Virus record (IMG/VR): IMGVR_UViG_3300023235_000008
Location: 62,001 to 126,000 of that record
DNA: 64,000 bases
Strand: one strand, 5' to 3'
Shown: piece by piece, positions 1-64,000 of the stretch
How the letters are laid out: the number at the start of each line of letters is the position of its first letter
Numbering within the stretch: position 1 is the first letter of the stretch
Made by a program: the position numbers and the translations under genes
Notes under the pieces: generated by a model
Seen by the model: the letters and a program-made list of their open reading frames with translations, nothing else
Databases searched by the model: none
Told to the model about the DNA's origin: nothing

Positions 1-639
1 GATAGTGACATTCGTTTTAGCAAACTTCCCGGCAAAACAATCGGGACATATAATAAGTCTTCCCGTAATATTATCATCCAATATTCTGCTAAGAAAACAC
101 AGGAAGTAATCTATACAATCATTCACGAATATGGGCATAAATTCTGGTATGAGTATATGACCGATAAACATCATACCCATATCAAAAATATGTTTGAAAA
201 GATTAAAGGCGTTGAAAAATATAGCAATATTCACCAAAGCACACGTGATGAGTATATGGCAGGTATTATTCCACAACTTAAAGTAGGTCAAGAAGTGCAT
301 TATCTTGGCAGGAAACGAACATATAAGAGCAACTCCCCGTTTACTATTACAGCCGTATCTTCTGAACAGCTAGTTCTTAATGCTTTACACGGCGGCACAT
401 TAACGGGAACACCAGCGTTTATTCTTGGTGGAAAATGGAAAATAGAAGGTGTTGATATGAGTCCACCGAAAACCACTGACTACATCAATAAATCAGATTG
501 GTTTCCGACTAGTTATTCTCAGAAAGATCACGAAGAATGGTTCTGTGAAATATTTTCATTCTATGTAAATAACTCATTGGATGGTAAACCAAAAGAATGG
601 ATGGAAGGTCTTTTGACCCTTGGAGCAAAAAATGCGTGA
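1..639 (+). CDS. 5'-truncated zincin-type metallopeptidase-like protein
   Basis: Frame is open from base 1 (DSDIRFSKLPGKTIGTY...), upstream of the track's Met. HEYGH (HExxH) at 124-138 and a downstream EEWFCEIF third-ligand-like motif. Confidence 0.6.
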   Translation, partial: DSDIRFSKLPGKTIGTYNKSSRNIIIQYSAKKTQEVIYTIIHEYGHKFWYEYMTDKHHTHIKNMFEKIKGVEKYSNIHQSTRDEYMAGIIPQLKVGQEVHYLGRKRTYKSNSPFTITAVSSEQLVLNALHGGTLTGTPAFILGGKWKIEGVDMSPPKTTDYINKSDWFPTSYSQKDHEEWFCEIFSFYVNNSLDGKPKEWMEGLLTLGAKNA

Positions 640-2326
640 TATATTGAATAAAATAAAACTACTTGAAAATATTCTTATTGAATACTACGACTACAATAAT
701 GAAGTATTGATGAAACGAATGAACCGAGATAACTCATTCGGTATGTATAAAGATAAGATTGGCGAAGAAGGTGAAAACTGGACCGATTGGCTTGCTGAAC
801 AAGACCCAACGCAGAATAAAAAATACGTAAACTGGATGATTACCAGATACCTTAAAGGTGGTATTCAACGCCTCGAAGATATCCCATCAAAAATCACACC
901 AGCATTAACAATCTATGCTAAACTAGCTGTAAAGAAAAAGCTAAATCCAGAACACCGTGATATCAATCGATTTAAAAACTTAGATCAATTCGTTGACGCA
1001 GTTGCTTCCTATACCGAAACAGTAGCGTCGGACGTTCTTTCCAGTAAGAAGGAAAAGAAGGTTAGTATTGAACAGGAAATGTATGCCAGCGGTGATGCTG
1101 AACTTGTATTCAACGACAAAGAATATAAGATAATTATTCCACATTCGCATAAGGCAAGTTGCTATTTCGGTAAAAATACAAAATGGTGCACGACTGCGGC
1201 TGACAATGATAGTTATCACAACCAGTATAGCGCACAGGGACCAATGTATATCATTTTACATAAACCAACGAATTCAAGATGGCAATTCCATTTTGAATCA
1301 AAGCAATATATGGATGAACAGGATCATCAAATTCAGTTGGGAACCTTCTTCGAAGAACATCCAACAATCTTTGATGTATTTCAAGAACGTGATCTATTGC
1401 CACCAAGTTTTACTATTATTCGAGATATACGTAAAGAGGGCGGTGTTACGAAAGACAACCTTAATGTTCTTTACGATGCGCTACGTGATGAAGGTGTCGC
1501 ACCGCATAATTTTCAACAGATGGATAAATCAAGCACTGATACTCGTCAAGATATTATGATTGAAGATTTCAGTGATGTTGCTGATTTTGCAAATGATAAA
1601 CTTAATAGCGATCACCCGGTTCACACATTGATCAATATTATCGAAGACCCAGATATGCTGGGTGAACTAACTGATTTTGAACCAACCGATATTCCCGATG
1701 ATTATTATGCCAAAATGATTGAATTATTGGAACCATATTATCAGGACAAAATCTTTCAGGCGGCGGGTAATACAGACGACCCACAACGTGCATTTTGGAG
1801 ACTTGAAAGAGAAGGACATCGATACTATAATCTTATGATTGATTCTTTTGAAAAAGCATTCAAAATCGGCGAGGGAAGCCAAGATGAGATTATTAAAAAT
1901 CTAAAAGAACGTGCTGTTAAATATATACAATATACTGCTTTTAATCCATCCTCACTTCAAGTGAGGATTGTTAACTATGACAGTGAAATCCAACTTATTG
2001 TATCCGTTGACACGTTATTGGATGCACTTGAAGCAAGTGGGTCTGATTACGATGATGAGTTTGAAGGAAGGATTTACGACATCATTATGTTGGGTTGGGG
2101 ATATCAAGAAGAAGGTTACGATTATAGAGAAATGTTTGGTTCATATTCCAGTGAGCAACTTATCAATGATGAAGATGGGCAGGATAAATATCTTGAAACA
2201 TTAACTAATCAAGCAAGTGTTGATATGGCAAAAGCCCTTGATTATTTTGAGCGTGAGTTTAAAATGACCGAATCCAAAAAAACGGACAAACTCCTTCAAG
2301 ACATCACACGTTTATCCAAGATTTAA
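632..2326 (+). CDS. Large acidic phage protein, paralog of 50827..52458 (putative head/ejected protein)
   Basis: ATG at 632 after GGAG. Shares DPTQNxKYVNWM...YLKGGIQRLEDIP and ASCYFGKNTxWCT blocks with 50827..52458. Confidence 0.75.
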   Translation: MRDILNKIKLLENILIEYYDYNNEVLMKRMNRDNSFGMYKDKIGEEGENWTDWLAEQDPTQNKKYVNWMITRYLKGGIQRLEDIPSKITPALTIYAKLAVKKKLNPEHRDINRFKNLDQFVDAVASYTETVASDVLSSKKEKKVSIEQEMYASGDAELVFNDKEYKIIIPHSHKASCYFGKNTKWCTTAADNDSYHNQYSAQGPMYIILHKPTNSRWQFHFESKQYMDEQDHQIQLGTFFEEHPTIFDVFQERDLLPPSFTIIRDIRKEGGVTKDNLNVLYDALRDEGVAPHNFQQMDKSSTDTRQDIMIEDFSDVADFANDKLNSDHPVHTLINIIEDPDMLGELTDFEPTDIPDDYYAKMIELLEPYYQDKIFQAAGNTDDPQRAFWRLEREGHRYYNLMIDSFEKAFKIGEGSQDEIIKNLKERAVKYIQYTAFNPSSLQVRIVNYDSEIQLIVSVDTLLDALEASGSDYDDEFEGRIYDIIMLGWGYQEEGYDYREMFGSYSSEQLINDEDGQDKYLETLTNQASVDMAKALDYFEREFKMTESKKTDKLLQDITRLSKI

Positions 2327-2327
2327 G

Positions 2328-2356
2328 TTGACTTGACTCCGCCAGTGTAGTATACT
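2328..2356 (+). promoter_or_regulatory. sigma70-like promoter
   Basis: TTGACT-N17-TATACT in an intergenic gap. Confidence 0.7.
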
Positions 2357-2388
2357 GGGTATTCAAAGCGTGGAATTTGGGAGTTAAT

Positions 2389-2598
2389 ATGGACAAACAA
2401 AAAGAACTCGACCATTATACTACCAAATTCGCAATGCATTCCGAAAGGGTGCGCCGTCTTGAAAAACTGCGTGAAACCGACCGTAGTTCATCCGCCAAGA
2501 AACGATTGGTTGATGAGAAAAAACTTAAACTTCACGCCAAAGAACGTATTGAACAACTAACGAAAGAACAAAATGGAACAAGTTATATTATACTTTGA
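2389..2598 (+). CDS. Small basic hypothetical protein
   Basis: ORF with GGAG RBS downstream of a promoter. Confidence 0.55.
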   Translation: MDKQKELDHYTTKFAMHSERVRRLEKLRETDRSSSAKKRLVDEKKLKLHAKERIEQLTKEQNGTSYIIL

Positions 2599-2878
2599 GC
2601 CAAACCCCGGCGTGTGTGTAAATCATACCCCTATGTTCAAACACTATGTTATGAACTGGCTAAGTGACCATCCCGTTGAGTTTGGCGGCTACATCGCAAT
2701 GAATGCACTTGCCAAAAAACATGACTCTAAGGAGCCTGTGTATCAGGTCATCTGTAATGACGCATATTATTTTGATGATCTATTGGAATACGTCAAGTAT
2801 GAACCACTAGAAGGCTATACTATCCACGTATATGCCAAAGAAGTAAATGAAAATCTAAGGAAAATAAATGAACATTGA
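2573..2878 (+). CDS. Hypothetical protein
   Basis: ORF overlapping neighbours in an operon. Confidence 0.55.
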   Translation: MEQVILYFEPNPGVCVNHTPMFKHYVMNWLSDHPVEFGGYIAMNALAKKHDSKEPVYQVICNDAYYFDDLLEYVKYEPLEGYTIHVYAKEVNENLRKINEH

Positions 2879-3275
2879 TTTAAACAAATACAAAGACTTC
2901 GTAGATGAAGTCACTAGCGACGAAAGCAGCGATGCTGCCAAAATGATTAACACCATTCTCCGCCTACAAGCAGAATCTGGTGTAAAAATGTCAAACCTTC
3001 TTACGGCTGGTATTGGTATGTCAAGCGAAGGAGGTGAGTTCAACGAAATCATCAAGAAATGTATCTTCCAAGGCAAACCTATGGATGAAGATACCATATA
3101 TCACATGAAGCGAGAGCTAGGTGATGTCATTTGGTATTGGATGCAAGCGTGTATCGCATTGGGCGAAGACCCTAACGACATCATTAATATGAATGTAGAA
3201 AAACTTCAAGCACGGTATCCCGGCGGCGAGTTTAACCCATATTACAGTGAAAATCGCAAAGAGGGTGATATATAG
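2868..3275 (+). CDS. MazG-like (all-alpha) nucleotide pyrophosphohydrolase
   Basis: SEGGEFNEIIKK...KRELGDVIWY...NVEKLQARYP motifs. Confidence 0.85.
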   Translation: MNIDLNKYKDFVDEVTSDESSDAAKMINTILRLQAESGVKMSNLLTAGIGMSSEGGEFNEIIKKCIFQGKPMDEDTIYHMKRELGDVIWYWMQACIALGEDPNDIINMNVEKLQARYPGGEFNPYYSENRKEGDI

Positions 3276-3288
3276 GCATAAATACAGT

Positions 3289-3531
3289 ATGTCACATCCA
3301 CTAGTAAACAAACTAACCGATTTGAGCGACGAAGAACTTACTATGAAGCTTGGTGAGTTACATAGCAAATATGCGTATGCTTCACGTGCAAATCCCTATT
3401 TAGCATCACAAATCTATGCCCTTATTGACGACTACAATGCAGAAATGTTGCAGCGTCAAGCCGAACACGATAAAGAAATCGAAGAAGCATTGGGCACTGA
3501 TTTCTTTTCGGATAATGTTAACATTAAATGA
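3289..3531 (+). CDS. Hypothetical coiled-coil protein
   Basis: ATG 4 nt after ATAAATA (3278-3284), probably leaderless. Confidence 0.55.
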   Translation: MSHPLVNKLTDLSDEELTMKLGELHSKYAYASRANPYLASQIYALIDDYNAEMLQRQAEHDKEIEEALGTDFFSDNVNIK

Positions 3532-4169
3532 CCAACATCATATGGAAGACTGATTTTCTAACAACATTGGCGTTAGAAGATGAACTCATACCTAATGGAT
3601 ACTCTTTAAAGATTGAACTTATTCCCAACACAAAACACGTTGAGGAACAGGCTATCGCATTAGAACGATTACGTGTATTTTGCGAAACTATTGTAAGCGG
3701 GAGTATTCTTAGTAGTTTTGAAAACAAAAACTTAGAAAAGCTGATGGAAACCTACGTAACAAACGTGATGTTTCTACCAGATGATCCATACGATCAGTTG
3801 TTTACGATCATACTTCATAGTAAACTATCGGCTATTCTTGAACAACGATGCTTTATTACGAATATGTCACTGTCCAGCACTATGGGAAACCTTGAATACG
3901 TATTCGATTCAGAAACATTCGAATATCCTGATATTCTTACTGAAGATATTTTACCGGGCAAGTGTGCTTGGTGGGGTAGACCCGACATATCCACGATGGA
4001 TATAATCATTGAAAAAGACGATGAACTATCAATCCATGACCAAGAGTTTAACTGGGAACATATTGGATTGACGTGGGACGGTGATAAAGAAAAAGAAGGC
4101 AAGATTATCGACGTAAAGAAGTTTAGACCAAAGATTGTAGAAGGAAAACCAAATGATACCGATGATTAA
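3528..4169 (+). CDS. Hypothetical protein
   Basis: 213-aa ORF with ATGA overlap to the upstream gene. Confidence 0.65.
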   Translation: MTNIIWKTDFLTTLALEDELIPNGYSLKIELIPNTKHVEEQAIALERLRVFCETIVSGSILSSFENKNLEKLMETYVTNVMFLPDDPYDQLFTIILHSKLSAILEQRCFITNMSLSSTMGNLEYVFDSETFEYPDILTEDILPGKCAWWGRPDISTMDIIIEKDDELSIHDQEFNWEHIGLTWDGDKEKEGKIIDVKKFRPKIVEGKPNDTDD

Positions 4170-4350
4170 AATGCATAACGGTATGGGTATTAATAGTGTT
4201 TTTTGGGTAGATGAAAAAGACTACGATAAACACGTCCGCAATAGTTGTATTAATGCTACCTTATTTTATAGACAGCAAGAAGCCAAATATGCTATACTTA
4301 GAAGAGAACTAGAAAAAGAGTTAGTAGAACATAATGTTGACAGATTGTAA
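4153..4350 (+). CDS. Hypothetical protein
   Basis: Overlapping operon ORF. Confidence 0.45.
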   Translation: MIPMIKMHNGMGINSVFWVDEKDYDKHVRNSCINATLFYRQQEAKYAILRRELEKELVEHNVDRL

Positions 4351-4843
4351 CGGTTTTGTATATTTTGACGAAGAAGATTTACTAAACGAGCTATACAAGA
4401 ATCCAGACTTAGACTTATCATTGTTTCAAACGGTTGATACGGTTATGTATCATTCATACCGTACGGCAGCAGAGGCACATTTTGAAGAGCCGTTATTGCA
4501 GCTTGGATCGTTAGAAGGCACCGAAAGTCACGATGATATAAATCGTCGTTGGCGAATGCCAGAAGAATATAAAGATATGGATATCGCCGAATGGGTATTG
4601 GGTCAATGTAAAACCGATGCCGAACTGCAACGATGTGCAGAAGAACTATTACTATTTCAAGAACGTGATATGTTTGGGTTATTACAATACCTAAAATATT
4701 TCGTAGATACGATGCGAAAAAATAAAATAGTATGGGGGGTTGGTCGTGGGTCAAGTGTAGCCAGTTACGTGTTATACTTAATCGGAACCCACAAAATCGA
4801 CAGCCTCTTTTACGAACTAGATATTAAGGAGTTTTTAAGATAA
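4334..4843 (+). CDS. Stand-alone fragment of a DNA polymerase III alpha (DnaE)-like domain
   Basis: R..EEL..F......L.YL.Y.VD....N.IVWGVGRGSSVASYVLYLIG.HKID matches the DnaE GRGS region. It ends at the FERFL-equivalent (IKEFLR). Confidence 0.75.
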   Translation: MLTDCNGFVYFDEEDLLNELYKNPDLDLSLFQTVDTVMYHSYRTAAEAHFEEPLLQLGSLEGTESHDDINRRWRMPEEYKDMDIAEWVLGQCKTDAELQRCAEELLLFQERDMFGLLQYLKYFVDTMRKNKIVWGVGRGSSVASYVLYLIGTHKIDSLFYELDIKEFLR

Positions 4844-5118
4844 TGGGAAAAGAGTATAGAACAGCACAAGGCAAGGCATTAGATATGCAAAGCTTTGTAT
4901 TAAAAAACGAGAAAGTCCGAGCAGTTGGTAATGTCAGTGTGAATGCACGGGGCGATGAAATCGATTCGTCGGGTAATATTACTCGCACTCGTGATGAGAT
5001 TATGAAACAACATTACAAGAATACCGATAAATCGCAGACACCAAATCAGTTGACACCTGATGAAGATGTTGCTGCGCCAGCAGAAGAAGTAAAGGAAACG
5101 CCAAATGCCAGTGAATAA
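4843..5118 (+). CDS. Hypothetical protein
   Basis: Translationally coupled ORF (TAATG). Confidence 0.6.
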   Translation: MGKEYRTAQGKALDMQSFVLKNEKVRAVGNVSVNARGDEIDSSGNITRTRDEIMKQHYKNTDKSQTPNQLTPDEDVAAPAEEVKETPNASE

Positions 5119-5473
5119 CACTATTGTACGTGGAACAATCACCCCGATTAAAAAGAATATCCTAATCTATGATATGAACTTTGGCGAACGCACTACTAAA
5201 GCTGGTCTTATTTTGATGGGCGATGATGGTAAGCAGCGTGGTATTCGTCCACGTTGGGGCAAGGTTTTAGCCGTTGGTCCAGAACAAGATTCTGTTGAGC
5301 CGGGACAATGGGTATTAGTAGCGCACGGGCGATGGTCACGTGGTATTCAGTATGAAGTTGATGGCAATATGCAAGAAGTTCGTATGGCAGACCCAGATGA
5401 TATTCTTGGTGTGCAAGACGATGTGCCCGATGATGCTTACGTTGCAAGCACCGATACGGCTACTGCGTATTAA
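5105..5473 (+). CDS. groES: GroES-like co-chaperonin
   Basis: GERTTKAGLIL mobile loop, GKVLAVGP, VEPGQWVL, DDILGV. Confidence 0.8.
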   Translation: MPVNNTIVRGTITPIKKNILIYDMNFGERTTKAGLILMGDDGKQRGIRPRWGKVLAVGPEQDSVEPGQWVLVAHGRWSRGIQYEVDGNMQEVRMADPDDILGVQDDVPDDAYVASTDTATAY

Positions 5474-6153
5474 AACTTAGGGCGGCGACCGTTATAGTTT
5501 TGTTGGATTTGTGCGAAGTCTTCATCGAAGTCCATAAGTTCAGTTTGGGTCCACTTTAATAGTTGTGACATATACTTTTTAAGTGTATCGGCAACACCTT
5601 CGTGAACGATACTTTCTTTCTTCATTTTGGGCTGTGTAATAGCACCGATCTTTCCCTTTTTGACTTTCTTTTCAAGCTTAGTATGTTTTTCTTTTAGTTT
5701 CAAAACTACTGGAATAAGGTCTTTGTCAAGAAGTTGAATAAGTTCACCCATAAACTTCTCGGTATCTAACACTTCTTCTTCGGTCGTCGATGCTTCTACA
5801 TCCTTGCCCATTTGAACAGTAAGGGATACTGTTTCAATAACACGGGTCAAAGCAGCATCTTCGGCGGCAAATAATAAGTCAAAGATAGGACGCATTTCTT
5901 CTTCTTTAACAAGTTCACGGCGTTTGGTGAACTCTTTGGTGGCACGATCCAGAACAAGATAACGCTTCGATAGTTTAGTTAGCTTTTCAGAAGTTGTGCC
6001 TTTTACCATTGCAGTAACTTTGGTGATATCACCAATGACTTTATCTGCTTTTGATTTACCCTCTTCTTTATAATCTATACTGGGGTCACGGGTGCCCGCT
6101 TCTTCGATATCATTGAAGCCTTCAAGCAGTGTTCTAAAGTCGTTAACTCTCAT
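5470..6153 (-). CDS. Hypothetical coiled-coil protein with an N-terminal LLE motif (putative head protein)
   Basis: The translation MRVNDFRTLLE... reads on the reverse complement (CAT at 6151-6153, stop TTA at 5470-5472). The track's + label is wrong. Preceded by AGGAG and ATAAATA on the minus strand. Confidence 0.8.
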   Translation of the reverse strand: MRVNDFRTLLEGFNDIEEAGTRDPSIDYKEEGKSKADKVIGDITKVTAMVKGTTSEKLTKLSKRYLVLDRATKEFTKRRELVKEEEMRPIFDLLFAAEDAALTRVIETVSLTVQMGKDVEASTTEEEVLDTEKFMGELIQLLDKDLIPVVLKLKEKHTKLEKKVKKGKIGAITQPKMKKESIVHEGVADTLKKYMSQLLKWTQTELMDFDEDFAQIQQNYNGRRPKF

Positions 6154-6157
6154 TTGG

Positions 6158-6221
6158 TAAATCTCCTGTTATGGTATTTATCTTATATAAGATAAATCTC
6201 CTGTTATGGTATTTATCTTAT
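6158..6221 (-). repeat. 29-bp direct repeat x2 containing a late promoter and RBS
   Basis: TAAATCTCCTGTTATGGTATTTATCTTAT at 6158-6186 and 6193-6221. On the minus strand it reads AAGATAAATACCATAACAGGAG. Confidence 0.9.
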
Positions 6222-6249
6222 TGACAATAGTTTTAATATATCGTATAAT
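6221..6249 (+). promoter_or_regulatory. sigma70 consensus promoter of the clamp loader operon
   Basis: TTGACA-N17-TATAAT. Confidence 0.85.
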
Positions 6250-6276
6250 AATGTACACACTTAATAGAGGTAATAA

Positions 6277-7191
6277 ATGCTCTGGACGGAAAAATACAGA
6301 CCGAAAACCGTAGACGACTATGTGTTTCACGGTGACGAACAAAAAGCACAAGTAAACGAATGGATTAAGAAAGGGGATATTCCACATATCCTATTCCACG
6401 GTCCACCGGGTACTGGCAAAACCACATTGGCAAAAGTTCTTATCAACGAACTAGATATTGATGAGTATGACGTAATGATGCTCAATGGTTCAAAAGAAGG
6501 TCGTAAAATCGATGAGTTCAATGCCAAACTTGATGGCTTTACACAAACGATGCCATTCGGTAACTTCAAGATTGTATTGATTGATGAGGCTGATTACCTA
6601 AACCTACATTCAGTCCAACCATCCCTACGAACCCCGATGGTTGAAAATACAAGTTGTCGTTTCATTCTGACGTGTAACTACGTGCACAAGATTATGCCAG
6701 CGATTCAAGATCGTTGTCAGGTTTTTAAGATTGAAAAACAAGATCATACCGAGTTTACCGCACGTGTTGCCGAAGTGTTAATCAATGAAGAAGTAGACTT
6801 TGACATTGACTTACTTGACAACTACGTAAAGGCAACGTATCCAAGTTTGCGTAAAGCATTGAACTTGGTCCAACAAAATACGATTGATGGCAAGTTGAAG
6901 ATTCCGACAGTTAGCGAAACAACGGTAGACATCAAGTTGGCGTTTGTTGAGTTGGTTAAGGATTCACGTTATCGTGAGGCAGTTAAGCTATTGTCGGATA
7001 ACATTCGCCAAGACGAGATTGAAGATATGTTCGTATGGTTTTATAACAACGTTAACCTGTTTGCTGAAACCGATGAACAATACTTTCGTGCAAACAAGAT
7101 TATTCGTGATGCTATCGTGGCTATTCCGAGTATCGCACACCCAGACATTCACGTTACCGCTACGGCTGGTGACTTATTAGGAATCAAATAA
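6277..7191 (+). CDS. Clamp loader AAA+ subunit (RFC small subunit / T4 gp44-like)
   Basis: LWTEKYRP, GPPGTGKTT, DEAD, SRC-like DRCQ motifs. Confidence 0.92.
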   Translation: MLWTEKYRPKTVDDYVFHGDEQKAQVNEWIKKGDIPHILFHGPPGTGKTTLAKVLINELDIDEYDVMMLNGSKEGRKIDEFNAKLDGFTQTMPFGNFKIVLIDEADYLNLHSVQPSLRTPMVENTSCRFILTCNYVHKIMPAIQDRCQVFKIEKQDHTEFTARVAEVLINEEVDFDIDLLDNYVKATYPSLRKALNLVQQNTIDGKLKIPTVSETTVDIKLAFVELVKDSRYREAVKLLSDNIRQDEIEDMFVWFYNNVNLFAETDEQYFRANKIIRDAIVAIPSIAHPDIHVTATAGDLLGIK

Positions 7192-7201
7192 AGGAAATAA
7201 A

Positions 7202-7525
7202 ATGGCTAGAGTAAAAAACAGACACATCGTTGCATATTACGCATTAAAACCACGCAAAGGCGTTCCAACCCACATCAAAGGTTGGATGAATGATGATCGT
7301 AATATTCAGTGGGACGAAACAATGAAAATGACTGACGGTTTACGTAAACGTGACGAACTGGAAGCACAGGTTATTCTCGATGTTGACGAAAAACGGATCG
7401 TTAAAAACTGGAAAGCTAATGACGGTGAAAATGATTACGACAAGTTATACGACTACTATGCTCAAAACTACGAACACTATATCAATGATTATTTGCGGTT
7501 ATCTGATAAACAACGCTTGACATAA
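7202..7525 (+). CDS. Hypothetical protein
   Basis: ORF with AAGGA RBS following the clamp loader. Confidence 0.65.
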   Translation: MARVKNRHIVAYYALKPRKGVPTHIKGWMNDDRNIQWDETMKMTDGLRKRDELEAQVILDVDEKRIVKNWKANDGENDYDKLYDYYAQNYEHYINDYLRLSDKQRLT

Positions 7526-7566
7526 CCTTGCGTTATACTACAGTTAAATCATAACGGAGCAATACA

Positions 7567-8334
7567 ATGAAAAAGCAGCCTTTACCACTTCGTGAAGTTT
7601 TAGCAGTAGCTGTCGCAGCAAGCGATGTTAACTCTTTTGAAAAGTTGGGATACGTTAAAGCAGCGTATCCAGTAAACCGCCGTATTTTTGATGGCACAGT
7701 TCAAACAGTAGCAGTGCCCGAAGGATATGACGGGGTGTATGATGGCGAACCATATGTATTCGCAAATAAAGACATCGTGAAAGAGTTTTTCGGACACAAA
7801 TCAGTTACGTACTGGAATAGCGAAAAGCATCATATTCCAAAACTTAATGTAACCGAAGAAACGTATGCCAAGGCTGACGAGATTATCAAGCACTTTCAGA
7901 AACTGATGTTCAGTGCACTCGGTGGTCAGTTAAATGATTACACGCAGTTGATTTATGATATCATTGATTCTGGCGAAGTTACGCCACGAAATATGGGTAT
8001 CGTCGCATCAATGCCTAGTTCATTTGAACGTGATGCTGTCAATAAGAAGCACCAAGAAGAAATCGACGAACTTGCACATACAAGTGAATATATCGGCGTG
8101 GTCGGTGACAAGATTGAGGTTGATATTAAAATCATCACCAGCAAGTTCATTGAGAAGTTTGGTTGCTATGTTTATAATGCTTCGACGGGCGAGAATGCTG
8201 TTACTTTCTGGTCGCAGAAGGCACCCGAAGTGTTCGGCGAAACATGTCGTATTAAGGGTAAAGTAAAGCGCACTAAGGTTAGCGATTACACCCGTGCCAA
8301 AGAAACAGAACTAAACTACGTCAAGGTGGTATAG
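7567..8334 (+). CDS. Hypothetical protein with a C-terminal OB-fold-like region
   Basis: YIGVVGDKIEVDI...IKGKVK...TELNYVK pattern; upstream promoter and GGAG. Confidence 0.55.
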   Translation: MKKQPLPLREVLAVAVAASDVNSFEKLGYVKAAYPVNRRIFDGTVQTVAVPEGYDGVYDGEPYVFANKDIVKEFFGHKSVTYWNSEKHHIPKLNVTEETYAKADEIIKHFQKLMFSALGGQLNDYTQLIYDIIDSGEVTPRNMGIVASMPSSFERDAVNKKHQEEIDELAHTSEYIGVVGDKIEVDIKIITSKFIEKFGCYVYNASTGENAVTFWSQKAPEVFGETCRIKGKVKRTKVSDYTRAKETELNYVKVV

Positions 8335-8407
8335 TAGGTCATTTTAGCTTGACAAACACCGCTGCATTTGGTAGTACATAGTAATGAGAAACAAGGAAAA
8401 AAACAAT

Positions 8408-8989
8408 ATGAACAAAACGATTTTGTGCGACTGTGATGGAGTTGTCGCAGACTGGGTTGGCGGCTTTGAAGAGTGGCTGAAAGAAACTCATGATCGTGAA
8501 CTTGAGCCAGAGTCAGAAGGTGTTTATAAAGTTGAATACCGTATTCCCGGCGTGACAAGCGTTGAAGGCGCTGCATTCGTTGAAGAGTTCAATCGTTCTG
8601 ATTACATTGGTCGCCTAGCACCATTTCGTGACGCACAAGAGTATGTTGCGAAGTTGCATAGCGAAGGCTTTGTGTTCCACGTAATCACCGCCATTGAAGA
8701 TACTCCTGAGATTTACGAGCGTCGGTTGAAGAATCTGACTGACCTGTATGGTTCAGCGATTAGTAAGCTGACATTGGTTGGTGATATACCAAACAAGATT
8801 CATCACTTGACCAAATACCGTGACACTGGACGTTTCTGGATTGAAGATTCAATCGGCAATGCAAAAGACGGTCACGAGTTGGGTCTAGAAACTATCTTGG
8901 TTAAGCACGGACACAGTGTAAACTTCACACACGACGACATTCACCCAATCGAAACGTGGGCAGAAATCTACGAAATCATTTCAGAGTAA
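8408..8989 (+). CDS. HAD-family 5'(3')-deoxyribonucleotidase-like protein
   Basis: ILCDCDGVVADW (DxDGV), VITA, WIEDS...N motifs. Confidence 0.8.
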   Translation: MNKTILCDCDGVVADWVGGFEEWLKETHDRELEPESEGVYKVEYRIPGVTSVEGAAFVEEFNRSDYIGRLAPFRDAQEYVAKLHSEGFVFHVITAIEDTPEIYERRLKNLTDLYGSAISKLTLVGDIPNKIHHLTKYRDTGRFWIEDSIGNAKDGHELGLETILVKHGHSVNFTHDDIHPIETWAEIYEIISE

Positions 8990-9126
8990 GGAACATCACA
9001 CGTAAGCAAAGAAACCTTCCGTGAATATCAAGAAGAGTATGGCGGAACCCCGTGCTTTGATAGGAATGGTAACTATGCAGGATTTATGCCCGAACCGTTT
9101 GATAACACCGAACATCAAAATAATGA

Positions 9127-9154
9127 TTGACAACGCCGACAATCCTGCTATACT
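9127..9154 (+). promoter_or_regulatory. sigma70-like promoter
   Basis: TTGACA-N16-TATACT with TG extended -10. Confidence 0.7.
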
Positions 9155-9190
9155 CCAAAAGTAAGTTGATTCAAACGGAGAGATTGAAAA

Positions 9191-9610
9191 ATGACCATCA
9201 AGACATTTAATCGTGGTAACCTAAACGCAGTTCGCAGTGACGTTATGGCAGCACTTGCTGAAGTTGGCGAAAAGCACGGCGTAGCATTTGACCTTGGCAA
9301 CATTCGCTTTGAAGATAAAGCATTCCGTGTCACAATGAACGCTAGTGTAACCGCAGTTCCCGACGAAAAAGAACAGTTTTGGGAAGCAATGTCCCAAAAC
9401 GCCGATGAAGCCGAACTGATTCGTGAAACTGCTTTTACGAACGTTCTGCCAGCATCGCTTCGTGGCCGACAGTTTGAAATCGGTGGTCGTATCTTTACAC
9501 TAGTCGGTGTTAAGAAATCCCGCTACAAGTATCCATTCTCAGGCGTCGGTCAACAAGGCGGTCGTTACAAGTTTACTGTTGATCAAGTCGTGAACGGCTT
9601 GATTGCTTAA
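9191..9610 (+). CDS. Early hypothetical protein
   Basis: GGAG RBS; follows an early-type promoter. Confidence 0.65.
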   Translation: MTIKTFNRGNLNAVRSDVMAALAEVGEKHGVAFDLGNIRFEDKAFRVTMNASVTAVPDEKEQFWEAMSQNADEAELIRETAFTNVLPASLRGRQFEIGGRIFTLVGVKKSRYKYPFSGVGQQGGRYKFTVDQVVNGLIA

Positions 9611-9632
9611 CCCAATAAACGGAGATATTAAA

Positions 9633-9962
9633 ATGACTAAAGCACTCGTTGATGCACATTACGCAGCCAAGTTCGAAGCCGCCAAAGCGTCCAAAGAAGT
9701 TTATGACAAAACGGGCGATGCCTTTTATTGTGGTTTTGCTTGGGTATCAGTCAAACTTGATGGTCGCAACCGTAAGACTGCCGCAGCACTGGTTAAGATG
9801 GGTTTTCGCAAAAGCGTGTATCCCAAGCGGTATGATCTATGGAATCCCGGCGGACTTAATGTCCAAAATGTTGACATCAAAGAAGTTGGCGCAAAAGCAT
9901 ACGCTGCTAAGTTTGGCGAACTAACGGGACTTGATGTTTATGCTGATTCACGACTAGATTAA
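9633..9962 (+). CDS. Phage hypothetical protein
   Basis: CGFAWV...DSRLD C-terminal pattern; GGAG RBS. Confidence 0.65.
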   Translation: MTKALVDAHYAAKFEAAKASKEVYDKTGDAFYCGFAWVSVKLDGRNRKTAAALVKMGFRKSVYPKRYDLWNPGGLNVQNVDIKEVGAKAYAAKFGELTGLDVYADSRLD

Positions 9963-10089
9963 GAATACCCGAACCTTACCCTTTTAGAAAATGGTTTACA
10001 CGAAGTCACATAAAAGATAACTTGCTATAGGTCAAAATCCACAAGTAAGGTCGGGCGTTGTTTGTATGGTGGGAAAGTTATCAATCGTG

Positions 10090-10121
10090 AAAAACCCCGG
10101 TTTGTTATGACCGGGGTTTTT
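10090..10121. terminator. Bidirectional intrinsic terminator
   Basis: AAAAA-CCCCGGT-loop-ACCGGGG-TTTTT between convergent genes. Confidence 0.85.
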
Positions 10122-10131
10122 GCTATCGGAA

Positions 10132-10848
10132 TCAATCGTCGTTATAAATCCGCAATACTTCTCGTACTGCTTCACTTCGTTGTACGTCTGTTTTATCAAA
10201 CGATGAATGTGAAATAACATCAGACGAACGCTGTTGCATAAGTCCAATAAACTCAACCAAGCCGTTTTTTCTAATAATATCGGTTTGTGCCAAGTCGCCC
10301 GTTAGGACAAGTTTACTGTTTTCTCCAATGCGTGTTAGTAGCATTTTCATCTGGTTTTCAGTGGTATTTTGAACTTCGTCAGCGATGATGTATGAATTTC
10401 GAAATGTTCGTCCTCGCATCATAGCCAATGGTGAAATCTCAATGACATTTTCATTAACGTATGTTTCAATGCTTTTGGCAGAGTAATATTCTTCCAATAC
10501 ATCAAAAATAGGTCGTGTCCAAGGTGCCATCTTTGCATTTAGGTCACCCGGCAAGAAGCCATGTTTTTCGTCGTCAACGCCAACTGCTGGTCGTGTCACA
10601 ACGATCTTTTCTACTTTTCCTTCTTTGAACGCTTTAATCGCCGCCATCACAGCCAACAGGGTTTTACCTGTTCCAGCTGGTCCAGTAGCGAACACAATCA
10701 ATTTATCTTCATTTAGAAGATTGTCAATGTATTCTTCTTGATTCAGTGAACGTGGAATCATTTGAACGGATTGTTTCTTTTGAACGAATTCATTGAATTG
10801 AATGGTGTTGTCTTTTGGTGCTTTTTGTGCGCGTTTTCTTCTTGACAT
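10132..10848 (-). CDS. phoH: PhoH-family ATPase
   Basis: GPAGTGKT, GFLPGDL, RGRTF, ADEVQN, GDLAQTD motifs. Confidence 0.95.
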   Translation of the reverse strand: MSRRKRAQKAPKDNTIQFNEFVQKKQSVQMIPRSLNQEEYIDNLLNEDKLIVFATGPAGTGKTLLAVMAAIKAFKEGKVEKIVVTRPAVGVDDEKHGFLPGDLNAKMAPWTRPIFDVLEEYYSAKSIETYVNENVIEISPLAMMRGRTFRNSYIIADEVQNTTENQMKMLLTRIGENSKLVLTGDLAQTDIIRKNGLVEFIGLMQQRSSDVISHSSFDKTDVQRSEAVREVLRIYNDD

Positions 10849-11002
10849 ATGTTTTCTTCTCCATTGTTATATGGTGACCCAGAAGGTAAACACTATGTGC
10901 TTTTATTGCGAAACCTCGTTTACCTTGGCTCACAATATTATTTACTTTAAAAAAATGTTTTAGAAGTAGGTATATTATAAATTTATATAAAAGATAAAAG
11001 GG

Positions 11003-11518
11003 CTATCTTTTCCATTCACAATACAATCTTTTTCCGTCTTGCTGAAAATCAACAACGTCATACCCAAATAATGCCGCAAAATGACGCAATAAATCTTCAC
11101 TCCATTCAAACACTTGTATGCCTTTGAAATCATCGTTTCCGTGATCGTGTTGTCCGGGATTGCAACGCCAGAAGATTCGGGCGGAGGTACTACATAATGC
11201 GTCGTCTACACATTTTATCTGATTTCGAATATCGGAATATGTACCGAAGTTTATGCTGCCGAGACAAAAAGCCACATCGAAATATTCTTTTGGCTTGAAA
11301 TCTTCAATAGCCACCACTTCATCAGCACCCACATCCGTGATATCTATGCCATACACATCTAGTTTTCCTTTAAATGGGTTGGTGCCGCAGCCAACATCCA
11401 ATACACGTTCGTGTCCAATCTTGTCAAGCAATGCCCAACCTGAATGCTCATATTGATCCAATGTCCTATCACGCTGTAACCACGTTGTTGAAAAATATTT
11501 TTTAAGTAATGTATGCAT
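11003..11518 (-). CDS. Class I SAM-dependent methyltransferase
   Basis: VLDVGCG motif I, FDVAFCLGS. Confidence 0.75.
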   Translation of the reverse strand: MHTLLKKYFSTTWLQRDRTLDQYEHSGWALLDKIGHERVLDVGCGTNPFKGKLDVYGIDITDVGADEVVAIEDFKPKEYFDVAFCLGSINFGTYSDIRNQIKCVDDALCSTSARIFWRCNPGQHDHGNDDFKGIQVFEWSEDLLRHFAALFGYDVVDFQQDGKRLYCEWKR

Positions 11519-11533
11519 ATAAATATTTATATG
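11516..11533. promoter_or_regulatory. 18-bp perfect palindrome with back-to-back late promoters and two divergent ATGs
   Basis: CATATAAATATTTATATG equals its own reverse complement. Confidence 0.7.
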
Positions 11534-12070
11534 ATTTCATTATTACCAGAAAAAATCTTCTATACAGGTGCGCCGGGAAGCAAGTGGAGCGGTGTTGCCC
11601 AGAAGTTCGAGCAGAATCACGGATTTGATACATCGGACAGAACGCCATATAGGCAATACAGCCACGGCAAGTTCAGTGGTCATATAGGTGCATATTTCGG
11701 CACAGGTATGGAGTTTCCAGCCCTTGTAGATGATTGGATTTTAAAGAAGCCGTATTCGGACGAAGGTATTCCATTATTGAAGTCACACGAATGGGTATAT
11801 AAACTACCAGAGATTCAGCGAGTATTCCCCGATGATTGGATTGTCTTTGTGTGGCGAGATTCAGAACAATGTTTTGATTGGTGGAAACAAGCGGGTGGAT
11901 GGAATATTACATATCCGAACTACGATTGGTACGTTAACGACAAACTTATGTATGCACGTATCGAAGAACAGAATCAACTTATGCTGGATTTTGCGGCATT
12001 ACATAATCTAGCGTGGCATCAACAATCTCCAAAAACCGATGATGTATGGGTGGCAGTGTATAAGCCGTGA
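11531..12070 (+). CDS. P-loop/sulfotransferase-like hypothetical protein
   Basis: FYTGAPGSKWS N-terminal loop; LKSH and IVFVWR strands. Confidence 0.45.
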   Translation: MISLLPEKIFYTGAPGSKWSGVAQKFEQNHGFDTSDRTPYRQYSHGKFSGHIGAYFGTGMEFPALVDDWILKKPYSDEGIPLLKSHEWVYKLPEIQRVFPDDWIVFVWRDSEQCFDWWKQAGGWNITYPNYDWYVNDKLMYARIEEQNQLMLDFAALHNLAWHQQSPKTDDVWVAVYKP

Positions 12071-13491
12071 TTATAGCAGCAGCATTAATAGCGGGTATTC
12101 TTTATGGATTTATAGTTGGTATCGTTCCAGCAGCGGGTGCGACCACAGGATTGGTTGCATTGTATGCAGTAATGCCGTTCTTATTGGCTGACCCATATGC
12201 GGGCGTGGTATTCTTAATGGCGGTGGTAGCGGCCTCAACAACCGCCGATAGTTTCACCAGTATCTTATTGGGTATTCCCGGTGCCAATAGTTCAGCAGCC
12301 ACGATGGTTGACGGATTTCCATTAGCACAACAGGGTCGGGCAAGTTATGCCATTTCTGCCGCCGTCACCACATCTACGGTCAACGGATTATTTTGGGGTT
12401 CTATCGTGTTCCTGTTACTTCCTATATACAGTCAAGTCATATTAATCTTTGGTATACCAGAACTATGGGCGTTCACTGTATTGGCATTGGCGACAGTGGG
12501 GTTTCTTTCAACAGACAAGCCACTATTGAGTATAATCGCCATTGGTGCTGGTATCTTCCTTGGATTAGTAGGGGTTGACCCAGCTACCAATGACCCCCGT
12601 TTCACAATGGGATGGTTCTATTTACAAGATGGTATCCAGTTGATTCCAGTGGTGGCAGGATTATTTGCGGTTCCCGAGTTGCTTGAAGGTTTTAAGAAAC
12701 GCCGTGCCACCACAACGGTTGCAAAACGTGAAACTATTGAAGGAATGAAGGCAGTATGGGATAACAAATGGTTATCGATGCGTGGTGGATTTATAGGTGC
12801 GCTTGTTGGATTATTGCCGGGTCTTGGCGGATCGGTCAGTGATTGGTTATCGTATTCACAGGCTGTTGCAAGTAACCCAAATGAAGAGTTTGGTAACGGC
12901 AACATCAAAGGCGTGATTGGACCTGAAGGCTCTAATAATGCACAAAAAGCTACCAGTATGATTCCGACTGTATTGTTCGGTATTCCCGGTGCACCATTCG
13001 CAGCGGTTCTAATGGGATTGTTTGCGTATCTTGGCATAGAGTTGGGTTCACCTGACCTTATGAATGACACACAGTTTTTTCAAAGTATGAGTATCGGTTT
13101 TCTTGCCGCCACCCTAATCGTTGGTATCATTTCATTAATATTCGTTAATACCGTATGCAAAATCACGAGTATTCCATACATATACTATTTTCCGTTGTTA
13201 TTGGTAATGATAGTATGGGCGTGTATGCAATACACGGGTGGATGGGAAGATTTTGCGGTGTTGGCATTCTTTAGTTTTTTTGGAGTGGGTATGAAAAGAT
13301 ATAAATATTCACGACCGGCGTTGTTGGTTGCATTTATTCTAGCAAGCAAAGTAGAAGCATTATCGATACAACTTACAACCCTATACGATTTCACTACCCT
13401 CATAGAAAGACCGCTGTTCTTGATTTTAATGGTTATAATCATTGCGGTGTTCGCATTTAGTTTCAAGAAAGGAAAAATCAAATATGCGTAA
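12067..13491 (+). CDS. tctA: Tripartite tricarboxylate transporter permease (TctA-like)
   Basis: SILLGIPG...AATMVDGFPLAQQG, GPEGSNNA, LFGIPG motifs; polytopic membrane protein. Confidence 0.88.
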   Translation: MIIAAALIAGILYGFIVGIVPAAGATTGLVALYAVMPFLLADPYAGVVFLMAVVAASTTADSFTSILLGIPGANSSAATMVDGFPLAQQGRASYAISAAVTTSTVNGLFWGSIVFLLLPIYSQVILIFGIPELWAFTVLALATVGFLSTDKPLLSIIAIGAGIFLGLVGVDPATNDPRFTMGWFYLQDGIQLIPVVAGLFAVPELLEGFKKRRATTTVAKRETIEGMKAVWDNKWLSMRGGFIGALVGLLPGLGGSVSDWLSYSQAVASNPNEEFGNGNIKGVIGPEGSNNAQKATSMIPTVLFGIPGAPFAAVLMGLFAYLGIELGSPDLMNDTQFFQSMSIGFLAATLIVGIISLIFVNTVCKITSIPYIYYFPLLLVMIVWACMQYTGGWEDFAVLAFFSFFGVGMKRYKYSRPALLVAFILASKVEALSIQLTTLYDFTTLIERPLFLILMVIIIAVFAFSFKKGKIKYA

Positions 13492-14524
13492 ATTTTTAGT
13501 AGCCTTATTTTTGGTGTTGGCTACACCAGTATCCGCCGATATCACATTCGTTGTGCCACAGAAACCCGGTGGCGGAACAAGTGTTTGGGCACAGATTGTT
13601 GCTACTGAACTTGAAAAGAAACTTGGCGAAAAGATTGTTATTCGCCACATTCCCGGTGCAAGAGACATTCCCGGCTTTAATAAGTTTCATAATGAGTTGC
13701 AGCACGATGATAATATGGTGATGATTTCACACGGCGGTAATGCTGTTAGTTTTCTACAAGAAGAAGTAGATTATAACTATGCTGATTATGATAGCATTGG
13801 TTCAATGAACTTGAATATTTTAGTAGCCAAGAGAGCGGATGCATCTGGCAAGATTAGATTCGCCGCAGGTTCTGGTATGGTTCCAGAAGCATTGGCTATG
13901 TCTATTTTGTTATGCGATGATGGCAAAGCACAAACATATGCATATTATGCTAAGTGTTTCAGTGACAATGTGGTATGGGTTAAAGGAATGAGTGGCGGCG
14001 AACGCAGACTAGCATTCCGCAGAGGCGAACTAACCGCAACTCGTGAAAATCCAGCAGCATTCAAGAAGCACGTTAATCCGATGATTGAATCGGGTGAAGC
14101 ATCATATTGGTTTGACCACGGTGTATTAGATACTGAATCGGGTAAACACACTACCGATCCAAACACTGGCAATACCAAAATAACTGCATTATCGTTAGAT
14201 ACACAATCAAGTGATTTTTATGCAGCATATAATCTAGTTACAAGCTTCCGTGATGGTTTACAGAAGGCATTGTGGGTGCGTAAGGGCAATCCTAATACTG
14301 AAAGATTGCGTCAGGCATTGACAGAAATGGCTAATGATCCAGAATCAGTAAAGATTATCCAATCTAAAGTTGGTGTATACGAATGGAAGATTGGCGAAGT
14401 GGGAAATGCACATCGTGACCGTATTATGAGCTTTGTAACAGAATCATCGTTGCGGGCATTGGTTAGATTTAATAGTGAAGTGCTTGGTTTAAGTAGTGTG
14501 TATAAGAAAGAACTTGTTGATTAA
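13484..14524 (+). CDS. tctC: Tripartite tricarboxylate transporter substrate-binding protein (TctC/Bug-like)
   Basis: Signal peptide, then ITFVVPQKPGGGTSVWAQIVA...IPGA, the typical Bug/TctC N-terminus. Confidence 0.78.
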   Translation: MRKFLVALFLVLATPVSADITFVVPQKPGGGTSVWAQIVATELEKKLGEKIVIRHIPGARDIPGFNKFHNELQHDDNMVMISHGGNAVSFLQEEVDYNYADYDSIGSMNLNILVAKRADASGKIRFAAGSGMVPEALAMSILLCDDGKAQTYAYYAKCFSDNVVWVKGMSGGERRLAFRRGELTATRENPAAFKKHVNPMIESGEASYWFDHGVLDTESGKHTTDPNTGNTKITALSLDTQSSDFYAAYNLVTSFRDGLQKALWVRKGNPNTERLRQALTEMANDPESVKIIQSKVGVYEWKIGEVGNAHRDRIMSFVTESSLRALVRFNSEVLGLSSVYKKELVD

Positions 14525-14654
14525 TGATACACGTTAGCTCACCGATTGGGGGATTAGACACCGATATTTTTGGGATGGTGGACTTCATTGTATCACACTT
14601 GATCTTTATCGTGAAGGTGAAATGGAAGATTATTTTCCCGAAAGAAAGTATTGA
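14524..14654 (+). pseudogene. Internally deleted amidinotransferase remnant
   Basis: Reads RHRYF/WDGGLHCITLDLYREGEMEDYF, an amidinotransferase-type C-terminus with the GGxHC catalytic Cys. It is only ~130 bp long and has a 1-nt T-run deletion. Confidence 0.55.
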
Positions 14655-14689
14655 AAAGCATAAATACTTAAAACGAGGGTGATCACCAA

Positions 14690-15229
14690 ATGGATTTAAA
14701 AAATGTAGTTGACAATACCCGAAATCTTTATATGACAGATAGTATACTGTCATCATTACTTGATTTCGAACGTGTTCTAGATAGTGTGGATATATATGCA
14801 TTCAAGCATTGGATTAAGGGCGAGCTAGTAGCTGGACCAGAAGTTGAGAAGTATTGGGTTACTTGTCAGTTTATGTATCCATACAAACTAATGCCCGATC
14901 CAGCCGCTTCAAGACGTTTGCTTGATTATAACTGCAAAGTGCATTTCCAAAAAACAGAGCTACAAACACCAGTTAAGGTAGAAACACCCGACGACTTTAA
15001 ACCCGGTACACAACTACCAAAACAACGCAGTGTGCCTATATGGTTGGTAACTATTCGTATGCCTAAAGACTTGATTGGCGATATTCGTCAAGGATTTATT
15101 GAGATTGAAGGTCAGAATATTAATATGGAAGATATCGATCAGGCTATGGAAGAAGATTTGGACGAAGAAGGTGCAGCAGAAGGCGGTATCGAAGATGCAG
15201 CCGACGAAGAATTAGGATTAGAGTTTTAA
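14690..15229 (+). CDS. Hypothetical protein (late-promoter driven)
   Basis: ATAAATA at 14660-14666 and GAGG RBS; acidic tail. Confidence 0.7.
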   Translation: MDLKNVVDNTRNLYMTDSILSSLLDFERVLDSVDIYAFKHWIKGELVAGPEVEKYWVTCQFMYPYKLMPDPAASRRLLDYNCKVHFQKTELQTPVKVETPDDFKPGTQLPKQRSVPIWLVTIRMPKDLIGDIRQGFIEIEGQNINMEDIDQAMEEDLDEEGAAEGGIEDAADEELGLEF

Positions 15230-15846
15230 TGTATAGTTTTATCAATAAACCACTTAACGAAGGGTTAAAAGAACAGGAGCTACGTGATCTTATCCATGAT
15301 GAAATTCACATTGATGAGTTTCAAGCCAAAATGGGCGATGATGATCAGATTATTGTAGTTAGCTTCAAGGTAAAATATCGAGCAGCAGCAGCTGATCTAG
15401 AAAGCTTTCTTGAAAAAGGATATGACATCGTATTGGATGCAGAAGCTGGTAAAGCCGAGTTCCAAGATGGTTGGTATTTGGTATTTGTAGAGTTTGAACG
15501 CAGACTTACATTCCCAGAGCAACTTATGCTTATCCTTAAAGAATTAAAAAATATCAGTAACGTGGATAAATGGAAATTTCGTTATGGCGCATCACGTAAG
15601 CGTAATGTTCCAGAATGGGAGTTAACAGTTAATAACTTGAAACGCATTGTTCCGATGAGTCCACAAAAATATCGTGAAATACACACACAAGAAGAAGAAG
15701 AAACACTTGCGTTAGAAAGTATGTTAACAAACAGTAATATTAAGCGAACACCGTATAAGGATTTGACGAAAGAACAATACGAAATGCGTATGTCCGCAGG
15801 GCTTGCTGTAAATGGATTTAAGATTTTAGATAGGGGTAGACGATGA
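15229..15846 (+). CDS. Hypothetical protein
   Basis: Coupled ORF; N-terminal ...LNE motif. Confidence 0.7.
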   Translation: MYSFINKPLNEGLKEQELRDLIHDEIHIDEFQAKMGDDDQIIVVSFKVKYRAAAADLESFLEKGYDIVLDAEAGKAEFQDGWYLVFVEFERRLTFPEQLMLILKELKNISNVDKWKFRYGASRKRNVPEWELTVNNLKRIVPMSPQKYREIHTQEEEETLALESMLTNSNIKRTPYKDLTKEQYEMRMSAGLAVNGFKILDRGRR

Positions 15847-16523
15847 GTTTTTTCAGTTGGTTAAAAAATATATTTAAGACCGAGCAGAAAAGCGAACTTG
15901 AAGTTAACCGCAGTAAGGCACAAAAGAAAAAAGAAAAGGCAGTCGCCGTTCGTGAAAAACAACGCCAAAAAGCAATAACCCAACAAGAAGCCGATGAAAA
16001 AGCAGAGAAACAGGCAACCGTAGACGCAACGAAAGCATCTGCCGATATCGCTAAAGAACGCAAACAAACAATATCTACAGAAGACTTTATTGTTAAACTA
16101 CGTAGCGACTTAGAGCGTGACGAAGGTATTAAATATGAAATATATCTTGACCATCTTGGATATCCTACGTTCGGGATTGGTCACTTAGTTAAACCCAGTG
16201 ATCCAGAATACGGAAAACCAGTTGGCACACCAGTATCAAAAGAACGTTGCTACGACGCATTCAGAGAAGATATCCAAATATCCATCAATGATTGTCGCCA
16301 ACTATTCGCAGATTGGGATAACCTACCCGAAGAAGTTAGACTTATCACTGCAAATATGGCGTTTAATATGGGTAGAAATCGTTTGGGTAAGTTCCAACGA
16401 ACCATTGCTTTCATTGATAACGCAAAATGGATTAAAGCAGCAGATGAAATGGTTAACTCACGTTGGTATCGACAAGTAACCAATCGTGCAGAACGACTCG
16501 TAAAACGTATGCGAACCGTTTAA
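15843..16523 (+). CDS. Phage lysozyme (T4 e / GH24-like) with a Lys-rich N-terminal extension
   Basis: LERDEG...YLDHLGYPTFGIGHL catalytic E/D/T region; AADEM..SRWY..V..RA. Confidence 0.88.
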   Translation: MSFFSWLKNIFKTEQKSELEVNRSKAQKKKEKAVAVREKQRQKAITQQEADEKAEKQATVDATKASADIAKERKQTISTEDFIVKLRSDLERDEGIKYEIYLDHLGYPTFGIGHLVKPSDPEYGKPVGTPVSKERCYDAFREDIQISINDCRQLFADWDNLPEEVRLITANMAFNMGRNRLGKFQRTIAFIDNAKWIKAADEMVNSRWYRQVTNRAERLVKRMRTV

Positions 16524-16570
16524 CTAAGATAAATAATATACATATTAACTAAGATAAATAATATACATAT
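16521..16570 (+). repeat. 25-bp tandem repeat x2 containing the late promoter ATAAATA
   Basis: TAACTAAGATAAATAATATACATAT at 16521-16545 and 16546-16570. Confidence 0.92.
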
Positions 16571-16589
16571 ATAACTAGGAGTTATCAAA

Positions 16590-16961
16590 ATGGAAACATC
16601 AGTAATCGATCTAAGTCCAGTTCTAACCATCCTACTACAATGCCTCGGCGGTGTTGTTCTAGCAGTTGGTAGTTGGGCATTATACAAAGTTCAGCAGAAG
16701 TTTGGACTAGAAAACGAAGACAAAATTCGTGAAGTAGTTATGGGCGCTATTGAGCGTGGCGTTACTTACGGCAAGCACAAAGCCGAAGAAGAACTTAAAG
16801 ATGCCGATTGGGCTAAAGTTGAAACAAAGAATGCATTGGTCGCTCACGCAGCATCATACGTTCTTACTAAGGTTCCTGACGCTGTTAAGAAGTTCAAGTT
16901 GTCTGAAGATCAGGTAAAAGAGTTGGTTCTTACTAAACTCGACGTGCCAGCTAAGAAGTAA
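16590..16961 (+). CDS. Holin-like protein (single N-terminal TM helix)
   Basis: Hydrophobic N-terminus, AIERGV..., position between lysozyme and spanins. Confidence 0.6.
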   Translation: METSVIDLSPVLTILLQCLGGVVLAVGSWALYKVQQKFGLENEDKIREVVMGAIERGVTYGKHKAEEELKDADWAKVETKNALVAHAASYVLTKVPDAVKKFKLSEDQVKELVLTKLDVPAKK

Positions 16962-17200
16962 TGAACTTTTTAGCGAGCCTTGCTGGAAAACTATTTGACA
17001 GCCTTGTTGGTGGTGTTATCAAAGCTTGGGAATCAAGCAAGCGTGATGCTACTAATATTGAAAAAGGCGCAGATAAAGTAATAAAGGAGCAACTTAAAGA
17101 TGAAGTTGAACGAGCTAAAGAAGCTGGCGATATTGAGGACGATGTTCGTCGTCAGTCTGATGATGATCTCCTTGACAGCTTGCGTAACCGTAAAGGTTGA
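16961..17200 (+). CDS. Putative inner-membrane spanin (Rz-like)
   Basis: N-terminal amphipathic/hydrophobic segment plus coiled coil; overlaps a lipoprotein gene. Confidence 0.5.
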   Translation: MNFLASLAGKLFDSLVGGVIKAWESSKRDATNIEKGADKVIKEQLKDEVERAKEAGDIEDDVRRQSDDDLLDSLRNRKG

Positions 17201-17372
17201 CGGAATTGTTTCGAATGGTTGCGTGTGGACAGACCCAATCAACCTATCCGAAGCAACTATTACAGCCTTAGAACCGGGTCTTCGTAAAGGCGACCGCAAC
17301 ATAAGGTTAGACCTTGAAGCGATAGACGCACATAACAAAAAATATGATGCGAACTGTCCATCAGAAAAATAA
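17100..17372 (+). CDS. Putative outer-membrane spanin lipoprotein (Rz1-like)
   Basis: Lipobox LTA-C after a hydrophobic stretch; later Cys residues; overlaps the Rz-like gene. Confidence 0.65.
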   Translation: MKLNELKKLAILRTMFVVSLMMISLTACVTVKVDGIVSNGCVWTDPINLSEATITALEPGLRKGDRNIRLDLEAIDAHNKKYDANCPSEK

Positions 17373-17374
17373 CT

Positions 17375-17402
17375 AAAAGGGGGTGGACAAGCCTCCTTTT
17401 TT
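17375..17402 (+). terminator. Intrinsic terminator after the lysis cassette
   Basis: AAAAGGGGGT-loop-GCCTCCTTTT followed by a T-run. Confidence 0.65.
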
Positions 17403-17619
17403 ATTGTATAATACTCCAATGAATAAAAAGCTATTTTGGCCAGCTATGGCACGTGAAGAAACCCCCGACGATGTTAGGCGTGGGTGCATGACTTGTGTGC
17501 ATAATGCCTATTACCCAGCAGCTTGCAACCACCCAGATGTAACCCATGCGGGTATGAGTGTCTTGAGAATGATCGTATATTCTGGAAATGGCACAATGAA
17601 ACAGATGGGTAAATAGAAT

Positions 17620-18462
17620 ATGGACTATTATCAAGTTCTCGGGGTAGAAAAAAACGCTTCGGACAATACAATCAAACAAGCATACAAGACACTGGCTAAA
17701 AAGCATCATCCAGACTTGGGCGGTGATGAAAATCAGTTCAAACAAATCAGCGAAGCGTATGACACATTAAAGAACCCTGAGACACGACAGGCATATGATG
17801 CACGTTCACAGTTTGGTGGACGCCAACAAAACCGATTTGAAGAGTTCAGAAGTGGTAGAGGAATGGAAGATATTCTACGCCAAATGGAAGAACAAATGGC
17901 AGCAAGAGGCGGCGGGTTTCGTCCACGTCAAACAAAAAACCATAATCTGAACATTACACTAAATGTAACACTTGACGAACTTATAATGAATGAAACCGAT
18001 GTATCTGTTGAAAAGCATTTAAGCATCAGAATGAGTAATGGTGAACGTGAACTTGTAAAAGTCAACATTCCGCCTTATATTCAACATGGCGAAACACTTC
18101 ATATCGCTGGTCTTGGAGATAATGCCAATCCATCATTGACAAGGGGTGACTTGTATGTTACTATAATGCTTAGTCCTCATAAAACCTTTGAAAAGAAAGG
18201 GTTGGACTTGGTTTCTACTATGGTTATCGATAGTCTTGACGCCATTCTTGGGTGTGAAGAAATAATACAGACATTATCAGGAAAGAACTTGAAAGTGAAA
18301 ATCCCAGCAGGGACAGACAATGGACAAGTTCTGAATCTAAGAGATGAAGGTCTTCGTTTCCGAGAAAAGAAGGGAAGTATCTTTATCCAAGTGAGCGTTA
18401 AGACACCAAAAAATCTAACCCCTAAACAACTTGATTTTATCAAGAAAGCAAAATCGGAGTAA
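17620..18462 (+). CDS. dnaJ: DnaJ/CbpA-type co-chaperone (no Zn finger)
   Basis: DYYQVLGV, HPD motif, FKQISEAYDTL, C-terminal GDLYV and VKIPAGT. Confidence 0.92.
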   Translation: MDYYQVLGVEKNASDNTIKQAYKTLAKKHHPDLGGDENQFKQISEAYDTLKNPETRQAYDARSQFGGRQQNRFEEFRSGRGMEDILRQMEEQMAARGGGFRPRQTKNHNLNITLNVTLDELIMNETDVSVEKHLSIRMSNGERELVKVNIPPYIQHGETLHIAGLGDNANPSLTRGDLYVTIMLSPHKTFEKKGLDLVSTMVIDSLDAILGCEEIIQTLSGKNLKVKIPAGTDNGQVLNLRDEGLRFREKKGSIFIQVSVKTPKNLTPKQLDFIKKAKSE

Positions 18463-18465
18463 ACA

Positions 18466-20766
18466 ATGTTAGAAGAAAATCCAGATATCAACAAGATCAT
18501 TGATGCATCACAAGACTATGCAGCAAAACTAAAGCATCAATATGTTACACTTGAACACCTTTTGTTCGGGTTGATCAAAGACCGAGAGTTTTCAACCATT
18601 CTTGCAGAAGTCAAGGTTGACGTTGAAGGACTTCGTGATGAGTTAGTAACTTATATGCGGGATCGTCCAGAACTTATCAGTCGGCATACAGGCACACCAA
18701 AGCGAACACATGCCCTTGAGCGTGTATTTAACCGTGCCTATACACAAGTGTTGTTCAGTGGTCGAAGCCGTATGGATAGCATTGACCTATATTTGAGCAT
18801 CCTTGCCGAAACCAACTCACACGCCGCATATTATCTTCTTAAATATCTTCCTTCTAAAGACGATATCATGGAAATGTATCAGCCCAAGGACAAAAAGGGC
18901 GCAACAAATAAATCTAAAAAAATGAACGAAACCCAAGCGCAAGAGTTGCTTGAAGAATACTGTAGCAATCTTAACGAGATGGCAGATAACGGAAAGATTG
19001 ATCCCGTTATTGGACGTGATGCCGAACTTGATGATATTGCACAAGTTCTTGCAAGACGCACAAAGTCAAACGTGCTAATGGTCGGTGATCCCGGCGTTGG
19101 TAAGACTGCGATTGCAGAAGGATTGGCATTGAAAATCAACGAAGGCAAAGTGCCTGACTATCTTGTAGGATGGGCGGTGTGGAACCTTGATGTTGGGTCA
19201 TTGCTTGCAGGTTGTAAGTTCCGTGGTGAGTTTGAAGAGAAAATCAAAGAAACCATTGAAGCACTTGAAGCACGTGGCAAGTCAATCTTGTTTATCGACG
19301 AAGCGCACACGATGCGTGGTGCTGGCAATGCTGGCACTGGCGGCGGTCCAGATTTCGCCAATATGCTGAAGCCAGCACTTGGTCGTGGCGGAATCAAGGT
19401 TATTGCATCAACAACATGGGATGAATATACCACATCATTCGAAAAAGACCGTGCTATGATGCGGCGTTTCTATCGTTTGACCGTTGATGAACCAACGCCA
19501 GAAGTTGCCAAGGATATTGTTGCGGCGATTTCGGTATATATTCGTGAACATCATGGCGCAAAGGCTATCAAAAAGGATGCCATCGAAGCGGCGGTTGATT
19601 ATTCCGTTCGTTATCAAGCCGATAAGAAACTTCCCGACAAAGCGATTGATTTGATTGATGCGGCTTGTGCAAAGCAACGGTTGCTTGGTAATAAGAACTT
19701 CGTAATCAAGAAAGTTGATGTATTGACGGAGTTAGCCCGTGCAACGGGTGTTCCAATGAATACAATGGACGATAAAGAAAAGTCCGAGAACTTGCAAAAT
19801 ATTGAAATCAATATCAAAACCAATGTGTTCGGTCAAGATGATTCAGTTGATAAAGTTCTTGATAAAATCTTCGTGGCAAAGGCTGGATTGAAATCACACG
19901 ACAAGCCGATTGGTTCCTTTATGTTTATGGGTCCAACGGGTGTGGGTAAAACCGAGTTGGCGAAACAGCTGTCACGTGAACTTGCAATGAAACTGTTGCG
20001 ATATGATATGAGTGAATATCAAGAGAAACACGCCATTGCACGTTTCGTTGGTGCCCCTGCGGGTTACGTAGGTCACGACGATACACCGGGTCTTTTGATT
20101 AAAGACATCAAAGAAAATCCTAACGCTATCATTCTTTTTGACGAAGTTGAAAAGGCGCACCCTGATGTTCTAAACATCTTGTTGCAAATGATGGACGAAG
20201 GTTATGTCACCAGTGCCAAAGGTCAACGAGCAGATGCACGTAACTGTGTTATCATTTTGACATCAAACTTGGGTGCTGCGGCAAACGAGAAAAACAACAT
20301 CGGCTTCGGATTATCCGGTGCAGCGTTGCAGAAATCAGGTGAAGAAGATAAAGAGTATGAAGCATACTTTGCACCAGAATTCCGTAACCGTGTCGATGCT
20401 GTATGTAAATTCGGCAAGTTATCTAAAATGGCGATGAAAAAGATTGTCAATAAGTTCATGAATGATGTTAATGAACTTCTTAGTGAACGTGATATGAAAA
20501 TTCGTACCACGGATGAACTTGTAGAATACCTTGTAGATAGTGGCTTTGATCCAAAGACGGGTGCACGTCCATTGGCACGTATCATCGATCAAGAAATCAA
20601 AGTCCCGCTTGCCAAGAAGATGCTGTTCGAAAAACTTGACAAAGGTAGCATTATTGTGGTAAACTATAAGGATAAAGAGGTCACATTTGACTTCACAAAT
20701 CCCCTTCCAATTGAAAATTTAGAAAAAGAGGCCATTAATGACCAAGGTATTATCGAAATCGATTAA
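18466..20766 (+). CDS. clpA: ATP-dependent Clp protease ATP-binding subunit (ClpA-like)
   Basis: Clp N domain, two AAA modules (GDPGVGKT, GPTGVGKT), LPDKAIDLID, IGF-like loop (NIGFG). Confidence 0.92.
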   Translation: MLEENPDINKIIDASQDYAAKLKHQYVTLEHLLFGLIKDREFSTILAEVKVDVEGLRDELVTYMRDRPELISRHTGTPKRTHALERVFNRAYTQVLFSGRSRMDSIDLYLSILAETNSHAAYYLLKYLPSKDDIMEMYQPKDKKGATNKSKKMNETQAQELLEEYCSNLNEMADNGKIDPVIGRDAELDDIAQVLARRTKSNVLMVGDPGVGKTAIAEGLALKINEGKVPDYLVGWAVWNLDVGSLLAGCKFRGEFEEKIKETIEALEARGKSILFIDEAHTMRGAGNAGTGGGPDFANMLKPALGRGGIKVIASTTWDEYTTSFEKDRAMMRRFYRLTVDEPTPEVAKDIVAAISVYIREHHGAKAIKKDAIEAAVDYSVRYQADKKLPDKAIDLIDAACAKQRLLGNKNFVIKKVDVLTELARATGVPMNTMDDKEKSENLQNIEINIKTNVFGQDDSVDKVLDKIFVAKAGLKSHDKPIGSFMFMGPTGVGKTELAKQLSRELAMKLLRYDMSEYQEKHAIARFVGAPAGYVGHDDTPGLLIKDIKENPNAIILFDEVEKAHPDVLNILLQMMDEGYVTSAKGQRADARNCVIILTSNLGAAANEKNNIGFGLSGAALQKSGEEDKEYEAYFAPEFRNRVDAVCKFGKLSKMAMKKIVNKFMNDVNELLSERDMKIRTTDELVEYLVDSGFDPKTGARPLARIIDQEIKVPLAKKMLFEKLDKGSIIVVNYKDKEVTFDFTNPLPIENLEKEAINDQGIIEID

Positions 20767-21466
20767 GAAAACATTGGACGATATCAATACTGTTAAAATC
20801 GTAGATTCACACAAGTATAGTGTGTCAGAACACGGAAAAATGTGGTTTAGTAAATTCAATACCCGTATTTCATTTCGTATTGATTCAGAATATGTTATCG
20901 ACGGGCGGCGTAGATACGGAACATATGACCATCTTGTGCATGAAGTCAAAACAATTGCTAGAGATATCTACACAACAGATGGTTGTAGATTCCGAGATGA
21001 TTATATCAGTATCAGCCTATTTGTAATACAGGGCGACGATAAACTTGAGTTACTGCTGGAAACGGTCAAGACATGGGCTGATAACTACGCAAAGAAAAAC
21101 CGTGGATACAAGCCGATTACTATCAATGATATTTCTCATACGATGGTAGAAGATCAACATCAAAGTGTGGTTATTCGCAAAGACACACTACCACATGGTG
21201 GCTATCGCTATAAGATGTATCTTTCTACCGACAGGGCAATGGACCGAGCAGACGATTTGGTGCGTCTTATTAAAACGGACGGGTATTTAACTAGCGACTA
21301 TACCATGGATAGATTATCATCCTCATCAGGGTATTTTTTTTATAATTCACAGCCATTCGTGTGGGCAAAAACCAAAAAAGATATGTTTGCAATGTCACTC
21401 GCAATGGGTGACGTAATTAAAAAAGTGGAGGAATATAGGTTAGAAAATGAAGACAACATTAGTTAA
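20738..21466 (+). CDS. Hypothetical protein
   Basis: 242-aa ORF within the clp operon. Confidence 0.6.
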   Translation: MTKVLSKSIKKTLDDINTVKIVDSHKYSVSEHGKMWFSKFNTRISFRIDSEYVIDGRRRYGTYDHLVHEVKTIARDIYTTDGCRFRDDYISISLFVIQGDDKLELLLETVKTWADNYAKKNRGYKPITINDISHTMVEDQHQSVVIRKDTLPHGGYRYKMYLSTDRAMDRADDLVRLIKTDGYLTSDYTMDRLSSSSGYFFYNSQPFVWAKTKKDMFAMSLAMGDVIKKVEEYRLENEDNIS

Positions 21467-21773
21467 TAAATTTCGTGAGCTTGGTATTATTCAATACGAA
21501 ACAAAAGTTCATGCCACCGTTAATGCCAAAGGTATCGGATACGAGAAGGTTAGAATCAATAAAGAACTAGTCCTTCAACGAGTAGAAGACGCCGGGTGTT
21601 CCGGTATTAGCCCCCGTGATCCACATATTACCTATACTATTACGTATGGAGATATTCACAGGATTGACGGAATGAATATAGAACGATTAGCACAATCGTA
21701 TGATTTAAATATTGATGGCACACCACGTGCTGTCGGACTCAAACCGGGAAGGAAACCCAAAACAGATGTCTGA
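21447..21773 (+). CDS. Hypothetical protein
   Basis: Overlapping operon ORF. Confidence 0.6.
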   Translation: MKTTLVNKFRELGIIQYETKVHATVNAKGIGYEKVRINKELVLQRVEDAGCSGISPRDPHITYTITYGDIHRIDGMNIERLAQSYDLNIDGTPRAVGLKPGRKPKTDV

Positions 21774-22320
21774 AGATAATAAAAATGAAAAGAAGTCACT
21801 AAACGATAACGGTATGTATCTTTTTATGACCGAAGTTACACAAGCGTCACTTAAACCAGTCATCGAATGGATTATTGAAGAAAATCTTCAAGCCAAGAAA
21901 AAGAAATATATCACACTTATTGTCAATTCACCCGGCGGCGACGTAAATGCTTGTTTTGCATTGATTGATACAATGAAGGGTTCTTCTATCCCTGTCCGCA
22001 CAGTCGGCATTGGCATGATCGCAAGTTGTGGCTTACTTATGTTCATGGCTGGTGAAAAAGGTCACCGTACTCTTACACCGAATACGTCTATCTTGTCACA
22101 TCAATATAGCGGGGGATCACGTGGTAAGGAACACGAACTATTTTCAGTAACAAAAGAGTTTAATCTTACAAGCAGACGATTATTAGATCATTACACTAAG
22201 TGCACTGGTTTATCAGAAAAGAAAGTTCGCAAGAAGTTGTTACCAGAATCCGATGTATGGCTTGATGCCGAAGAAGCATTGGCGCTTGGTATTTGCGACA
22301 AAATAAAGGAAACATATTAA
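21766..22320 (+). CDS. clpP: ClpP-like serine protease subunit
   Basis: VNSPGG, IASCG (catalytic Ser), ILSHQ (His), WLDAEEALALGICD. Confidence 0.9.
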   Translation: MSEDNKNEKKSLNDNGMYLFMTEVTQASLKPVIEWIIEENLQAKKKKYITLIVNSPGGDVNACFALIDTMKGSSIPVRTVGIGMIASCGLLMFMAGEKGHRTLTPNTSILSHQYSGGSRGKEHELFSVTKEFNLTSRRLLDHYTKCTGLSEKKVRKKLLPESDVWLDAEEALALGICDKIKETY

Positions 22321-22724
22321 TGGTTAAAAAGAGTAAAAAAGACAGTGTAACCGCTGGCAATAAGGAAACCTTCGAAGAAACAAAGAAGCGTATTGAAACG
22401 TTGGGGCGTATCGAGCAGATCAAAGACAAAGAACTTGATATTCTTAAAGAAGGAAATGATGGTGAACTAAAGGATTATGAGCCAGACTTTATGCTTGTAT
22501 TCCGTGAAAAGGATGGCACGTGGTATTATGGCTCATCACGTATCCTTGATAACGATAACCACCAAATGAATGGTATGAAGGTTTACGAGGTCAAAGACTT
22601 TGACCGTACATTGGAAGACCTACGTGCCCGTCAAAAGTTTGACATTAGTTTACCGAATATGATTATTTGGAAAGACTATGATAACCAAGACGAGTTGGTT
22701 GGTTGGGCTGATCCGTACGCATAA
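22320..22724 (+). CDS. Hypothetical protein
   Basis: Coupled ORF (TAATG). Confidence 0.6.
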   Translation: MVKKSKKDSVTAGNKETFEETKKRIETLGRIEQIKDKELDILKEGNDGELKDYEPDFMLVFREKDGTWYYGSSRILDNDNHQMNGMKVYEVKDFDRTLEDLRARQKFDISLPNMIIWKDYDNQDELVGWADPYA

Positions 22725-23257
22725 TGATTTCAGCAATCTTAGCCATTGATGAAAACGGGGCTATCGGTAACAAAGGTGCGTTACCGTGGCCCCGTAGTGA
22801 TCACGATATGAAATGGTTTCGCAACCTAACTAAAAATAACAATGTCGTTATGGGGCGAAAGACGTGGGATAGTTTGCCGAGCAAACCCCTGCCGAACCGT
22901 TTAAGTCTGATCGTTTCTAAAACTCTAACACAGCGTGATATTGGACGCAATGAAGCCTATGCGATGGTATTGGGGGATGATTGGAAAAATTTTGTTATTA
23001 ATCTACATCTACGCAACCAACTATCCATCCCGCCTGTTACATGTGACACGTTTATCATAGGCGGGGCTGAAATATATAGACAAACGTTTGATATATGTGA
23101 TAAAATATACCTAACGACATTTAAAGGTGTATTTGAAGCCGATACATATATTACCCATGATCTTGGTCTTCATATTGGTAACTTTGAATGCATTCAGCGA
23201 ATCGAACATCCAGAATGTAAAATGGAAGCGTGGGAACGTATACCAGATTATGAGTAG
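22724..23257 (+). CDS. folA: Dihydrofolate reductase
   Basis: AIGNKGALPW, DMKWF, VVMGRKTWDSLP.KPLPNR, IIGGAEIY, ADTY. Confidence 0.95.
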   Translation: MISAILAIDENGAIGNKGALPWPRSDHDMKWFRNLTKNNNVVMGRKTWDSLPSKPLPNRLSLIVSKTLTQRDIGRNEAYAMVLGDDWKNFVINLHLRNQLSIPPVTCDTFIIGGAEIYRQTFDICDKIYLTTFKGVFEADTYITHDLGLHIGNFECIQRIEHPECKMEAWERIPDYE

Positions 23258-23843
23258 AGAAAGTTTTGACGATACTTGGCTAACAGAAATGCCAGAGAAT
23301 ATAGGCGATTTTGAACTGTTTGATATGTTGGAATACCATATCAAAGATCGCCTAAAACATACCAGTAAAGTATCATTGGGCGATAATTGGTTCAAGATGG
23401 GTAATGAAGTGGTATCCTATTGGTATGAAAAAAATGGTGAAATATTATTAGCAGCAGAATTTGATGTGAAGCCACAATCATATGTTGTCAATTCGGTAGG
23501 AAAAAAATACAAGGGATCAATGCCCTATGCATCTGACCTATACAACCGTGTGTTGAAAGATACTCACAAATCTATTAGAATTATGAGTGATGTTCAATTA
23601 TCCAATGAGGGGTTTAGTATCTGGGAGAGATTGATAGATCAGGGACATTCAATATCCGTGTATAATAAAAACGAACCGGGTAGGTCATTTAAGATTTTAA
23701 ATAAAAATGATCTAAAAAAATATCATCAAGCGGATACAGATTTCCGTAAATATCAATTTATTATTTCGGAAAGCTCATATATAAACGAAACTGCTGCGGT
23801 ATTCGGCACCCGGCGTATGCGTGAATTAACTGGAAGAATATGA
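23250..23843 (+). CDS. GNAT-like hypothetical protein with an N-terminal LTE motif
   Basis: ASDLY...IRIMSDVQLSNEGFSIWERL resembles the GNAT-like module of 29476..32871. Confidence 0.45.
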   Translation: MSRESFDDTWLTEMPENIGDFELFDMLEYHIKDRLKHTSKVSLGDNWFKMGNEVVSYWYEKNGEILLAAEFDVKPQSYVVNSVGKKYKGSMPYASDLYNRVLKDTHKSIRIMSDVQLSNEGFSIWERLIDQGHSISVYNKNEPGRSFKILNKNDLKKYHQADTDFRKYQFIISESSYINETAAVFGTRRMRELTGRI

Positions 23844-23912
23844 ATGTGATTGGTATCCATATGTGTTCAAATGTAGCAAATGCAAACAGACTTATATGTA
23901 CGGATGGTCATA

Positions 23913-24203
23913 ATGTCACTGTTTGAAATCTGTCCATTATGTTGGCGTGTACTAGGAATAGTGAACATAGACGAGCATCACTTGATTCCTAAAACTTTCA
24001 AGGGTAAAGCAAAAGAACCATTACATAAAATATGTCACAGAAAGATACACGCAACCTTTACTGAACGAGAGTTACTAAAACATTATCATACTTGGGAAAG
24101 ACTTAGGGAACATGAGCAAATCCAGACTTTCGTGAAGTGGGTCCAAAAGAAAGACCCCAGCTACTATGACGGAAGCAAAGATTCAAACCGGAGAAGAAGA
24201 TGA
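23913..24203 (+). CDS. Small HNH endonuclease-like protein
   Basis: CPLC...EHHLIPK...LHKICHRKIH. Confidence 0.75.
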   Translation: MSLFEICPLCWRVLGIVNIDEHHLIPKTFKGKAKEPLHKICHRKIHATFTERELLKHYHTWERLREHEQIQTFVKWVQKKDPSYYDGSKDSNRRRR

Positions 24204-24204
24204 C

Positions 24205-24501
24205 ATGAAAATATTACCACGCTATAGAACAGATCAATGGACAAGAGGGGAAGATTTCCCCAACGAGCCGTTTGTGTTTGATGTGCGTAATTGGGACATC
24301 GCTCATACTATGTACCGAATGTTGATGACACCTAAGTTACAACAGGATCGCAATGTAGTCGCAGTATCCTTGCGTGGTATTCCAACCGCTAACGAACTTC
24401 GCTGGTGTGAAAGAGCCGCCAGAAAAGGTAACTTCAGAATAATATGGCTTAGTACAAAAATGAAAGAAACATCAGATGCAGAACTACCTAACAACACTTA
24501 A
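24205..24501 (+). CDS. Hypothetical protein, paralog of 46087..46374
   Basis: Shared [17 protein letters not shown] and [12 protein letters not shown] blocks. Confidence 0.7.
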
Positions 24502-26128
24502 ACACATCATGGACAACGGCGTAGATCGTGGCGATAGAACGGGCACAGGCACACGCTCTGTATTCGCTCACCAGATGCGATTTGATTTGTCAGAAGGCTT
24601 TCCAGCCGTTACAACCAAGAAGCTGGCGTTCAAAGCTGTAAAGAGTGAACTGCTATGGTTCCTAGAAGGGTCTGGTGATGAAAGACGATTAGCTGAAATC
24701 AATGGCACTGAACGCACAATCTGGACTGCTAACGCTGAAGCTGACTATTGGAAACCCAAAGCAAAGTTCGAAGGCGACCTCCAAAAAGTATATGGCTACC
24801 AATGGCGAAAATGGTCAAAATATGATTCTTGGCGAGATTCTGTAACTCTAATAGAACAGGGCACTAAAATTGGTGACGATCAACCATTTTCCTTGGATTT
24901 TGATTTAGAACAAGTAGATTACACAGGTGGTGATGATTTTGTAGGAAAGATTTTTGATACAAATCAATCAGGGCAAATAAAAATTCTTAAAAAACTTGAT
25001 GTGAGAAATGGCAATTCGTATTACCGAGTTCAATTTTTAGAAGGTATCAACACCATCATAGACTGCTCTCGTCCTAACATTCGTTCAAAAACTGTAAAGA
25101 ACCCATATGCCATGACTGCGGCTGAAGGTGCTGGGTGTTATGGAGTAGTCGATAAACGATCAAAATATTTAACATCAGCATATAATATGTGGCTCAATAT
25201 GATGGAGCGGTGTCATGGTGAAAATACTGAGAAGACACTATTTTATAAACAACAAGGTATTTATGTGGATTCTAAGTGGAGATGTTTTAGTAATTTTTAC
25301 AGAGATATTCATGGTTTGGTTGGATTTGACAAATGGGTTATTAACCATTCAAAATATGAATTAGATAAAGATTATTTTGGTAATAAATTTTATGGAATAG
25401 AATCAACTATATTTCTACCTATGTGGTATAATCAATATATTTTACCTAAACATAATAATGATTTGATTATTGCGACCAATAAGAAATCTAATGAAGAATT
25501 CAAATTCACAACACCATCCTTGTTCTATAAACAAAAAGATATTAAAGATACTGATATGGTAAATAGAGCATTCCGTGAACAAAACGGCAATTCTATAAAT
25601 TGGTCATTTAGCAAAAAATCACCGCCAATCGGATATAAATGGAGACAGCAATTTTTTGTAGATCAAATCGCTGATGTCATTGAAAGCATTAAGAATGACC
25701 CTGACAGCCGTAGACATATCGTTACAGCGTATAATCCGGGAGAACTTCAAGATATGGCTCTACCACCGTGTCATATGATCTTTCAATTCTATGTGGCTAA
25801 TGGCAAACTATCATGCCATATGAACCAGCGTTCTTGTGACCTTTTTTTAGGCGTTCCATTCAATATCGCCAGTTATGCTTTACTTACACATATGATTGCT
25901 CAAGTATGCGGGCTTGATGTAGGTGAACTAATCCTGACATTAGGCGATGCTCACATTTATAGCAATCACTTCGATCAAGTCAATGAACAGCTATCACGAG
26001 AACCACAGGATTTACCAACGCTATGGTTGAACCCTGATATTAAAGATATTGATAGTTTCACAATGGATGATATCAAGCTTGAGAACTACAATCCACAGGA
26101 CACTATAAAAGCAAAGATGGCAGTGTGA
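24476..26128 (+). CDS. thyA: Thymidylate synthase ThyA with an in-frame endonuclease insertion
   Basis: DRTGTGT, TTKK, ELLWFL, YGYQWR, DSRR, LPPCH, QRSCD, GDAHIY. It is 550 aa versus ~264 for an ordinary ThyA. Confidence 0.93.
24815..25657 (+). mobile_element. In-frame HNH-like homing endonuclease domain inside thyA
   Basis: W..MMERC...Y...GIYV...W..FSNF...LDKD...NK.Y...T.FLP..YN pattern; visibly AT-richer than its flanks. Confidence 0.7.
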
Positions 26129-26388
26129 CCACCAAAGAAAAACAAGATTTTTGGAACGCATTAAGTGAACCGCAACCGATATCCGATGTATTTCTGGAAC
26201 TTGACCAACTGATATGTGATAAGAATATCAATCCCCATTATCATATGGATATGTGTAATTCAATGGTAGATTATATCAGGAATAAACACAATATCACGGT
26301 GACGATTGAAGAAACGTATGAACCAGAGCGGGATAAAAAACTTATCAGAATCAATTACAATGGATATTGGTATGAACGACGATATTAG
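26125..26388 (+). CDS. Hypothetical protein
   Basis: GTGA overlap with thyA. Confidence 0.5.
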
Positions 26389-26896
26389 TAAAGAAGATTT
26401 CATAGGAGTGTTATCCACCGATATTGGACAGTTTAAGCGCCATAAAATAATAAAAGAAATATGGGTGATTATACAGAGATATCCGAATGTACTGGAAAAT
26501 CCACACACACGCACAACACTAGAAAAAAATCTGGTTGATTATTATGGAATGAAAAATGTTACGTGCTATAGAGATTTTGAGGCACAAGGATACGTATTGA
26601 CATTTCAATGGGATTCACATCATATACCTTATTCTAAATTATGGATAAGCGAATATATAAATGATTATGAAATAAGTGATATACAATGAACTATAATAAC
26701 AAACAATTTACAACAGCATTGATGGAATGCGAAGTAGATTTATTGCGTAAGCTATTAGTCATAGGTGTGGCGGGTATGCCCCCTGCTTCGTTGCATGAAT
26801 GGGCACTTGAGTATCTGTCCGAAGAGGAATTCGAAGATTTTTATTTAACATTCTTTGCCAGCAAATGATAAATACTATATTAAGGAGAGTTATCAG

Positions 26897-27064
26897 ATGG
26901 CTAAAATGAATGAAGAAATGGTTGTGATTAAAGTATCAGAACTAATTAAAGACGATGCTAACGCATCAGCAATTCTGACAGACGATATGCTAGAAGGCGT
27001 AGAAGCTGTAGTTCAAGAACTAGTAGGCGAAGGCAAACTAGTAGAAATCATTAAGGAAGTTTAA
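26897..27064 (+). CDS. Small acidic hypothetical late protein
   Basis: ATAAATA at 26868-26874 and AAGGAG RBS. Confidence 0.6.
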   Translation: MAKMNEEMVVIKVSELIKDDANASAILTDDMLEGVEAVVQELVGEGKLVEIIKEV

Positions 27065-27435
27065 TGCCCGCAACATCACTAACCCTAATCCCGTCAATTT
27101 CACAGGGAACACCAAATGAAAACTTGAACTATGATGGTTCAAGTGCGTCGTTCCAAACCGATAAGGTTAAAGGCGATGGATATTATGGGTATGATGGAAT
27201 CCATACCGTGGCTTACTTTCCGAACCTATTTATTGGCACTATTAAAATGCAAGGTTCATTGGCAACAACGCCAACATCGACTGATTGGTTTGATATAGAT
27301 GGCACAACAATGACCAATGCGGTTGCTGGTTCAGTCGCCGTTACATACAACTTCACTGGAAACTTTGTTTATCTTAGAGCGGCTGTTTCTGGATTTTCTG
27401 AAGGAAGTATAACGAAAGTACAACTGAACTATTAA
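27064..27435 (+). CDS. Putative virion structural protein (beta-rich)
   Basis: Thr/Ser/Gly-rich, GNFVYLRA motif, in a late operon. Confidence 0.5.
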   Translation: MPATSLTLIPSISQGTPNENLNYDGSSASFQTDKVKGDGYYGYDGIHTVAYFPNLFIGTIKMQGSLATTPTSTDWFDIDGTTMTNAVAGSVAVTYNFTGNFVYLRAAVSGFSEGSITKVQLNY

Positions 27436-28652
27436 TGATAAATTTCGTTTATGACTTTAAAAACGAACAAACCTATCTCCCAAATCTTGTAAAAGATACC
27501 ACCCTTGTACCTAAATCAACCGAGTGGTATGATCTAGCACTAAAAACCCCATTCTCACAAGAAAACCGTCTAGTAAAATATATGCGATTGGATAATGCTC
27601 CGCATCGTGAAATGCTATCGACCGAATTGCCATTAGACCAAATCGGGCATTATATGGTAAATCTAAATTTCTTCGATATCGACATAGACTACTTTGAATT
27701 GATGGAAAAAAGATCAAGGAAGATGTTACGCAACAAACGCCTCGTATTTGTATTCTATTATAGTGAAGGCGATTGGCTTGATGACGGCATTGCCGACCAT
27801 ATAAATGATCTTTGTATTAGGCATAATATAAGCCGTGAGTATGTAAAATTTGTTTGTGCCAACGCATTAGCACCGACATATGGGAACTCATTTGTGTACT
27901 TTCCCGACGACGAGTTATATTATCGTTATCTACATATACATAAAAAAGATTATGTAACCGAAGTCAATATGCAGCCACGCAGTAAGAAGTTTACATTCTT
28001 GAATAGAATAGACAAACCGTGGCGCAAAGCGTTTGCTGCATCATTATGGCAACACGGTCTGCAAAATGACAGTTATTTTAGTTACCAAGATAAACAATAT
28101 ACAACCAGCCACGATCCTTTTGATATTCGTGACGATGATCCTATGGAATGGTGTGATTACTGGAATGACGTGGACAGACTGGTTGCACAGTTTGATTTAT
28201 ACACGCCGTTATCGTGCGATGATATGACCGATGATGAACACAACAATCATAGCATCATTCATAAACCTTTCTTCGATGACGCATATTGGAATTTTGTTAC
28301 CGAGACACACTATACCGACGATACTATTTTTCTGACAGAAAAGACATTTAAATGTATATTAAACCTACAGCCGTTTGTGATTATTGGTAATCCCGGCAGT
28401 TTAATGGTTTTACATGATTTAGGATACAAGACATTCGACGACTATATATTCGAAGATTATGATAGTGTAGAAAATGGTGAAAAGCGGATGCATAGTTGTT
28501 TTACCGAGTGTTATAAACTGGCTACATATGATGATAATGCACATCGTAAGGTTATGCGTGAATTGAAGCCGTTACTTGAATACAATCAACGAGTTTTTCT
28601 TGCATCGAAATTGGGGCGTATAAATACCTTAGTTAAAGAATTACAGGTATAA
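27435..28652 (+). CDS. Putative glycosyltransferase-like protein
   Basis: WNFVTET...FLTEKTFK.I...QPFV..G.PGSL..L..LGYKTF block; family assignment uncertain. Confidence 0.4.
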   Translation: MINFVYDFKNEQTYLPNLVKDTTLVPKSTEWYDLALKTPFSQENRLVKYMRLDNAPHREMLSTELPLDQIGHYMVNLNFFDIDIDYFELMEKRSRKMLRNKRLVFVFYYSEGDWLDDGIADHINDLCIRHNISREYVKFVCANALAPTYGNSFVYFPDDELYYRYLHIHKKDYVTEVNMQPRSKKFTFLNRIDKPWRKAFAASLWQHGLQNDSYFSYQDKQYTTSHDPFDIRDDDPMEWCDYWNDVDRLVAQFDLYTPLSCDDMTDDEHNNHSIIHKPFFDDAYWNFVTETHYTDDTIFLTEKTFKCILNLQPFVIIGNPGSLMVLHDLGYKTFDDYIFEDYDSVENGEKRMHSCFTECYKLATYDDNAHRKVMRELKPLLEYNQRVFLASKLGRINTLVKELQV

Positions 28653-28656
28653 ATTT

Positions 28657-29088
28657 ATGGAAAAACTAAGTTTTGCGATTACGCTGGCGTCCACTGGTAC
28701 GCCGTATGCACTAGTACACATTAACGATAGATTGATAGATGATTCGATTATCCACGAAGAGAAGATTATCACATTTGAAGTAGAATGCGGCGAAGAAAAC
28801 AAATTAAATATTGAGTTGGGTAATAAGAAAGAATCCGATGTTGTTCTTGATGACGAGGGTAATGTAATCAAAGATCAACTATTGCATATTAAAAAAATAG
28901 AAATAGATGAGATTGATATCACCAATCTTTGTCGGTTTAAATCCAAATATATTCCGTCAGATAGATGGTATGCTGAAAATCATCCCGATACACCCGTATT
29001 ACGCAATCATATGGACCTTGGATGGAATGGCGTATGGTTTATCGAGTTTAATACACCATTTTATATATTTTTGCTAGAAAATATGTAA
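28657..29088 (+). CDS. Hypothetical protein
   Basis: 143-aa ORF in a late operon. Confidence 0.6.
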   Translation: MEKLSFAITLASTGTPYALVHINDRLIDDSIIHEEKIITFEVECGEENKLNIELGNKKESDVVLDDEGNVIKDQLLHIKKIEIDEIDITNLCRFKSKYIPSDRWYAENHPDTPVLRNHMDLGWNGVWFIEFNTPFYIFLLENM

Positions 29089-29128
29089 TACGCTAATAGT
29101 GATAAATACATTAAATAGGATTTTCATT

Positions 29129-29476
29129 ATGTTTTTAACAGATATTAGCGCACCCGAACACGAAACACTAATTAAAGAATGCAACGAACTACTCGAAGGC
29201 ATTAAACTAGGCGGTCCCGACATTAAGGATCAGCCACGTTCATCGTCACCACCAGATGAAATGAGATTTTCACGCCGCGGCAGAGCTATCTATCCCGGCA
29301 AAACTGGAATCGTGCAAAGTGCTAGCGAATATATCCAACGTGCCAGCGAAATCCTTGATAAAATGAACAATCCTTCTATCAAGCAAGGGCATTTCGAAGC
29401 AGAAGTGTATGACAAGGTTATCACACAGTTACGTGCTATTCGTGACAAACTAGCAACATATAAGGCACAAGCATAA
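29129..29476 (+). CDS. Hypothetical late protein
   Basis: ATAAATA at 29102-29108 and AGGA RBS. Confidence 0.6.
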   Translation: MFLTDISAPEHETLIKECNELLEGIKLGGPDIKDQPRSSSPPDEMRFSRRGRAIYPGKTGIVQSASEYIQRASEILDKMNNPSIKQGHFEAEVYDKVITQLRAIRDKLATYKAQA

Positions 29477-32400
29477 TGAGTTATCTAACCGAAGTAACAA
29501 TGTCGGATTTACAAGGATTGGATCAAGCACTTGATCGTCTTTGGTCTAAACTAGGCATCGATGTAGTATTCACAAAACACTTCGCTGACCGTTTTAACCG
29601 TCCTGAACATAAATCAAAGCCAGTAACACAAAAAGAAGTATATGATTTATTCGTAAAAATTCAAAGCAAACACGGCAACAAGATAAAGCATCTTGGTACT
29701 GATATGGAAGCAGTTATGACTGATCTATCAAATGATTTGAATGTTCCTTTCGTTATCCTTGACAATCCACGACACGACCGCAACCCTGATGCACCTCGTT
29801 TTCAGTTGGTTACCAAAACGATGATGAAGAAGAAAGCATTCAAGCCAACTGGTATCATTAAAAAACAGTTCAAAGTTGAAAATAAGAATCTATCTGAAAA
29901 GAAAAAAGAAGATAAAAAAGGCGGTAACGACGAAATCAACCTATCTAACTTTGACCCGAGCATCTATCCATTTATCAAAAAAGCATTATATCGCTTTCCT
30001 ACCGCACATAATGAGATTGAGGCATTGGCTAAACTTGTTCAAGCCTTAGATTCAAAAGTAGGTGATGGTGCCAAGGAGATGGGCGATATTGAAACCGATT
30101 TAGGCAGTAATGATGATATCACTATGTCAAACCAACGTATTCTTACAGATATTTTGGATAGACTCGAATCGCTGGAACAAACCGTACACACAGAGCAACC
30201 TATTACGACAGAAGGATATGGTTTTGTACACGAAGTTGCAATGAATACCATTACTAAAGGTAAGTTCAATGATTCACTGGTATTGACACTAAATGCCGCC
30301 GAATTTGCGGAGAGTGTTGAAGAAGAAAATATGGAACTCATCGGCAAGGTAGCCAGCTTAAATATTGAGTTTTGGTTATGTGAAGAAATTGAAGAAGTCC
30401 AAATATTTCAACGTGGCGACGATGACAGTCGCACACAAAAAGGTATGCTTAGTTATTGGAAGACAGACGCAGGTTATACTATGGCGGATATGTCAATCCA
30501 CGAGAGTATCCAAGGATACAACGTTGGTTTCCGTTTGTATACGTGGTTGATGAAAAGCCTTGGTTGGACGATTATATCCGATGAAACGCAATCTGAAGGT
30601 GCCATCAAACTATGGAAAAAGATTGTTGCACATCCTAACGTGGTTGCGTGGGGTGAGATTAGTGGCTACAGTGACGGACCAATGCCACTGCATTATGACG
30701 CAGAAGACGATGAGATTGAAGGACCATTGGACACACACCAACCACACTACAATGATTCATTCAGCAAAGAAAAGGAAGACCAATCCGAAAAGTTAAGAAA
30801 GGCTTGGACGGACGGTAAGTTATCCGATGACCGGTATCACAAAGCGATGGCAAAACTTGGCACAGAGTATGCAGATGATATTGAAGGCGAGGCACTTTCG
30901 GGTGATTTGCTTATCTATGCTATGTGGGGTGATAAAAAAACAAACGAATCATTTAGTTTAAAGAAAGCGATTGCTTTAAAAGAATTAAAAATCATTAAAC
31001 CGACAGATACCCGTTGGGATATTCCACGTAACAAAATGCCACAAGTAAGCAGCGATGATATGCCAGAGCTAGTTAAATGGCTCGAAGATCGTGGCGTTTC
31101 ATTCCGTAACAAAAGCGTCGATACCAAATCATTGAAACCCACACAAGGTGAGTTTGATGACGAAAAGATTGAAAAAAGTATTAAGCGTGGTATTTCAACA
31201 AAGCCATTATTGGTAAGTGCTGACAACTATATTGCTGACGGACATCATCGTTGGTTAGCAGCATACAACGTCGGTCAACCTATTAACATCACACAGACAA
31301 GCATCGACATCGAAGAATTGATGGGCTATCTACGCAAGTTTCCGAAGACATTCTACAAAGAACTTGAAGAAGGCGTAGGACGTATTACTGATTACAACAC
31401 TACCGACGATGTTGGTAAGGATGAGACACGAGTGCAGGGAAAAAAGTTCGGATTTGACGTTGACAGTGATGGCTACCCGCCATTGTTAAGTGGTGGGAAT
31501 CGTCGTCGCAAGTTATCGTCAAAAGAGAACACCGAAGCAGCATACAACCTTGGTATTGCAGAAGGATACGATTTCCTGAATGATGAAACCAAGATAAACG
31601 AAAGCCCAGTGTCTAAGTATTGGATTCATCCAGCCAGCAAGAAGATTATTGAGCTAGCCAGCGAAGGTGAACATCATACACAGGATGCTTTATTAAAACC
31701 ACAAAAATATGGTGTGAGCTTTAAAGAGCTTGGCGATAATTACACGCCTACCAGTAAGTATTATGATATTCCCGTTGCTATGATTATGTATGCAAATGGT
31801 TGGGTGCGTTTCAGTTCTGAAAGTGGTAACGGATACTTCACTAGCGACGATAATATGAAGCTAGCAAAAGCATTAGCACTTATTACTGACAATAACATTC
31901 ATATCAAAGTTGCTACTATGGAAAATGAAGCAACAGGGAAGAATGTTAACCTTGATACAAACGCTGCAATGCGTGAATTCAAGAGAACAGGTAAAAAACC
32001 AGTGTCCAAGATGGCAGCATTCCGTGAAAGTCAGTTGAAAGATGATGAAACTTTGGAACTACCTGACATCGACGTTGGCGACGAACTTATGGTTGGGAAG
32101 TTCAAGAACCGCAAGGCTACTGTCAAAGGCTTTAAGAAAGACAAACACCAGCAGCCGATAGCGAAAACCGATAAAGGCGACCAGCAAATATTCAAAGGTC
32201 GTGTAAAGAAATTAATGCCCGAGACACAGTTGAATGAAATTGAAAGTCCAGTCAAAACTGTTATTCTATATAAGTTGTTTAAAACTGATGCCAGCGGAAA
32301 GATTTATCCACTGTATATCGATGCTAAAACACCTGTTCCAGTAGGTAAATGGTTACCAGCAAAAATCGGCGAAATGACACCTACCGGCGGTAAAGTGAAA

Positions 32401-32871
32401 TCTTCACTTGGACCATTGGCTATGCGCCCCGGTTGGCACGGTGGTAATCTACCTATAGCAACACACATTGGCGGAAAGAGTGGCGGCGCTTCGCAAACAA
32501 AACCAGATTATCGTCTTGAAAACCAAGTATGGGCAGAAGTATTATTTGCGAATGATGTAGATTGGCAGGATGAGGCTAACAAAAGAGCAGATCGTAATAA
32601 AAAGGGCGATATTGTTCCAAGAACTGCCCACATCACCGATCAGGTTCCGCAGGGCGGTCATTACAGATACAAAACCAATGCCAATATGACAGGGGAATGG
32701 CTAATCGGTGGTGAAATGAAAGTTGTCAAGGTTTTATCCCACGAAGAAGTTTTAGCCATTAACTCCGCTGCCGGTGTTGCAGATTTGCCACGATTTGACG
32801 AATTGCCTATGGAAAAACAAAATCAGATTACTGCACGTATTGAAGCCAAAAGAGCAAAGACCGCTAAATGA
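29476..32871 (+). CDS. 1131-aa multi-module protein (RNase-like, GNAT-like, ParB/Srx-like, KOW-like and other modules)
   Basis: ParB-like LKPTQ...PLLVSADNYIADGHHRW; GNAT-like GFRLY...IISDETQSEGAIKLWKKI; modules separated by xxE linkers. Confidence 0.65.
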   Translation: MSYLTEVTMSDLQGLDQALDRLWSKLGIDVVFTKHFADRFNRPEHKSKPVTQKEVYDLFVKIQSKHGNKIKHLGTDMEAVMTDLSNDLNVPFVILDNPRHDRNPDAPRFQLVTKTMMKKKAFKPTGIIKKQFKVENKNLSEKKKEDKKGGNDEINLSNFDPSIYPFIKKALYRFPTAHNEIEALAKLVQALDSKVGDGAKEMGDIETDLGSNDDITMSNQRILTDILDRLESLEQTVHTEQPITTEGYGFVHEVAMNTITKGKFNDSLVLTLNAAEFAESVEEENMELIGKVASLNIEFWLCEEIEEVQIFQRGDDDSRTQKGMLSYWKTDAGYTMADMSIHESIQGYNVGFRLYTWLMKSLGWTIISDETQSEGAIKLWKKIVAHPNVVAWGEISGYSDGPMPLHYDAEDDEIEGPLDTHQPHYNDSFSKEKEDQSEKLRKAWTDGKLSDDRYHKAMAKLGTEYADDIEGEALSGDLLIYAMWGDKKTNESFSLKKAIALKELKIIKPTDTRWDIPRNKMPQVSSDDMPELVKWLEDRGVSFRNKSVDTKSLKPTQGEFDDEKIEKSIKRGISTKPLLVSADNYIADGHHRWLAAYNVGQPINITQTSIDIEELMGYLRKFPKTFYKELEEGVGRITDYNTTDDVGKDETRVQGKKFGFDVDSDGYPPLLSGGNRRRKLSSKENTEAAYNLGIAEGYDFLNDETKINESPVSKYWIHPASKKIIELASEGEHHTQDALLKPQKYGVSFKELGDNYTPTSKYYDIPVAMIMYANGWVRFSSESGNGYFTSDDNMKLAKALALITDNNIHIKVATMENEATGKNVNLDTNAAMREFKRTGKKPVSKMAAFRESQLKDDETLELPDIDVGDELMVGKFKNRKATVKGFKKDKHQQPIAKTDKGDQQIFKGRVKKLMPETQLNEIESPVKTVILYKLFKTDASGKIYPLYIDAKTPVPVGKWLPAKIGEMTPTGGKVKSSLGPLAMRPGWHGGNLPIATHIGGKSGGASQTKPDYRLENQVWAEVLFANDVDWQDEANKRADRNKKGDIVPRTAHITDQVPQGGHYRYKTNANMTGEWLIGGEMKVVKVLSHEEVLAINSAAGVADLPRFDELPMEKQNQITARIEAKRAKTAK

Positions 32872-33143
32872 TTAAACTAGAGATTGATTTATATGCGGAT
32901 ATTCAACGTGATAGTATTCCATATCGGATATATGTTAACGACGAACTAATGACAGAACGAGACTATGTGTGGGATAATAAAGAACAATATATAACTGAAG
33001 TGGTGCCGTTATTTCTTGGCGAAGGTGTGCATACTATTAACGTCGAGAATTTATATCCAAAGAATGGTTCACTAAAGATAAATACGATAAGGGTTGATGG
33101 TAAAACCACTACCTTATTCAACGGACGGGAGTTTAAGCTATGA
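32868..33143 (+). CDS. Hypothetical protein
   Basis: ATGA-coupled ORF. Confidence 0.6.
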   Translation: MIKLEIDLYADIQRDSIPYRIYVNDELMTERDYVWDNKEQYITEVVPLFLGEGVHTINVENLYPKNGSLKINTIRVDGKTTTLFNGREFKL

Positions 33144-33562
33144 AGATCAAGGATATTATGGAAATGACAAGTAGTGGAAGTGTAGCTTCCGTTGCAATGC
33201 CATTGGGTAAAACTAATCGTCGTGGTGACCAAGGCGTTTATCGCAAAAAAACCGACGAAGCATATCCTGATAACTTTAGTGGGATACCATCCGACAACGA
33301 GCCAAGCGAACGTGAAAAAAATGAAGTACATAGCGAACTAGTATATCTTGCAAAACAAGGTGTTAGAGAGTTTATGAAAATGGGTCGCCTTTCAACTGAG
33401 CTTGATCCAAGAAATGCACAAGAGTTTAAAGCAGCCGTTGAACATATCGTTGATAATAACGTATACGCTGAAATGAACTCCCGTTACGAAGGTTGGTATG
33501 AATGGGAAGAAATGGAACATGTTGTTGAAAAGATTCTTGTAAAGGCAATGAAAAATGGATAA
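33140..33562 (+). CDS. Hypothetical protein with an N-terminal MKIKDIME motif
   Basis: ATGA-coupled; head-targeting-like N-terminus. Confidence 0.6.
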   Translation: MKIKDIMEMTSSGSVASVAMPLGKTNRRGDQGVYRKKTDEAYPDNFSGIPSDNEPSEREKNEVHSELVYLAKQGVREFMKMGRLSTELDPRNAQEFKAAVEHIVDNNVYAEMNSRYEGWYEWEEMEHVVEKILVKAMKNG

Positions 33563-35411
33563 TAGTTTTAGAAGTCTTGTAGAAAATATTCAACGATTAG
33601 ATGAAAATGCACCCGCCGATCAAGTCAAGGGTAAAGAAAAAGCTAAGAAGTCAAAGAACGGCGAACATCCTTTCAAGGATCGTTTGGTCGGAGAAGGATG
33701 GAATGATGAAGTTGAAGCTGGCGGGCATGACGAGTTTATGTTTGATGGTGAACTTGTAACAGTTGTTGGCGGTCCAAAAATGTTTGGTGACGAAAAAGGA
33801 CTACAAATATATTCAAAGAGAGATAACGACACACGTTGGGTTAATATCAAAGTGTTGAAGAAAAGTGTTGAAGAAGATTATGGATTCCTATCGCAGTATG
33901 TAGCAGAAGACGAGTTAGAAGAAGATATTGTTACACAAATGAAACGTGAAATGGGCGACTATATGAAGACAGCAGAATCTGACGAAGATGCCAAACCAAA
34001 GCAATTCAATCGTGGTATCAAAGGTCAATCACGTGATGTTCAAAAGAAAGGCACTAAGAAAGTGACCGATCCCGATGGACCACTATTTGATGATGTTGAT
34101 GAAGGTTTATCCGCAAGTCAAAACCGTGATCGCCTTATGAAAATAATGAAAAAGAATGCACCGAACGCATTTAAAAAGCCTAAAGAAGAGCCTAAAAAGA
34201 AAACAGAATCTAAAGGGCGACCATCCCCATCTATGCGTAAAAAATCAAGAGATTTTGGCAATGATAGACCGTCACCTAAAACTAATCACATTAAAATGAC
34301 AATGCCAGACCAAAACGGGGCGTATATCGGGAAAGATAAATGGGTTTCGCCAGAAGAAGTTGACGAATACCTTAATAAAGGATGGAAGAGATACGATAGT
34401 GTCCAAACATCAAAATGGGAAAAAACCACAGAAAATGATGATCCATGCTGGGATTCACATAAGCAAATAGGAATGAAGAAAAAGAACGGCAAAAAAGTTC
34501 CTAACTGTGTTCCAGAGTCCGAAGAAGAAGCTGATGCCCAACTAGATAGCCCACAAGATGTAATGGGTGGCAAAACACCAACAGCAAAAGAGATTGCTGA
34601 AAAGCATGGCGTTGATATTACTTCAATCGTTAAGCAGTTGGTTAAAGGTCGTAAGATTGAAAAAGAACACACAGATGATGCAAAAGTAGCAGACGAGATT
34701 GCCCGTGACCACCTAGCTGAACTACCAGATTATTATGATCGTTTAGATAAGATGGAAGAAGGCGAGGGAATCGATGAAGCAAAACAGGCAGTTGCTGGTG
34801 GAAAAGTGCAAAAGTATATAACAGGATTCGGACTTACACTAAAAGGTGAGAAATATGATGAAGTTGATTTTGAACTTCAAAATATTGATAACAATTCTGG
34901 AATGGTTACACTCAAAGTTCTTCCTCGCAACGGACATCCATCAAATGATTTACACGGCGAACAAATAAAAGTTCCTTTCAAATTAATGAGAAGAGGTCCA
35001 TTTATGGCAACCGATGTTACCAAGAATACGATGGGCGAAGGTATTATGGATAAAGCCAAAGATATGATGGGGTGGGATGAAACTGATGCTGAAGCACGGG
35101 ATAGCAAAAACACTGACAGTGCATATAAGAAGCGCCGTGGTCAAAAAGCAAAACACCGTGAACTGAAACCAGACGAAAAAATGGGTGCATTAATGGACAG
35201 CGATGATCACGAAATATCAATGGCACATTCGCAACTATCCGCCATTATTGAACACGCACAGGAACTTGAAAAACTCATTATGAAGCTAGACGACGATGAT
35301 AACCTACAATCATGGGTTCAATCCAAGTTGACAACAGCAAATGATTACTTGTCGAAAGTATATCATCATATGGAACACAAAACCGAGCATCCTTCCGAGG
35401 ACGACAAATAA
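33555..35411 (+). CDS. 618-aa charged multi-module protein (putative internal head protein)
   Basis: Short modules (CWDSHKQIGMKKK..VPNCVPE; EKEHTDD..A.EIARDHL.E.PDYY; DHEISMA...WVQSKL) separated by xxE linkers. Confidence 0.65.
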   Translation: MDNSFRSLVENIQRLDENAPADQVKGKEKAKKSKNGEHPFKDRLVGEGWNDEVEAGGHDEFMFDGELVTVVGGPKMFGDEKGLQIYSKRDNDTRWVNIKVLKKSVEEDYGFLSQYVAEDELEEDIVTQMKREMGDYMKTAESDEDAKPKQFNRGIKGQSRDVQKKGTKKVTDPDGPLFDDVDEGLSASQNRDRLMKIMKKNAPNAFKKPKEEPKKKTESKGRPSPSMRKKSRDFGNDRPSPKTNHIKMTMPDQNGAYIGKDKWVSPEEVDEYLNKGWKRYDSVQTSKWEKTTENDDPCWDSHKQIGMKKKNGKKVPNCVPESEEEADAQLDSPQDVMGGKTPTAKEIAEKHGVDITSIVKQLVKGRKIEKEHTDDAKVADEIARDHLAELPDYYDRLDKMEEGEGIDEAKQAVAGGKVQKYITGFGLTLKGEKYDEVDFELQNIDNNSGMVTLKVLPRNGHPSNDLHGEQIKVPFKLMRRGPFMATDVTKNTMGEGIMDKAKDMMGWDETDAEARDSKNTDSAYKKRRGQKAKHRELKPDEKMGALMDSDDHEISMAHSQLSAIIEHAQELEKLIMKLDDDDNLQSWVQSKLTTANDYLSKVYHHMEHKTEHPSEDDK

Positions 35412-35412
35412 G

Positions 35413-35441
35413 TTGACTTTAACCTACGTTTAATATATAGT
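35413..35441 (+). promoter_or_regulatory. sigma70-like promoter
   Basis: TTGACT-N17-TATAGT. Confidence 0.7.
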
Positions 35442-35450
35442 GGATAGATT

Positions 35451-36506
35451 ATGAGATTAAATGAAATAGCAAACCCAAACTTAGCGCCGGGAATGGCATA
35501 CTGGATTTCACCACGTGGTGAGATATTGGATATTGCTGGTCAAATGCATATTCAGACAGTTATTGAACGTCCTGAGAAGTTCGGGCTAACCAAGGAATAT
35601 ATTGATAAACTTTACGCCGACTTTGATGAGCCTATGGGCACTGAGGGCAAAGCACGTGAACAAATCATTTTGGCACTTGTCAAAAGGGGGTGGATTAGAA
35701 CTCGATTATATCGCAAACAGTATTTCTGGGCAATGAATATCAATCGTATGACTAACGTTACGTATGATAATATAATTAAATGGGCAAAGTATCATACCGA
35801 ACGTACCGATATCGGCAAACAGGCTGGTAACTTCGCTGATGTTAAACTTTCTAAGGGCGATGAAGCAGAAACAAAAGATATCGGTCAACTTATCAAGATT
35901 GCAGATGGTCAGCTAAAAGAAGCATTTATCATTGAAGACGATGGCGGTGAACTTATTACGTTAAGTGTGGTTGAATCAGTTCATGACATGATTGGCGAAT
36001 CGTCACTTGGTCGTATTTTCCAGCATCTTGATAACCCAAATCGTCCCGTAGCGTTTATTACTGCGTTCCGTGGCGGACAGGAAAATCGTCACGAAAATCT
36101 ACGCCGTAACCGCCAACTTGCTGGACAAGTAAAGAAAGCCGGGTATGGATATACGTTTATCGACGGCGGCTGGATTGAAAATCAAGGCACACCCGAAGAA
36201 CAAAAAGTTGAAGAAGATACCGTATTCATCGTCGGAAACGAGAATGATAGTGGTAATCTTAAAGGTCTTGTTAAGAAACTTATGGTACAGTATGATCAAG
36301 ATGGTGTTCTATTCAAACCCGCTGGTGGCAATGAAGTTCATTTGTTATTGAATAGCGGCGAGAACATCAACCTTGGAAAGTTCACGATGGGTACTGCCGA
36401 AGAAGGATATTCACGTATCCGTGGGCGGGAATTCCATTTTGAAAGCACAAGGGAACCACGTAAGAACTGGATTTCCAACATTGCAGCAGCAAAAGGTGTA
36501 AAATGA
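35451..36506 (+). CDS. Two-domain hypothetical protein (MRLNE N-terminus)
   Basis: The YWISP.GEI...H...P.KFG module resembles one in 29476..32871; C-terminal AFITAFR...EN..RN.QL domain. Confidence 0.65.
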   Translation: MRLNEIANPNLAPGMAYWISPRGEILDIAGQMHIQTVIERPEKFGLTKEYIDKLYADFDEPMGTEGKAREQIILALVKRGWIRTRLYRKQYFWAMNINRMTNVTYDNIIKWAKYHTERTDIGKQAGNFADVKLSKGDEAETKDIGQLIKIADGQLKEAFIIEDDGGELITLSVVESVHDMIGESSLGRIFQHLDNPNRPVAFITAFRGGQENRHENLRRNRQLAGQVKKAGYGYTFIDGGWIENQGTPEEQKVEEDTVFIVGNENDSGNLKGLVKKLMVQYDQDGVLFKPAGGNEVHLLLNSGENINLGKFTMGTAEEGYSRIRGREFHFESTREPRKNWISNIAAAKGVK

Positions 36507-36709
36507 AAATATTACCATCAAGTGTTAACATTAACCTTGACAGCCGTGGTGCGGCGATGGCTTATGAAAATCGTAGTCGTAGTGCAATGGCACGTGAATA
36601 TGAATTGGCAAGCATAGAAAAACGCCAATCATATGATGAAACCTACGGTCCAACAGACGTAAGTTCCATCAATGTGACTCGTGGTTTAAAAATTAATATC
36701 TTAGTTTAA
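36503..36709 (+). CDS. Small hypothetical protein ending GLKINILV
   Basis: ATGA-coupled ORF. Confidence 0.5.
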   Translation: MKILPSSVNINLDSRGAAMAYENRSRSAMAREYELASIEKRQSYDETYGPTDVSSINVTRGLKINILV

Positions 36710-37020
36710 TTGTTAGGTATATTCTCTACCATTGCTAGTACCCGCTCATACGCTTGAATACGTGTGGGTGCAGGGAATATTTCACCTTGTGCTGCTTCAA
36801 GCATATCAATCAACTGCTTTGTCGGAAGGCTTTGATAGAATAGCTCTTTTTCACGGCGTTCTTCCGCACGTGCTTCACGGCGTTCCTGTTGTTTTTCATA
36901 CTCAGACTTTTGTTCTTTTTCTTCTTCAGTCTGCGTAACTTCCTCGACAACTTGTGTTACTTTGGGTAATTGTCCGTTGTCCGTGGACAAAGGACGCCCC
37001 GTAATTGTTAGATCATCCAT
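36706..37020 (-). CDS. Hypothetical charged protein downstream of flagellin
   Basis: AGGAG RBS on the minus strand. Confidence 0.6.
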   Translation of the reverse strand: MDDLTITGRPLSTDNGQLPKVTQVVEEVTQTEEEKEQKSEYEKQQERREARAEERREKELFYQSLPTKQLIDMLEAAQGEIFPAPTRIQAYERVLAMVENIPNN

Positions 37021-37031
37021 TTTTATCTCCT

Positions 37032-37060
37032 AAAAAATAGTGGGGGAATTTCACCCCCAC
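37032..37060 (-). terminator. Intrinsic terminator after flagellin
   Basis: Minus strand GTGGGGG-loop-CCCCCAC followed by TTTTTT. Confidence 0.8.
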
Positions 37061-37070
37061 CCATTATCCC

Positions 37071-37903
37071 TTATCTAAAAAGACTAAGGATTGCTTGTTC
37101 AGATTGAACAGCAAGACTCAACGAGTTGTTAGCTAGTGCTTGGCGTGTCTGAAGAGCTAGCAAGTTAGCTGATTCTTCGTTTAGGTCTGCGTTGACCAAG
37201 TTACCAGCGCCTTCTTTGAGGCTGTTAATCATATTAGCTGTGAACTCTTCACGTGACTGAATCAACGCTGCATTTGTACCAAGCGTCTTAGCTGATGTAC
37301 GAACAGTTGACAATGCTGCATCAATCTTTGCGATATCAACATCAATGGCGGTCGTACCAGTTGCTATGGTGGCGTTTTCCCAATCACCAGCGTCGGTTAC
37401 TGCAAGACCAACTTGATCAGAAGCAATACCCGCAACCGTCAATGTTGTTGTGGTTTCGTTTAGCTTCACGGTCAAGCTATCTGGCGTAGCTTTCAGTAGT
37501 CCAACACCATTGAATGTAGCGTCTGCACTGGTGTTGTTGATCTGGTCAAGAATACCATCATATTGTGCTGAGAATGTAGTACGTTCTGCCACGCTTGAAG
37601 ATGCTTTAGCAGATTCAGCAACAGCTTTTGCTTGCTTTAGCAGACCTTCAATGGACTCTAGAGCATCAGTAGCTGTTTGTACAGTAACGATGTTGTTTGC
37701 TAGGTTTTCTTTTACCGTCAATAGATCGGATGCCGACTGCTTAAACCACGTGCAATAAAGAATGATGATGGATTATCAATAACATTGTTGACTTTCTTTC
37801 CTGACGAAAGGCGTCCTTGTGTCATTTCTAAGAGGTTAGTTGTATTTTGTAGTGAGTTTAGGTTACTGCGAATACTCGCAGATAGAGTTACTTCGTTTGA
37901 CAT
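37071..37903 (-). pseudogene. Alphaproteobacterial-type flagellin with a 1-nt deletion
   Basis: N-terminus VTLSASIRSNL..LQ.T..LL..TQ.RLSSGKKVN..DNP and C-terminus ADLNEESANLLALQTRQ.L...SLSLA.QS.Q.IL.LF. Adding one G at 37733-37734 restores SRASDLL and a 277-aa ORF. Confidence 0.88.
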
Positions 37904-37983
37904 TTATATTCTCCTTCTGGATATATGTCTATGTGGCGCTTTCCATTCTTGGAGAGCGTAATGAAACATTCTTGCTTCATTTA

Positions 37984-37990
37984 TATTTAT
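37984..37990 (-). promoter_or_regulatory. Late-type promoter of flagellin
   Basis: GATAAATA on the minus strand ~80 nt upstream of ATG; leader hairpin at 37937-37958; GAAGGAG RBS. Confidence 0.6.
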
Positions 37991-38043
37991 CATTATACGT
38001 GATAAGTATATATTTGTCTATATCTTTTTTTAAAAGAAATATA

Positions 38044-38072
38044 TTGATACAGGGTGCATATGCTGCTATAAT
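38044..38072 (+). promoter_or_regulatory. sigma70-like promoter of the polymerase operon
   Basis: TTGATA-N17-TATAAT. Confidence 0.7.
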
Positions 38073-38095
38073 GGGTAATCATTTAAGGAGATAAT

Positions 38096-38359
38096 ATGAC
38101 TGCTAATAACCGAGTGTTCTCGTCGGAAGAAACAACTAAACTAGACCATCTTATGCGTGAAGGTGTACAAACCCTGCAAGAAGTAGAAGATTTAACAGAA
38201 GGTCTAAACGATACCGTTAAGGCTATCGCTGAAGAACTACAAATCAAACCAGCCGTTTTAAAGAAAGCGATTAAAACCGCACAAAAAGATGATTTCCAAA
38301 ACAAATCGGAAGATCACGACTTGCTCGAAACTATATTGGCTTCAGTAAAACGCATTTAA
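38096..38359 (+). CDS. Small DNA-binding protein (T4 DsbA / GapR-like)
   Basis: EVEDL.EG..D.VK...EEL..KP.VLKKAIK pattern. Confidence 0.5.
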   Translation: MTANNRVFSSEETTKLDHLMREGVQTLQEVEDLTEGLNDTVKAIAEELQIKPAVLKKAIKTAQKDDFQNKSEDHDLLETILASVKRI

Positions 38360-38637
38360 TGATTAAAAATATATGGGCGTTTTGGGTAGAAACGTGGCAC
38401 GACAATAAGCCATTGTTTTGGTGTGAAGCCGTTGCCACAATAGTAAGCGTTATTGCCAGTTTCTTACTGGCGTTTCTAACCCCAACACCACCATTGCTAA
38501 TCATCTTTATCTGCTATCTTGTGGGTAGTGTGCTATTAATGGCAGCAATGTATATGAGAAAAAGCTCGTGGATGTTTGTTCTTATGGGATGGTATTCCTT
38601 AATGAACATCGTGGGCTTATTGAATGCAGCATTTTAG
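38359..38637 (+). CDS. Small membrane protein (3 TM)
   Basis: Three hydrophobic segments. Confidence 0.6.
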   Translation: MIKNIWAFWVETWHDNKPLFWCEAVATIVSVIASFLLAFLTPTPPLLIIFICYLVGSVLLMAAMYMRKSSWMFVLMGWYSLMNIVGLLNAAF

Positions 38638-38646
38638 GAGTGAATA

Positions 38647-40290
38647 TTGAGTTACGTTGACGCAATCTACGATAAACGAAATAACGTTGTTAAGGTAGTT
38701 GAAAGACTGAATGGTAAACGAATAGTAACCGAACATCCGTGTAAATGGACGTTTTATTATGACGATCCAGCTGGAAAGTATAATACTATTTTTCGTAATC
38801 CTGTTTCCAAATTCGAATCTGATAGTAAAAAGGAATTTCATCGTGAGTTGAAAAGTCGTAGTCAGACACGTGTATGGGAAAGTGATATAAATATTGTTAA
38901 TAAGACACTTGAACGTCACTATATTGGGCAGATGTCGCCCAAGCTAAACGTGTGCTTCTTCGATATTGAGGTTGACTTTTCGCCTACGCTTGGTTTTGCG
39001 CCACCCGATGACCCGTTCAATAAAGTAACGGCTATCTCATTATATTGTTCGTGGATGGATGAAATGGTTACGTTAGCTATTCCACCAAATACACTGACGC
39101 TTGAAGAAGCCGAGGCAATGATGGATTTCCCCAACACATACCTATTCAGTAACGAAGGGGATATGATTGAAACGTTCCTTGACTTAATCCAAGAAGCCGA
39201 TGTGCTTACGGGTTGGAACAGTGAAGGCTACGATATTCCGTATATGGTTAACCGAACGGCACGGGTTCTTAGTAAGAATGACACACGCCGTTTCTGTTTA
39301 CTTGACCAACTCCCAAAAGAACGTGAATACGAAAAATATGGCAAGATGCAAAAGACGTATGATTTACGTGGACGTATTCACTTGGATAGCCTATCATTGT
39401 ATCAGCAATATACCTATCACGAAATGCATTCGTATTCGTTGGATACCATTTCTGAATATGAACTAGGTGCCCGTAAAATCCAATACGCAGGATCGCTAGA
39501 TAAGTTATACAATGACGACTTTTATAAGTTCATTGAATACAACCGTCAGGATACTTTGCTATTAAAGCAACTTGATGATAAGCTACAGTTTATTGATCTA
39601 TGCAATGAAATCGCACACGATAATACAGTGCTTATTGCGGCAGCTATGGGTGCCGTTGGTGTTACTGACCAAGCCCTTATCAACTATGCGCATTCACTTG
39701 ATATGGTTGTGCCTAATAAGGTTCATTATGGCGACGACGAAGATCACCGTGCGGCTGGTGCTTATGTGGCGCATCCGAAGAAAGGCACACATAAATGGGT
39801 AGGTGCTATCGATATTAACTCACTATATCCATCGGCTATTCGTGCATTGAATATGAGTCCCGAGACATTTGTAGCACAGTTATTGCCTACACATACACGT
39901 CCGCTTATTGAAAAACGAATGGCTGAAGGCAAGTCGTTTGCAGGAGCATGGGAAGGGTTATTTGGTACACTTGAATATTCCTTTATGGATGATAAAGATG
40001 ATACCACACCACTCAAAGTACAATGGGCAGATGGCAAGCAAACCACACATACTGGCAAGGAAATTAACGATATTATTTTCCATGGTGGTGAAAAATGGGT
40101 AGTAAGCGGTAACGGCACAGTATTTGAGTATAATAAGCAAGGCATCATTCCCGGCATACTTGAAAAATGGTACGCAGAACGCCAAGAACTACAAGCCAAG
40201 AAGAAGGCAGCGGCGGTTATTGATGATTCTACCATAGAAGTACCTAATGATATTATGTCTAAACTTGGAAAGGATTTGATAGACGACTAA
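38647..40290 (+). CDS. Family B DNA polymerase, piece 1 (N-terminus, 3'-5' exonuclease, palm motif A, first finger helix)
   Basis: FFDIEV (ExoI), GWNSEGYDIPY (ExoII), YNRQD (ExoIII), AIDINSLYPS (motif A), GIIPGILEKWY.ER; then a stop. TTG start with AGGAG. Confidence 0.93.
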   Translation: MSYVDAIYDKRNNVVKVVERLNGKRIVTEHPCKWTFYYDDPAGKYNTIFRNPVSKFESDSKKEFHRELKSRSQTRVWESDINIVNKTLERHYIGQMSPKLNVCFFDIEVDFSPTLGFAPPDDPFNKVTAISLYCSWMDEMVTLAIPPNTLTLEEAEAMMDFPNTYLFSNEGDMIETFLDLIQEADVLTGWNSEGYDIPYMVNRTARVLSKNDTRRFCLLDQLPKEREYEKYGKMQKTYDLRGRIHLDSLSLYQQYTYHEMHSYSLDTISEYELGARKIQYAGSLDKLYNDDFYKFIEYNRQDTLLLKQLDDKLQFIDLCNEIAHDNTVLIAAAMGAVGVTDQALINYAHSLDMVVPNKVHYGDDEDHRAAGAYVAHPKKGTHKWVGAIDINSLYPSAIRALNMSPETFVAQLLPTHTRPLIEKRMAEGKSFAGAWEGLFGTLEYSFMDDKDDTTPLKVQWADGKQTTHTGKEINDIIFHGGEKWVVSGNGTVFEYNKQGIIPGILEKWYAERQELQAKKKAAAVIDDSTIEVPNDIMSKLGKDLIDD

Positions 40291-40312
40291 TCTCGTCTTT
40301 TGTCCTAAATAA

Positions 40313-40669
40313 ACCAAACAATATGAGTTTCTAAAAGAGAATGAAGTTGAAAGTCACCATTACCGTTATGACGGGCATTCTGTTAAAAATATAAAGTGCT
40401 ATAAGTATAAAGATTATATTGCTATTGGCGGCAAAAATATGATATCATTATTACAAGAGAATCAAATAGATATTCCAAGAAAATACGTGGATGATATAGA
40501 AATGTCTTTTCCTAAACCTCATCACAATATGCGTGAAGATAGGAAAAACTTTTTCGGTGAATATCACGGGAAATGCCTAAAAGATTTAGGTGTTGCCAAA
40601 TATAAACTCACAGAGATAGGAGAATTGAATGGATTTAGTCTCTACAATCCAAGACCTCATCAGCAATAA
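40313..40669 (+). pseudogene. Start-less degenerate ORF between PolB pieces (possible homing endonuclease remnant)
   Basis: Open frame of ~118 codons with no start near its 5' end; AT-rich; no motif firmly recognised. Confidence 0.3.
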
Positions 40670-41582
40670 CGAAACTGAAAAGTTAGAACAAGTGATGAGA
40701 GAAAACGATTTGGTTGTAAGAAACGGCAAGATTGAAAACAAAGATAGGGGTGCAGTAGCATTCCGGGATAAGCGGCAGTTGGTCAAAAAGATCAACTTGA
40801 ATTCGTAAATATTGCGACTTTATATAGTAATATATAATGAAAAACTCCTCTAACTGCGGGGAACTCTCACCGAGACAATCCGCAGCCAAGCCCGTAAGGG
40901 AAGGTTCAACGACTATGCGAAAGCAGTAGTATCAAGTGATACGAAACGGGGAGCAACCTTCAAGGTTGGTGATATAGTCTAATCTGTATGGCGACATACA
41001 GCAGTTCATGAGAGAACGCACATAAACTAACGACTTATGTGGAATATAAATGTGTATGGTGCTGTATTGAATAAGCATTGTCGTTTCTACGTCTTTGATA
41101 TCGGACAGTCAACCACACTAACTGGTCGGTGTATTGCAAAGCATATGTCAGCATACGTGAATCAATCACTGGCGGGTGAATACGATCATACTGGAAAAAG
41201 TATTGTGTATGGCGACACAGACTCAGAATTTGCCGAAACCATACACAAGACCAATTGGGGTGAGCTTACCGTAGAAGAATTGTTCAACCGAGGGCAGCGT
41301 TATTGGAATGATGCCAAGGATGATACAAAGGAATATAGTGCTAACGATGATTTGAAGGTTCTTTCGTATAACCCGGAAGAAGGCAAAGCGTATTACGGGC
41401 ACATCAATTATATCTACAGGCATAAGGTATCTAAAGAACAATGGGAAATTGAGGATCAATATGGTAATACCATTCGTGTAACTGGCGATCACTCAGTTAT
41501 GGTTGAGAGAGATGGCGTATTGATGGAAATAAAACCACGAGATATATTGAAGGATGATTTACTTATTACTACTACTGAATAA
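40629..41582 (+). CDS. Family B DNA polymerase, piece 2 (spliced 40629-40806 + 41053-41582): second finger helix, motif B, YGDTD, IntN
   Basis: ATG at 40629 after AGGAG. Splicing restores DKRQLVKKINLNSLYGAVLN. The spliced length is 708 nt, giving 235 aa. Confidence 0.85.
40807..41052 (+). mobile_element. ORF-less group I intron (246 nt) in PolB motif B
   Basis: P AACTGCGGGGAA, Q AATCCGCAGC, R GTTCAACGACTA, S GATATAGTCT. The exon ends in U pairing U.G with IGS GCGACTT, and the intron ends in G. Confidence 0.9.
41223..41579 (+). mobile_element. Split intein N-fragment (119 aa, Ser1, no Cys)
   Basis: Follows YGDTD; block B TGDHSVMV; stops at 41580-41582. Confidence 0.88.
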
Positions 41583-41701
41583 GGTCTTCATCATATGCTA
41601 CCAATAATGGATACGAGGTATTTGTTATCTGGGAAAATGATTGGTATCACGACCAATATACTATTATACAACGAGTAAAGGAATGGTGGAATGGAAGTTA
41701 A
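41583..41701 (+). pseudogene. C-terminal remnant of a Vsr-like (EDxHD-type) endonuclease between the intein halves
   Basis: Reads SYATNNGYEVFVIWENDWYHDQYTIIQRVKEWWNGS* with no start. Confidence 0.55.
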
Positions 41702-41822
41702 AAAAGCTAAAGTAAAATCTGTCAAACAGTTAGACAACTTTGATGATGAATATGTCTATGACATAGGCATGAAGAATGAAGAGCATCCATGGTTCTTCGG
41801 CAACAACATTCTCGTTCATAAC
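41691..41822 (+). mobile_element. Split intein C-fragment (44 aa, His-Asn, +1 Ser, no Cys)
   Basis: Block F YVYDIGM and block G NNILVHN/S. Confidence 0.9.
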
Positions 41823-42680
41823 AGCGTGTATTTTTCAATGTGGCCAGTTATCGAAGATGCGGTTAATAATGGTGAAATGGAATGGTCGAAAAAAATCTGC
41901 ACCGAAGTATACGATCAGGTGTCGGAAGCCGTAAATGAATCGTTTCCTCCGTTTATGAAGAAAGCATTTAACTGTCCGCAACATATGGGCGAAATCATTG
42001 AAGGTGGCCGAGAACTTATCGCAACAAAAGGATTGTTCATAAAGAAGAAGCGGTATGGTCTTATGATTTATGACGACGAAGGAACACGCCGTGATGTTGA
42101 TGGCAAAGAGGGCAAAGTCAAAGCTATGGGCTTGGACTTGAAGCGTTCGGATACGCCGGGGTATATGCAAGAATTTCTTATGGAAATCCTTATCGATGTG
42201 TTAACAGACAAAGAAGAAGATGAAATCATTGGTAAGATTTTTGACTTCAAAAAAGAGTTTGTAGAACGTCCGCCTTGGGAAAAAGGTACGCCAAAACGTG
42301 TGAACAACCTTACCAAGTACACCAAGATGTATGAAAATAAGGGCATGAAAGGCGTAATGATTCCCGGTCACGTATCGGCAGCTATTCATTGGAATAAGTT
42401 AAAAAAGTTCTATTCTGATAACTATTCAATGGATATTCAAGACGGTCAAAAGACTATTGTGTGTAAGTTAAAGAATAATCCGCTTGGATATACGAGCATC
42501 GGGTATCCGATTGATGAACCACATATTCCAGACTGGTTTAAGGATTTGCCGTTTGATAACGAGTTAATGCTTGCAACTATTGTGGATCAAAAAATTAAAA
42601 ACTTGCTTGGTGTTATGAAGTGGGATTTGGATACTAAAACAGACGTTACTTCGACTTTTAATACACTATTTGATGTATAG
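41691..42680 (+). CDS. Family B DNA polymerase, piece 3: IntC (44 aa) plus remaining palm and thumb
   Basis: VYDIGM..HPWFFGNNILVHN|SVYF; KKKRYG, KAMGLDLKRSDTP, KGTPKRVN. Confidence 0.92.
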   Translation: MEVKKAKVKSVKQLDNFDDEYVYDIGMKNEEHPWFFGNNILVHNSVYFSMWPVIEDAVNNGEMEWSKKICTEVYDQVSEAVNESFPPFMKKAFNCPQHMGEIIEGGRELIATKGLFIKKKRYGLMIYDDEGTRRDVDGKEGKVKAMGLDLKRSDTPGYMQEFLMEILIDVLTDKEEDEIIGKIFDFKKEFVERPPWEKGTPKRVNNLTKYTKMYENKGMKGVMIPGHVSAAIHWNKLKKFYSDNYSMDIQDGQKTIVCKLKNNPLGYTSIGYPIDEPHIPDWFKDLPFDNELMLATIVDQKIKNLLGVMKWDLDTKTDVTSTFNTLFDV

Positions 42681-42704
42681 TAATATACACACATAAATAG
42701 GTAT

Positions 42705-43622
42705 ATGGATGCTAACAAATATTGGGATTTAGTTAAGAAATACGATGAATTTAAACGGATTGACTATGCACCGTTATCGGAAACGTTGAGTAGTTATTCC
42801 AGTATCGCATCCACTATTCGAAATGGTGAAGATTTAGCCAAAGACTTACTTGAAATGCAACATATCATTGGTCGCAGAACAGTAAAAAAATTAGATAAGA
42901 AATTTCAAGAAGAAATACGAAAATATGAGATAGAGTTTATTCAGCAAAGTTATCGTTATTATGATAGCGAAATGAAGTTTGACGACTATGCACATATCAA
43001 CCAATATTACACAGATTTGCATTTACCCGTTGCTGCAAAAGAAATAATAGAAGGAAAAATAAATCTTGCTATCAAATGGCAGTATCCCGGTATGGAATTA
43101 AGTCCCGGCATAAATCATTTTACGGATAAATTGGTGGGGCTTGATCCTTTGTATATCGTTGATAAGCATTCTGAGTCTCTTATTAATACGAAAAACAAGT
43201 TCAACGATGCGTATCAGCGACGATTGCGCACATATCACGCCCACGGCGACGTGGACTTTAGATCATTGCCAGTTGGGCAAATGGGTCTTATTTTTAGTTT
43301 TGGATTTTTCGAAAGATTGCCGCTTGATGTTATTAAAATATACTTAACCGAATTTAAAAAACTTCTTCGACCTGATGGACGAGTTATTATGAGCTATAAT
43401 AATTGTTTGCTGAAATCGAGTCTTGATAACACTATCTTTAAAAAATATAGATTATTCAATACACGTGATTACATTGAGCCTTTGGTTTATGGGCTAGGAT
43501 TTGATAATATTAGTACAACTGATATTGAACCAAATATATCCATATTGGAATTCACGCAGCCCGGAGAATTTTACACACAACGTGCTGGTCAAACTCTTGG
43601 AAATATCAAAAAAACATATTGA
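42705..43622 (+). CDS. Methyltransferase-like protein
   Basis: GMELSPG, YIVD, LIFSFGFFE...LLRPDGRV; ATAAATA 5 nt upstream. Confidence 0.5.
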   Translation: MDANKYWDLVKKYDEFKRIDYAPLSETLSSYSSIASTIRNGEDLAKDLLEMQHIIGRRTVKKLDKKFQEEIRKYEIEFIQQSYRYYDSEMKFDDYAHINQYYTDLHLPVAAKEIIEGKINLAIKWQYPGMELSPGINHFTDKLVGLDPLYIVDKHSESLINTKNKFNDAYQRRLRTYHAHGDVDFRSLPVGQMGLIFSFGFFERLPLDVIKIYLTEFKKLLRPDGRVIMSYNNCLLKSSLDNTIFKKYRLFNTRDYIEPLVYGLGFDNISTTDIEPNISILEFTQPGEFYTQRAGQTLGNIKKTY

Positions 43623-43684
43623 TTTTACTATCCGCAGTTTGATATAATATATTATAAACAAATGACAAATTACATGGAGTTTAA

Positions 43685-44413
43685 ATGAAAGACGCATTAC
43701 TTGATATCGTCCAACATACAACTGGATTGGGTTTTATTGACCTAGTAAAAGTTGTTGGCGACGTAGACCAAACAGCAGTAAATGGAATGGCAGACGACCG
43801 TTCTGTAGTAGTTGAAGCAAAGTTCAATTCCCCAGTGACCGAGTTCAGTGGCACATTTGGGATGCCGAACCTAAAAAAGCTTCAAACACTTCTAAACATC
43901 CCGGTATATGCCGAAGATGCAAAGCTTGAGTTATCCACGCAGGATCGCAATGGCGAAAATGTTCCAGTTGGTATTCACTTCGAAAACTCTACTGGTGACT
44001 TCAAGAACGACTATCGTTTTATGACTATGGACGTTATTAACGAAAGGCTGAAGAGCGTAAAGTTCCGAGGCGCAAACTGGAACGTAGAGTTCAAACCCAG
44101 CGCAGCCGCTATCCAGCGGTTTAAATACCAAATCCAAGCAAACAGTGACGAAGAAAGCTTTATCGCTAAAACGGAAGACGGCGATCTTGTTTTCTATTTT
44201 GGCGACCACTCAACACACGCCGGTAACTTTGTATTCCAGCCAAGCATTGAAGGCAAATTAGCACGTGCTTGGAAATGGCCAGTGGCACAAACATTGGCTA
44301 TCCTAAATCTAAACGGCGACATCACCATGAAATTCAGCGATGATGGTGCCGCACAAATCACTGTTGATAGCGGCCTTGCTATTTATGAATACATCTTACC
44401 AGCTAAACAATAG
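43685..44413 (+). CDS. DNA polymerase sliding clamp (gp45/PCNA-like)
   Basis: ~240-aa acidic protein near PolB ending in ITVDSGLAIYEYILP; GGAG RBS. Confidence 0.65.
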   Translation: MKDALLDIVQHTTGLGFIDLVKVVGDVDQTAVNGMADDRSVVVEAKFNSPVTEFSGTFGMPNLKKLQTLLNIPVYAEDAKLELSTQDRNGENVPVGIHFENSTGDFKNDYRFMTMDVINERLKSVKFRGANWNVEFKPSAAAIQRFKYQIQANSDEESFIAKTEDGDLVFYFGDHSTHAGNFVFQPSIEGKLARAWKWPVAQTLAILNLNGDITMKFSDDGAAQITVDSGLAIYEYILPAKQ

Positions 44414-44422
44414 GATATAAAA

Positions 44423-44638
44423 ATGAAAAACGAAGTAACTAAAATCTATAACGACCTCGACACATTCCGTGATTTCTGCCGAGAAGAAGGATTCGTCTTT
44501 CGAGAAGGTGATCTCTATAATCAAAAAACTTATTGGGGTCTTATGGATCGTCGTAATAATCGTGGATTGATTATTGACAACCAATGGGAAAAGGGTGCGA
44601 AGATTTTCCGTCGCCCCATTCATCACAGGAACAAATAA
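44423..44638 (+). CDS. Hypothetical protein
   Basis: AGGA RBS. Confidence 0.55.
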   Translation: MKNEVTKIYNDLDTFRDFCREEGFVFREGDLYNQKTYWGLMDRRNNRGLIIDNQWEKGAKIFRRPIHHRNK

Positions 44639-44639
44639 A

Positions 44640-44900
44640 ATGGACCTAACTGCCCTCCCTTATACATACCATGCTCGGGTTGATAGTATCACCTATAGAC
44701 CATCGAGAACCGGACAACCGGGCGGCGCATTAAACGCCAACTGGTCTACCGTTGATGCCATCGCCATCGTGTGTGCTAAGGCCGGAAATCTCGGCCTGAA
44801 ATATGGTGAAGATTTCTGGTGGGAAGGGACAGGAAGTGATATACTCCACTTTCGTTTCAAAGATGAAAAATACATTATGATGTTAGGATTATCAATATGA
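44640..44900 (+). CDS. Hypothetical protein
   Basis: Operon ORF with an ATGA overlap downstream. Confidence 0.5.
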   Translation: MDLTALPYTYHARVDSITYRPSRTGQPGGALNANWSTVDAIAIVCAKAGNLGLKYGEDFWWEGTGSDILHFRFKDEKYIMMLGLSI

Positions 44901-45655
44901 AGATAATTGTTGCTAGTGGTGGGTTTGATCCTTTGCACAGTGGGCATATTGCTTACCTAAATGAAGCAAGCAAACTGGGAGATAAACTATTAGTCGGCGT
45001 AAACTCCGATCCATGGTTGGCGCGTAAAAAAGGACGGGCTTTTATGCCTTACGATGAACGTGCAGAAATTATTAACAATATTAAATCTGTTGATTTAGTA
45101 TATGGGTTTGACGATTCGGACGGTTCGGCATGTGAACTACTTCGTGATATTCAACAAGAGTATCCAAGTGATGAAATCATCTTTGCCAATGGCGGCGATA
45201 GAACATCCACAAACATTCCCGAGATGAACGTGCTTGGGGGTCGAATTAAATGTATATTCGGCGTCGGTGGCAATGATAAAAAGAACAGCAGTTCTACTAT
45301 TCTCAAAGGATGGGATAAACAATATAAAGATACCCGATGGGGATATTGGGAAGTTCTTGACAATGAGTTCACACAGGCCAAGATGAAGAAACTTGTTGTA
45401 AAGCCCGGTGGTTGTTTGTCTTATCAAAGACATCAACATCGCAACGAACATTGGTTTGTCGTTGATGGTAAGGGTAAGGTCATTACTAGAAAAGATATGA
45501 CAGAAACTATCAATAGATTGACGAGGTTTGATATGATTCAAATCCCGCAAATGTCTTGGCATCAACTTATCAACGATAGCCGAGATGAAGATTTGGTAAT
45601 CTACGAAATACAATACGGCGAAAAGTGCGTTGAAGAGGATATTGAAAGTGAATAA
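44897..45655 (+). CDS. Cytidylyltransferase-like domain fused to a cupin (mannose-6-P isomerase type II C-terminal-like)
   Basis: SGGFDPLHSGH (HxGH), FANGGDR, RWGYWEVL, LSYQRHQHRNEHW. Confidence 0.85.
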   Translation: MKIIVASGGFDPLHSGHIAYLNEASKLGDKLLVGVNSDPWLARKKGRAFMPYDERAEIINNIKSVDLVYGFDDSDGSACELLRDIQQEYPSDEIIFANGGDRTSTNIPEMNVLGGRIKCIFGVGGNDKKNSSSTILKGWDKQYKDTRWGYWEVLDNEFTQAKMKKLVVKPGGCLSYQRHQHRNEHWFVVDGKGKVITRKDMTETINRLTRFDMIQIPQMSWHQLINDSRDEDLVIYEIQYGEKCVEEDIESE

Positions 45656-45659
45656 ACAA

Positions 45660-45992
45660 ATGAAACGAGTTATAATCGAAAGCCCATATGCGGCAGATAC
45701 CAAAGAAGGCATTGCTGCCAATGTGGCATATGCCCGAAAAGCAGTAAGAGATAGTCTAAATCGTGATGAAGCGCCTATTGCCAGTCACTTGCTTTACACT
45801 CAAGAAGGTATTTTGCGTGACGAGATTCCAGAAGAAAGAATGTGGGGCATAAATGCCGGACTAGCTTGGCGTGAAGCATCGTCAGGAACAGTAGTTTATC
45901 AAGATCGTGGTATCACATCAGGAATGCAATATGGCATTGATAAGGCCGAGGACTCCGGTAAGCCAGTAGAATACAGGAACATTGAAGAATGA
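45660..45992 (+). CDS. Hypothetical protein (nucleoside deoxyribosyltransferase-like fold)
   Basis: RVIIESPYA...APIASHLLY...GI..GMQYGI. Confidence 0.55.
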   Translation: MKRVIIESPYAADTKEGIAANVAYARKAVRDSLNRDEAPIASHLLYTQEGILRDEIPEERMWGINAGLAWREASSGTVVYQDRGITSGMQYGIDKAEDSGKPVEYRNIEE

Positions 45993-46086
45993 TTGCAGCA
46001 ATATTTTTAGCGATAATCACAACCGCAGTTGGTTGGTATGTTGTTAGGTTATTGAATAAGGTTGCCGAACGACTTGATAAAGAAGA

Positions 46087-46374
46087 ATGACAGTTTTAAA
46101 GAGATATCGCACCACGGATTGGGTAAATGGTGCTGATTTTCCAGATGAACCATTCGTGTTTGATGTTCGCAACTGGGACATCGCGAACACAATGCAACAC
46201 ATGCTACTGACGCCCAAAATACAGAACTGTGAAAATCTAGTGGCCGTTACTCTTCGTTGTTTGCCTGTAATGGAAGAACTATATCGATGTGAGCGAGCGG
46301 CCCGCAAAGGAAACTTTCGCATACTCTGGATGAAATCCAAACTACAAGAAACATCTATGGAGAACATAAAATGA
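46087..46374 (+). CDS. Hypothetical protein, paralog of 24205..24501
   Basis: Shared sequence blocks. Confidence 0.7.
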   Translation: MTVLKRYRTTDWVNGADFPDEPFVFDVRNWDIANTMQHMLLTPKIQNCENLVAVTLRCLPVMEELYRCERAARKGNFRILWMKSKLQETSMENIK

Positions 46375-46547
46375 AAACACTAGAAGAGGCAGCAATCGCC
46401 TTATATATGGCTGGACGATGGGAACTCCCACACGATAGACTTGATCCCACTAAAAATGATATTGATCAAGCAAAGTTATGGGAAGATTTACGCGATGCAC
46501 TGGACCTTCCAGAAGGTACGGCAACGGATGCGGGAGTTGGTAAATGA
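46371..46547 (+). CDS. Small hypothetical protein (58 aa, below the track cutoff)
   Basis: ATGA-coupled, GGAG RBS; MKTLEEAAIALYMAGRW... Confidence 0.55.
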   Translation: MKTLEEAAIALYMAGRWELPHDRLDPTKNDIDQAKLWEDLRDALDLPEGTATDAGVGK

Positions 46548-46599
46548 CGAAAGAAAAGATATTTATTGAATTGATGGAAGCACAAATAAAGGATTATAA

Positions 46600-47631
46600 A
46601 TGGCAAAAACTGCCCTGATAACAGGATGCACTGGACAAGACGGATCATATTTAGCAGAATTATTGCTCGCCAAAGGGTACATGGTTCACGGTATTCGTCG
46701 CCGTTCAGCGACTGACAACACAAACAATATTAAACATATACTGGGTCACGAGCGATTGAATCTTCATTACGCTGATCTTACCGATGCAGCAGCGATCTTG
46801 GGTGTTTTAAAAGCAACTCGCCCAGATGAAATCTATAATCTTGCCGCACAATCGCATGTACGTGTATCGTTTGATATTCCAGTACAGACCTGCGATATCA
46901 ATGCCCTTGGAACAATGCGCATCCTCGAAGGTATGCGACACCTGAATATGTTTGAGACAACACGATTCTATCAGGCATCAACCTCAGAACTCTATGGTGA
47001 AGTGAAGGCTGTTCCGCAAGATGAGAACACACCATTCCATCCTCGCTCACCATATGGTGTATCAAAGTTGTATGCATATTGGGCAGTAAAAAACTACAAA
47101 GAATCATACAATCTATTTGGATGTAATGGAATTTTATTCAATCACGAAAGCCCGAGGCGAGGTGATGATTTTGTAACAAAGAAGATTACCAATCACGTAT
47201 GCGCTTACAGGGATGTCATTTTGAACCCAGAAAATACAAATGTAACAATGGATGTATTAGAACTTGGTAATATTGATGCGAAGCGTGACTGGGGGCATGC
47301 CAAGGATTATGTTGAAGGTATGTGGCGAATGCTGCAACAAGATAAACCCGATGATTATGTTCTGGCTACGGGCGAAACAAAAACAGTCCGTGAACTTGTA
47401 GAAGTTGCATTCAGTCACAAAGATATGGATATTAATTGGGAAGGCGAAGGCGTAAAGGAAGTTGGATTCAGCAACGACGGCGAAGTTCTTGTAAGAATCA
47501 ATCCTGAGTTCTATCGCCCTGCCGAAGTTGATTTACTTATCGGTGACCCTACAAAGGCTGAAACCGTTCTTGGGTGGAAGCGTCAATATGATTTTGAAGC
47601 ATTAGTAAAGGATATGATGAATGGCTATTAA
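46600..47631 (+). CDS. gmd: GDP-mannose 4,6-dehydratase
   Basis: [58 protein letters not shown]. Confidence 0.95.
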
Positions 47632-47998
47632 AAATAAATCAGATTATTGGGGCACTCGTGGACTGGGCACTGCGGCGAGCGATTGGACAAATACTTACAC
47701 AACAACTAGTAGTAATGCTTACTCAGGCACCATTACAATAGATAATATTCAACCAAGCGACAAGACCGCAATGATTAACGGTGACTTGGATGTAACGGGC
47801 GATATTAAAGTAGATGGTGAAAAACTATCTGACAAACTATCACGCATTGAACACGAACTAAGCCTACCGGACGTGATTAAGGATCATCCAGAACGCAGAC
47901 GTAAACATGCCACACTGCAAAAAATCTACGATGAATATATGCGTGAAGAAGAAAAACTTAAAATGTGGGAACGGTTAAAAGGCGAACGTGACGATTAA
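47621..47998 (+). CDS. Hypothetical protein
   Basis: AAGGA RBS; overlaps the gmd stop. Confidence 0.6.
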
Positions 47999-49217
47999 GT
48001 GTCAATGACGATTATATCATCGCCCTTGGACATAGTAGTATAACCGTCTTCACTTTTTACATCCCAGTTAGAATCATCTGAATGGGATGTTCCGCCAATG
48101 ATGCCAAGATTTCCATCTGATAGTTTTTCAACCACACTAGGGTCAAATCGCATTGTGCCCGATGTTTCAGTTCACCATCACTGATGAACTAACTGCTAAT
48201 TAACGATACTTAGCGAAGTATCTGACTTTAGATGCTACGTATGTTGATGGCACATGTGCGTGACTATCTAGAAGCTATTGGATTAGTTTCATCATCATTC
48301 AACTCATATACACGATCATCGTCATTCGTGTCAATCGTTCAACAGTAACCCGAACGTCTTCATATAACCGATTACGCCAGATGAACCTATTGCCCCGATT
48401 ACACCAGAGCCAGAAGTCATCGTTTTAGGTGATTTAGAAAGGGTTGATTTAAAATGAAAAATTGTCGTGCAGTTGATTTAAGATTGTAGTGAATTCACCA
48501 GTTTCAATGATAGTCACGGTTGGCACATTGTCTGATTCTGGTGCAATGTCTTGTGCAGTAGTAGGGATTTCTTCAACACCTGCATCGGTAGTAAAATCAT
48601 TTAATGCCTCGATATCTTCGTCCAACACTTGCATCGATTCTTCTAAGTATGATAATGCTTTGCCGTAAGCATCTACTATTTGTGCATCTGTGAAAACAAC
48701 CATATTACCAATATCATCCGTATTAACAATAACAGTATTATTCTTTTGATTAATAACAAGCAACTCGCCGCTTACTGCCTCAACGATAATCTCGCCGACG
48801 AACCCGCCAGCTTCTTCCATAAGGGAAACTTGTGTTCCATTATCATCAACGATTATACCGATTTGTGTTCCTCGAATACCGATAGTGGCAACAGGCGTGG
48901 TTAGTGTCATAGCATCAGGGTCTGTTTTTGCGATAGAGCCACTAACATGTAGCAATGCCTGTCAAAACCGACAAGCCCATAGAACCTTCCTGTGTCGCAG
49001 GGTCATAAATCATTTCGTCAATAACCATTGCGCCATCACTACCCATAGCAAATGCACTACCATCTTCGAAAATCATTGAAATATTACCAGACGATCCTGT
49101 ATTGATTTCGTCACCTTGAAAAATATTGTCGCCTTCTGATAATAGTATTTGCGTACCGTCAGCCTTTGTGACGGTTACATTACCTTCTAGAATATCTACT
49201 TTACCTATTGCTTTCAT
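47995..49217 (-). pseudogene. Degraded FecR-domain exoprotein-like gene
   Basis: AIGKV..LEG.V....DG...GD.I.TG...VSGSIAKTDPDAM.L.TPVATIGIRGT. Frameshifts near 48945, 48335 and 48160; ATAAATA and AGGAG upstream. Confidence 0.75.
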
Positions 49218-49259
49218 TTTTGTTTGACTCCTACTGTATTTATGTGTATGATAATCGTT

Positions 49260-49634
49260 ATGAATGAAAAACAAGGGTTTTGGAAATCATTGAATTGGGA
49301 TGATGCGGTATTTAATGACGCATTAAACAATAGTATGTTTGATTATGATGATCCATTTCTTTCAGTCACCCGTAACGTGACTAGCACCGAAGAAGACTTG
49401 ACAGGGGAAATCAACGATATATTTGTATTTTCGGGTTTGCCAAAAACAGTAGTAGATATAGATATTGACGAATATATAGACGACTATCATGAAGAATATG
49501 ACTACGAAATTTGCATTACAATGAATAAAGCTTCCATTAAAGAAATGTATTTTACGCATCCGAGTAACAATATTACCGAGTTTATCAAGGAACTTGAACA
49601 CATGGTTCGGAAGGCATTCGATAATATCACTTGA
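49260..49634 (+). CDS. Acidic hypothetical protein
   Basis: Open frame divergent from the FecR gene. Confidence 0.45.
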   Translation: MNEKQGFWKSLNWDDAVFNDALNNSMFDYDDPFLSVTRNVTSTEEDLTGEINDIFVFSGLPKTVVDIDIDEYIDDYHEEYDYEICITMNKASIKEMYFTHPSNNITEFIKELEHMVRKAFDNIT

Positions 49635-49693
49635 CATTGTTTGTCATTTCGTATAATATCTATTTGTAAGTTGATGAAACAGGAGTTACCAAA

Positions 49694-50041
49694 ATGAAGT
49701 TCAAGCTTTTTCAGATTCAGTTGACCGACGCAGAAGTTGCAAAAATCAATGCCGCTGGCGATCACAGTGCTGTTCCAAAGCAAGCAGCACGCATGGCACT
49801 TATGTTTGGTGATCATACAGTATCAGCCGCAGCCACAGCAATCGCCAAAGGGTTTTACACCCACGTTTCAAATATTACAGCCAATGATTTAGACGGCGTT
49901 TTTGAAGTTGGTAACATCGGTCCAGAAGAAAACATCGAGCGTTTTGGTCCAATGAGCAGCGTAAGCGTTGGCGATTTAATCGAAGACGAAGACGGAAATC
50001 GAGTCGTAGTAGCATCATTTGGTTTTAAAGAGGTAGCATAA
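49694..50041 (+). CDS. Early hypothetical protein
   Basis: AGGAG RBS downstream of TTGACA/TATAAT (49631-49657). Confidence 0.65.
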   Translation: MKFKLFQIQLTDAEVAKINAAGDHSAVPKQAARMALMFGDHTVSAAATAIAKGFYTHVSNITANDLDGVFEVGNIGPEENIERFGPMSSVSVGDLIEDEDGNRVVVASFGFKEVA

Positions 50042-50256
50042 TGACATTCCAAGAATTGAGAGCAGAGTTCAGTCGGCTGGACAATATAGGTGTTCCCCGA
50101 TATGTCATTCGTGCCAAGACAGGATCGGGCGGGACACTCACGCTGTTTACTTATCGTGGTTCACCAGAAGATGGTATTGCAAAAGCCAAAAGTGAAGCAG
50201 CCGCATTCGGTCAAACCGACCTTTACGATTTCACTGCGGAGAAAGCCAGTGCGTGA
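50041..50256 (+). CDS. Hypothetical protein
   Basis: GAGG RBS, coupled. Confidence 0.55.
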   Translation: MTFQELRAEFSRLDNIGVPRYVIRAKTGSGGTLTLFTYRGSPEDGIAKAKSEAAAFGQTDLYDFTAEKASA

Positions 50257-50412
50257 TCCAGAACGTATTACTGAAGTTCTTGAAGAACTCGAACGAGTGT
50301 GGCGCAAGAACCCTGACTGGCGATTAGGTCAAGTTATTGGCAACGTCATCCGTCCAAGCAATGATCCGTTTTATATCGAAGACGACAAAATGCTCGCAAG
50401 GCTTAAAAAGTT

Positions 50413-50733
50413 ATGAAAGAACAATACACACTGGTTGAGCATTCTGGACTTAGCGGTGCGGTAGAATGGATAGGCATTACCGCCAACGAAGCTACTCGTG
50501 TTGAAAAAGCGGGAGGGATTATGTTCGAAACATACCACGCCGCAGAAACCGCCGAATACGCTGCCAACTATCCAGACGATGATGAAATGGATGGTTTTTC
50601 CTTATATCCGACAGCCAAAGGAACATTTTCAACTAAGAAGTTGCGAGGTTTGCGAATCTATATTCCACGTGAACCTACCAAGGAAGAGTTTTGGGGGCAA
50701 ATGAACGGAACTCGAAAGAAAGCAGTTCTATAA
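50413..50733 (+). CDS. Hypothetical protein
   Basis: ATGA-coupled ORF. Confidence 0.55.
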   Translation: MKEQYTLVEHSGLSGAVEWIGITANEATRVEKAGGIMFETYHAAETAEYAANYPDDDEMDGFSLYPTAKGTFSTKKLRGLRIYIPREPTKEEFWGQMNGTRKKAVL

Positions 50734-50781
50734 GGGGTGGTCACCAAATAGACCCACGTGGTGTCACGGTTAGCCCACACG

Positions 50782-50807
50782 AAACCCCGACATATGTCGG
50801 GGTTTTT
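50782..50807 (+). terminator. Intrinsic terminator
   Basis: AAACCCCGACA-TA-TGTCGGGGTTTTT. Confidence 0.85.
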
Positions 50808-50826
50808 GTTTTTTGATAAATAACAT

Positions 50827-52458
50827 ATGAGAGCAAAACAGTTTTTAACCGAATATTATAACTATGATATTGAAAAGATGCAAAGCCGTCTTCTTCAAGA
50901 TAATTCTGCCGAACATTACGCAGACGAGTTTAGCAACTATTATAACTTTGCTAACCAATTGCCCGAATGGCTATCCCAATATGACCCAACACAGAATAAC
51001 AAGTACGTGAACTGGATGCTGGTAAAGTATCTCAAAGGCGGTATTCAACGTCTAGAAGATATTCCAGCAAAGATCGCCGATGCATTGGAATTATATTCTC
51101 GCTTGGCATTGAAAAAGAAGCTTGAGCCATTACATCGTGACATCAACCGTTTCAAAGGAACGAATGATTTACTTGATGTGTATGATTTTTACAAAGAGAA
51201 ATATGCTGATCAAGAGGATGATATTTCGGCGTCTAAGCAAGATAAAGCTAAGAGCATTGAACAGGAAATGATTGACAATAAGGAAGTTCATATTCTTCAT
51301 AACGATGCTGAATACAAAGTAGTCATTCCAGTTACCCATCGTGCAAGTTGTTACTTTGGTAAGAATACTCGTTGGTGTACCACTTCTGAAAACTCACCAA
51401 TGTATCACGATATGTATTCCAAAGATGGTCCGTTGGTTGTTATTCTACACAAACCATCTAACTCACGCTGGCAGTTCCACTATCCAACAAAACAGTATAT
51501 GGATGAACAAGACAGTCAAATAAACCTACAAGACTTCTTTGTAGAACACCCAAAAATGGTGAAACTGTTTATGAAGATGGGTCAAAAAGATGAAAGCGGT
51601 ATGGTTGAATCTCTTGGTGATGGGTTAGTATTGTTATTCGGCTCAGTGGTTGCAAGAGAAACAGGTGAATTAGTTAATTTATCTGATCTAAGTGATATAG
51701 CACCAGAAGCATTGCCAAAAATTATCAATGCGAAGATTGCCGAAACAGGCTACGACATCTTAGATATTCGTGATGGTAATGTTATTATTAATAAATGGAA
51801 AGATATTACTGAGTTTGCAAGTGAGTTGCAAGATATTACGGGTGAATGGCACGGCAGAGATAACCCTTCAATTTTTTGGGGATTGAAGGAGCTTGAAGAA
51901 CCGGAAATGGCTGATTTCCACGATTCAGACGTGGATGGTTTCTTTGCCTACCATACAAATCCTAAACTTGATAAAGTTATGGAAAAAGCAATGAAAGCTG
52001 AGTTAGATAATCTTGGTGTAGAATATGAAGAAGATGAATCTAATTCTGGTCTATATGATATTCTCCAATCAGAAGCAAGTTGGGATAGTGAAGTATTCTT
52101 GGCAATTAATAATGGTATCCGTTATGGGGAAGAGACTGGTCGCTATAAGGAACTATCATCAGATGTATGGAGTGCTATTGATGAAGTTGCTACGTCATAC
52201 GGTGGTCACGTTATATTCTATGGTGGCCAACCAGCATTTGACACCGAAGTATTCCTTGTTGCGCCATTGAACGACTTTATGCAAGAAATGAATTCTGAAT
52301 ATTTTGAAGAAAACTTGGGATACAGTGGATGGCTCAATGAAGAATTCCTTGAACGTGGCGCTGGTTTTGTCGAACAACCAAGATATGGATGGTCTGGTTT
52401 TGATGAAGACTCTGCCAATCAGCATATTATGTCAGAACTTGGAGCCTACGCAAAATAA
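50827..52458 (+). CDS. Large acidic phage protein, paralog of 632..2326
   Basis: MRAKQFLTE N-terminus; shared N-terminal domain blocks; ATAAATA 4 nt upstream. Confidence 0.78.
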   Translation: MRAKQFLTEYYNYDIEKMQSRLLQDNSAEHYADEFSNYYNFANQLPEWLSQYDPTQNNKYVNWMLVKYLKGGIQRLEDIPAKIADALELYSRLALKKKLEPLHRDINRFKGTNDLLDVYDFYKEKYADQEDDISASKQDKAKSIEQEMIDNKEVHILHNDAEYKVVIPVTHRASCYFGKNTRWCTTSENSPMYHDMYSKDGPLVVILHKPSNSRWQFHYPTKQYMDEQDSQINLQDFFVEHPKMVKLFMKMGQKDESGMVESLGDGLVLLFGSVVARETGELVNLSDLSDIAPEALPKIINAKIAETGYDILDIRDGNVIINKWKDITEFASELQDITGEWHGRDNPSIFWGLKELEEPEMADFHDSDVDGFFAYHTNPKLDKVMEKAMKAELDNLGVEYEEDESNSGLYDILQSEASWDSEVFLAINNGIRYGEETGRYKELSSDVWSAIDEVATSYGGHVIFYGGQPAFDTEVFLVAPLNDFMQEMNSEYFEENLGYSGWLNEEFLERGAGFVEQPRYGWSGFDEDSANQHIMSELGAYAK

Positions 52459-52460
52459 AC

Positions 52461-52489
52461 TTGACATAACCCCCCTACTAGCGTATAAT
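52461..52489 (+). promoter_or_regulatory. sigma70 consensus promoter
   Basis: TTGACA-N17-TATAAT. Confidence 0.85.
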
Positions 52490-52517
52490 ATAATGATATA
52501 TACCTATAGGAGTTAAT

Positions 52518-52799
52518 ATGCCACGACACTTTATTGTTGAAGTAAACCAAGATAATATCCGCATTGACGAAATGACCGAAGAAGGCAAGTATATTGATAC
52601 TTACCACAATACGGACGTAACTCGATTCATTGCACAAAATAACGTACAATCAAAATCTACAAAAACCAAACCACGTACAAAGTTTAAAAAACTAGATATC
52701 ACTATATCAGATGAAGCTATCCTTGAAACATACTTGCTGGTGGTAGAACAACACACAGATGGTACAGTAACCGATATTCATTATGACACTGAAATTTGA
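52518..52799 (+). CDS. Hypothetical protein
   Basis: AGGAG RBS. Confidence 0.6.
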   Translation: MPRHFIVEVNQDNIRIDEMTEEGKYIDTYHNTDVTRFIAQNNVQSKSTKTKPRTKFKKLDITISDEAILETYLLVVEQHTDGTVTDIHYDTEI

Positions 52800-52924
52800 A
52801 CTGATTGATTTTGCAAAAGCCAAGGCTCGTATCCTGCGTGAACGTGCCATTAAGCGTAGCAAGAATATAGTCGCATTTCCAAAGAAGCCAAAGAAATGAT
52901 TAAACAAATGAAAAAGGAATTGTT

Positions 52925-53233
52925 ATGATTACGTTAAAAGCATACCTGATGGCGCTAAGTAGAATTGTATCCGCTGAATTTTTTATGTTTTTCGGATTAG
53001 TATTAATGATAGTCGCACTTGGGTTGGAAGCCATTGGGCACGATTTGTATATGTTGTGGGTGGTATGGATATCCGTGGCGTTTCTGTCAGGATCAGCTCT
53101 ACACTTTTTATTTCAGGAAATTATAAACCCGATAAAAGTAAAATGGCAGCTGGCGGCTGAAAAAATACGCACGGAACTCATTGAAGATGAAAAGTACGGC
53201 GGCAAGAAGAAGCACAATTTTGGGAAACAATAA
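52925..53233 (+). CDS. Small membrane protein (2 TM)
   Basis: Two hydrophobic segments; AAGGA RBS. Confidence 0.55.
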   Translation: MITLKAYLMALSRIVSAEFFMFFGLVLMIVALGLEAIGHDLYMLWVVWISVAFLSGSALHFLFQEIINPIKVKWQLAAEKIRTELIEDEKYGGKKKHNFGKQ

Positions 53234-53450
53234 AGGATCAAGAAAATGATTAAACGTATATGGTTAGCATTGCTCGGCAATAAGTTCGCCCGTGCACGTC
53301 TGTTTAGCAGTAAACGACACACACCACATATTCCACCATCCGCTGTCGATGATGAAACTGTTGATAAATTACGAAAGGCTGGATTGTGATATTGCTATTT
53401 GCCCGAACTAATGCTATAATGGTATATTAAAACAAATGAAAATGGAGAAT

Positions 53451-53645
53451 ACAATGAAACTAAGCGATAAATTAAACAAAGTAGACGAACAGTTCACAAT
53501 CAATATGTACGATAATGGCTTCATGGTTGAAGTATGTGGTCGTGATAACGCTGATGAATGGACAAGCGCAAAGATTATGTGTAACACCGAAGATGAAGTT
53601 GTTGCACTCGTCAAAGAAGCCTGTTCAATGGGACGAACCACCTAA
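53451..53645 (+). CDS. Hypothetical protein
   Basis: GGAG RBS; FTINMYDNGFMVEV. Confidence 0.6.
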   Translation, partial: TMKLSDKLNKVDEQFTINMYDNGFMVEVCGRDNADEWTSAKIMCNTEDEVVALVKEACSMGRTT

Positions 53646-54278
53646 ATGGAACCCACCGAAGTTCTCAAGATATGGAACTACAAAGCTGGATATCAAGTCA
53701 GAACAGAAATACACGATGGTTCAGCATATGGATGCAGTGATACGATGATGAGAGTAGCATACTCCACCGATGGCGCTTATATCGGGGATTCTGTTTCAGC
53801 ATATCGAAAAGCTAAACGATTTGGTATCCAGCAATGGGAAAAATCTGCCGACGATCATAATGTATGTAGTATTGGCTTTAGCCCACGTGACCAAAAATGG
53901 TATGGATGGTCACATAGAGCTATTTACGGTTTCGGCATTGGTTCGGATTGTAAAAAAGGTGACTGTGGGTATATCCCCGAAGATGGTGAAGATTATCTTG
54001 ATGAAATGATTGCGTGGTGGACTGACGAATACTGCGAAAAAATATGGGGCGAACACGGAACACACCAACAGGAATACTACGACTATATTGAAGTCCCTTG
54101 CTCAAAAAAAGGTATGGGAGCGTATGCGCCTGATCCAGAATCAAAAACTCTTGGTGAAATAGAACACGGCGTATGGGTGCATTCATTATACAACGATAAA
54201 GTGCCAAACGAAAAACTACGTGGGACAACAAAAAGTAATTTTTCACCGTATCCAGATTTTGGCAAAGGTGATCAGTAG
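53646..54278 (+). CDS. Phage hypothetical protein
   Basis: CSIGFS...QKWYGWSHRAIYGFGIG motif. Confidence 0.6.
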   Translation: MEPTEVLKIWNYKAGYQVRTEIHDGSAYGCSDTMMRVAYSTDGAYIGDSVSAYRKAKRFGIQQWEKSADDHNVCSIGFSPRDQKWYGWSHRAIYGFGIGSDCKKGDCGYIPEDGEDYLDEMIAWWTDEYCEKIWGEHGTHQQEYYDYIEVPCSKKGMGAYAPDPESKTLGEIEHGVWVHSLYNDKVPNEKLRGTTKSNFSPYPDFGKGDQ

Positions 54279-54697
54279 TGCCTCTTTTTGATGATACTAA
54301 GGATGAATATAAGTTGCTGTTTGGTTGGGTTCTGAATACGCACGGAGTTACACGTACAGTAATACTTACGAAAAAGTATGCTATCAAATTACCTGCTTTA
54401 CACTACGGTTGGAAAAACACACTGTGGGGTCTTCTAGCTAACATGCAGGAAGCCTCATTCTCTAGTCTTGTAAAAGAAAGTGAAGGCAAGTTATGCCCTG
54501 TGTTATTCAATATTCCGGGGGGCTGGATGACCATTCAACCCCGATGCGAGCCTATGGAATTTCAGGAGTTCCTTGAATTTTACTCCGAGTTAAAAAATTG
54601 GAAACAGCTAGACAATTTCGATATACCCTGTGAAGACAAACATGATAGTTTCGGTAGACTAAACGGAAAAATTGTTTGTTTTGACTACGGCACTTAA
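54278..54697 (+). CDS. Hypothetical protein (possible kinase-like fold)
   Basis: GVTRTV...YAIKLP...E.K..SFG.L.GKIVCFDYG. Confidence 0.45.
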   Translation: MPLFDDTKDEYKLLFGWVLNTHGVTRTVILTKKYAIKLPALHYGWKNTLWGLLANMQEASFSSLVKESEGKLCPVLFNIPGGWMTIQPRCEPMEFQEFLEFYSELKNWKQLDNFDIPCEDKHDSFGRLNGKIVCFDYGT

Positions 54698-54710
54698 CCG
54701 GAGAAATACT

Positions 54711-54970
54711 GTGGCAACTAATACCCTTAAGCGAGAAGCTGTTACCCCACGTAGCCCTATTTGGTATAGTGTACAGGAACTCTTGCACAACCATTTAGGT
54801 AATCAACCAAACCTACGTCCTCATACGTTGATACGAAATATCGACAATTTGGATAGTCTCGATTCCCTTGAAATACCCCTTGGCAATCGAAGCTGAGTAC
54901 GGTATAAACGTCAGTGACGATGAATTTGAAAGCTGCTCCACGCTCGAAGATTTAGTAGGTCACCAACGGC
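54711..54970 (+). pseudogene. Frameshifted acyl carrier protein-like gene
   Basis: LDSLDSLEI(P)L/AIEAEYGINVSDDEFE...TLEDLV. DSL is the phosphopantetheine Ser motif; there is one extra C in the run at 54876-54879. Confidence 0.7.
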
Positions 54971-55066
54971 ACAGGATTTTGCCCGTTTATTGTGAACGCC
55001 GTCGTTTAATATCCTTGGTTTTACTTATCTTATGTCTATATGTTATTTATGTTTTTTATGTTTTTA

Positions 55067-55095
55067 TTGACATTTGGTTAAAAAACCTGTATAAT
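55067..55095 (+). promoter_or_regulatory. sigma70 consensus promoter
   Basis: TTGACA-N17-TATAAT. Confidence 0.85.
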
Positions 55096-55126
55096 AAAGC
55101 TATAAACAATAACAATTGGAGTTAAT

Positions 55127-55684
55127 ATGACAAATAATGTAGAACGGCCAGACTGGTCGAGGTACTATATTTCGATGTGCTACTTGGCTGCGTCAAGATC
55201 AACAGACGAATCAACACACGCTGGCGCAGTTATTGTCCGTCCTGATAATAGTGTCGTGTCTACAGGATACAACGGACCTATTCGTGGAATGGACATAGAT
55301 GACGTTCCCCAAACTCGCCCAGAGAAGTATTTCTATATGGAACACGGCGAGAGGAACGCTATATACAACGCTGCAAAGAATCAAGGCGGTCTGGATGGAT
55401 GTAGGCTTTACGTGAACTTCCTGCCGTGTGCTGACTGCGCAAGGGCCATCGTACAAGCTGGCATCACAGAAGTTATTGTTCACGTAGAAGGTCAAGCAGC
55501 ATTTGAAGAAGCTAATGGAAACACTGGTGGTGAATGGGATGCTTCACAGCAAGCTACGATGAAGATTTTTGAAACAACGGATGGATATGGTCCTACAAAA
55601 ATAATATCAAGTATCCTTCGTTGGTGGTCTGGTGAACTTCATACACCAACAGGATTTTTCAGAGGAAAGGAGTTTAACTTATGA
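55127..55684 (+). CDS. dCMP deaminase
   Basis: A.RS.D...GAVIV...STGYNG, EHGERNAI, PCADCARAIVQAGI. Confidence 0.9.
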   Translation: MTNNVERPDWSRYYISMCYLAASRSTDESTHAGAVIVRPDNSVVSTGYNGPIRGMDIDDVPQTRPEKYFYMEHGERNAIYNAAKNQGGLDGCRLYVNFLPCADCARAIVQAGITEVIVHVEGQAAFEEANGNTGGEWDASQQATMKIFETTDGYGPTKIISSILRWWSGELHTPTGFFRGKEFNL

Positions 55685-55975
55685 ACAAGTTAGATGATTA
55701 TATTTCAGATGCTATCAGTGATTTCTTGTATTACGACAGGGAAGAAGATGAAGACCTACCTGCTGGGGAAATTGAGCGCATGATTGAAGATGGCGAAGTA
55801 ACAGTGGATCAAATTACTGAAATGTTCAAAAAACATTTAGAAGAAGGATTAGGTTCGTTCACTGGCAATGAATGCTCTTTTGAAATCACGTATATGACCA
55901 ACCGCAATACGCTATGTCCAGTGTGGCATTAAGCCAAGATCACGTTGTATTGAGTATTAGAAAAAAGGATTAAAA

Positions 55976-56314
55976 ATGTTCGGACTATTTAAAAAGAAAA
56001 AGGTTGACCCGTCCAAATCAGAAAAAGAAATCGCCACCGAAAAAGGCGAAATATATTTCAAAGTATTACAGTTTGATTTTGAGCCAGAAAATCCATCCGA
56101 AGGTTCATTTGAACTCGATTGGAATATCTTTGCTGTTCAGAAACTGCGTGAAATGGGATACCCCGGTCAAAGCGACGAAGACGTTATCGATAACTATTTC
56201 ACATACGTTTGTCGCAATATTGCGTTACAACAGTATGAAAATGAAATGGGCGATCCGTCAAATCGTTTACCAAAACGTGTTGACTTGGGCGATGGGCGAG
56301 CCGAGTATAAATGA
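55976..56314 (+). CDS. Hypothetical protein
   Basis: AAGGA RBS; FELDWN.F...L...GY.G. Confidence 0.65.
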   Translation: MFGLFKKKKVDPSKSEKEIATEKGEIYFKVLQFDFEPENPSEGSFELDWNIFAVQKLREMGYPGQSDEDVIDNYFTYVCRNIALQQYENEMGDPSNRLPKRVDLGDGRAEYK

Positions 56315-57000
56315 TTCTCGTAACAAACGGCGATAGTCATACGGCTGGTGCAGAACTATACGATGATTATTGTTTTGCTAATGATGATCCAGACTATGTA
56401 GTGTTTGGTCGAAAACCACACCCATCATGTTTAATGAAGTCGTTCGGTGAAAAGATTGCCAATATGCACGACATTGAACACGTATCATTCGCCGAGTCAG
56501 CATCGTCAAATCAACGCATAATTCGCACAACGCCATGGAAGTATCTATCGGAGCAACCATCATTTTTATTAGTTGGTTGGTCAACGTGGGAACGTGAAGA
56601 ATGGGAGTTAGGCGAGGAATATTATCAGCTTACTGCATCAGGAGCTGATGATGTTCCCGAAGGATATAAAGAACGATACAAGGATTGGGTTCGGGCACAA
56701 ACACCTGAAATGATTCAAAATAAAATGTATGATTGGAATGACCGAATCTACCAATTTCATCTGCGTCTAAAAGACGAGAAGATTAAGCATTTATTCTTTA
56801 ACGCTATCAACCCGCTCGAAGTAGGTGATTACGAACACGATTTTGGTGACAGCTATTTCCACCCATATGAAAAACAATACACGATGTGTCAGTATCTAAA
56901 AAATAGCAAACATAACCCAAATAAAAACAACCATTATAACGAAATAGCACACGCCGATTGGGCGAACGTGTTGTATGAAAAAATAAGATTTAAATTATAA
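56311..57000 (+). CDS. SGNH/GDSL-like hypothetical protein
   Basis: LVTNGDSHTAG, ASSNQRI, C-terminal H in NHYNE.AH. Confidence 0.55.
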   Translation: MILVTNGDSHTAGAELYDDYCFANDDPDYVVFGRKPHPSCLMKSFGEKIANMHDIEHVSFAESASSNQRIIRTTPWKYLSEQPSFLLVGWSTWEREEWELGEEYYQLTASGADDVPEGYKERYKDWVRAQTPEMIQNKMYDWNDRIYQFHLRLKDEKIKHLFFNAINPLEVGDYEHDFGDSYFHPYEKQYTMCQYLKNSKHNPNKNNHYNEIAHADWANVLYEKIRFKL

Positions 57001-57056
57001 AATATTGACATCAATAACTATATGATGTAAAGTAGTATATAAAAGGATTACACACA

Positions 57057-58124
57057 TTGGCAAAATATCTATTAGTTGATACACTGAATACTTTCTATCG
57101 GGCGCGCCATATGGCACCTCGCCGCTCAGATGCTTGGACAAAGATTGGCTTTGCACTGCACATCACTCTAAGCATCGTCAATAAATCGTTCCAGAAGGAA
57201 GGTGCGGATCACGTTGTTTTCTGCACCGAAGGGCGTAGTTGGCGTAAAGAAGTATACGAACCATATAAAAAGAATCGTCAGGTATTACGTGACAAGAAAA
57301 CCGTTGCCGAAACCGAAGAAGATGAAGAATTCTTTGAAGCATACAAAGAGTTTCTTGATTACATTCGAGAGAAATCCAACTGCACCTTATTGCATTGTGA
57401 TATCGCAGAAGCCGACGACTTGATTGCACGATGGATCGCACAGCACCCAGATGATGAAAACGTCATTTTGAGTAGTGATAGTGACTTCGTTCAGTTAATC
57501 AATCCCAACACACACATCTATAACGGCATCAACAACCACTTGATTACTACCGAGGGTTATTTTGACGATAACGGACATCGTGTGAAGCAAACTATAAAAG
57601 CACGTGATGCTGGTGGCAATCTTATCAAAGAAGAAAAGATGGTTGGCGGCAAGATGAAAAAAGTTCAGGTTATGACCAAAGAAGAGAAACCTGCACCTGA
57701 TGTAAAATGGGCGTTATTTGAAAAATGTATGCGTGGCGATACAAGCGATAACATTTTCAGTGCATATCCCGGTGTTCGCACAAAGGGTAGTTCTAAAAGC
57801 ATCGGTCTTGAAGAAGCATTTGCCGATATGGATAACCGTGGTTTTAAGTGGAATAATATGATGTTGCAACGTTGGACAGATCACAATGATGTAGAACATC
57901 GAGTGCTTGACGACTACAACCGCAACGTAGAGTTGGTCGATCTTACGGCGCAACCGGAAAGCATCAAAGAATACATTGATGAAAGCATTGCATCACAACT
58001 ACAAGCAAAGAATGTACCACACGCTGGTCGGGAGTTTCTTCGTTTCTGTGGTAAATATGATTTGAATAAACTTGCCGATTTTACGAAACAATATACACAA
58101 TGGCTTGGAAAGAATTACGAATAA
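57057..58124 (+). CDS. 5'-3' exonuclease / phage RNase H (T4 rnh-like)
   Basis: LLVDT.N.F.R, EGRSWRK, EADDLIA, LSSDSDF, GDTSDNI. Confidence 0.9.
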   Translation: MAKYLLVDTLNTFYRARHMAPRRSDAWTKIGFALHITLSIVNKSFQKEGADHVVFCTEGRSWRKEVYEPYKKNRQVLRDKKTVAETEEDEEFFEAYKEFLDYIREKSNCTLLHCDIAEADDLIARWIAQHPDDENVILSSDSDFVQLINPNTHIYNGINNHLITTEGYFDDNGHRVKQTIKARDAGGNLIKEEKMVGGKMKKVQVMTKEEKPAPDVKWALFEKCMRGDTSDNIFSAYPGVRTKGSSKSIGLEEAFADMDNRGFKWNNMMLQRWTDHNDVEHRVLDDYNRNVELVDLTAQPESIKEYIDESIASQLQAKNVPHAGREFLRFCGKYDLNKLADFTKQYTQWLGKNYE

Positions 58125-58185
58125 TATTGCAATTGTCGATAAATAGGTATATAATGTGTATTAATATTAACAGGGGAGAAAAGTA

Positions 58186-58884
58186 ATGAAGAAAATTATA
58201 GAAATACGCTCCGCAGAAGGTGGGGCAGATAGCCAAATGTTTGTTGGCGATTTAGCCAACGCATACCAGAAATATTTCAATCGTGTAGGTTGAAGTAATC
58301 GCATCGTTCGGGAAAGACCCAGTGATGCGGGGTACTACGAAATTGCCATTGAAGTTGAAGGCAAAAATCTCCAAAAATTAGAAAATGAAACAGGTGGACA
58401 TCGTATTCAACGAGTTCCACCAACGGAAAAGCGTGGGCGGGTTCATACCTCTACGGTAACTGTTGCTGTTCTTGATACTAATGTTAAAACTGATTCGAAG
58501 TATGATTTACTTGACGAACAACATTTCTACGTTGAGTGGTTTAGTGGAACTGGGGCTGGTGGTCAACATAGAAATAAAACTCAAAATAGTTGCAGACTAT
58601 ATCATTTGCCTACAGGATTGGTTGAAAGCCGACAAGGTAGGAAGCGTGATAATAACTTAAAGGATGCCAAGTCAGCATTACTCGAAATATTAAAGAATGC
58701 GAAAAATGGACAAATACAATCCACCAATTCATCTATTAGAAAATCGCAGTTAGGTGCTGGGTGTAGGGGGGATAAAACATTTACTATTAGATTTCAAGAT
58801 GATCAAGCCATTTGTCATGCCAATGGAAAAACAACTACATCCAAAAAGTATATGAAAGGGTTTATGGATGAGTTGTGGTCATAA
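58186..58884 (+). CDS. RF1-type peptide chain release factor homolog with an in-frame UGA at codon 36
   Basis: EIRSAEGG, GGHRIQRVPPTEKRGRVHTSTVTVAVL (PxT), GAGGQH (GGQ). TGA at 58291-58293 with the same frame continuing; GGGGAG RBS. Confidence 0.88.
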
Positions 58885-58946
58885 ATATATTGAGTTGTCA
58901 CGCACAAAAATGGTATAATATATAATAATAGTAAAAGGAAAAAAAT

Positions 58947-59399
58947 ATGATCAAAGCGACACCATTACTTAAAAACAAACTATGGGTATTAGAACAAGAC
59001 GGTCAAAAAATCGGTGCACTACAACTTTCTGAAGATGGATATACAGTCATTCGTGAAGAAAAGAAAGAAAAGTTCTTTACGCCCGAAGAGTTGGCACAGC
59101 ATTATGCTATCACATACGAAAAAGCAAGACCAAAAAGTAAGAAGCAAAAAGTCCTGTATGATTTTCCAACAAACACAACACCGCATAACGAACTATATGA
59201 TGTGCAGCACAGTGTTCCTATCTTTACAAAAGGTGAAAAGTCAAAGTCATTTTATTGTGCTGGTTATTTCATTGTTAACAGTATTGGTAACGTTTGGGAA
59301 AAGATTCATTGCCCAAAGCTATTGATAGTTCAGCGTTATCCCCACTTGGGTCCATTTAAGACCAAGGAAGAAATGAATGCAGCCTACAAAAATATCTAA
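58947..59399 (+). CDS. Hypothetical protein
   Basis: AAGGA RBS; upstream promoter-like sequences. Confidence 0.65.
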   Translation: MIKATPLLKNKLWVLEQDGQKIGALQLSEDGYTVIREEKKEKFFTPEELAQHYAITYEKARPKSKKQKVLYDFPTNTTPHNELYDVQHSVPIFTKGEKSKSFYCAGYFIVNSIGNVWEKIHCPKLLIVQRYPHLGPFKTKEEMNAAYKNI

Positions 59400-59561
59400 G
59401 AAAATATTTATCGAAGGATTAAGCGGAACGTTCGAAAAGAAATGCAGCAACTGTAAATGGGAATACCCCATGGGAAAATACGAAACTGGATGTAATCGCA
59501 AAAACAAATATAAAAATCATTGTAGTGTATCAGCACCAAATGCTTGGAAATGGAACGGAAA

Positions 59562-59789
59562 ATGAATAAACCTAACCTTATAAATATTGATAGAATCAAA
59601 AAGAAAATCCGTAACCTTAATAAACCAAATATGACACTAACCGCCGCCGAACTAAAAGCAGTGGATGCTGATATTGACCAGTTAATGCAATATACCATCG
59701 AACTACAAACAAAGGTTATCGATTTGCAAAATAGTAAGCAAAATGTGTCACAGATTGAAATTGGTGGCGGAGACTTCTTCGGAAAATAA
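59562..59789 (+). CDS. Hypothetical coiled-coil protein
   Basis: ORF ending IEIGGGDFFGK. Confidence 0.55.
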   Translation: MNKPNLINIDRIKKKIRNLNKPNMTLTAAELKAVDADIDQLMQYTIELQTKVIDLQNSKQNVSQIEIGGGDFFGK

Positions 59790-59836
59790 TTTTTCTAGGA
59801 TAAATACATTATATATGTATATTACTAGGAATTTTA

Positions 59837-60130
59837 ATGGCACGACCTAAACCAAAAGTCCTTTCCGAGATTGCGGATAAGGAAGAATACAAAGTTGATC
59901 AAGTTCTCAGAAGCGAGGCTATCTGGGCTATTTTGTATCAAGGCAACCTGATCAATCTAAAATCATCTTCAATGACCAAGAATGGTCTTATCCACAAGTA
60001 TAAGAAAGTAAGTTTTTCTAACAGTGGACACGCTATTAATCTAGCCAAAAAATTAAACAAACAATTCAAATCAACTGAGTTTACAGTGGTTAAACTCACT
60101 GCTGGCGAAACAGTATATGACGAAGGATGA
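59837..60130 (+). CDS. Basic hypothetical protein (late promoter)
   Basis: ATAAATA at 59800-59806; YKKVSFSNSGHAINLA. Confidence 0.65.
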   Translation: MARPKPKVLSEIADKEEYKVDQVLRSEAIWAILYQGNLINLKSSSMTKNGLIHKYKKVSFSNSGHAINLAKKLNKQFKSTEFTVVKLTAGETVYDEG

Positions 60131-60473
60131 ATACAATAATGTATTTAAAGCCGCTTTGTCAGAAAACGGAAGCCAAGTCGATCCACACGATATATGGTTG
60201 AATCCACGCCGTGGACTAAGATTAACCCACTTTGGTTTTCACACTCTCAGAAATGACATAGGATTAGACCCAACATTCTTTGTTTTGGACGACGATTGGA
60301 GTCAAAACAAAATGATGCTCTCATTGGAAAAATATATGCCGAGTCCATACTTCTTGTTATCTTCATATCAAGAGGTAGCTATCTTTTCCGGTAAAGTTGC
60401 AATGTCAATCGGATTAATCGGGTCGGTTGAACAATACACAAAAAATATTGAAAATCATAAAAATAACCATTGA
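60117..60473 (+). CDS. Hypothetical protein
   Basis: Overlapping ORF; GLRLT..GF motif. Confidence 0.6.
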   Translation: MTKDEYNNVFKAALSENGSQVDPHDIWLNPRRGLRLTHFGFHTLRNDIGLDPTFFVLDDDWSQNKMMLSLEKYMPSPYFLLSSYQEVAIFSGKVAMSIGLIGSVEQYTKNIENHKNNH

Positions 60474-60533
60474 CTATATCCTATAAGTAGGTATAATCCT
60501 CTTAGAGTTAATCAACAGAGAGGAAATGCCCAA

Positions 60534-60860
60534 ATGAGTTTTGCCCCAAATTCCACTTACTTTGATATCGGCGATGGTTCAATCCTTGGCTATTTCATTG
60601 AAAAAGAAACAGGCAATCTTTTTGAGTTCTCTGAGAATCCTGACTTGGTTATGTTCCCGCTGGCACACGGCGGGCGCAACACTGATTATCCTCACATGGT
60701 ATGGGTTACCACGCCAGTTGAAGGTATTGACTGTGGATATCGCCAAGCCAAAGTTCTAAACACTGTTATTCACATTGTCACCGACGAACGAGCCGATGGT
60801 TCCGCAGTTGTTGAACGATGGGAAATAAAAAAATTGACGAAATACGAAAAAACCACTTGA
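60534..60860 (+). CDS. Early hypothetical protein
   Basis: Promoter at 60470-60497 and GAGG RBS. Confidence 0.55.
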   Translation: MSFAPNSTYFDIGDGSILGYFIEKETGNLFEFSENPDLVMFPLAHGGRNTDYPHMVWVTTPVEGIDCGYRQAKVLNTVIHIVTDERADGSAVVERWEIKKLTKYEKTT

Positions 60861-60885
60861 CTTAACCGAACGTTTCGGCTATAGT
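60857..60885 (+). promoter_or_regulatory. sigma70-like promoter
   Basis: TTGACT-N17-TATAGT; the spacer contains the inverted repeat CCGAA-CGT-TTCGG. Confidence 0.7.
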
Positions 60886-60937
60886 CTGATTATTGAAACA
60901 CAGCAAATCAAACCAAACCTACACAGGAGTATATTAA

Positions 60938-62074
60938 ATGTCCGCTGTTGAAGCACGAAGTGTTACCCTCGCTCAAGCCGAGCGTCTTGTTAAAAAAGCT
61001 TTCACGTCTAAGCGTCGTGGTAAAGCTGCACCAAAAGTCCCTATGCTTTGGGGTCAGCCCGGTGTTGGTAAATCCGAACTTATTGAAGGTATCGCCGCAA
61101 GCGGTGCGCTTGGTAACTGCAAAGTTATCGACATTCGCCTTCCACTGATGGAGCCTACCGATATTCGTGGTATTCCATACTTCCACCCAACTGAACAGAC
61201 AATGAAATGGGCACCTTCTGAAGAATTCCCTTCTGAAGAAACAGCCGCCGAATACGATCACATGATCTTGTTCTTGGACGAACTTTCCGCTGCCCCGCAG
61301 TCAGTTCAAGCCGCAGCATATCAGCTGATGTTGAACCGCCGTGTTGGTACATACGTCTTGCCTGATAACGTGTTCGTGGTCGCCGCTGGTAACCGTGAAG
61401 GCGATGGTTCAGTGTCCTACAAGATGCCACAGGCACTACGTAACCGTATGATGCACTTCGAAATCCGAGTTGACTTTAACTCTTGGTTCGATTGGGCGAT
61501 TGATGCGGGCATCAATGCCGAGGTTCTGGCTTACCTGTCCAATGCAAAAGGTGACTTGAACAAGTTCAACGCCCGTTCAGCAGAACGTGCATATGCAACC
61601 CCACGGTCTTGGACCTTCGTTTCCGACATTATGGAAGACGCTGGCGAGAGTTCTGAAGGTGACCTGATGGAACTTGTTGCGGGAACAGTTGGCGAAGGTA
61701 CGGCACAATCGTTCATCGCTTACCGTGCAATCGGTAAAGACTTGCCAACACCAGCAGATATCCTGTCTGGTAAAGCCACCGAACTCAAGAATAAAGAAGC
61801 GTCAGCTGCTTACTTCCTGATGTTCAACCTTTGCGAAGAACTTCGGGGTGTGTCTGAAGACAAATCAGTTAAAGCCAAAAAGTTCCACGAAATGGTAAAC
61901 AACGGTCTGGTGTTTATGATGAAGAACTTCACCAAGGATATGACCGTGATGGGTGCACGAACAATGTTGTTCACCTACAAACTCCCAATCAGCCCTGCCG
62001 TGTTGGACTGCTTTGACGAGTTGTATGAAAAGTTGGGCAAGTCAGTCGCCAAGGCGATGCGTCTGGAAAAGTAA
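60938..62074 (+). CDS. MoxR-like AAA+ ATPase
   Basis: GQPGVGKS, LFLDE, AAGNR, ALRNR, TPRSW. Confidence 0.85.
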   Translation: MSAVEARSVTLAQAERLVKKAFTSKRRGKAAPKVPMLWGQPGVGKSELIEGIAASGALGNCKVIDIRLPLMEPTDIRGIPYFHPTEQTMKWAPSEEFPSEETAAEYDHMILFLDELSAAPQSVQAAAYQLMLNRRVGTYVLPDNVFVVAAGNREGDGSVSYKMPQALRNRMMHFEIRVDFNSWFDWAIDAGINAEVLAYLSNAKGDLNKFNARSAERAYATPRSWTFVSDIMEDAGESSEGDLMELVAGTVGEGTAQSFIAYRAIGKDLPTPADILSGKATELKNKEASAAYFLMFNLCEELRGVSEDKSVKAKKFHEMVNNGLVFMMKNFTKDMTVMGARTMLFTYKLPISPAVLDCFDELYEKLGKSVAKAMRLEK

Positions 62075-62093
62075 TCAACAGCGACAAACTGGG

Positions 62094-62120
62094 GCGGGGG
62101 AAATCCCCCCGTCACTTTTT
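62094..62120 (+). terminator. Intrinsic terminator
   Basis: CGGGGG-AAAT-CCCCCCG followed by TTTTT. Confidence 0.7.
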
Positions 62121-62240
62121 CAAATGGAACCTTGACAATGAATGATAAACCTCTTAATATAAACGAACTGATTAATGGCTACGGTTTTATCGAACTTGAT
62201 ACCGATAGCTTTTGGAATACAACCGAAGAGGATGAAGACT

Positions 62241-62846
62241 ATGAGCAAGACTAAATCAACCGAAGAAGTTGCCGATGATATCCGCAACAAAGTCAAAGAT
62301 CACGTGACGCAAGCAACGCAATCAAATGACGAAGACGAGCGTGAGCCTCGTTTCAAAATCGCAATCACGGTATTAAATCCAGAAATGCTTCAAGAAGGTG
62401 CCGAAACGGAAATGACCCAAACCGCACCAGACGAAGAAGGTGTCAAAAGTCTTTTACAGTCACTGAATAGTTATCGTGCCCGTGGTATTGATATTGAAAC
62501 CGATATCGAAGATATGGAAGGCAATAAGTTTGAGCCTTGGGATTTTGGAATGCCAAAGCCAAGTGCATATCAGCGCCGTATCGCCAAAGCAATCGGCAAA
62601 GCAATGGATAACCCAAGCCGTGATACATTCGAAACCCTATGCGAGATTATGGCTTCTAAGCAGTGGCAGACGTGGGATATCATCGAGTCGCTAGACGAAG
62701 TGTTTGGTGAATGGAATGCCGATACTGGCACAATGGATAAGGCCGTTTATGATTTCAGCGACGAGAAAGTTGAAACGGCAATGACCAAAGACAAACTTTC
62801 CAAAGAAGAGTTCTTGGAAGGTCTTTCGCAGAAGGTGAACAACTAA
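62241..62846 (+). CDS. Acidic hypothetical protein
   Basis: Long ORF; start uncertain. Confidence 0.5.
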   Translation: MSKTKSTEEVADDIRNKVKDHVTQATQSNDEDEREPRFKIAITVLNPEMLQEGAETEMTQTAPDEEGVKSLLQSLNSYRARGIDIETDIEDMEGNKFEPWDFGMPKPSAYQRRIAKAIGKAMDNPSRDTFETLCEIMASKQWQTWDIIESLDEVFGEWNADTGTMDKAVYDFSDEKVETAMTKDKLSKEEFLEGLSQKVNN

Positions 62847-63043
62847 TGGCAAGTTCTATTATGTTACATTGGCAAGAACGACTTGACCGTGATTTGGTTG
62901 GTCGTGCTGAAGAGATTATGAACGATCTTGAACACGGCGTCATTGATGAAGACGAAGCATATGAAGAACTTATGTGCAACGAACTCACATGTGACGAAGC
63001 CGAAGACGCCGTTAATCAAGCTGTTTCTTGGAGGGATTCCTGA
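62846..63043 (+). CDS. Small acidic hypothetical protein
   Basis: Coupled ORF. Confidence 0.5.
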   Translation: MASSIMLHWQERLDRDLVGRAEEIMNDLEHGVIDEDEAYEELMCNELTCDEAEDAVNQAVSWRDS

Positions 63044-63363
63044 TGCGAGAGAATCGTCGTAAAGTAACAATCCGTGAAGATGCCACTGGCATTTACTTTA
63101 ACGCCATGGGAGTTACGTGGCGTCCTGATCCTTGGTTCAAAAAGGATAGTGCATTTTGCAATGAAGCAAGAGAGTTTCGGAAAAGCCATGGCGGTATAGT
63201 CGAAGGGTCATATACCCCTGACTATCCAAATACGGGCGACAAAATCTTTGCTGAACCCGATCCAGCCAAAGGCTCTTCGATGGTCGAAGTTCCAATATTG
63301 ATCAATGGTGATGAAGGTTATAGCACCAATAACTGGTCAGATGAAACACTAAAGGATATTTGA
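63043..63363 (+). CDS. Hypothetical protein
   Basis: GGAGGG RBS, TGATG overlap. Confidence 0.5.
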   Translation: MRENRRKVTIREDATGIYFNAMGVTWRPDPWFKKDSAFCNEAREFRKSHGGIVEGSYTPDYPNTGDKIFAEPDPAKGSSMVEVPILINGDEGYSTNNWSDETLKDI

Positions 63364-63635
63364 ATATGTTGATGCCGTATGAAGAGTTTGTCCAGTTGAT
63401 GGTGGACCGTGGCTTTGGCTACTCGTTTACCGATCACGATGGTAAACTACAGCTTGAGTTGGAATACCTGATGGTGTTGGCGCACGAAGATCACTACGAG
63501 TTATTCGTAACCCAAACCGCTGGTGACACCTATCTCATTAAAAAGTTGACGCAATCACTGAACGATATTGACGGTGTTGTAATTAACCAAACCCCTGCGG
63601 AACCTTTCACTCTTGAAGACGAATGGACTTTATGA
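63360..63635 (+). CDS. Hypothetical protein
   Basis: Overlapping ORF. Confidence 0.45.
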   Translation: MNMLMPYEEFVQLMVDRGFGYSFTDHDGKLQLELEYLMVLAHEDHYELFVTQTAGDTYLIKKLTQSLNDIDGVVINQTPAEPFTLEDEWTL

Positions 63636-63999
63636 TGGACTTATCACTTTTTGACGTTTACCTGATTATGCAAGCCGATACTTTCAATGAGGGTATCACT
63701 GTATTATTGGTAATATTTGCCGCAGGAACGGTTGGTTCATTAATGCTTATGGGATTAGCGTCGTTCGATACAGATAATCCAGTTAAAAACCCGTGGGGTA
63801 CGCGACCAGCGTGGTTGATTGCAGTGGGGGTTTTCATTCTATTGAATATTACCTTCCCATCAACCAAAACATCCAGATTTCCAAAGACCTTGCCAATAAC
63901 GAGAACGTGCAAGAAATCGGCGGACTTGCTAACGACGCCCTTAAAAAGCTTCTGAAAGAATACATTGAAGAAGATAAATCAAACGAAGGAAACAAATAA
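63623..63999 (+). pseudogene. Frameshifted membrane protein gene
   Basis: The 2-TM N-part (...ITFPSTKT) continues in another frame as IQISKDLANNENVQEIGG... Confidence 0.4.
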
Positions 64000-64000
64000 T

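Follow-up and report, generated by a model that had tools for sequence, protein, structure and literature searches.

The locus considered here raises the question of whether two short open reading frames inside the DNA polymerase gene (polB) of an uncultured salt-lake jumbo phage form a naturally split intein, and how such an arrangement came about. The phage is known from DNA metagenomes alone and its 230-kb record is ~65% complete; within this record the split gene in the window (the whole 64,000-nt stretch of DNA analysed) is the sole PolB, and no PolA was found. Judged by comparison with related sequences, the two frames very probably are the halves of a genuine naturally split class 1 intein of the Ser1/Ser+1 (oxyester) type, which is located in PolB motif C and would rejoin polymerase fragments B and C. 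The intein is a further member of a large described family, that of the Aes123 PolB1 and LCGC14 PolB2 inteins, and not a new kind of element.

Layout of the interrupted polymerase gene

The polB gene is present in several pieces, namely fragment A, fragment B running into the N-terminal intein half (IntN), and the C-terminal intein half (IntC) running into fragment C. The following features were delimited:

38647..40290, + strand: PolB fragment A, 547 aa; contains the exonuclease domain and the beginning of the polymerase domain; own TTG start after AGGAG
40291..40628, + strand: gap between fragments A and B; contains a 118-codon open frame at 40313-40669, which lacks a start codon and runs into the beginning of B
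40629..40806, + strand: PolB fragment B exon 1; ATG after TAGGAGA; ends with ...RQLVKKINLNS and the first base of a Leu codon (from the ORF list and alignment)
40807..41052, + strand: ORF-less group I intron, 246 nt, within PolB motif B (KxxxNS/xYG)
41053..41222, + strand: fragment B exon 2, the N-extein, from LYGAVLNKH... to ...IVYGDTD (motif C); Pfam DNA_pol_B positions 164-239
41223..41579, + strand: IntN, 119 aa, SEFAET...TGDHSVMV...LLITTTE; 0 Cys, net charge -10; TAA at 41580-41582
41579..41701, + strand: 3' relic of a free-standing homing endonuclease gene, Vsr-like (DUF559 / MTES_1575 type); 40-codon frame ...NNGYEVFVIWENDWYHDQYTIIQRVKEWWNGS followed by a stop codon, no start
41691..41822, + strand: IntC, 44 aa, MEVKKAK...VYDIG...NNILVHN; 0 Cys; block F Asp24 (VYDIG), block G His43-Asn44
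41823..42680, + strand: PolB fragment C, the C-extein, starting at Ser+1 (SVYFSMWP...); end of the palm and thumb

Fragment A matched the Pfam models DNA_pol_B_exo1 (E 1.1e-21) and DNA_pol_B (positions 17-138), and fragment C matched DNA_pol_B (positions 273-339) and was 54% identical to the C-terminal portion of the DNA polymerase of Pseudomonas phage PA5oct (tblastn). The position of the split between A and B is common to fragment A, the relative L010 and gp43A of Aeromonas phage Aes123. In L010 the two fragments adjoin without a gap, unlike in the window, and the co-occurring strain variant L014 carries 79 nt extra at 40310. The open frame in the gap, searched in three-frame translation, had no Pfam match and weak, sub-threshold PHROG matches; it is possibly a relic of another inserted gene. 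A scan for promoters and terminators performed at chance level, returning a single weak hairpin just 3' of fragment A and no terminator-like site between IntN and IntC.

The intron in motif B aligned to the full Rfam model RF00028 (1-253) with 105.8 bits (E 3e-27; gathering score 50). It is absent from the aligned relatives, and where exon 1 of fragment B ends the uninterrupted genes of L010 and L012 read ...KKINLNSLYGAILN. Its splice sites are predicted from the sequence: U40806 would pair with a G in the P1 helix UCGU/GCGA and omega-G would be 41052. Joining the exons at these predicted junctions restores the KINLNS-L-YG frame, and the intron is presumably removed by RNA splicing. It is similar to common phage group I introns.

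The intein halves and their relatives

The insertion point reads YGDTD/intein/SVYFS, and removal of the intein yields YGDTDSVYF, the sequence found both in PolB genes that have no insertion and in the relatives' exteins. Phage T4 gp43 likewise reads GDTDSVY here. The lengths of IntN and IntC, their lack of Cys and the Ser at +1 (41823-41825), all given in a preliminary description of this locus, were reproduced by translation. The key residues of IntN are Ser1, Glu2, Thr6, His8, Arg66-His67 of the NX motif and Thr87-Gly-Asp-His90 of block B, so that with Asp24 and His43-Asn44 of IntC and Ser+1 the full set expected of a class 1 Ser1/Ser+1 intein is present. In the NX motif, which is specific to Ser1 inteins, an Arg or Lys stands before the His (Pasch et al. 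2023, PMC10189870); R66-H67 (YRHKV) and the Aes123 K-H (MKHTV) occupy the same place in the alignment.

The Pfam model Intein_splicing (PF14890) matched the IntN ORF with positions 10-94 (E 4e-8) and the IntC ORF with positions 118-155 (E 0.0077), and the locus translated through its stops scored 53.6 bits against an intein profile with a cut-off of 35.8 bits. The best PDB sequence match of IntN was 9HTH, the Aes123 intein (E 4e-11), followed by other Ser1 inteins, while IntC matched PolB16 and 9HTH. Aligned with Aes123, PA5oct, LCGC14-like and metagenomic relatives, the window intein had every catalytic position. Structural modelling with AF2 was performed on the natural cis relative P0010 (55% identical to the window intein in IntN and 67% in IntC) instead of a fusion of the window halves; the model had a pLDDT of 89.8 and 9HTH as its top structural match (E 5e-14, TMt 0.86). 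The break between IntN and IntC aligns with the linker of P0010, i.e., with the endonuclease-insertion loop. The Pfam and 9HTH matches and the aligned catalytic motifs thus uphold the preliminary assignment to the naturally split Ser1 / His-Asn / Ser+1 inteins of the Aes123 PolB1 type at YGDTD/S.

Since the phage collection held no near-identical DNA, relatives were sought by protein searches. The family comprises 681 clusters at 50% identity and is mostly split; among the best 150 of these clusters 111 stop at the end of IntN. Every representative with a recognisable start (103/103) had Ser1 after D[TS]D. A search with IntC gave 102 matches, in which the terminal Asn was present in all 38 scorable short IntC, the preceding His in 37/38 and Ser+1 in 37/38. 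IntN identity was 29% to Aes123, 43% to PA5oct and 65% to P0004. Among characterised inteins none was identical to that of the window. The closest of them is LCGC14-like (46% identity), the value being measured on the database protein P0033, which probably corresponds to LCGC14, as its IntN tail matches the printed one (PMC12707363, supplement machine-read and garbled).

The Aes123 PolB1 intein (engineered as CL/CLm) shares with the window intein the DTD/S site, Ser1/Ser+1, the His-Asn end, the NX-motif His, a natural split at the endonuclease loop and the complete absence of Cys, and its host gene is likewise split (gp43A, gp43B1-IntN, Vsr endonuclease, IntC-gp43B2). It differs in the size of its halves (120+39 vs. 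119+44 aa), in positions 2 and 8 (Val/Ile vs. Glu/His) and in its intact VSR endonuclease, of which ~40 codons are left in the window; the gene of the salt-lake jumbo phage also has the extra group I intron. Many natural split inteins perform poorly in vitro. Splicing of wild-type Aes123 reaches ~30% (PMC11923092). The LCGC14 PolB2 intein from a marine-sediment metagenome, the closest characterised relative, agrees in family, site, Ser1/Ser+1 and typical split (120+42 aa), and its IntC (read by machine from the supplement of PMC12707363) looks closely similar to that of the window. Fast, almost quantitative splicing was reported for it (Humberg et al. 2025, PMC12707363). Unlike the window intein it has one non-conserved Cys, removed as C24S, and the two sequences are clearly distinct. 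The uncharacterised PA5oct locus, annotated just as DNA polymerase / Hef-like homing endonuclease / DNA polymerase, is also a jumbo-phage PolB with the same site, Ser1/Ser+1 and Cys-free halves, but has an intact 560-aa endonuclease of another type (DUF723/Hef-like) between the halves and a ~41-aa N-terminal extension on IntC, and lacks both the A/B split and the intron. The closest cultured-phage match to IntN (49% identity) was the PolB mini-intein of Salicola phage SCTP-2, which is likewise from a hypersaline habitat; that intein, however, is contiguous (cis), is inserted two residues upstream (YGD/TDS) and has a Lys-Asn end and Thr+1.

With Cys making up 0.68% of the large ORFs of the window, 163 Cys-free residues have a probability of ~0.33, and the absence of Cys is therefore not beyond chance. 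The feature that does not reflect chance is the Ser1/Ser+1 chemistry, which is a family trait. In the variants L014/L015 the tail of IntN is extended (...SETNICYQ) and includes one Cys. Cys-less split inteins had been described as rare, which holds for characterised examples but not in sequence space, given the size of the family, the Cys-free representatives in it (16/76 split IntN, 30/38 short IntC) and the Cys-free pair of the cultured phage PA5oct. The proposed charge complementarity also stood in part. IntC begins with a basic patch (KKAKVKSVK), its residues 1-13 carry a charge of +4 and the Lys-rich patch is conserved in relatives, but IntC overall is at -2 and IntN carries just -3 over its final 40 residues; the complementarity is local and modest.

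Glu2, noted earlier as atypical, is indeed so: E occupies position 2 in 2/103 family representatives and V in 56/103. Wherever it occurs it is paired with His8, and the nearest relatives, a cis-splicing form among them, have kept it, by which measure it is not a defect. The covariation suggests a contact between Glu2 and His8. Glu2 stands in place of the usual hydrophobic residue and might, in principle, make the N-O shift slower.

The spacer and the origin of the split

In the known fractured genes a free-standing Vsr-like or GIY-YIG endonuclease separates the halves of a split intein, and the 3' end of the endonuclease gene overlaps and supplies the start of the IntC gene; the gp41-7 locus is already without the endonuclease (Dassa et al. 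2009, PMC2677866). The relic frame in the window fills the 108-bp spacer (41583-41690), overlaps the start of IntC by 11 nt and bears its AAGGA ribosome-binding site and ATG. In BLASTP it matched two endonucleases, the 'putative VSR endonuclease' of Aes123 at its C-terminus (residues 320-346 of 353, E 7e-5) and that of L010, which is intact and 335 aa long, at residues 286-312 (E 7e-7). The end of Pfam MTES_1575 was matched with E 0.014, and phrog_22677, which the L010 endonuclease matches at 8e-47, with E 0.035 (positions 316-346 of 353). The Hef-like endonuclease of PA5oct was considered as a source as well and has no similarity to the relic, which is of the Vsr type.

No intact endonuclease ORF was found between the halves in the window, where just the 40-codon 3' relic is present. 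In L010 the intact endonuclease lies between the halves, whereas L012 has a relic-only spacer like that of the window. The locus is thus a post-endonuclease derivative of the fractured-gene arrangement; unlike in the known cases a recognisable 3' relic survives, which is common to a second lineage (L012) and documents a post-decay stage. The split probably arose by the fractured-gene route, with a mini-intein taking up a free-standing Vsr-type endonuclease gene in its endonuclease loop. The endonuclease would later have been deleted save for its last ~35-40 codons, probably kept because IntC owes its ribosome-binding site and start codon to them.

Proposed splicing, competing readings and practical value

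According to the proposed mechanism, fragment B would end in IntN after RNA splicing of the group I intron and fragment C would start with IntC, the two polypeptides being translated separately from one operon. They would associate via the intein halves, possibly aided by the conserved Lys-rich start of IntC, and the halves would fold into the HINT horseshoe and follow the standard pathway, in which an N-O acyl shift at Ser1 leads on to transesterification to Ser+1, Asn44 cyclisation and an O-N shift. This predicted trans-splicing would restore the uninterrupted YGDTDS catalytic motif, and fragment A would remain a separate subunit like gp43A in Aeromonas phages.

Three other readings were weighed against this one. 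The halves might have lost splicing and serve as a non-covalent dimerisation module for B and C, the polymerase being active without ligation; the atypical Glu2, the decayed homing endonuclease and the non-covalent A/B split that the polymerase already tolerates would fit such a module. All catalytic residues are nevertheless kept here and in more than 100 relatives (Ser1, block B Thr/His, NX His, block F Asp, His-Asn, Ser+1), and Glu2, which co-varies with His8, is also found in a cis-intein relative that must splice for its polymerase. An unspliced insert of ~163 residues in the metal-binding YGDTD/S hairpin would, from what is understood of PolB structure, be unlikely to be tolerated. We therefore regard the non-splicing module as improbable. 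That the locus acts as a cis-intein is scarcely credible. IntN and IntC do share a frame (468 nt apart), and the only stops between them are the TAA codons at 41580 and 41676, read-through or recoding of which would give one chain with a 36-residue linker. In the strain variants L014 and L015, however, this frame relation is lost through a 10-nt indel at 41578-41587, and IntC, a separate ORF, has its own ATG at 41691 with an AAGGA lying 8 nt ahead of it, for which reasons read-through was rejected. Relatives, moreover, carry an entire endonuclease gene or an other-frame spacer at the same place, TAA is not known as a recoding signal here, and other ORFs of the window terminate normally at TAA.

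A gene that is interrupted four times in a metagenome assembly might be suspected of being an artefact of assembly or sequencing, or else a pseudogene in decay within a defective phage. Contigs of four separate salt-lake samples from different studies and years, however, cover 38600-42700 with the same layout and without indels or joints, and single records run across IntN, the stop, the spacer and IntC, so that the split is not an assembly error; the exact 181-aa IntN-bearing ORF was found on 7 contigs. The extein between intron and intein, where the alleles differ over 41070-41219, is under strong purifying selection between the diverged strains (pN 0.12, pS 0.73, pN/pS ~0.17), from which, with pS saturated, the polymerase gene is taken to be functional. 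Homologous arrangements occur in the cultured phages Aes123 and PA5oct. This explanation is accordingly held to be highly improbable, and a naturally split, trans-splicing intein is the reading that we retain.

Characterised Cys-independent split inteins are few, and protein chemists want more mutually orthogonal ones; according to Humberg et al. (2025, PMC12707363), the reports that preceded LCGC14 contained just a single Cys-less split intein of high efficiency. The window intein, which is of saline origin, needs no removal of Cys and has the efficient LCGC14 intein as a relative, so that it is a reasonable candidate for testing. It is one among dozens of equally plausible natural candidates, and its practical interest is moderate. 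A more far-reaching joint reading is put forward with considerable doubt: that this would be a salt-lake-adapted, salt-tolerant Cys-free split intein, efficient without engineering and orthogonal to CLm and LCGC14; that Glu2-His8 beside the Ser1 scissile bond would be a functional variation of the active site and not a neutral swap; and that the endonuclease-less intein and ORF-less intron would still be spreading by recombination between ~70%-identical phage lineages.

The locus also records a compact history of mobile elements in an essential gene. It brings together a gene split, a group I intron lacking an ORF and a split intein, the homing endonuclease of which has been reduced by decay to the part providing the IntC start. 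Evidence at the population level comes from the intron and intein sequences, which are unchanged (~100% identical) between strains whose polymerase alleles have diverged to saturation at the synonymous sites of the exteins.

Split intein in the polymerase gene

The source IMG/VR record is 230,059 bp long (completeness estimated at 65% by CheckV) and the region is present in many salt-lake metagenomes. The window has a G+C content of ~40% and a mildly acidic proteome, and by PolB similarity the nearest cultured relatives are the jumbo phages PA5oct, SCTP-2 and Atu_ph07. The family-B DNA polymerase (PolB) gene in the window is split into pieces:

38647-40290, PolB fragment A
338 bp, gap between fragments A and B
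from 40629, PolB fragment B, ending ...IVYGDTD, then 119 residues (IntN, 41223-41579) and TAA
41579-41701, 40-codon frame within the 108-bp IntN-IntC spacer (endonuclease relic)
41691-42680, PolB fragment C, starting with 44 residues (IntC) that end ...NNILVHN, then SVYFS

Neither a further PolB nor any PolA was found in the 230-kb record (~65% complete). The split between fragments A and B matches that of Aes123 and of the metagenomic relative L010. The gap is wider here (40291-40669 region) and holds a 118-codon open frame that lacks a start codon, drew no Pfam match and reached PHROG families only below threshold; a co-occurring strain variant (L014) carries 79 nt extra within it, and a weak hairpin with a T-run directly follows the fragment A stop (40281-40298).

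Translation of the window confirmed the coordinates, lengths and motifs of the preliminary description as well as its Cys count, which is zero in both intein halves. Contigs of four separate salt-lake samples showed no insertions, deletions or joints relative to 38600-42700, single records cover 40311-41790, 41220-41833 and the entire 38600-42700 stretch, and the exact 181-aa IntN-bearing ORF is recorded on seven contigs. The IntC ATG has AAGGA 8 nt upstream and an in-frame TAA 13 nt before it. IntN and IntC happen to be in frame with each other, separated by two TAA codons. A 10-nt indel at 41578-41587 in the co-occurring variants L014 and L015 breaks this frame relation, so read-through is not conserved. 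In these variants (L014:1749-2175, L015:470-813; indel zone 41572-41591) IntN ends ...LLITSETNICYQ before the stop, a tail longer by five residues including one Cys, so the intein is not entirely without Cys in every strain.

The N part of the Pfam intein splicing domain was found on the IntN ORF and the C part on the IntC ORF, and the locus read through its stops scored 53.6 bits against a cut-off of 35.8 bits. Among solved structures the best sequence match of IntN was 9HTH (E = 4e-11), a fused form of the Cys-less Aes123 PolB1 split intein, followed by other Ser1 archaeal inteins, and IntC matched PolB16 OarG and 9HTH. Alignment to Aes123, PA5oct, metagenomic relatives and an LCGC14-like protein showed the catalytic set to be complete in IntN (Ser1, Thr6, Arg66-His67 of the NX motif, block B Thr87-x-x-His90) and at the C-terminal side (block F Asp24, His43-Asn44, Ser+1); the NX motif has been reported as specific to Ser1 inteins (PMC10189870). 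P0010, a relative whose intein is naturally contiguous, shares 55% identity in IntN and 67% in IntC. Its model (mean pLDDT 89.8, 76-sequence alignment) had 9HTH as top structural match (E = 5e-14, TM 0.86 by target), and the IntN/IntC break of the window lies in the linker of this model, the usual position of the endonuclease loop.

The locus encodes a genuine intein, split by nature, free of Cys and of Ser1/Ser+1 type, which joins the Aes123 PolB1 / LCGC14 PolB2 family as a new member. Judged from sequence, the pair would splice in trans, since the catalytic set is completely conserved, the insertion point is within the YGDTDS catalytic motif of the sole polymerase found, and the exteins are under purifying selection.

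Endonuclease relic and origin of the split

In Aes123 the order is gp43A, gp43B1-IntN, a putative VSR endonuclease and IntC-gp43B2; in L010 it is A, B-IntN, an intact 335-aa endonuclease and IntC-C. The L010 endonuclease matches phrog_22677 (8e-47) and, weakly, DUF559/MTES_1575. The 40-codon frame of the window, which reads ...NNGYEVFVIWENDWYHDQYTIIQRVKEWWNGS up to its stop and overlaps the start of IntC by 11 nt, aligns with the extreme C-terminus of the endonucleases of Aes123 (E = 7e-5) and L010 (E = 7e-7), and also matches these Pfam and PHROG models at their ends. A 118-bp spacer in the lineage L012, whose IntC is 78% identical, contains this relic too (...GFDVYVIWESDW...IKDWWN). This layout fits the fractured-gene model (Dassa et al., 2009): the ancestor was a fractured gene whose Vsr-type endonuclease has since decayed, the relic presumably being kept because it carries the translation signals of IntC. 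The locus is a tidy example of mobile-element history.

In some relatives (L012:2240-4882; P0001-P0003, P0162) motif C carries two homologous inteins with only two residues between them (YGD, intein, TD, intein, S); the upstream one is cis and the downstream one split. In SCTP-2 the upstream site alone is occupied, by an intein that ends Lys-Asn with Thr+1.

Cysteine content and the residue after Ser1

The IntN search returned 681 clusters at E ≤ 1e-3 and 169 at E ≤ 1e-10 (50% identity level). Among the best 150 of the 681, 111 were counted as split because the sequence stops at the IntN end. In 103 of the 150 a D[TS]D|S start could be recognised, always with Ser1; 76 of these 103 were split IntN, 16 of them Cys-free, and 30 of 38 short IntC were Cys-free. 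The published cultured phage PA5oct has a Cys-free pair (117 + 85 aa). Cys makes up 0.68% of the window's large ORFs, giving a chance probability of ~0.33 for 163 Cys-free residues. Given this value and the many Cys-free relatives, Cys-lessness beyond the Ser nucleophiles is unremarkable in nature. The rarity initially attributed to Cys-less split inteins therefore holds among characterised inteins (PMC11923092, PMC12707363) but not in sequence space, where this intein is neither surprising nor rare.

No identical intein was found among those characterised. IntN identity to the window was 29% for Aes123, 46% for P0033 and 65% for the nearest metagenomic fragment, P0004; the IntN tail of P0033 agrees with the LCGC14 sequence in print, and we therefore treat P0033 as the LCGC14 protein or the representative of its cluster. 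The intein would make a reasonable candidate for extending the set of Cys-less intein tools.

Glu at position 2 had been called atypical, and so it proved: of the 103 representatives, 56 have Val, 30 have Ile, Cys or Leu and only 2 have Glu, namely P0004 and the cis-intein P0010, the closest relatives. IntN positions 2 (41226-41228) and 8 (41244-41246) co-vary family-wide: both are hydrophobic in most sequences, the window, P0004 and P0010 combine Glu with His, and three others combine Lys with Gln. The covariation suggests that these side chains touch beside the Ser1 scissile bond; Glu2 and His8, presumably in physical contact, are interpreted as a polar pair in which one residue compensates for the other, rather than as decay.

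Group I intron and population mosaic

A group I intron matching RF00028 (105.8 bits, E = 3e-27) lies in PolB motif B, separating KINLNS from LYG; it lacks an ORF and is similar to ordinary phage introns. Based on P1 pairing and the intron-less L010 and L012, it would span 40807-41052, from the exon end U40806, paired with G in a UCGU/GCGA P1 helix, to G41052. Joining the exons would yield KINLNS-L-YGAV, motif B exactly as in L010 and L012.

Comparison with L014 gave a mosaic:

39811-41069, fragment A end, gap, exon 1 and intron: near-identical except the 79-nt L014 insertion at 40310
41070-41219, exon tract from intron to intein: 50 mismatches in 150 nt
41220-41734, IntN, relic and IntC start: near-identical except the 10-nt indel zone
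41735 onward, remaining IntC and C-extein: divergent

The exon tract 41070-41219 has pS 0.73 (synonymous sites saturated) and pN 0.12, against pS 0.00 over 68 synonymous sites in IntN; the intron and the cassette of IntN, relic and IntC 5' end are ~100% identical. Diverged polymerase alleles therefore share both the intron and the intein cassette without its endonuclease in unchanged form, a pattern that points to recent exchange of the two mobile elements between lineages through recombination or homing-like conversion. Over the downstream genes the strain carrying the variant IntC and the window share only ~70-79% identity. The X2 sample assembly is broken exactly at 41069 and 41208, with loose ends reading the alternative allele. 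Short-read assembly chimerism might still contribute to the longer-range linkage of the mosaic.

Two further inteins of the phage lie outside the window. One (G000:C1:28254-31577) is split, Cys1/Cys+1, in a UDP-glucose/GDP-mannose dehydrogenase-like gene (...GMGDGGA|CVKSDF... and ...GIVIHN|CHPRD), with an intact 271-aa endonuclease ORF between the halves (weak Phage_endo_I / TnsA-like matches). The other (G000:C1:220157-223684) is contiguous, Cys1/Ser+1, with an HNH-like insert, in a 980-aa ORF that is portal-like by eye only (...YNPL|CLDLST... and ...IYVKN|STNEDY...). Within the window two overlapping ORFs on the minus strand (37071-37903), with Flagellin_N in 37718-37903 and Flagellin_C in 37071-37721, suggest a phage-borne flagellin homologue, frameshifted or recoded.

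What the first reader, a model, noticed from the sequence alone, without database searches (positions are those of the whole stretch)
58186..58884. Phage RF1-type release factor gated by a single in-frame UGA plus a 3' stem-loop
Seen: one frame encodes EIRSAEGG...VG-UGA-SNR...GGHRIQRVPPTEKRGRVHTST...GAGGQH. The UGA (58291-58293) is followed at once by a hairpin at 58294-58336 (AGUA/UACU, CGCAUC/GAUGCG, GGG/CCC, AAAGA loop). Known: this position corresponds to the G-W of bacterial RF1 (..GWK..); PxT marks RF1, which reads UAA/UAG; UGA is read only by RF2; UGA-A is a leaky context. The rest of the window uses TGA as a genuine stop (many ATGA overlaps) and TGG for Trp. Inference: full-length RF is made only when UGA is read through as Trp, so the gene may sense host RF2 activity or a suppressor tRNA. 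This is cross-factor sensing rather than the self-feedback of the prfB +1 frameshift, and might be an early step towards UGA reassignment. The protein also lacks RF domain 1.
Basis: partly seen in the sequence, partly recalled or inferred. Interest (0 to 1): 0.87.

Follow-up and report, generated by a model that had tools for sequence, protein, structure and literature searches.

The report
Stop-codon-gated phage release factor gene
A jumbo phage carries a shortened copy of bacterial release factor 1 that can be made only if the ribosome reads through a conserved in-frame UGA, and hundreds of relatives keep a stop-codon gate at that same spot, so this looks like an undescribed switch that senses how well the cell terminates translation.

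Summary
Window 58186-58884 (+) encodes a 232-codon RF1-type release factor. It has the PxT and GGQ motifs, lacks domain 1, and is interrupted once by TGA at 58291-58293, followed by a hairpin.

The TGA is not an error or a pseudogene lesion. Among 234 distinct relatives from viral, metagenomic and bacterial contigs:
- 148 have an in-frame TGA at this site, which is the conserved Trp of RF1.
- 78 have, at the same site, the prfB-type +1 frameshift cassette (GGAGG, 3 nt, CTT-stop-C).
- Only 7 are uninterrupted, and two of those read TGG.

Both halves are under purifying selection. The base after the TGA is never T. Flanking genes use TGA as a stop, and suppressor tRNAs are essentially absent from the flanks.

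The hairpin is conserved with compensatory changes only in the window's subclade. The largest subgroup shows no conserved structure.

The best reading is programmed UGA readthrough, probably inserting Trp. It makes synthesis of a compact RF1-like factor depend on inefficient termination. This mode appears to derive from a frameshift-gated ancestor.

I found no description of this in the literature, and a 2016 recoding review calls such a case unknown. The physiological role is inferred, not shown. The "step towards reassignment" idea is not supported.

The parts
58127..58155 (+). sigma-70-like promoter candidate (TTGCAA, 17 nt, TATAAT) just upstream of the gene
   Evidence: Consensus scan, 10 of 12 matches. 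This is a consensus match only and the count in the region is not above chance.
58173..58178 (+). Shine-Dalgarno-like GGGGAG, 7 nt before the ATG
   Evidence: Read directly from the sequence.
58186..58290 (+). ORF piece 1: 35 codons, the start of RF domain 2 (the AEGG...DL..AY helix)
   Evidence: Pfam PCRF E = 7e-7 at profile positions 103-132, and NCBIfam prfA positions 107-136. Across 105 distinct homologues this piece evolves as coding sequence: differences per codon position are 0.37, 0.28 and 0.64.
58291..58293 (+). In-frame UGA gate codon (context GGT-TGA-A), at the conserved RF1 Trp position
   Evidence: TGA is found in 106 of 106 distinct readthrough-type contexts. The next base is A in 81, C in 18, G in 7 and T in 0, against 11 T among the window's 31 genuine TGA stops (p = 1.6e-8). 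The preceding codon is Gly in 93 of 106. Uninterrupted relatives have TGG.
58294..58336 (+). RNA hairpin directly 3' of the UGA. Conserved core stem 58299-58306 with 58323-58330; inner stem 58310-58312 with 58318-58320; loop AAAGA; the outer AGUA/UACU pairs are specific to this window
   Evidence: MFE -18.7 kcal/mol, z = -3.0. In 18 subclade sequences the 8-bp core is paired in 91.7% of cells, against 30-45% for slid controls. Four pairs change on both sides. Covariation score is 0.433 against 0.234 for shuffles (0 of 500 reach it). It is only modestly more stable than synonymous recodings, z about -1.5 to -2.5 in 7 of 11 sequences.
58294..58884 (+). ORF piece 2: 196 codons plus TAA; the rest of domain 2, then domain 3 (GGQ) and domain 4
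   Evidence: Pfam PCRF and RF-1. NCBIfam prfA scores 127.8 bits, against prfB 67.9 and prfH 35.2. A homologue models at pLDDT 86.6 and superposes on ribosome-bound RF1 at TM 0.84-0.88.
58417..58425 (+). PPT tripeptide (the PxT stop-codon recognition motif of RF1) within RIQRVPPTEKRGRVHTS
   Evidence: P, T, E, G, R, V, H, T and S are invariant in the family alignment.
58558..58566 (+). GGQ peptidyl-tRNA hydrolysis motif
   Evidence: invariant G89, G90, Q91 of the C piece.

Best explanation
The gene encodes a compact RF1-type class-I release factor (domains 2-4 only). Its synthesis is gated by programmed readthrough of a conserved in-frame UGA.

Proposed mechanism:
- Ribosomes translate 35 codons and meet GGU-UGA-A.
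- If host RF2 acts, a useless 35-residue peptide is released.
- If a near-cognate tRNA (most probably tRNA-Trp) decodes UGA, the conserved Trp is inserted and the full 232-residue factor is made.
- Output should therefore rise when UGA termination is inefficient. This is the same logic as the prfB +1 frameshift, but the gate stop is UGA while the product has RF1-type recognition motifs.
- In the window's subclade, a hairpin starting about 5 nt after the UGA probably raises readthrough.

Evolution: the readthrough gate appears to derive from a prfB-like CTT-stop-C +1 frameshift gate that relatives in bacteria and other phages carry at the same codon.

What is shown:
- conservation of the gate;
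- selection on both pieces;
- a leaky sequence context;
- TGG in the rare ungated relatives;
- the RF1 fold and motifs;
- hairpin covariation within the subclade.

What is inferred:
- that readthrough actually occurs;
- that Trp is the residue inserted;
- that readthrough responds to RF2;
- that the product supplements termination or ribosome rescue within phage translation-maintenance modules (tRNA islands, tmRNA, RNA-repair phosphatases).
For: 1. Gate conservation. Of 234 distinct family genes, 148 have an in-frame TGA at the same site. Another 78 have a +1 shift at CTT-TGA (51), CTT-TAG (24) or CTT-TAA (3). Only 7 are uninterrupted (details).
2. Frameshift clade. CTT is the codon before the stop in 62 of 62 distinct contexts. 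The base after the stop is C in 56. GGAGG or GGGGG lies exactly 3 nt upstream in 29. This is the prfB cassette.
3. Selection. The N piece shows a coding-type substitution pattern. The gene has its own SD and a promoter-like site.
4. Leaky context. The base after the UGA is never U in 106 contexts, p = 1.6e-8 against real stops.
5. Residue identity. The codon aligns with the RF1 Trp. Ungated relatives L246/L247 and L248 have TGG.
6. Genetic code. TGA is a normal stop in the window and in relatives' flanks.
7. No regular suppressor. Of 330 flanking tRNA genes, 1 has a UCA anticodon.
8. No in-frame start codon lies between the UGA and the PxT and GGQ motifs.
9. Phylogeny. The readthrough label needs only 3 changes on the tree. 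E. coli RF1 and RF2 outgroups attach on the frameshift side, across a branch with 99% support.
10. Hairpin covariation in the subclade.
11. Fold. The model superposes on ribosome-bound RF1 at TM 0.84-0.88.
12. Literature. [quoted passage not shown] A 2025 survey found no programmed frameshift in bacterial prfA (PMC12421855).
Against: - There is no expression, proteomic or reporter evidence. Readthrough, its efficiency and the inserted residue are all inferred.
- The main 43-codon subgroup has no conserved 3' structure, so the hairpin cannot be the general mechanism.
- In the frameshift clade the stop is TGA, TAG or TAA and switches often on the tree. This fits 'any slow stop codon' or plain attenuation as well as specific RF2 sensing.
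- A product with RF1 specificity cannot relieve a UGA termination deficit, so the adaptive logic of cross-sensing is unclear.
- A few lineages have lost the gate (TGG, Tyr or Leu at the site), so it is dispensable in some settings.
- Only 64 kb of the 230 kb phage genome was visible, so a suppressor tRNA elsewhere in the genome is not excluded.
Confidence: 0.62

Rival explanations
1. Constitutive attenuator. The UGA (or the frameshift site in relatives) holds synthesis of a potentially toxic, RF3-independent release factor at a few percent of the transcript's translation. It has no physiologically meaningful response to RF2 or RF1 levels.
For: Stop identity is interchangeable in the frameshift clade: 51 TGA, 24 TAG and 3 TAA, with many switches on the tree. 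RF overproduction is reported to be toxic (PMC12421855). A few lineages lost the gate without losing the gene.
Against: A weak SD or promoter would give low expression more cheaply. Instead, two different stop-dependent recoding devices are kept at the same codon across deep divergence. The frameshift version reproduces the complete prfB sensor cassette, including the stimulatory SD at 3-nt spacing. Any stop-dependent recoding event competes kinetically with release factors, so some sensing is hard to avoid.
Confidence: 0.2
2. Suppressor-tRNA or code-switch timer. A phage-encoded opal suppressor tRNA (anticodon UCA), or a late switch to TGA = Trp decoding, licenses the gene at a set time in infection.
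For: One relative (L017) has a tRNA with a UCA anticodon 1.6 kb from the gene. TGA-recoded phages with RF1 genes are known (Borges et al. preprint). Only 64 kb of the 230 kb genome was inspected.
Against: Only 1 of 330 tRNA genes flanking 238 loci has a UCA anticodon, although the gene usually sits inside tRNA islands. The window and relatives' flanks use TGA as a stop, with no gain in coding coverage when TGA is treated as sense. The gate also occurs in standard-code bacterial isolates and plasmids. A suppressor would not serve the sister clade's +1 frameshift gate.
Confidence: 0.08
3. Selenocysteine insertion. The UGA plus the immediately following hairpin acts as a bacterial SECIS element.
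For: A UGA followed directly by a conserved stem-loop is the bacterial SECIS layout.
Against: The main subgroup of the family has the UGA but no conserved hairpin. The site is a conserved Trp in RF1, and ungated relatives have TGG, Tyr or Leu, never Cys. A sister clade uses a frameshift at the same site instead.
Confidence: 0.03
4. Inactivated gene (nonsense mutation or sequencing error), or two separately translated fragments.
For: Gene callers split the gene into a 35-residue piece and a piece of roughly 155-190 residues. PGAP leaves it unannotated on the Bosea plasmid.
Against: The same TGA is present in 148 distinct sequences that are only 50-65% identical at protein level. Both pieces show a coding-type substitution pattern. 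An identical sequence occurs in two separately numbered viral-contig records (L001, L002). The first in-frame start after the UGA (58606) lies beyond both catalytic motifs.
Confidence: 0.03

Closest known systems
prfB (RF2) autoregulatory +1 programmed frameshift (SD-like element, 3 nt, CUU UGA C)
   Same: A release-factor gene whose full-length product is made only when an early in-frame stop codon is not recognised. The sister clade of this family carries the same cassette: CTT in 62 of 62 contexts, C after the stop in 56, and GGAGG or GGGGG at 3-nt spacing in 29.
   Different: - The window's gene stays in frame, so it needs readthrough, not a shift.
- The site lies in domain 2 at the RF1 Trp codon, not at codon ~26 of domain 1.
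- The product has RF1-type motifs while the gate stop is UGA, so this is not simple self-feedback.
- In the frameshift clade TAG is common. TAG is reported never to occur in prfB (PMC12421855).
Release-factor gene of a giant amoeba virus, expressed by stop-codon readthrough plus a separate frameshift (cited in PMC5009743)
   Same: A virus-encoded release-factor gene that needs recoding at stop codons.
   Different: - The giant-virus gene comes from a virus of a eukaryote. That its factor is eRF1-type and unrelated in fold is my recollection, not a tool result.
- The present family is bacterial RF1-type, lacks domain 1, and occurs in phages, plasmids and bacterial chromosomes.
- Here each gene uses one mode or the other, at a single conserved site.
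Canonical bacterial RF1 (prfA)
   Same: Best sequence and structure match: 120-136 bits to solved RF1 chains and TM 0.84-0.88 to ribosome-bound RF1. PxT, GGQ and the RxQRVP...GRxHTS recognition segment are kept.
   Different: It lacks domain 1, which in my recollection provides the RF3 and L11-stalk contacts. It scores far below the equivalog cut-off (128 against 400 bits). It has an obligatory recoding site, which surveys report is not found in prfA.
PrfH (RFH), the domain-1-less release-factor homologue paired with RtcB
   Same: A class-I RF paralogue without domain 1, sporadically distributed, with links to RNA-repair and conflict contexts (PMC6514570).
   Different: The TIGR03072 score is only 35 against a cut-off of 167. 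The family keeps the canonical PxT decoding motif. No RtcB partner was seen among recurrent neighbours. No recoding came up for PrfH in the RFH paper and RF-evolution review passages I checked.
Natural UGA readthrough by tRNA-Trp in bacteria and RNA phage Q-beta (A1 protein)
   Same: This is the proposed decoding event: near-cognate tRNA-Trp reading UGA, favoured by a 3' A. This rests on my own knowledge, not on a tool result.
   Different: In Q-beta, readthrough extends a complete protein to give a minor variant. Here the pre-stop product is only a 35-residue fragment, the stop replaces an internal conserved Trp, and one subclade adds a 3' hairpin.

Membership tests
Bacterial class-I release factor, RF1 type | PCRF (domains 2/4) and RF-1 (GGQ domain) with an RF1 fold | tested here: met
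   Pfam PCRF and RF-1 on the pieces. A homologue model at pLDDT 86.6 superposes on ribosome-bound RF1 at TM 0.84-0.88.
Bacterial class-I release factor, RF1 type | PxT recognition tripeptide and GGQ catalytic motif | tested here: met
   PPT at 58417-58425 and GGQ at 58558-58566. Both are invariant in the alignment of close relatives. Some distant relatives vary: PAN on the Bosea plasmid, and GGM in L106, L111, L112 and L128.
Bacterial class-I release factor, RF1 type | N-terminal domain 1 | tested here: not met
   The protein starts at the equivalent of E. coli RF1 residue ~112. The upstream sequence is the promoter and SD region.
Bacterial class-I release factor, RF1 type | Equivalog score (NCBIfam prfA cut-off 400-423 bits) | tested here: not met
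   127.8 and 126.3 bits for the C piece, and 28.8 bits for the N piece.
Bacterial class-I release factor, RF1 type | UAA/UAG-specific peptide release activity | not testable with these tools
   Needs an in vitro release assay.
PrfH (RFH) | TIGR03072 equivalog score and an RtcB partner gene | tested here: not met
   35.2 bits against a cut-off of 166.65. No RtcB among the recurrent neighbour clusters or in the window's neighbourhood.
Programmed stop-codon readthrough | The stop codon is conserved at the same codon in diverged homologues, with coding selection on both sides | tested here: met
   148 distinct genes have TGA at the site. The substitution pattern is coding-type on both sides of it.
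Programmed stop-codon readthrough | Leaky stop context | tested here: met
   The base after the stop is A in 81, C in 18, G in 7 and U in 0. That A and C are leaky contexts for UGA is taken from my own knowledge of the E. coli literature.
Programmed stop-codon readthrough | Stimulatory 3' RNA structure | tested here: inconclusive
   A covarying 8-bp stem in 18 subclade sequences, but no conserved structure in the 64-sequence main subgroup.
Programmed stop-codon readthrough | A readthrough product is detected | not testable with these tools
   Needs a reporter, western blot or mass spectrometry.
prfB-type +1 programmed frameshift | CUU-stop-C shift site with an SD-like element 3 nt upstream and the downstream ORF in the +1 frame | tested here: not met
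   The window's gene is in frame with GGT-TGA-A. The feature is met in 78 distinct relatives.
Bacterial selenoprotein (UGA plus SECIS) | The SECIS hairpin is conserved wherever the UGA is, and Cys or Sec occupies the site in homologues | tested here: not met
   The hairpin is absent from the main subgroup. Homologues have Trp, Tyr or Leu at the site.
Alternative genetic code (TGA = Trp, code 4) | TGA is used as sense throughout the genes, with low coding density under code 11 | tested here: not met
   31 of 100 window ORFs end in TGA. Coverage is 0.877 under code 11 and 0.883 with TGA as sense. Flanks of 55 relatives give 0.81 against 0.84, similar to the TAG-sense control at 0.83.

The most novel reading that the evidence does not exclude
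Mobile elements (jumbo phages, tRNA-array islands, megaplasmids) carry an ancient family of domain-1-less RF1 paralogues that act as on-demand spare parts. Their synthesis is licensed by failure of stop-codon recognition, through either of two interchangeable recoding devices at one codon: a prfB-like +1 frameshift or UGA-to-Trp readthrough, the latter boosted by a 3' hairpin in one clade. A fall in host termination capacity during infection, ribotoxin attack or host defence would then switch on a replacement release or rescue factor, alongside phage tRNAs, tmRNA and RNA-repair enzymes. This would be the first readthrough-gated release-factor gene of the bacterial type, the first recoding-regulated RF1-type gene, and a case of structure-stimulated UGA readthrough in a bacterial system.
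Probability: 0.4. Interest if true: 0.92.

Novelty: new variant of a known kind. Interest (0 to 1): 0.86.

Why it matters
**Recoding biology.** Autoregulation of RF2 by a +1 frameshift is the textbook example of recoding used as a sensor. The simpler design, an in-frame stop read through when the factor is scarce, was proposed decades ago. A 2016 recoding review (PMC5009743) reports it as unknown for RF2 genes, and its counterpart with UAG as unknown for RF1 genes. A 2025 survey (PMC12421855) found no programmed frameshift in bacterial prfA.

**What this family adds.**
- It shows the in-frame design in nature, on an RF1-type gene, next to a sister clade that independently carries the prfB cassette at the same codon.
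- That gives a natural experiment on how frameshift and readthrough gates convert into one another.
- It allows a direct test of whether RF-gene gates sense a specific factor.
- It offers a candidate bacterial readthrough-stimulating hairpin.

**Phage biology.** The family points to a phage or mobile-element module for maintaining translation termination. That bears on phage takeover of translation and on counter-defence.

**Annotation.** Gene callers split or miss this gene, or silently translate it with code 4, so it is systematically mis-annotated.

Tried and rejected
- **Close DNA relatives among deposited phage genomes:** none. A protein-level search of phage records found only matches below 40% identity, which are Lak-type or contaminating RF genes.
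- **Sequencing error or pseudogene:** rejected by conservation and selection.
- **'Full-length' database proteins with Trp at the site:** P0041 and P0001 turned out to be code-4 translations of TGA on short contigs. P0025 and P0082 are genuine TGG.
- **Family-wide hairpin:** rejected. RNAalifold finds nothing in 64 sequences of the 43-codon subgroup, mean z = -1.1.
- **SECIS/Sec, code 4 and suppressor tRNA:** see the rival explanations.
- **Re-initiation or a split protein:** there is no in-frame start between the UGA and the motifs.
- **Translational bypassing of the T4 gene 60 kind** (Gly take-off codon, stop, hairpin): rejected. The 'gap' is conserved as protein and aligns with RF1. The only downstream GGT, at 58331-58333, is out of frame.
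- **Hirsh-type features in phage tRNA-Trp genes:** looked at by eye in the alignment and not pursued.
- **Neighbour annotation in Thalassospira (L161):** uninformative.
- **ORF listing of Archangium (L209):** too noisy at high GC to use.
- **A shared promoter motif in the window:** not found.
- **Structure prediction:** It was rerun later on a database homologue, because no read-through protein may be submitted.
- **Names in public protein clusters:** only 'release factor A' on a 35-residue fragment.
Full report
**1. What is in the window**

- Positions 58186-58884 (+) form one reading frame of 232 codons, broken once by TGA at 58291-58293 and ended by TAA.
- The gene has its own GGGGAG Shine-Dalgarno sequence 7 nt before the ATG, and a TTGCAA-17-TATAAT promoter-like site at 58127-58155.
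- The 35-codon first piece and the 196-codon second piece both match the Pfam PCRF domain in continuous register (profile positions 103-132, then 139-194). The second piece also carries the RF-1/GGQ domain.
- NCBIfam ranks RF1 first at 128 bits, ahead of RF2 (68), PrfH (35) and ArfB (14). All are far below the curated cut-offs.
- A full-length database homologue that is 67% identical aligns end to end with solved RF1 structures (T. maritima residues 87-316, E. coli 112-340; 120-136 bits, against 55-84 bits for RF2). It places a Trp at the interrupted codon, opposite the RF1 Trp. In E. coli this is W144.
- The protein is therefore RF1 domains 2-4 with PPT (PxT) and GGQ, and without domain 1.
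- An AlphaFold model of that homologue (pLDDT 86.6) superposes on ribosome-bound RF1 at TM 0.84-0.88.
- The surrounding window is a densely coded, standard-code phage region holding dCMP deaminase, a 5'-3' exonuclease, a MoxR-type ATPase, a Lon-like protease and thymidylate synthase.
- Among about 100 ORFs, 31 end in TGA. There are 303 TGG codons and no tRNA gene.
- The window comes from a 230,059-bp viral contig.

**2. The stop is a family trait**

- A protein search with the second piece found 5,433 relatives in two length classes. About 155-190 residues marks calls truncated after the stop, and about 232 residues marks full-length calls.
- I fetched DNA for relatives from viral contigs, metagenome contigs and bacterial genomes, and classified each gene.
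- Of 234 distinct genes:
  - 148 have both pieces in one frame, separated by a single TGA, nearly always at the same codon.
  - 78 have the second piece in the +1 frame.
  - 7 are uninterrupted.
- Two 'full-length' database proteins are code-4 translations of TGA on short contigs.
- Two others are genuine TGG, in L246/L247 and L248. This confirms that Trp is the residue at this site.
- Other ungated genes have Tyr or Leu there.
- A few genes keep TGG and carry the TGA 2-4 codons downstream (L075, L092, L094). The stop itself is retained, not just a mutated Trp codon.
- The first piece evolves as coding sequence, with differences per codon position of 0.37, 0.28 and 0.64 across 105 sequences.

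**3. The sister clade uses the prfB device**

- In all 62 distinct +1 contexts the zero-frame ends in CTT followed by a stop: 42 TGA, 16 TAG and 4 TAA.
- The next base is C in 56 of them. GGAGG or GGGGG lies exactly 3 nt upstream in 29.
- This is the RF2 frameshift cassette, but it sits in domain 2 of an RF1-type gene, 28 codons after the EGG motif. That is within a codon of where the readthrough clade has its TGA (27 codons after the motif).
- The frameshift type occurs in many Myxococcota, including the complete genomes of Archangium gephyra and Minicystis rosea. It also occurs in Thiobacillus denitrificans and Achromobacter anxifer and in large viral contigs.
- On a tree of the post-gate parts (170 distinct sequences), the readthrough label needs 3 changes, whereas TGA and TAG swap often within the frameshift clade.
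- With E. coli RF1 and RF2 added, they attach on the frameshift side. A branch with 99% support separates them from 104 readthrough genes.
- The readthrough gate therefore looks derived from a frameshift gate. What has been preserved is the dependence on a stop codon, not one mechanism.

**4. How the UGA is probably decoded**

- The context is GGY-UGA-A. Gly precedes the stop in 93 of 106 distinct contexts. The following base is A in 81, C in 18, G in 7 and never U, although 11 of the window's 31 real TGA stops are followed by T (p = 1.6e-8).
- Flanks of relatives show no sign of TGA recoding.
- The gene usually lies in tRNA islands: 45 of 77 viral loci have a tRNA within 3 kb. Yet of 330 flanking tRNA genes only one has a UCA anticodon, and 8 are ordinary tRNA-Trp (CCA).
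- The gate also exists in standard-code isolates and plasmids: Thalassospira, Jiella, Pararhizobium, Gemmobacter and Bosea pBSY19_1.
- Near-cognate decoding by ordinary tRNA-Trp, in competition with RF2, is the simplest reading. It explains why this clade uses only TGA.

**5. The hairpin**

- In the window it folds at -18.7 kcal/mol, z = -3.0.
- In 18 sequences of the window's subclade (about 48 codons between the gate and GRVHTS, including Thalassospira, Kiloniella and Bosea), an 8-bp core starts 5 nt after the UGA.
  - It is paired in 91.7% of cells, against 30-45% for slid controls.
  - Four pairs change on both sides.
  - The covariation score is 0.433 against 0.234 for shuffles, reached by 0 of 500.
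  - One member, L141, keeps the stem with a different peptide.
- Against synonymous recodings the stability excess is modest.
- The 64-sequence 43-codon subgroup has no consensus structure.
- The hairpin is therefore a real, clade-specific accessory, plausibly a readthrough enhancer. It is not the core of the gate and not a SECIS.

**6. Context and likely role**

- Recurrent neighbours in viral loci, besides tRNAs:
  - permuted tmRNA genes, in 10 loci and often directly downstream;
  - a DSP-PTPase of the RNA-repair 'Swiss Army Knife' type, in 29 loci;
  - a calcineurin-like phosphoesterase, in 14 loci.
- PTH2, Thg1 and Macro genes lie next to the TGG-type members.
- A 2018 survey noted in passing that RF-1, Pth and tmRNA genes occur in mycobacterial tRNA arrays (PMC5966550).
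- This places the factor in translation-maintenance or rescue modules of mobile elements. That it acts as a back-up terminator when host termination capacity falls is inference.

**7. Literature**

- A 2016 recoding review (PMC5009743) says a readthrough gate was once imagined for RF2 but is found in no RF2 gene. [quoted passage not shown]
- A 2025 survey of 12,753 genomes (PMC12421855) found no programmed frameshift in prfA.
- The other papers I checked describe no recoding-gated phage RF gene. These are the studies of recoded phages and huge phages, the RFH/PrfH paper and the RF-evolution review, and a jumbo-phage comparative overview.
- My searches cover open-access text only.

**8. Verdict**

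- The reassignment idea, the suppressor-tRNA idea and a universal role for the hairpin are not supported.
- Expression, the inserted residue, responsiveness to RF2 and the biochemical activity all remain to be shown.

Noticed in passing
window 40789-41001 (+): Group I catalytic intron (Rfam RF00028, 105.8 bits, E = 2e-26). It lies in the gap between ORFs 38647-40290 and 41037-41582.
   Followed up: no
window 24476-26128 (+): A 550-residue ORF combines an HNH endonuclease region (residues ~157-382) with the C-terminal part of thymidylate synthase (residues 373-550). This suggests a homing-endonuclease, intron or intein insertion in thyA.
   Followed up: no
L008, L014, L020, L023, L025, L032, L035, L039, L042, L055 (for example L023 3549-4062, L035 3549-4012): Phage-encoded permuted (two-piece) tmRNA genes lie within about 1 kb of the RF1-like gene and often start right at its end. 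As far as I recall, two-piece tmRNAs are typical of Alphaproteobacteria, which hints at the host range.
   Followed up: partly
L017 4900-5297 (-), with a tRNA at 5163-5234 (-): A GOLLD RNA (147 bits, cut off by the stretch searched) contains an embedded 72-nt tRNA with a UCA anticodon. This is the only opal-suppressor-like tRNA among 330 flanking tRNA genes.
   Followed up: partly
L106, L111, L112, L128: A small subclade has GGM in place of the catalytic GGQ but keeps the in-frame TGA gate. These may be release-inactive variants.
   Followed up: no
L342 and L343 (viral contigs), L146: Apparent intermediates sit among relatives of the frameshift type: in-frame TAT-TAG-ATG (L342), in-frame CTA-TGA-C (L343), and an in-frame stop after Tyr (L146).
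   Followed up: no
L207 (Thiobacillus denitrificans DSM 12475 scaffold), L177, L037: Very dense tRNA arrays surround the gene: 30 tRNA genes in 8.6 kb, 15 in 8.5 kb, and 18 in 6.5 kb.
   Followed up: no
L242 9001-9552 (Bosea sp. RAC05 plasmid pBSY19_1, NZ_CP016463.1): The readthrough-type gene (GCT-TGA-A, with PAN in place of PPT) is not among the features listed for this RefSeq record, and an antisense 'hypothetical protein' is called over it. The plasmid table omits pseudogenes. The gene lies beside HipA toxin-antitoxin and CRISPR-associated genes.
   Followed up: partly
window 17383-20766 (+): Three consecutive ORFs share one frame and are separated by single stops: 17383-17616, TAG, 17620-18462, TAA, 18466-20766. 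The last is a Lon-like ATP-dependent protease. Each has its own ATG, so they are probably just adjacent genes.
   Followed up: no
L241 (1.14-Mb contig JBINOA010003469.1): A family member sits on a 1.1-Mb contig among mostly unannotated genes, with ART-PolyVal, NUDIX and 2OG-Fe(II) oxygenase domains. This may be a very large mobile element or phage.
   Followed up: no
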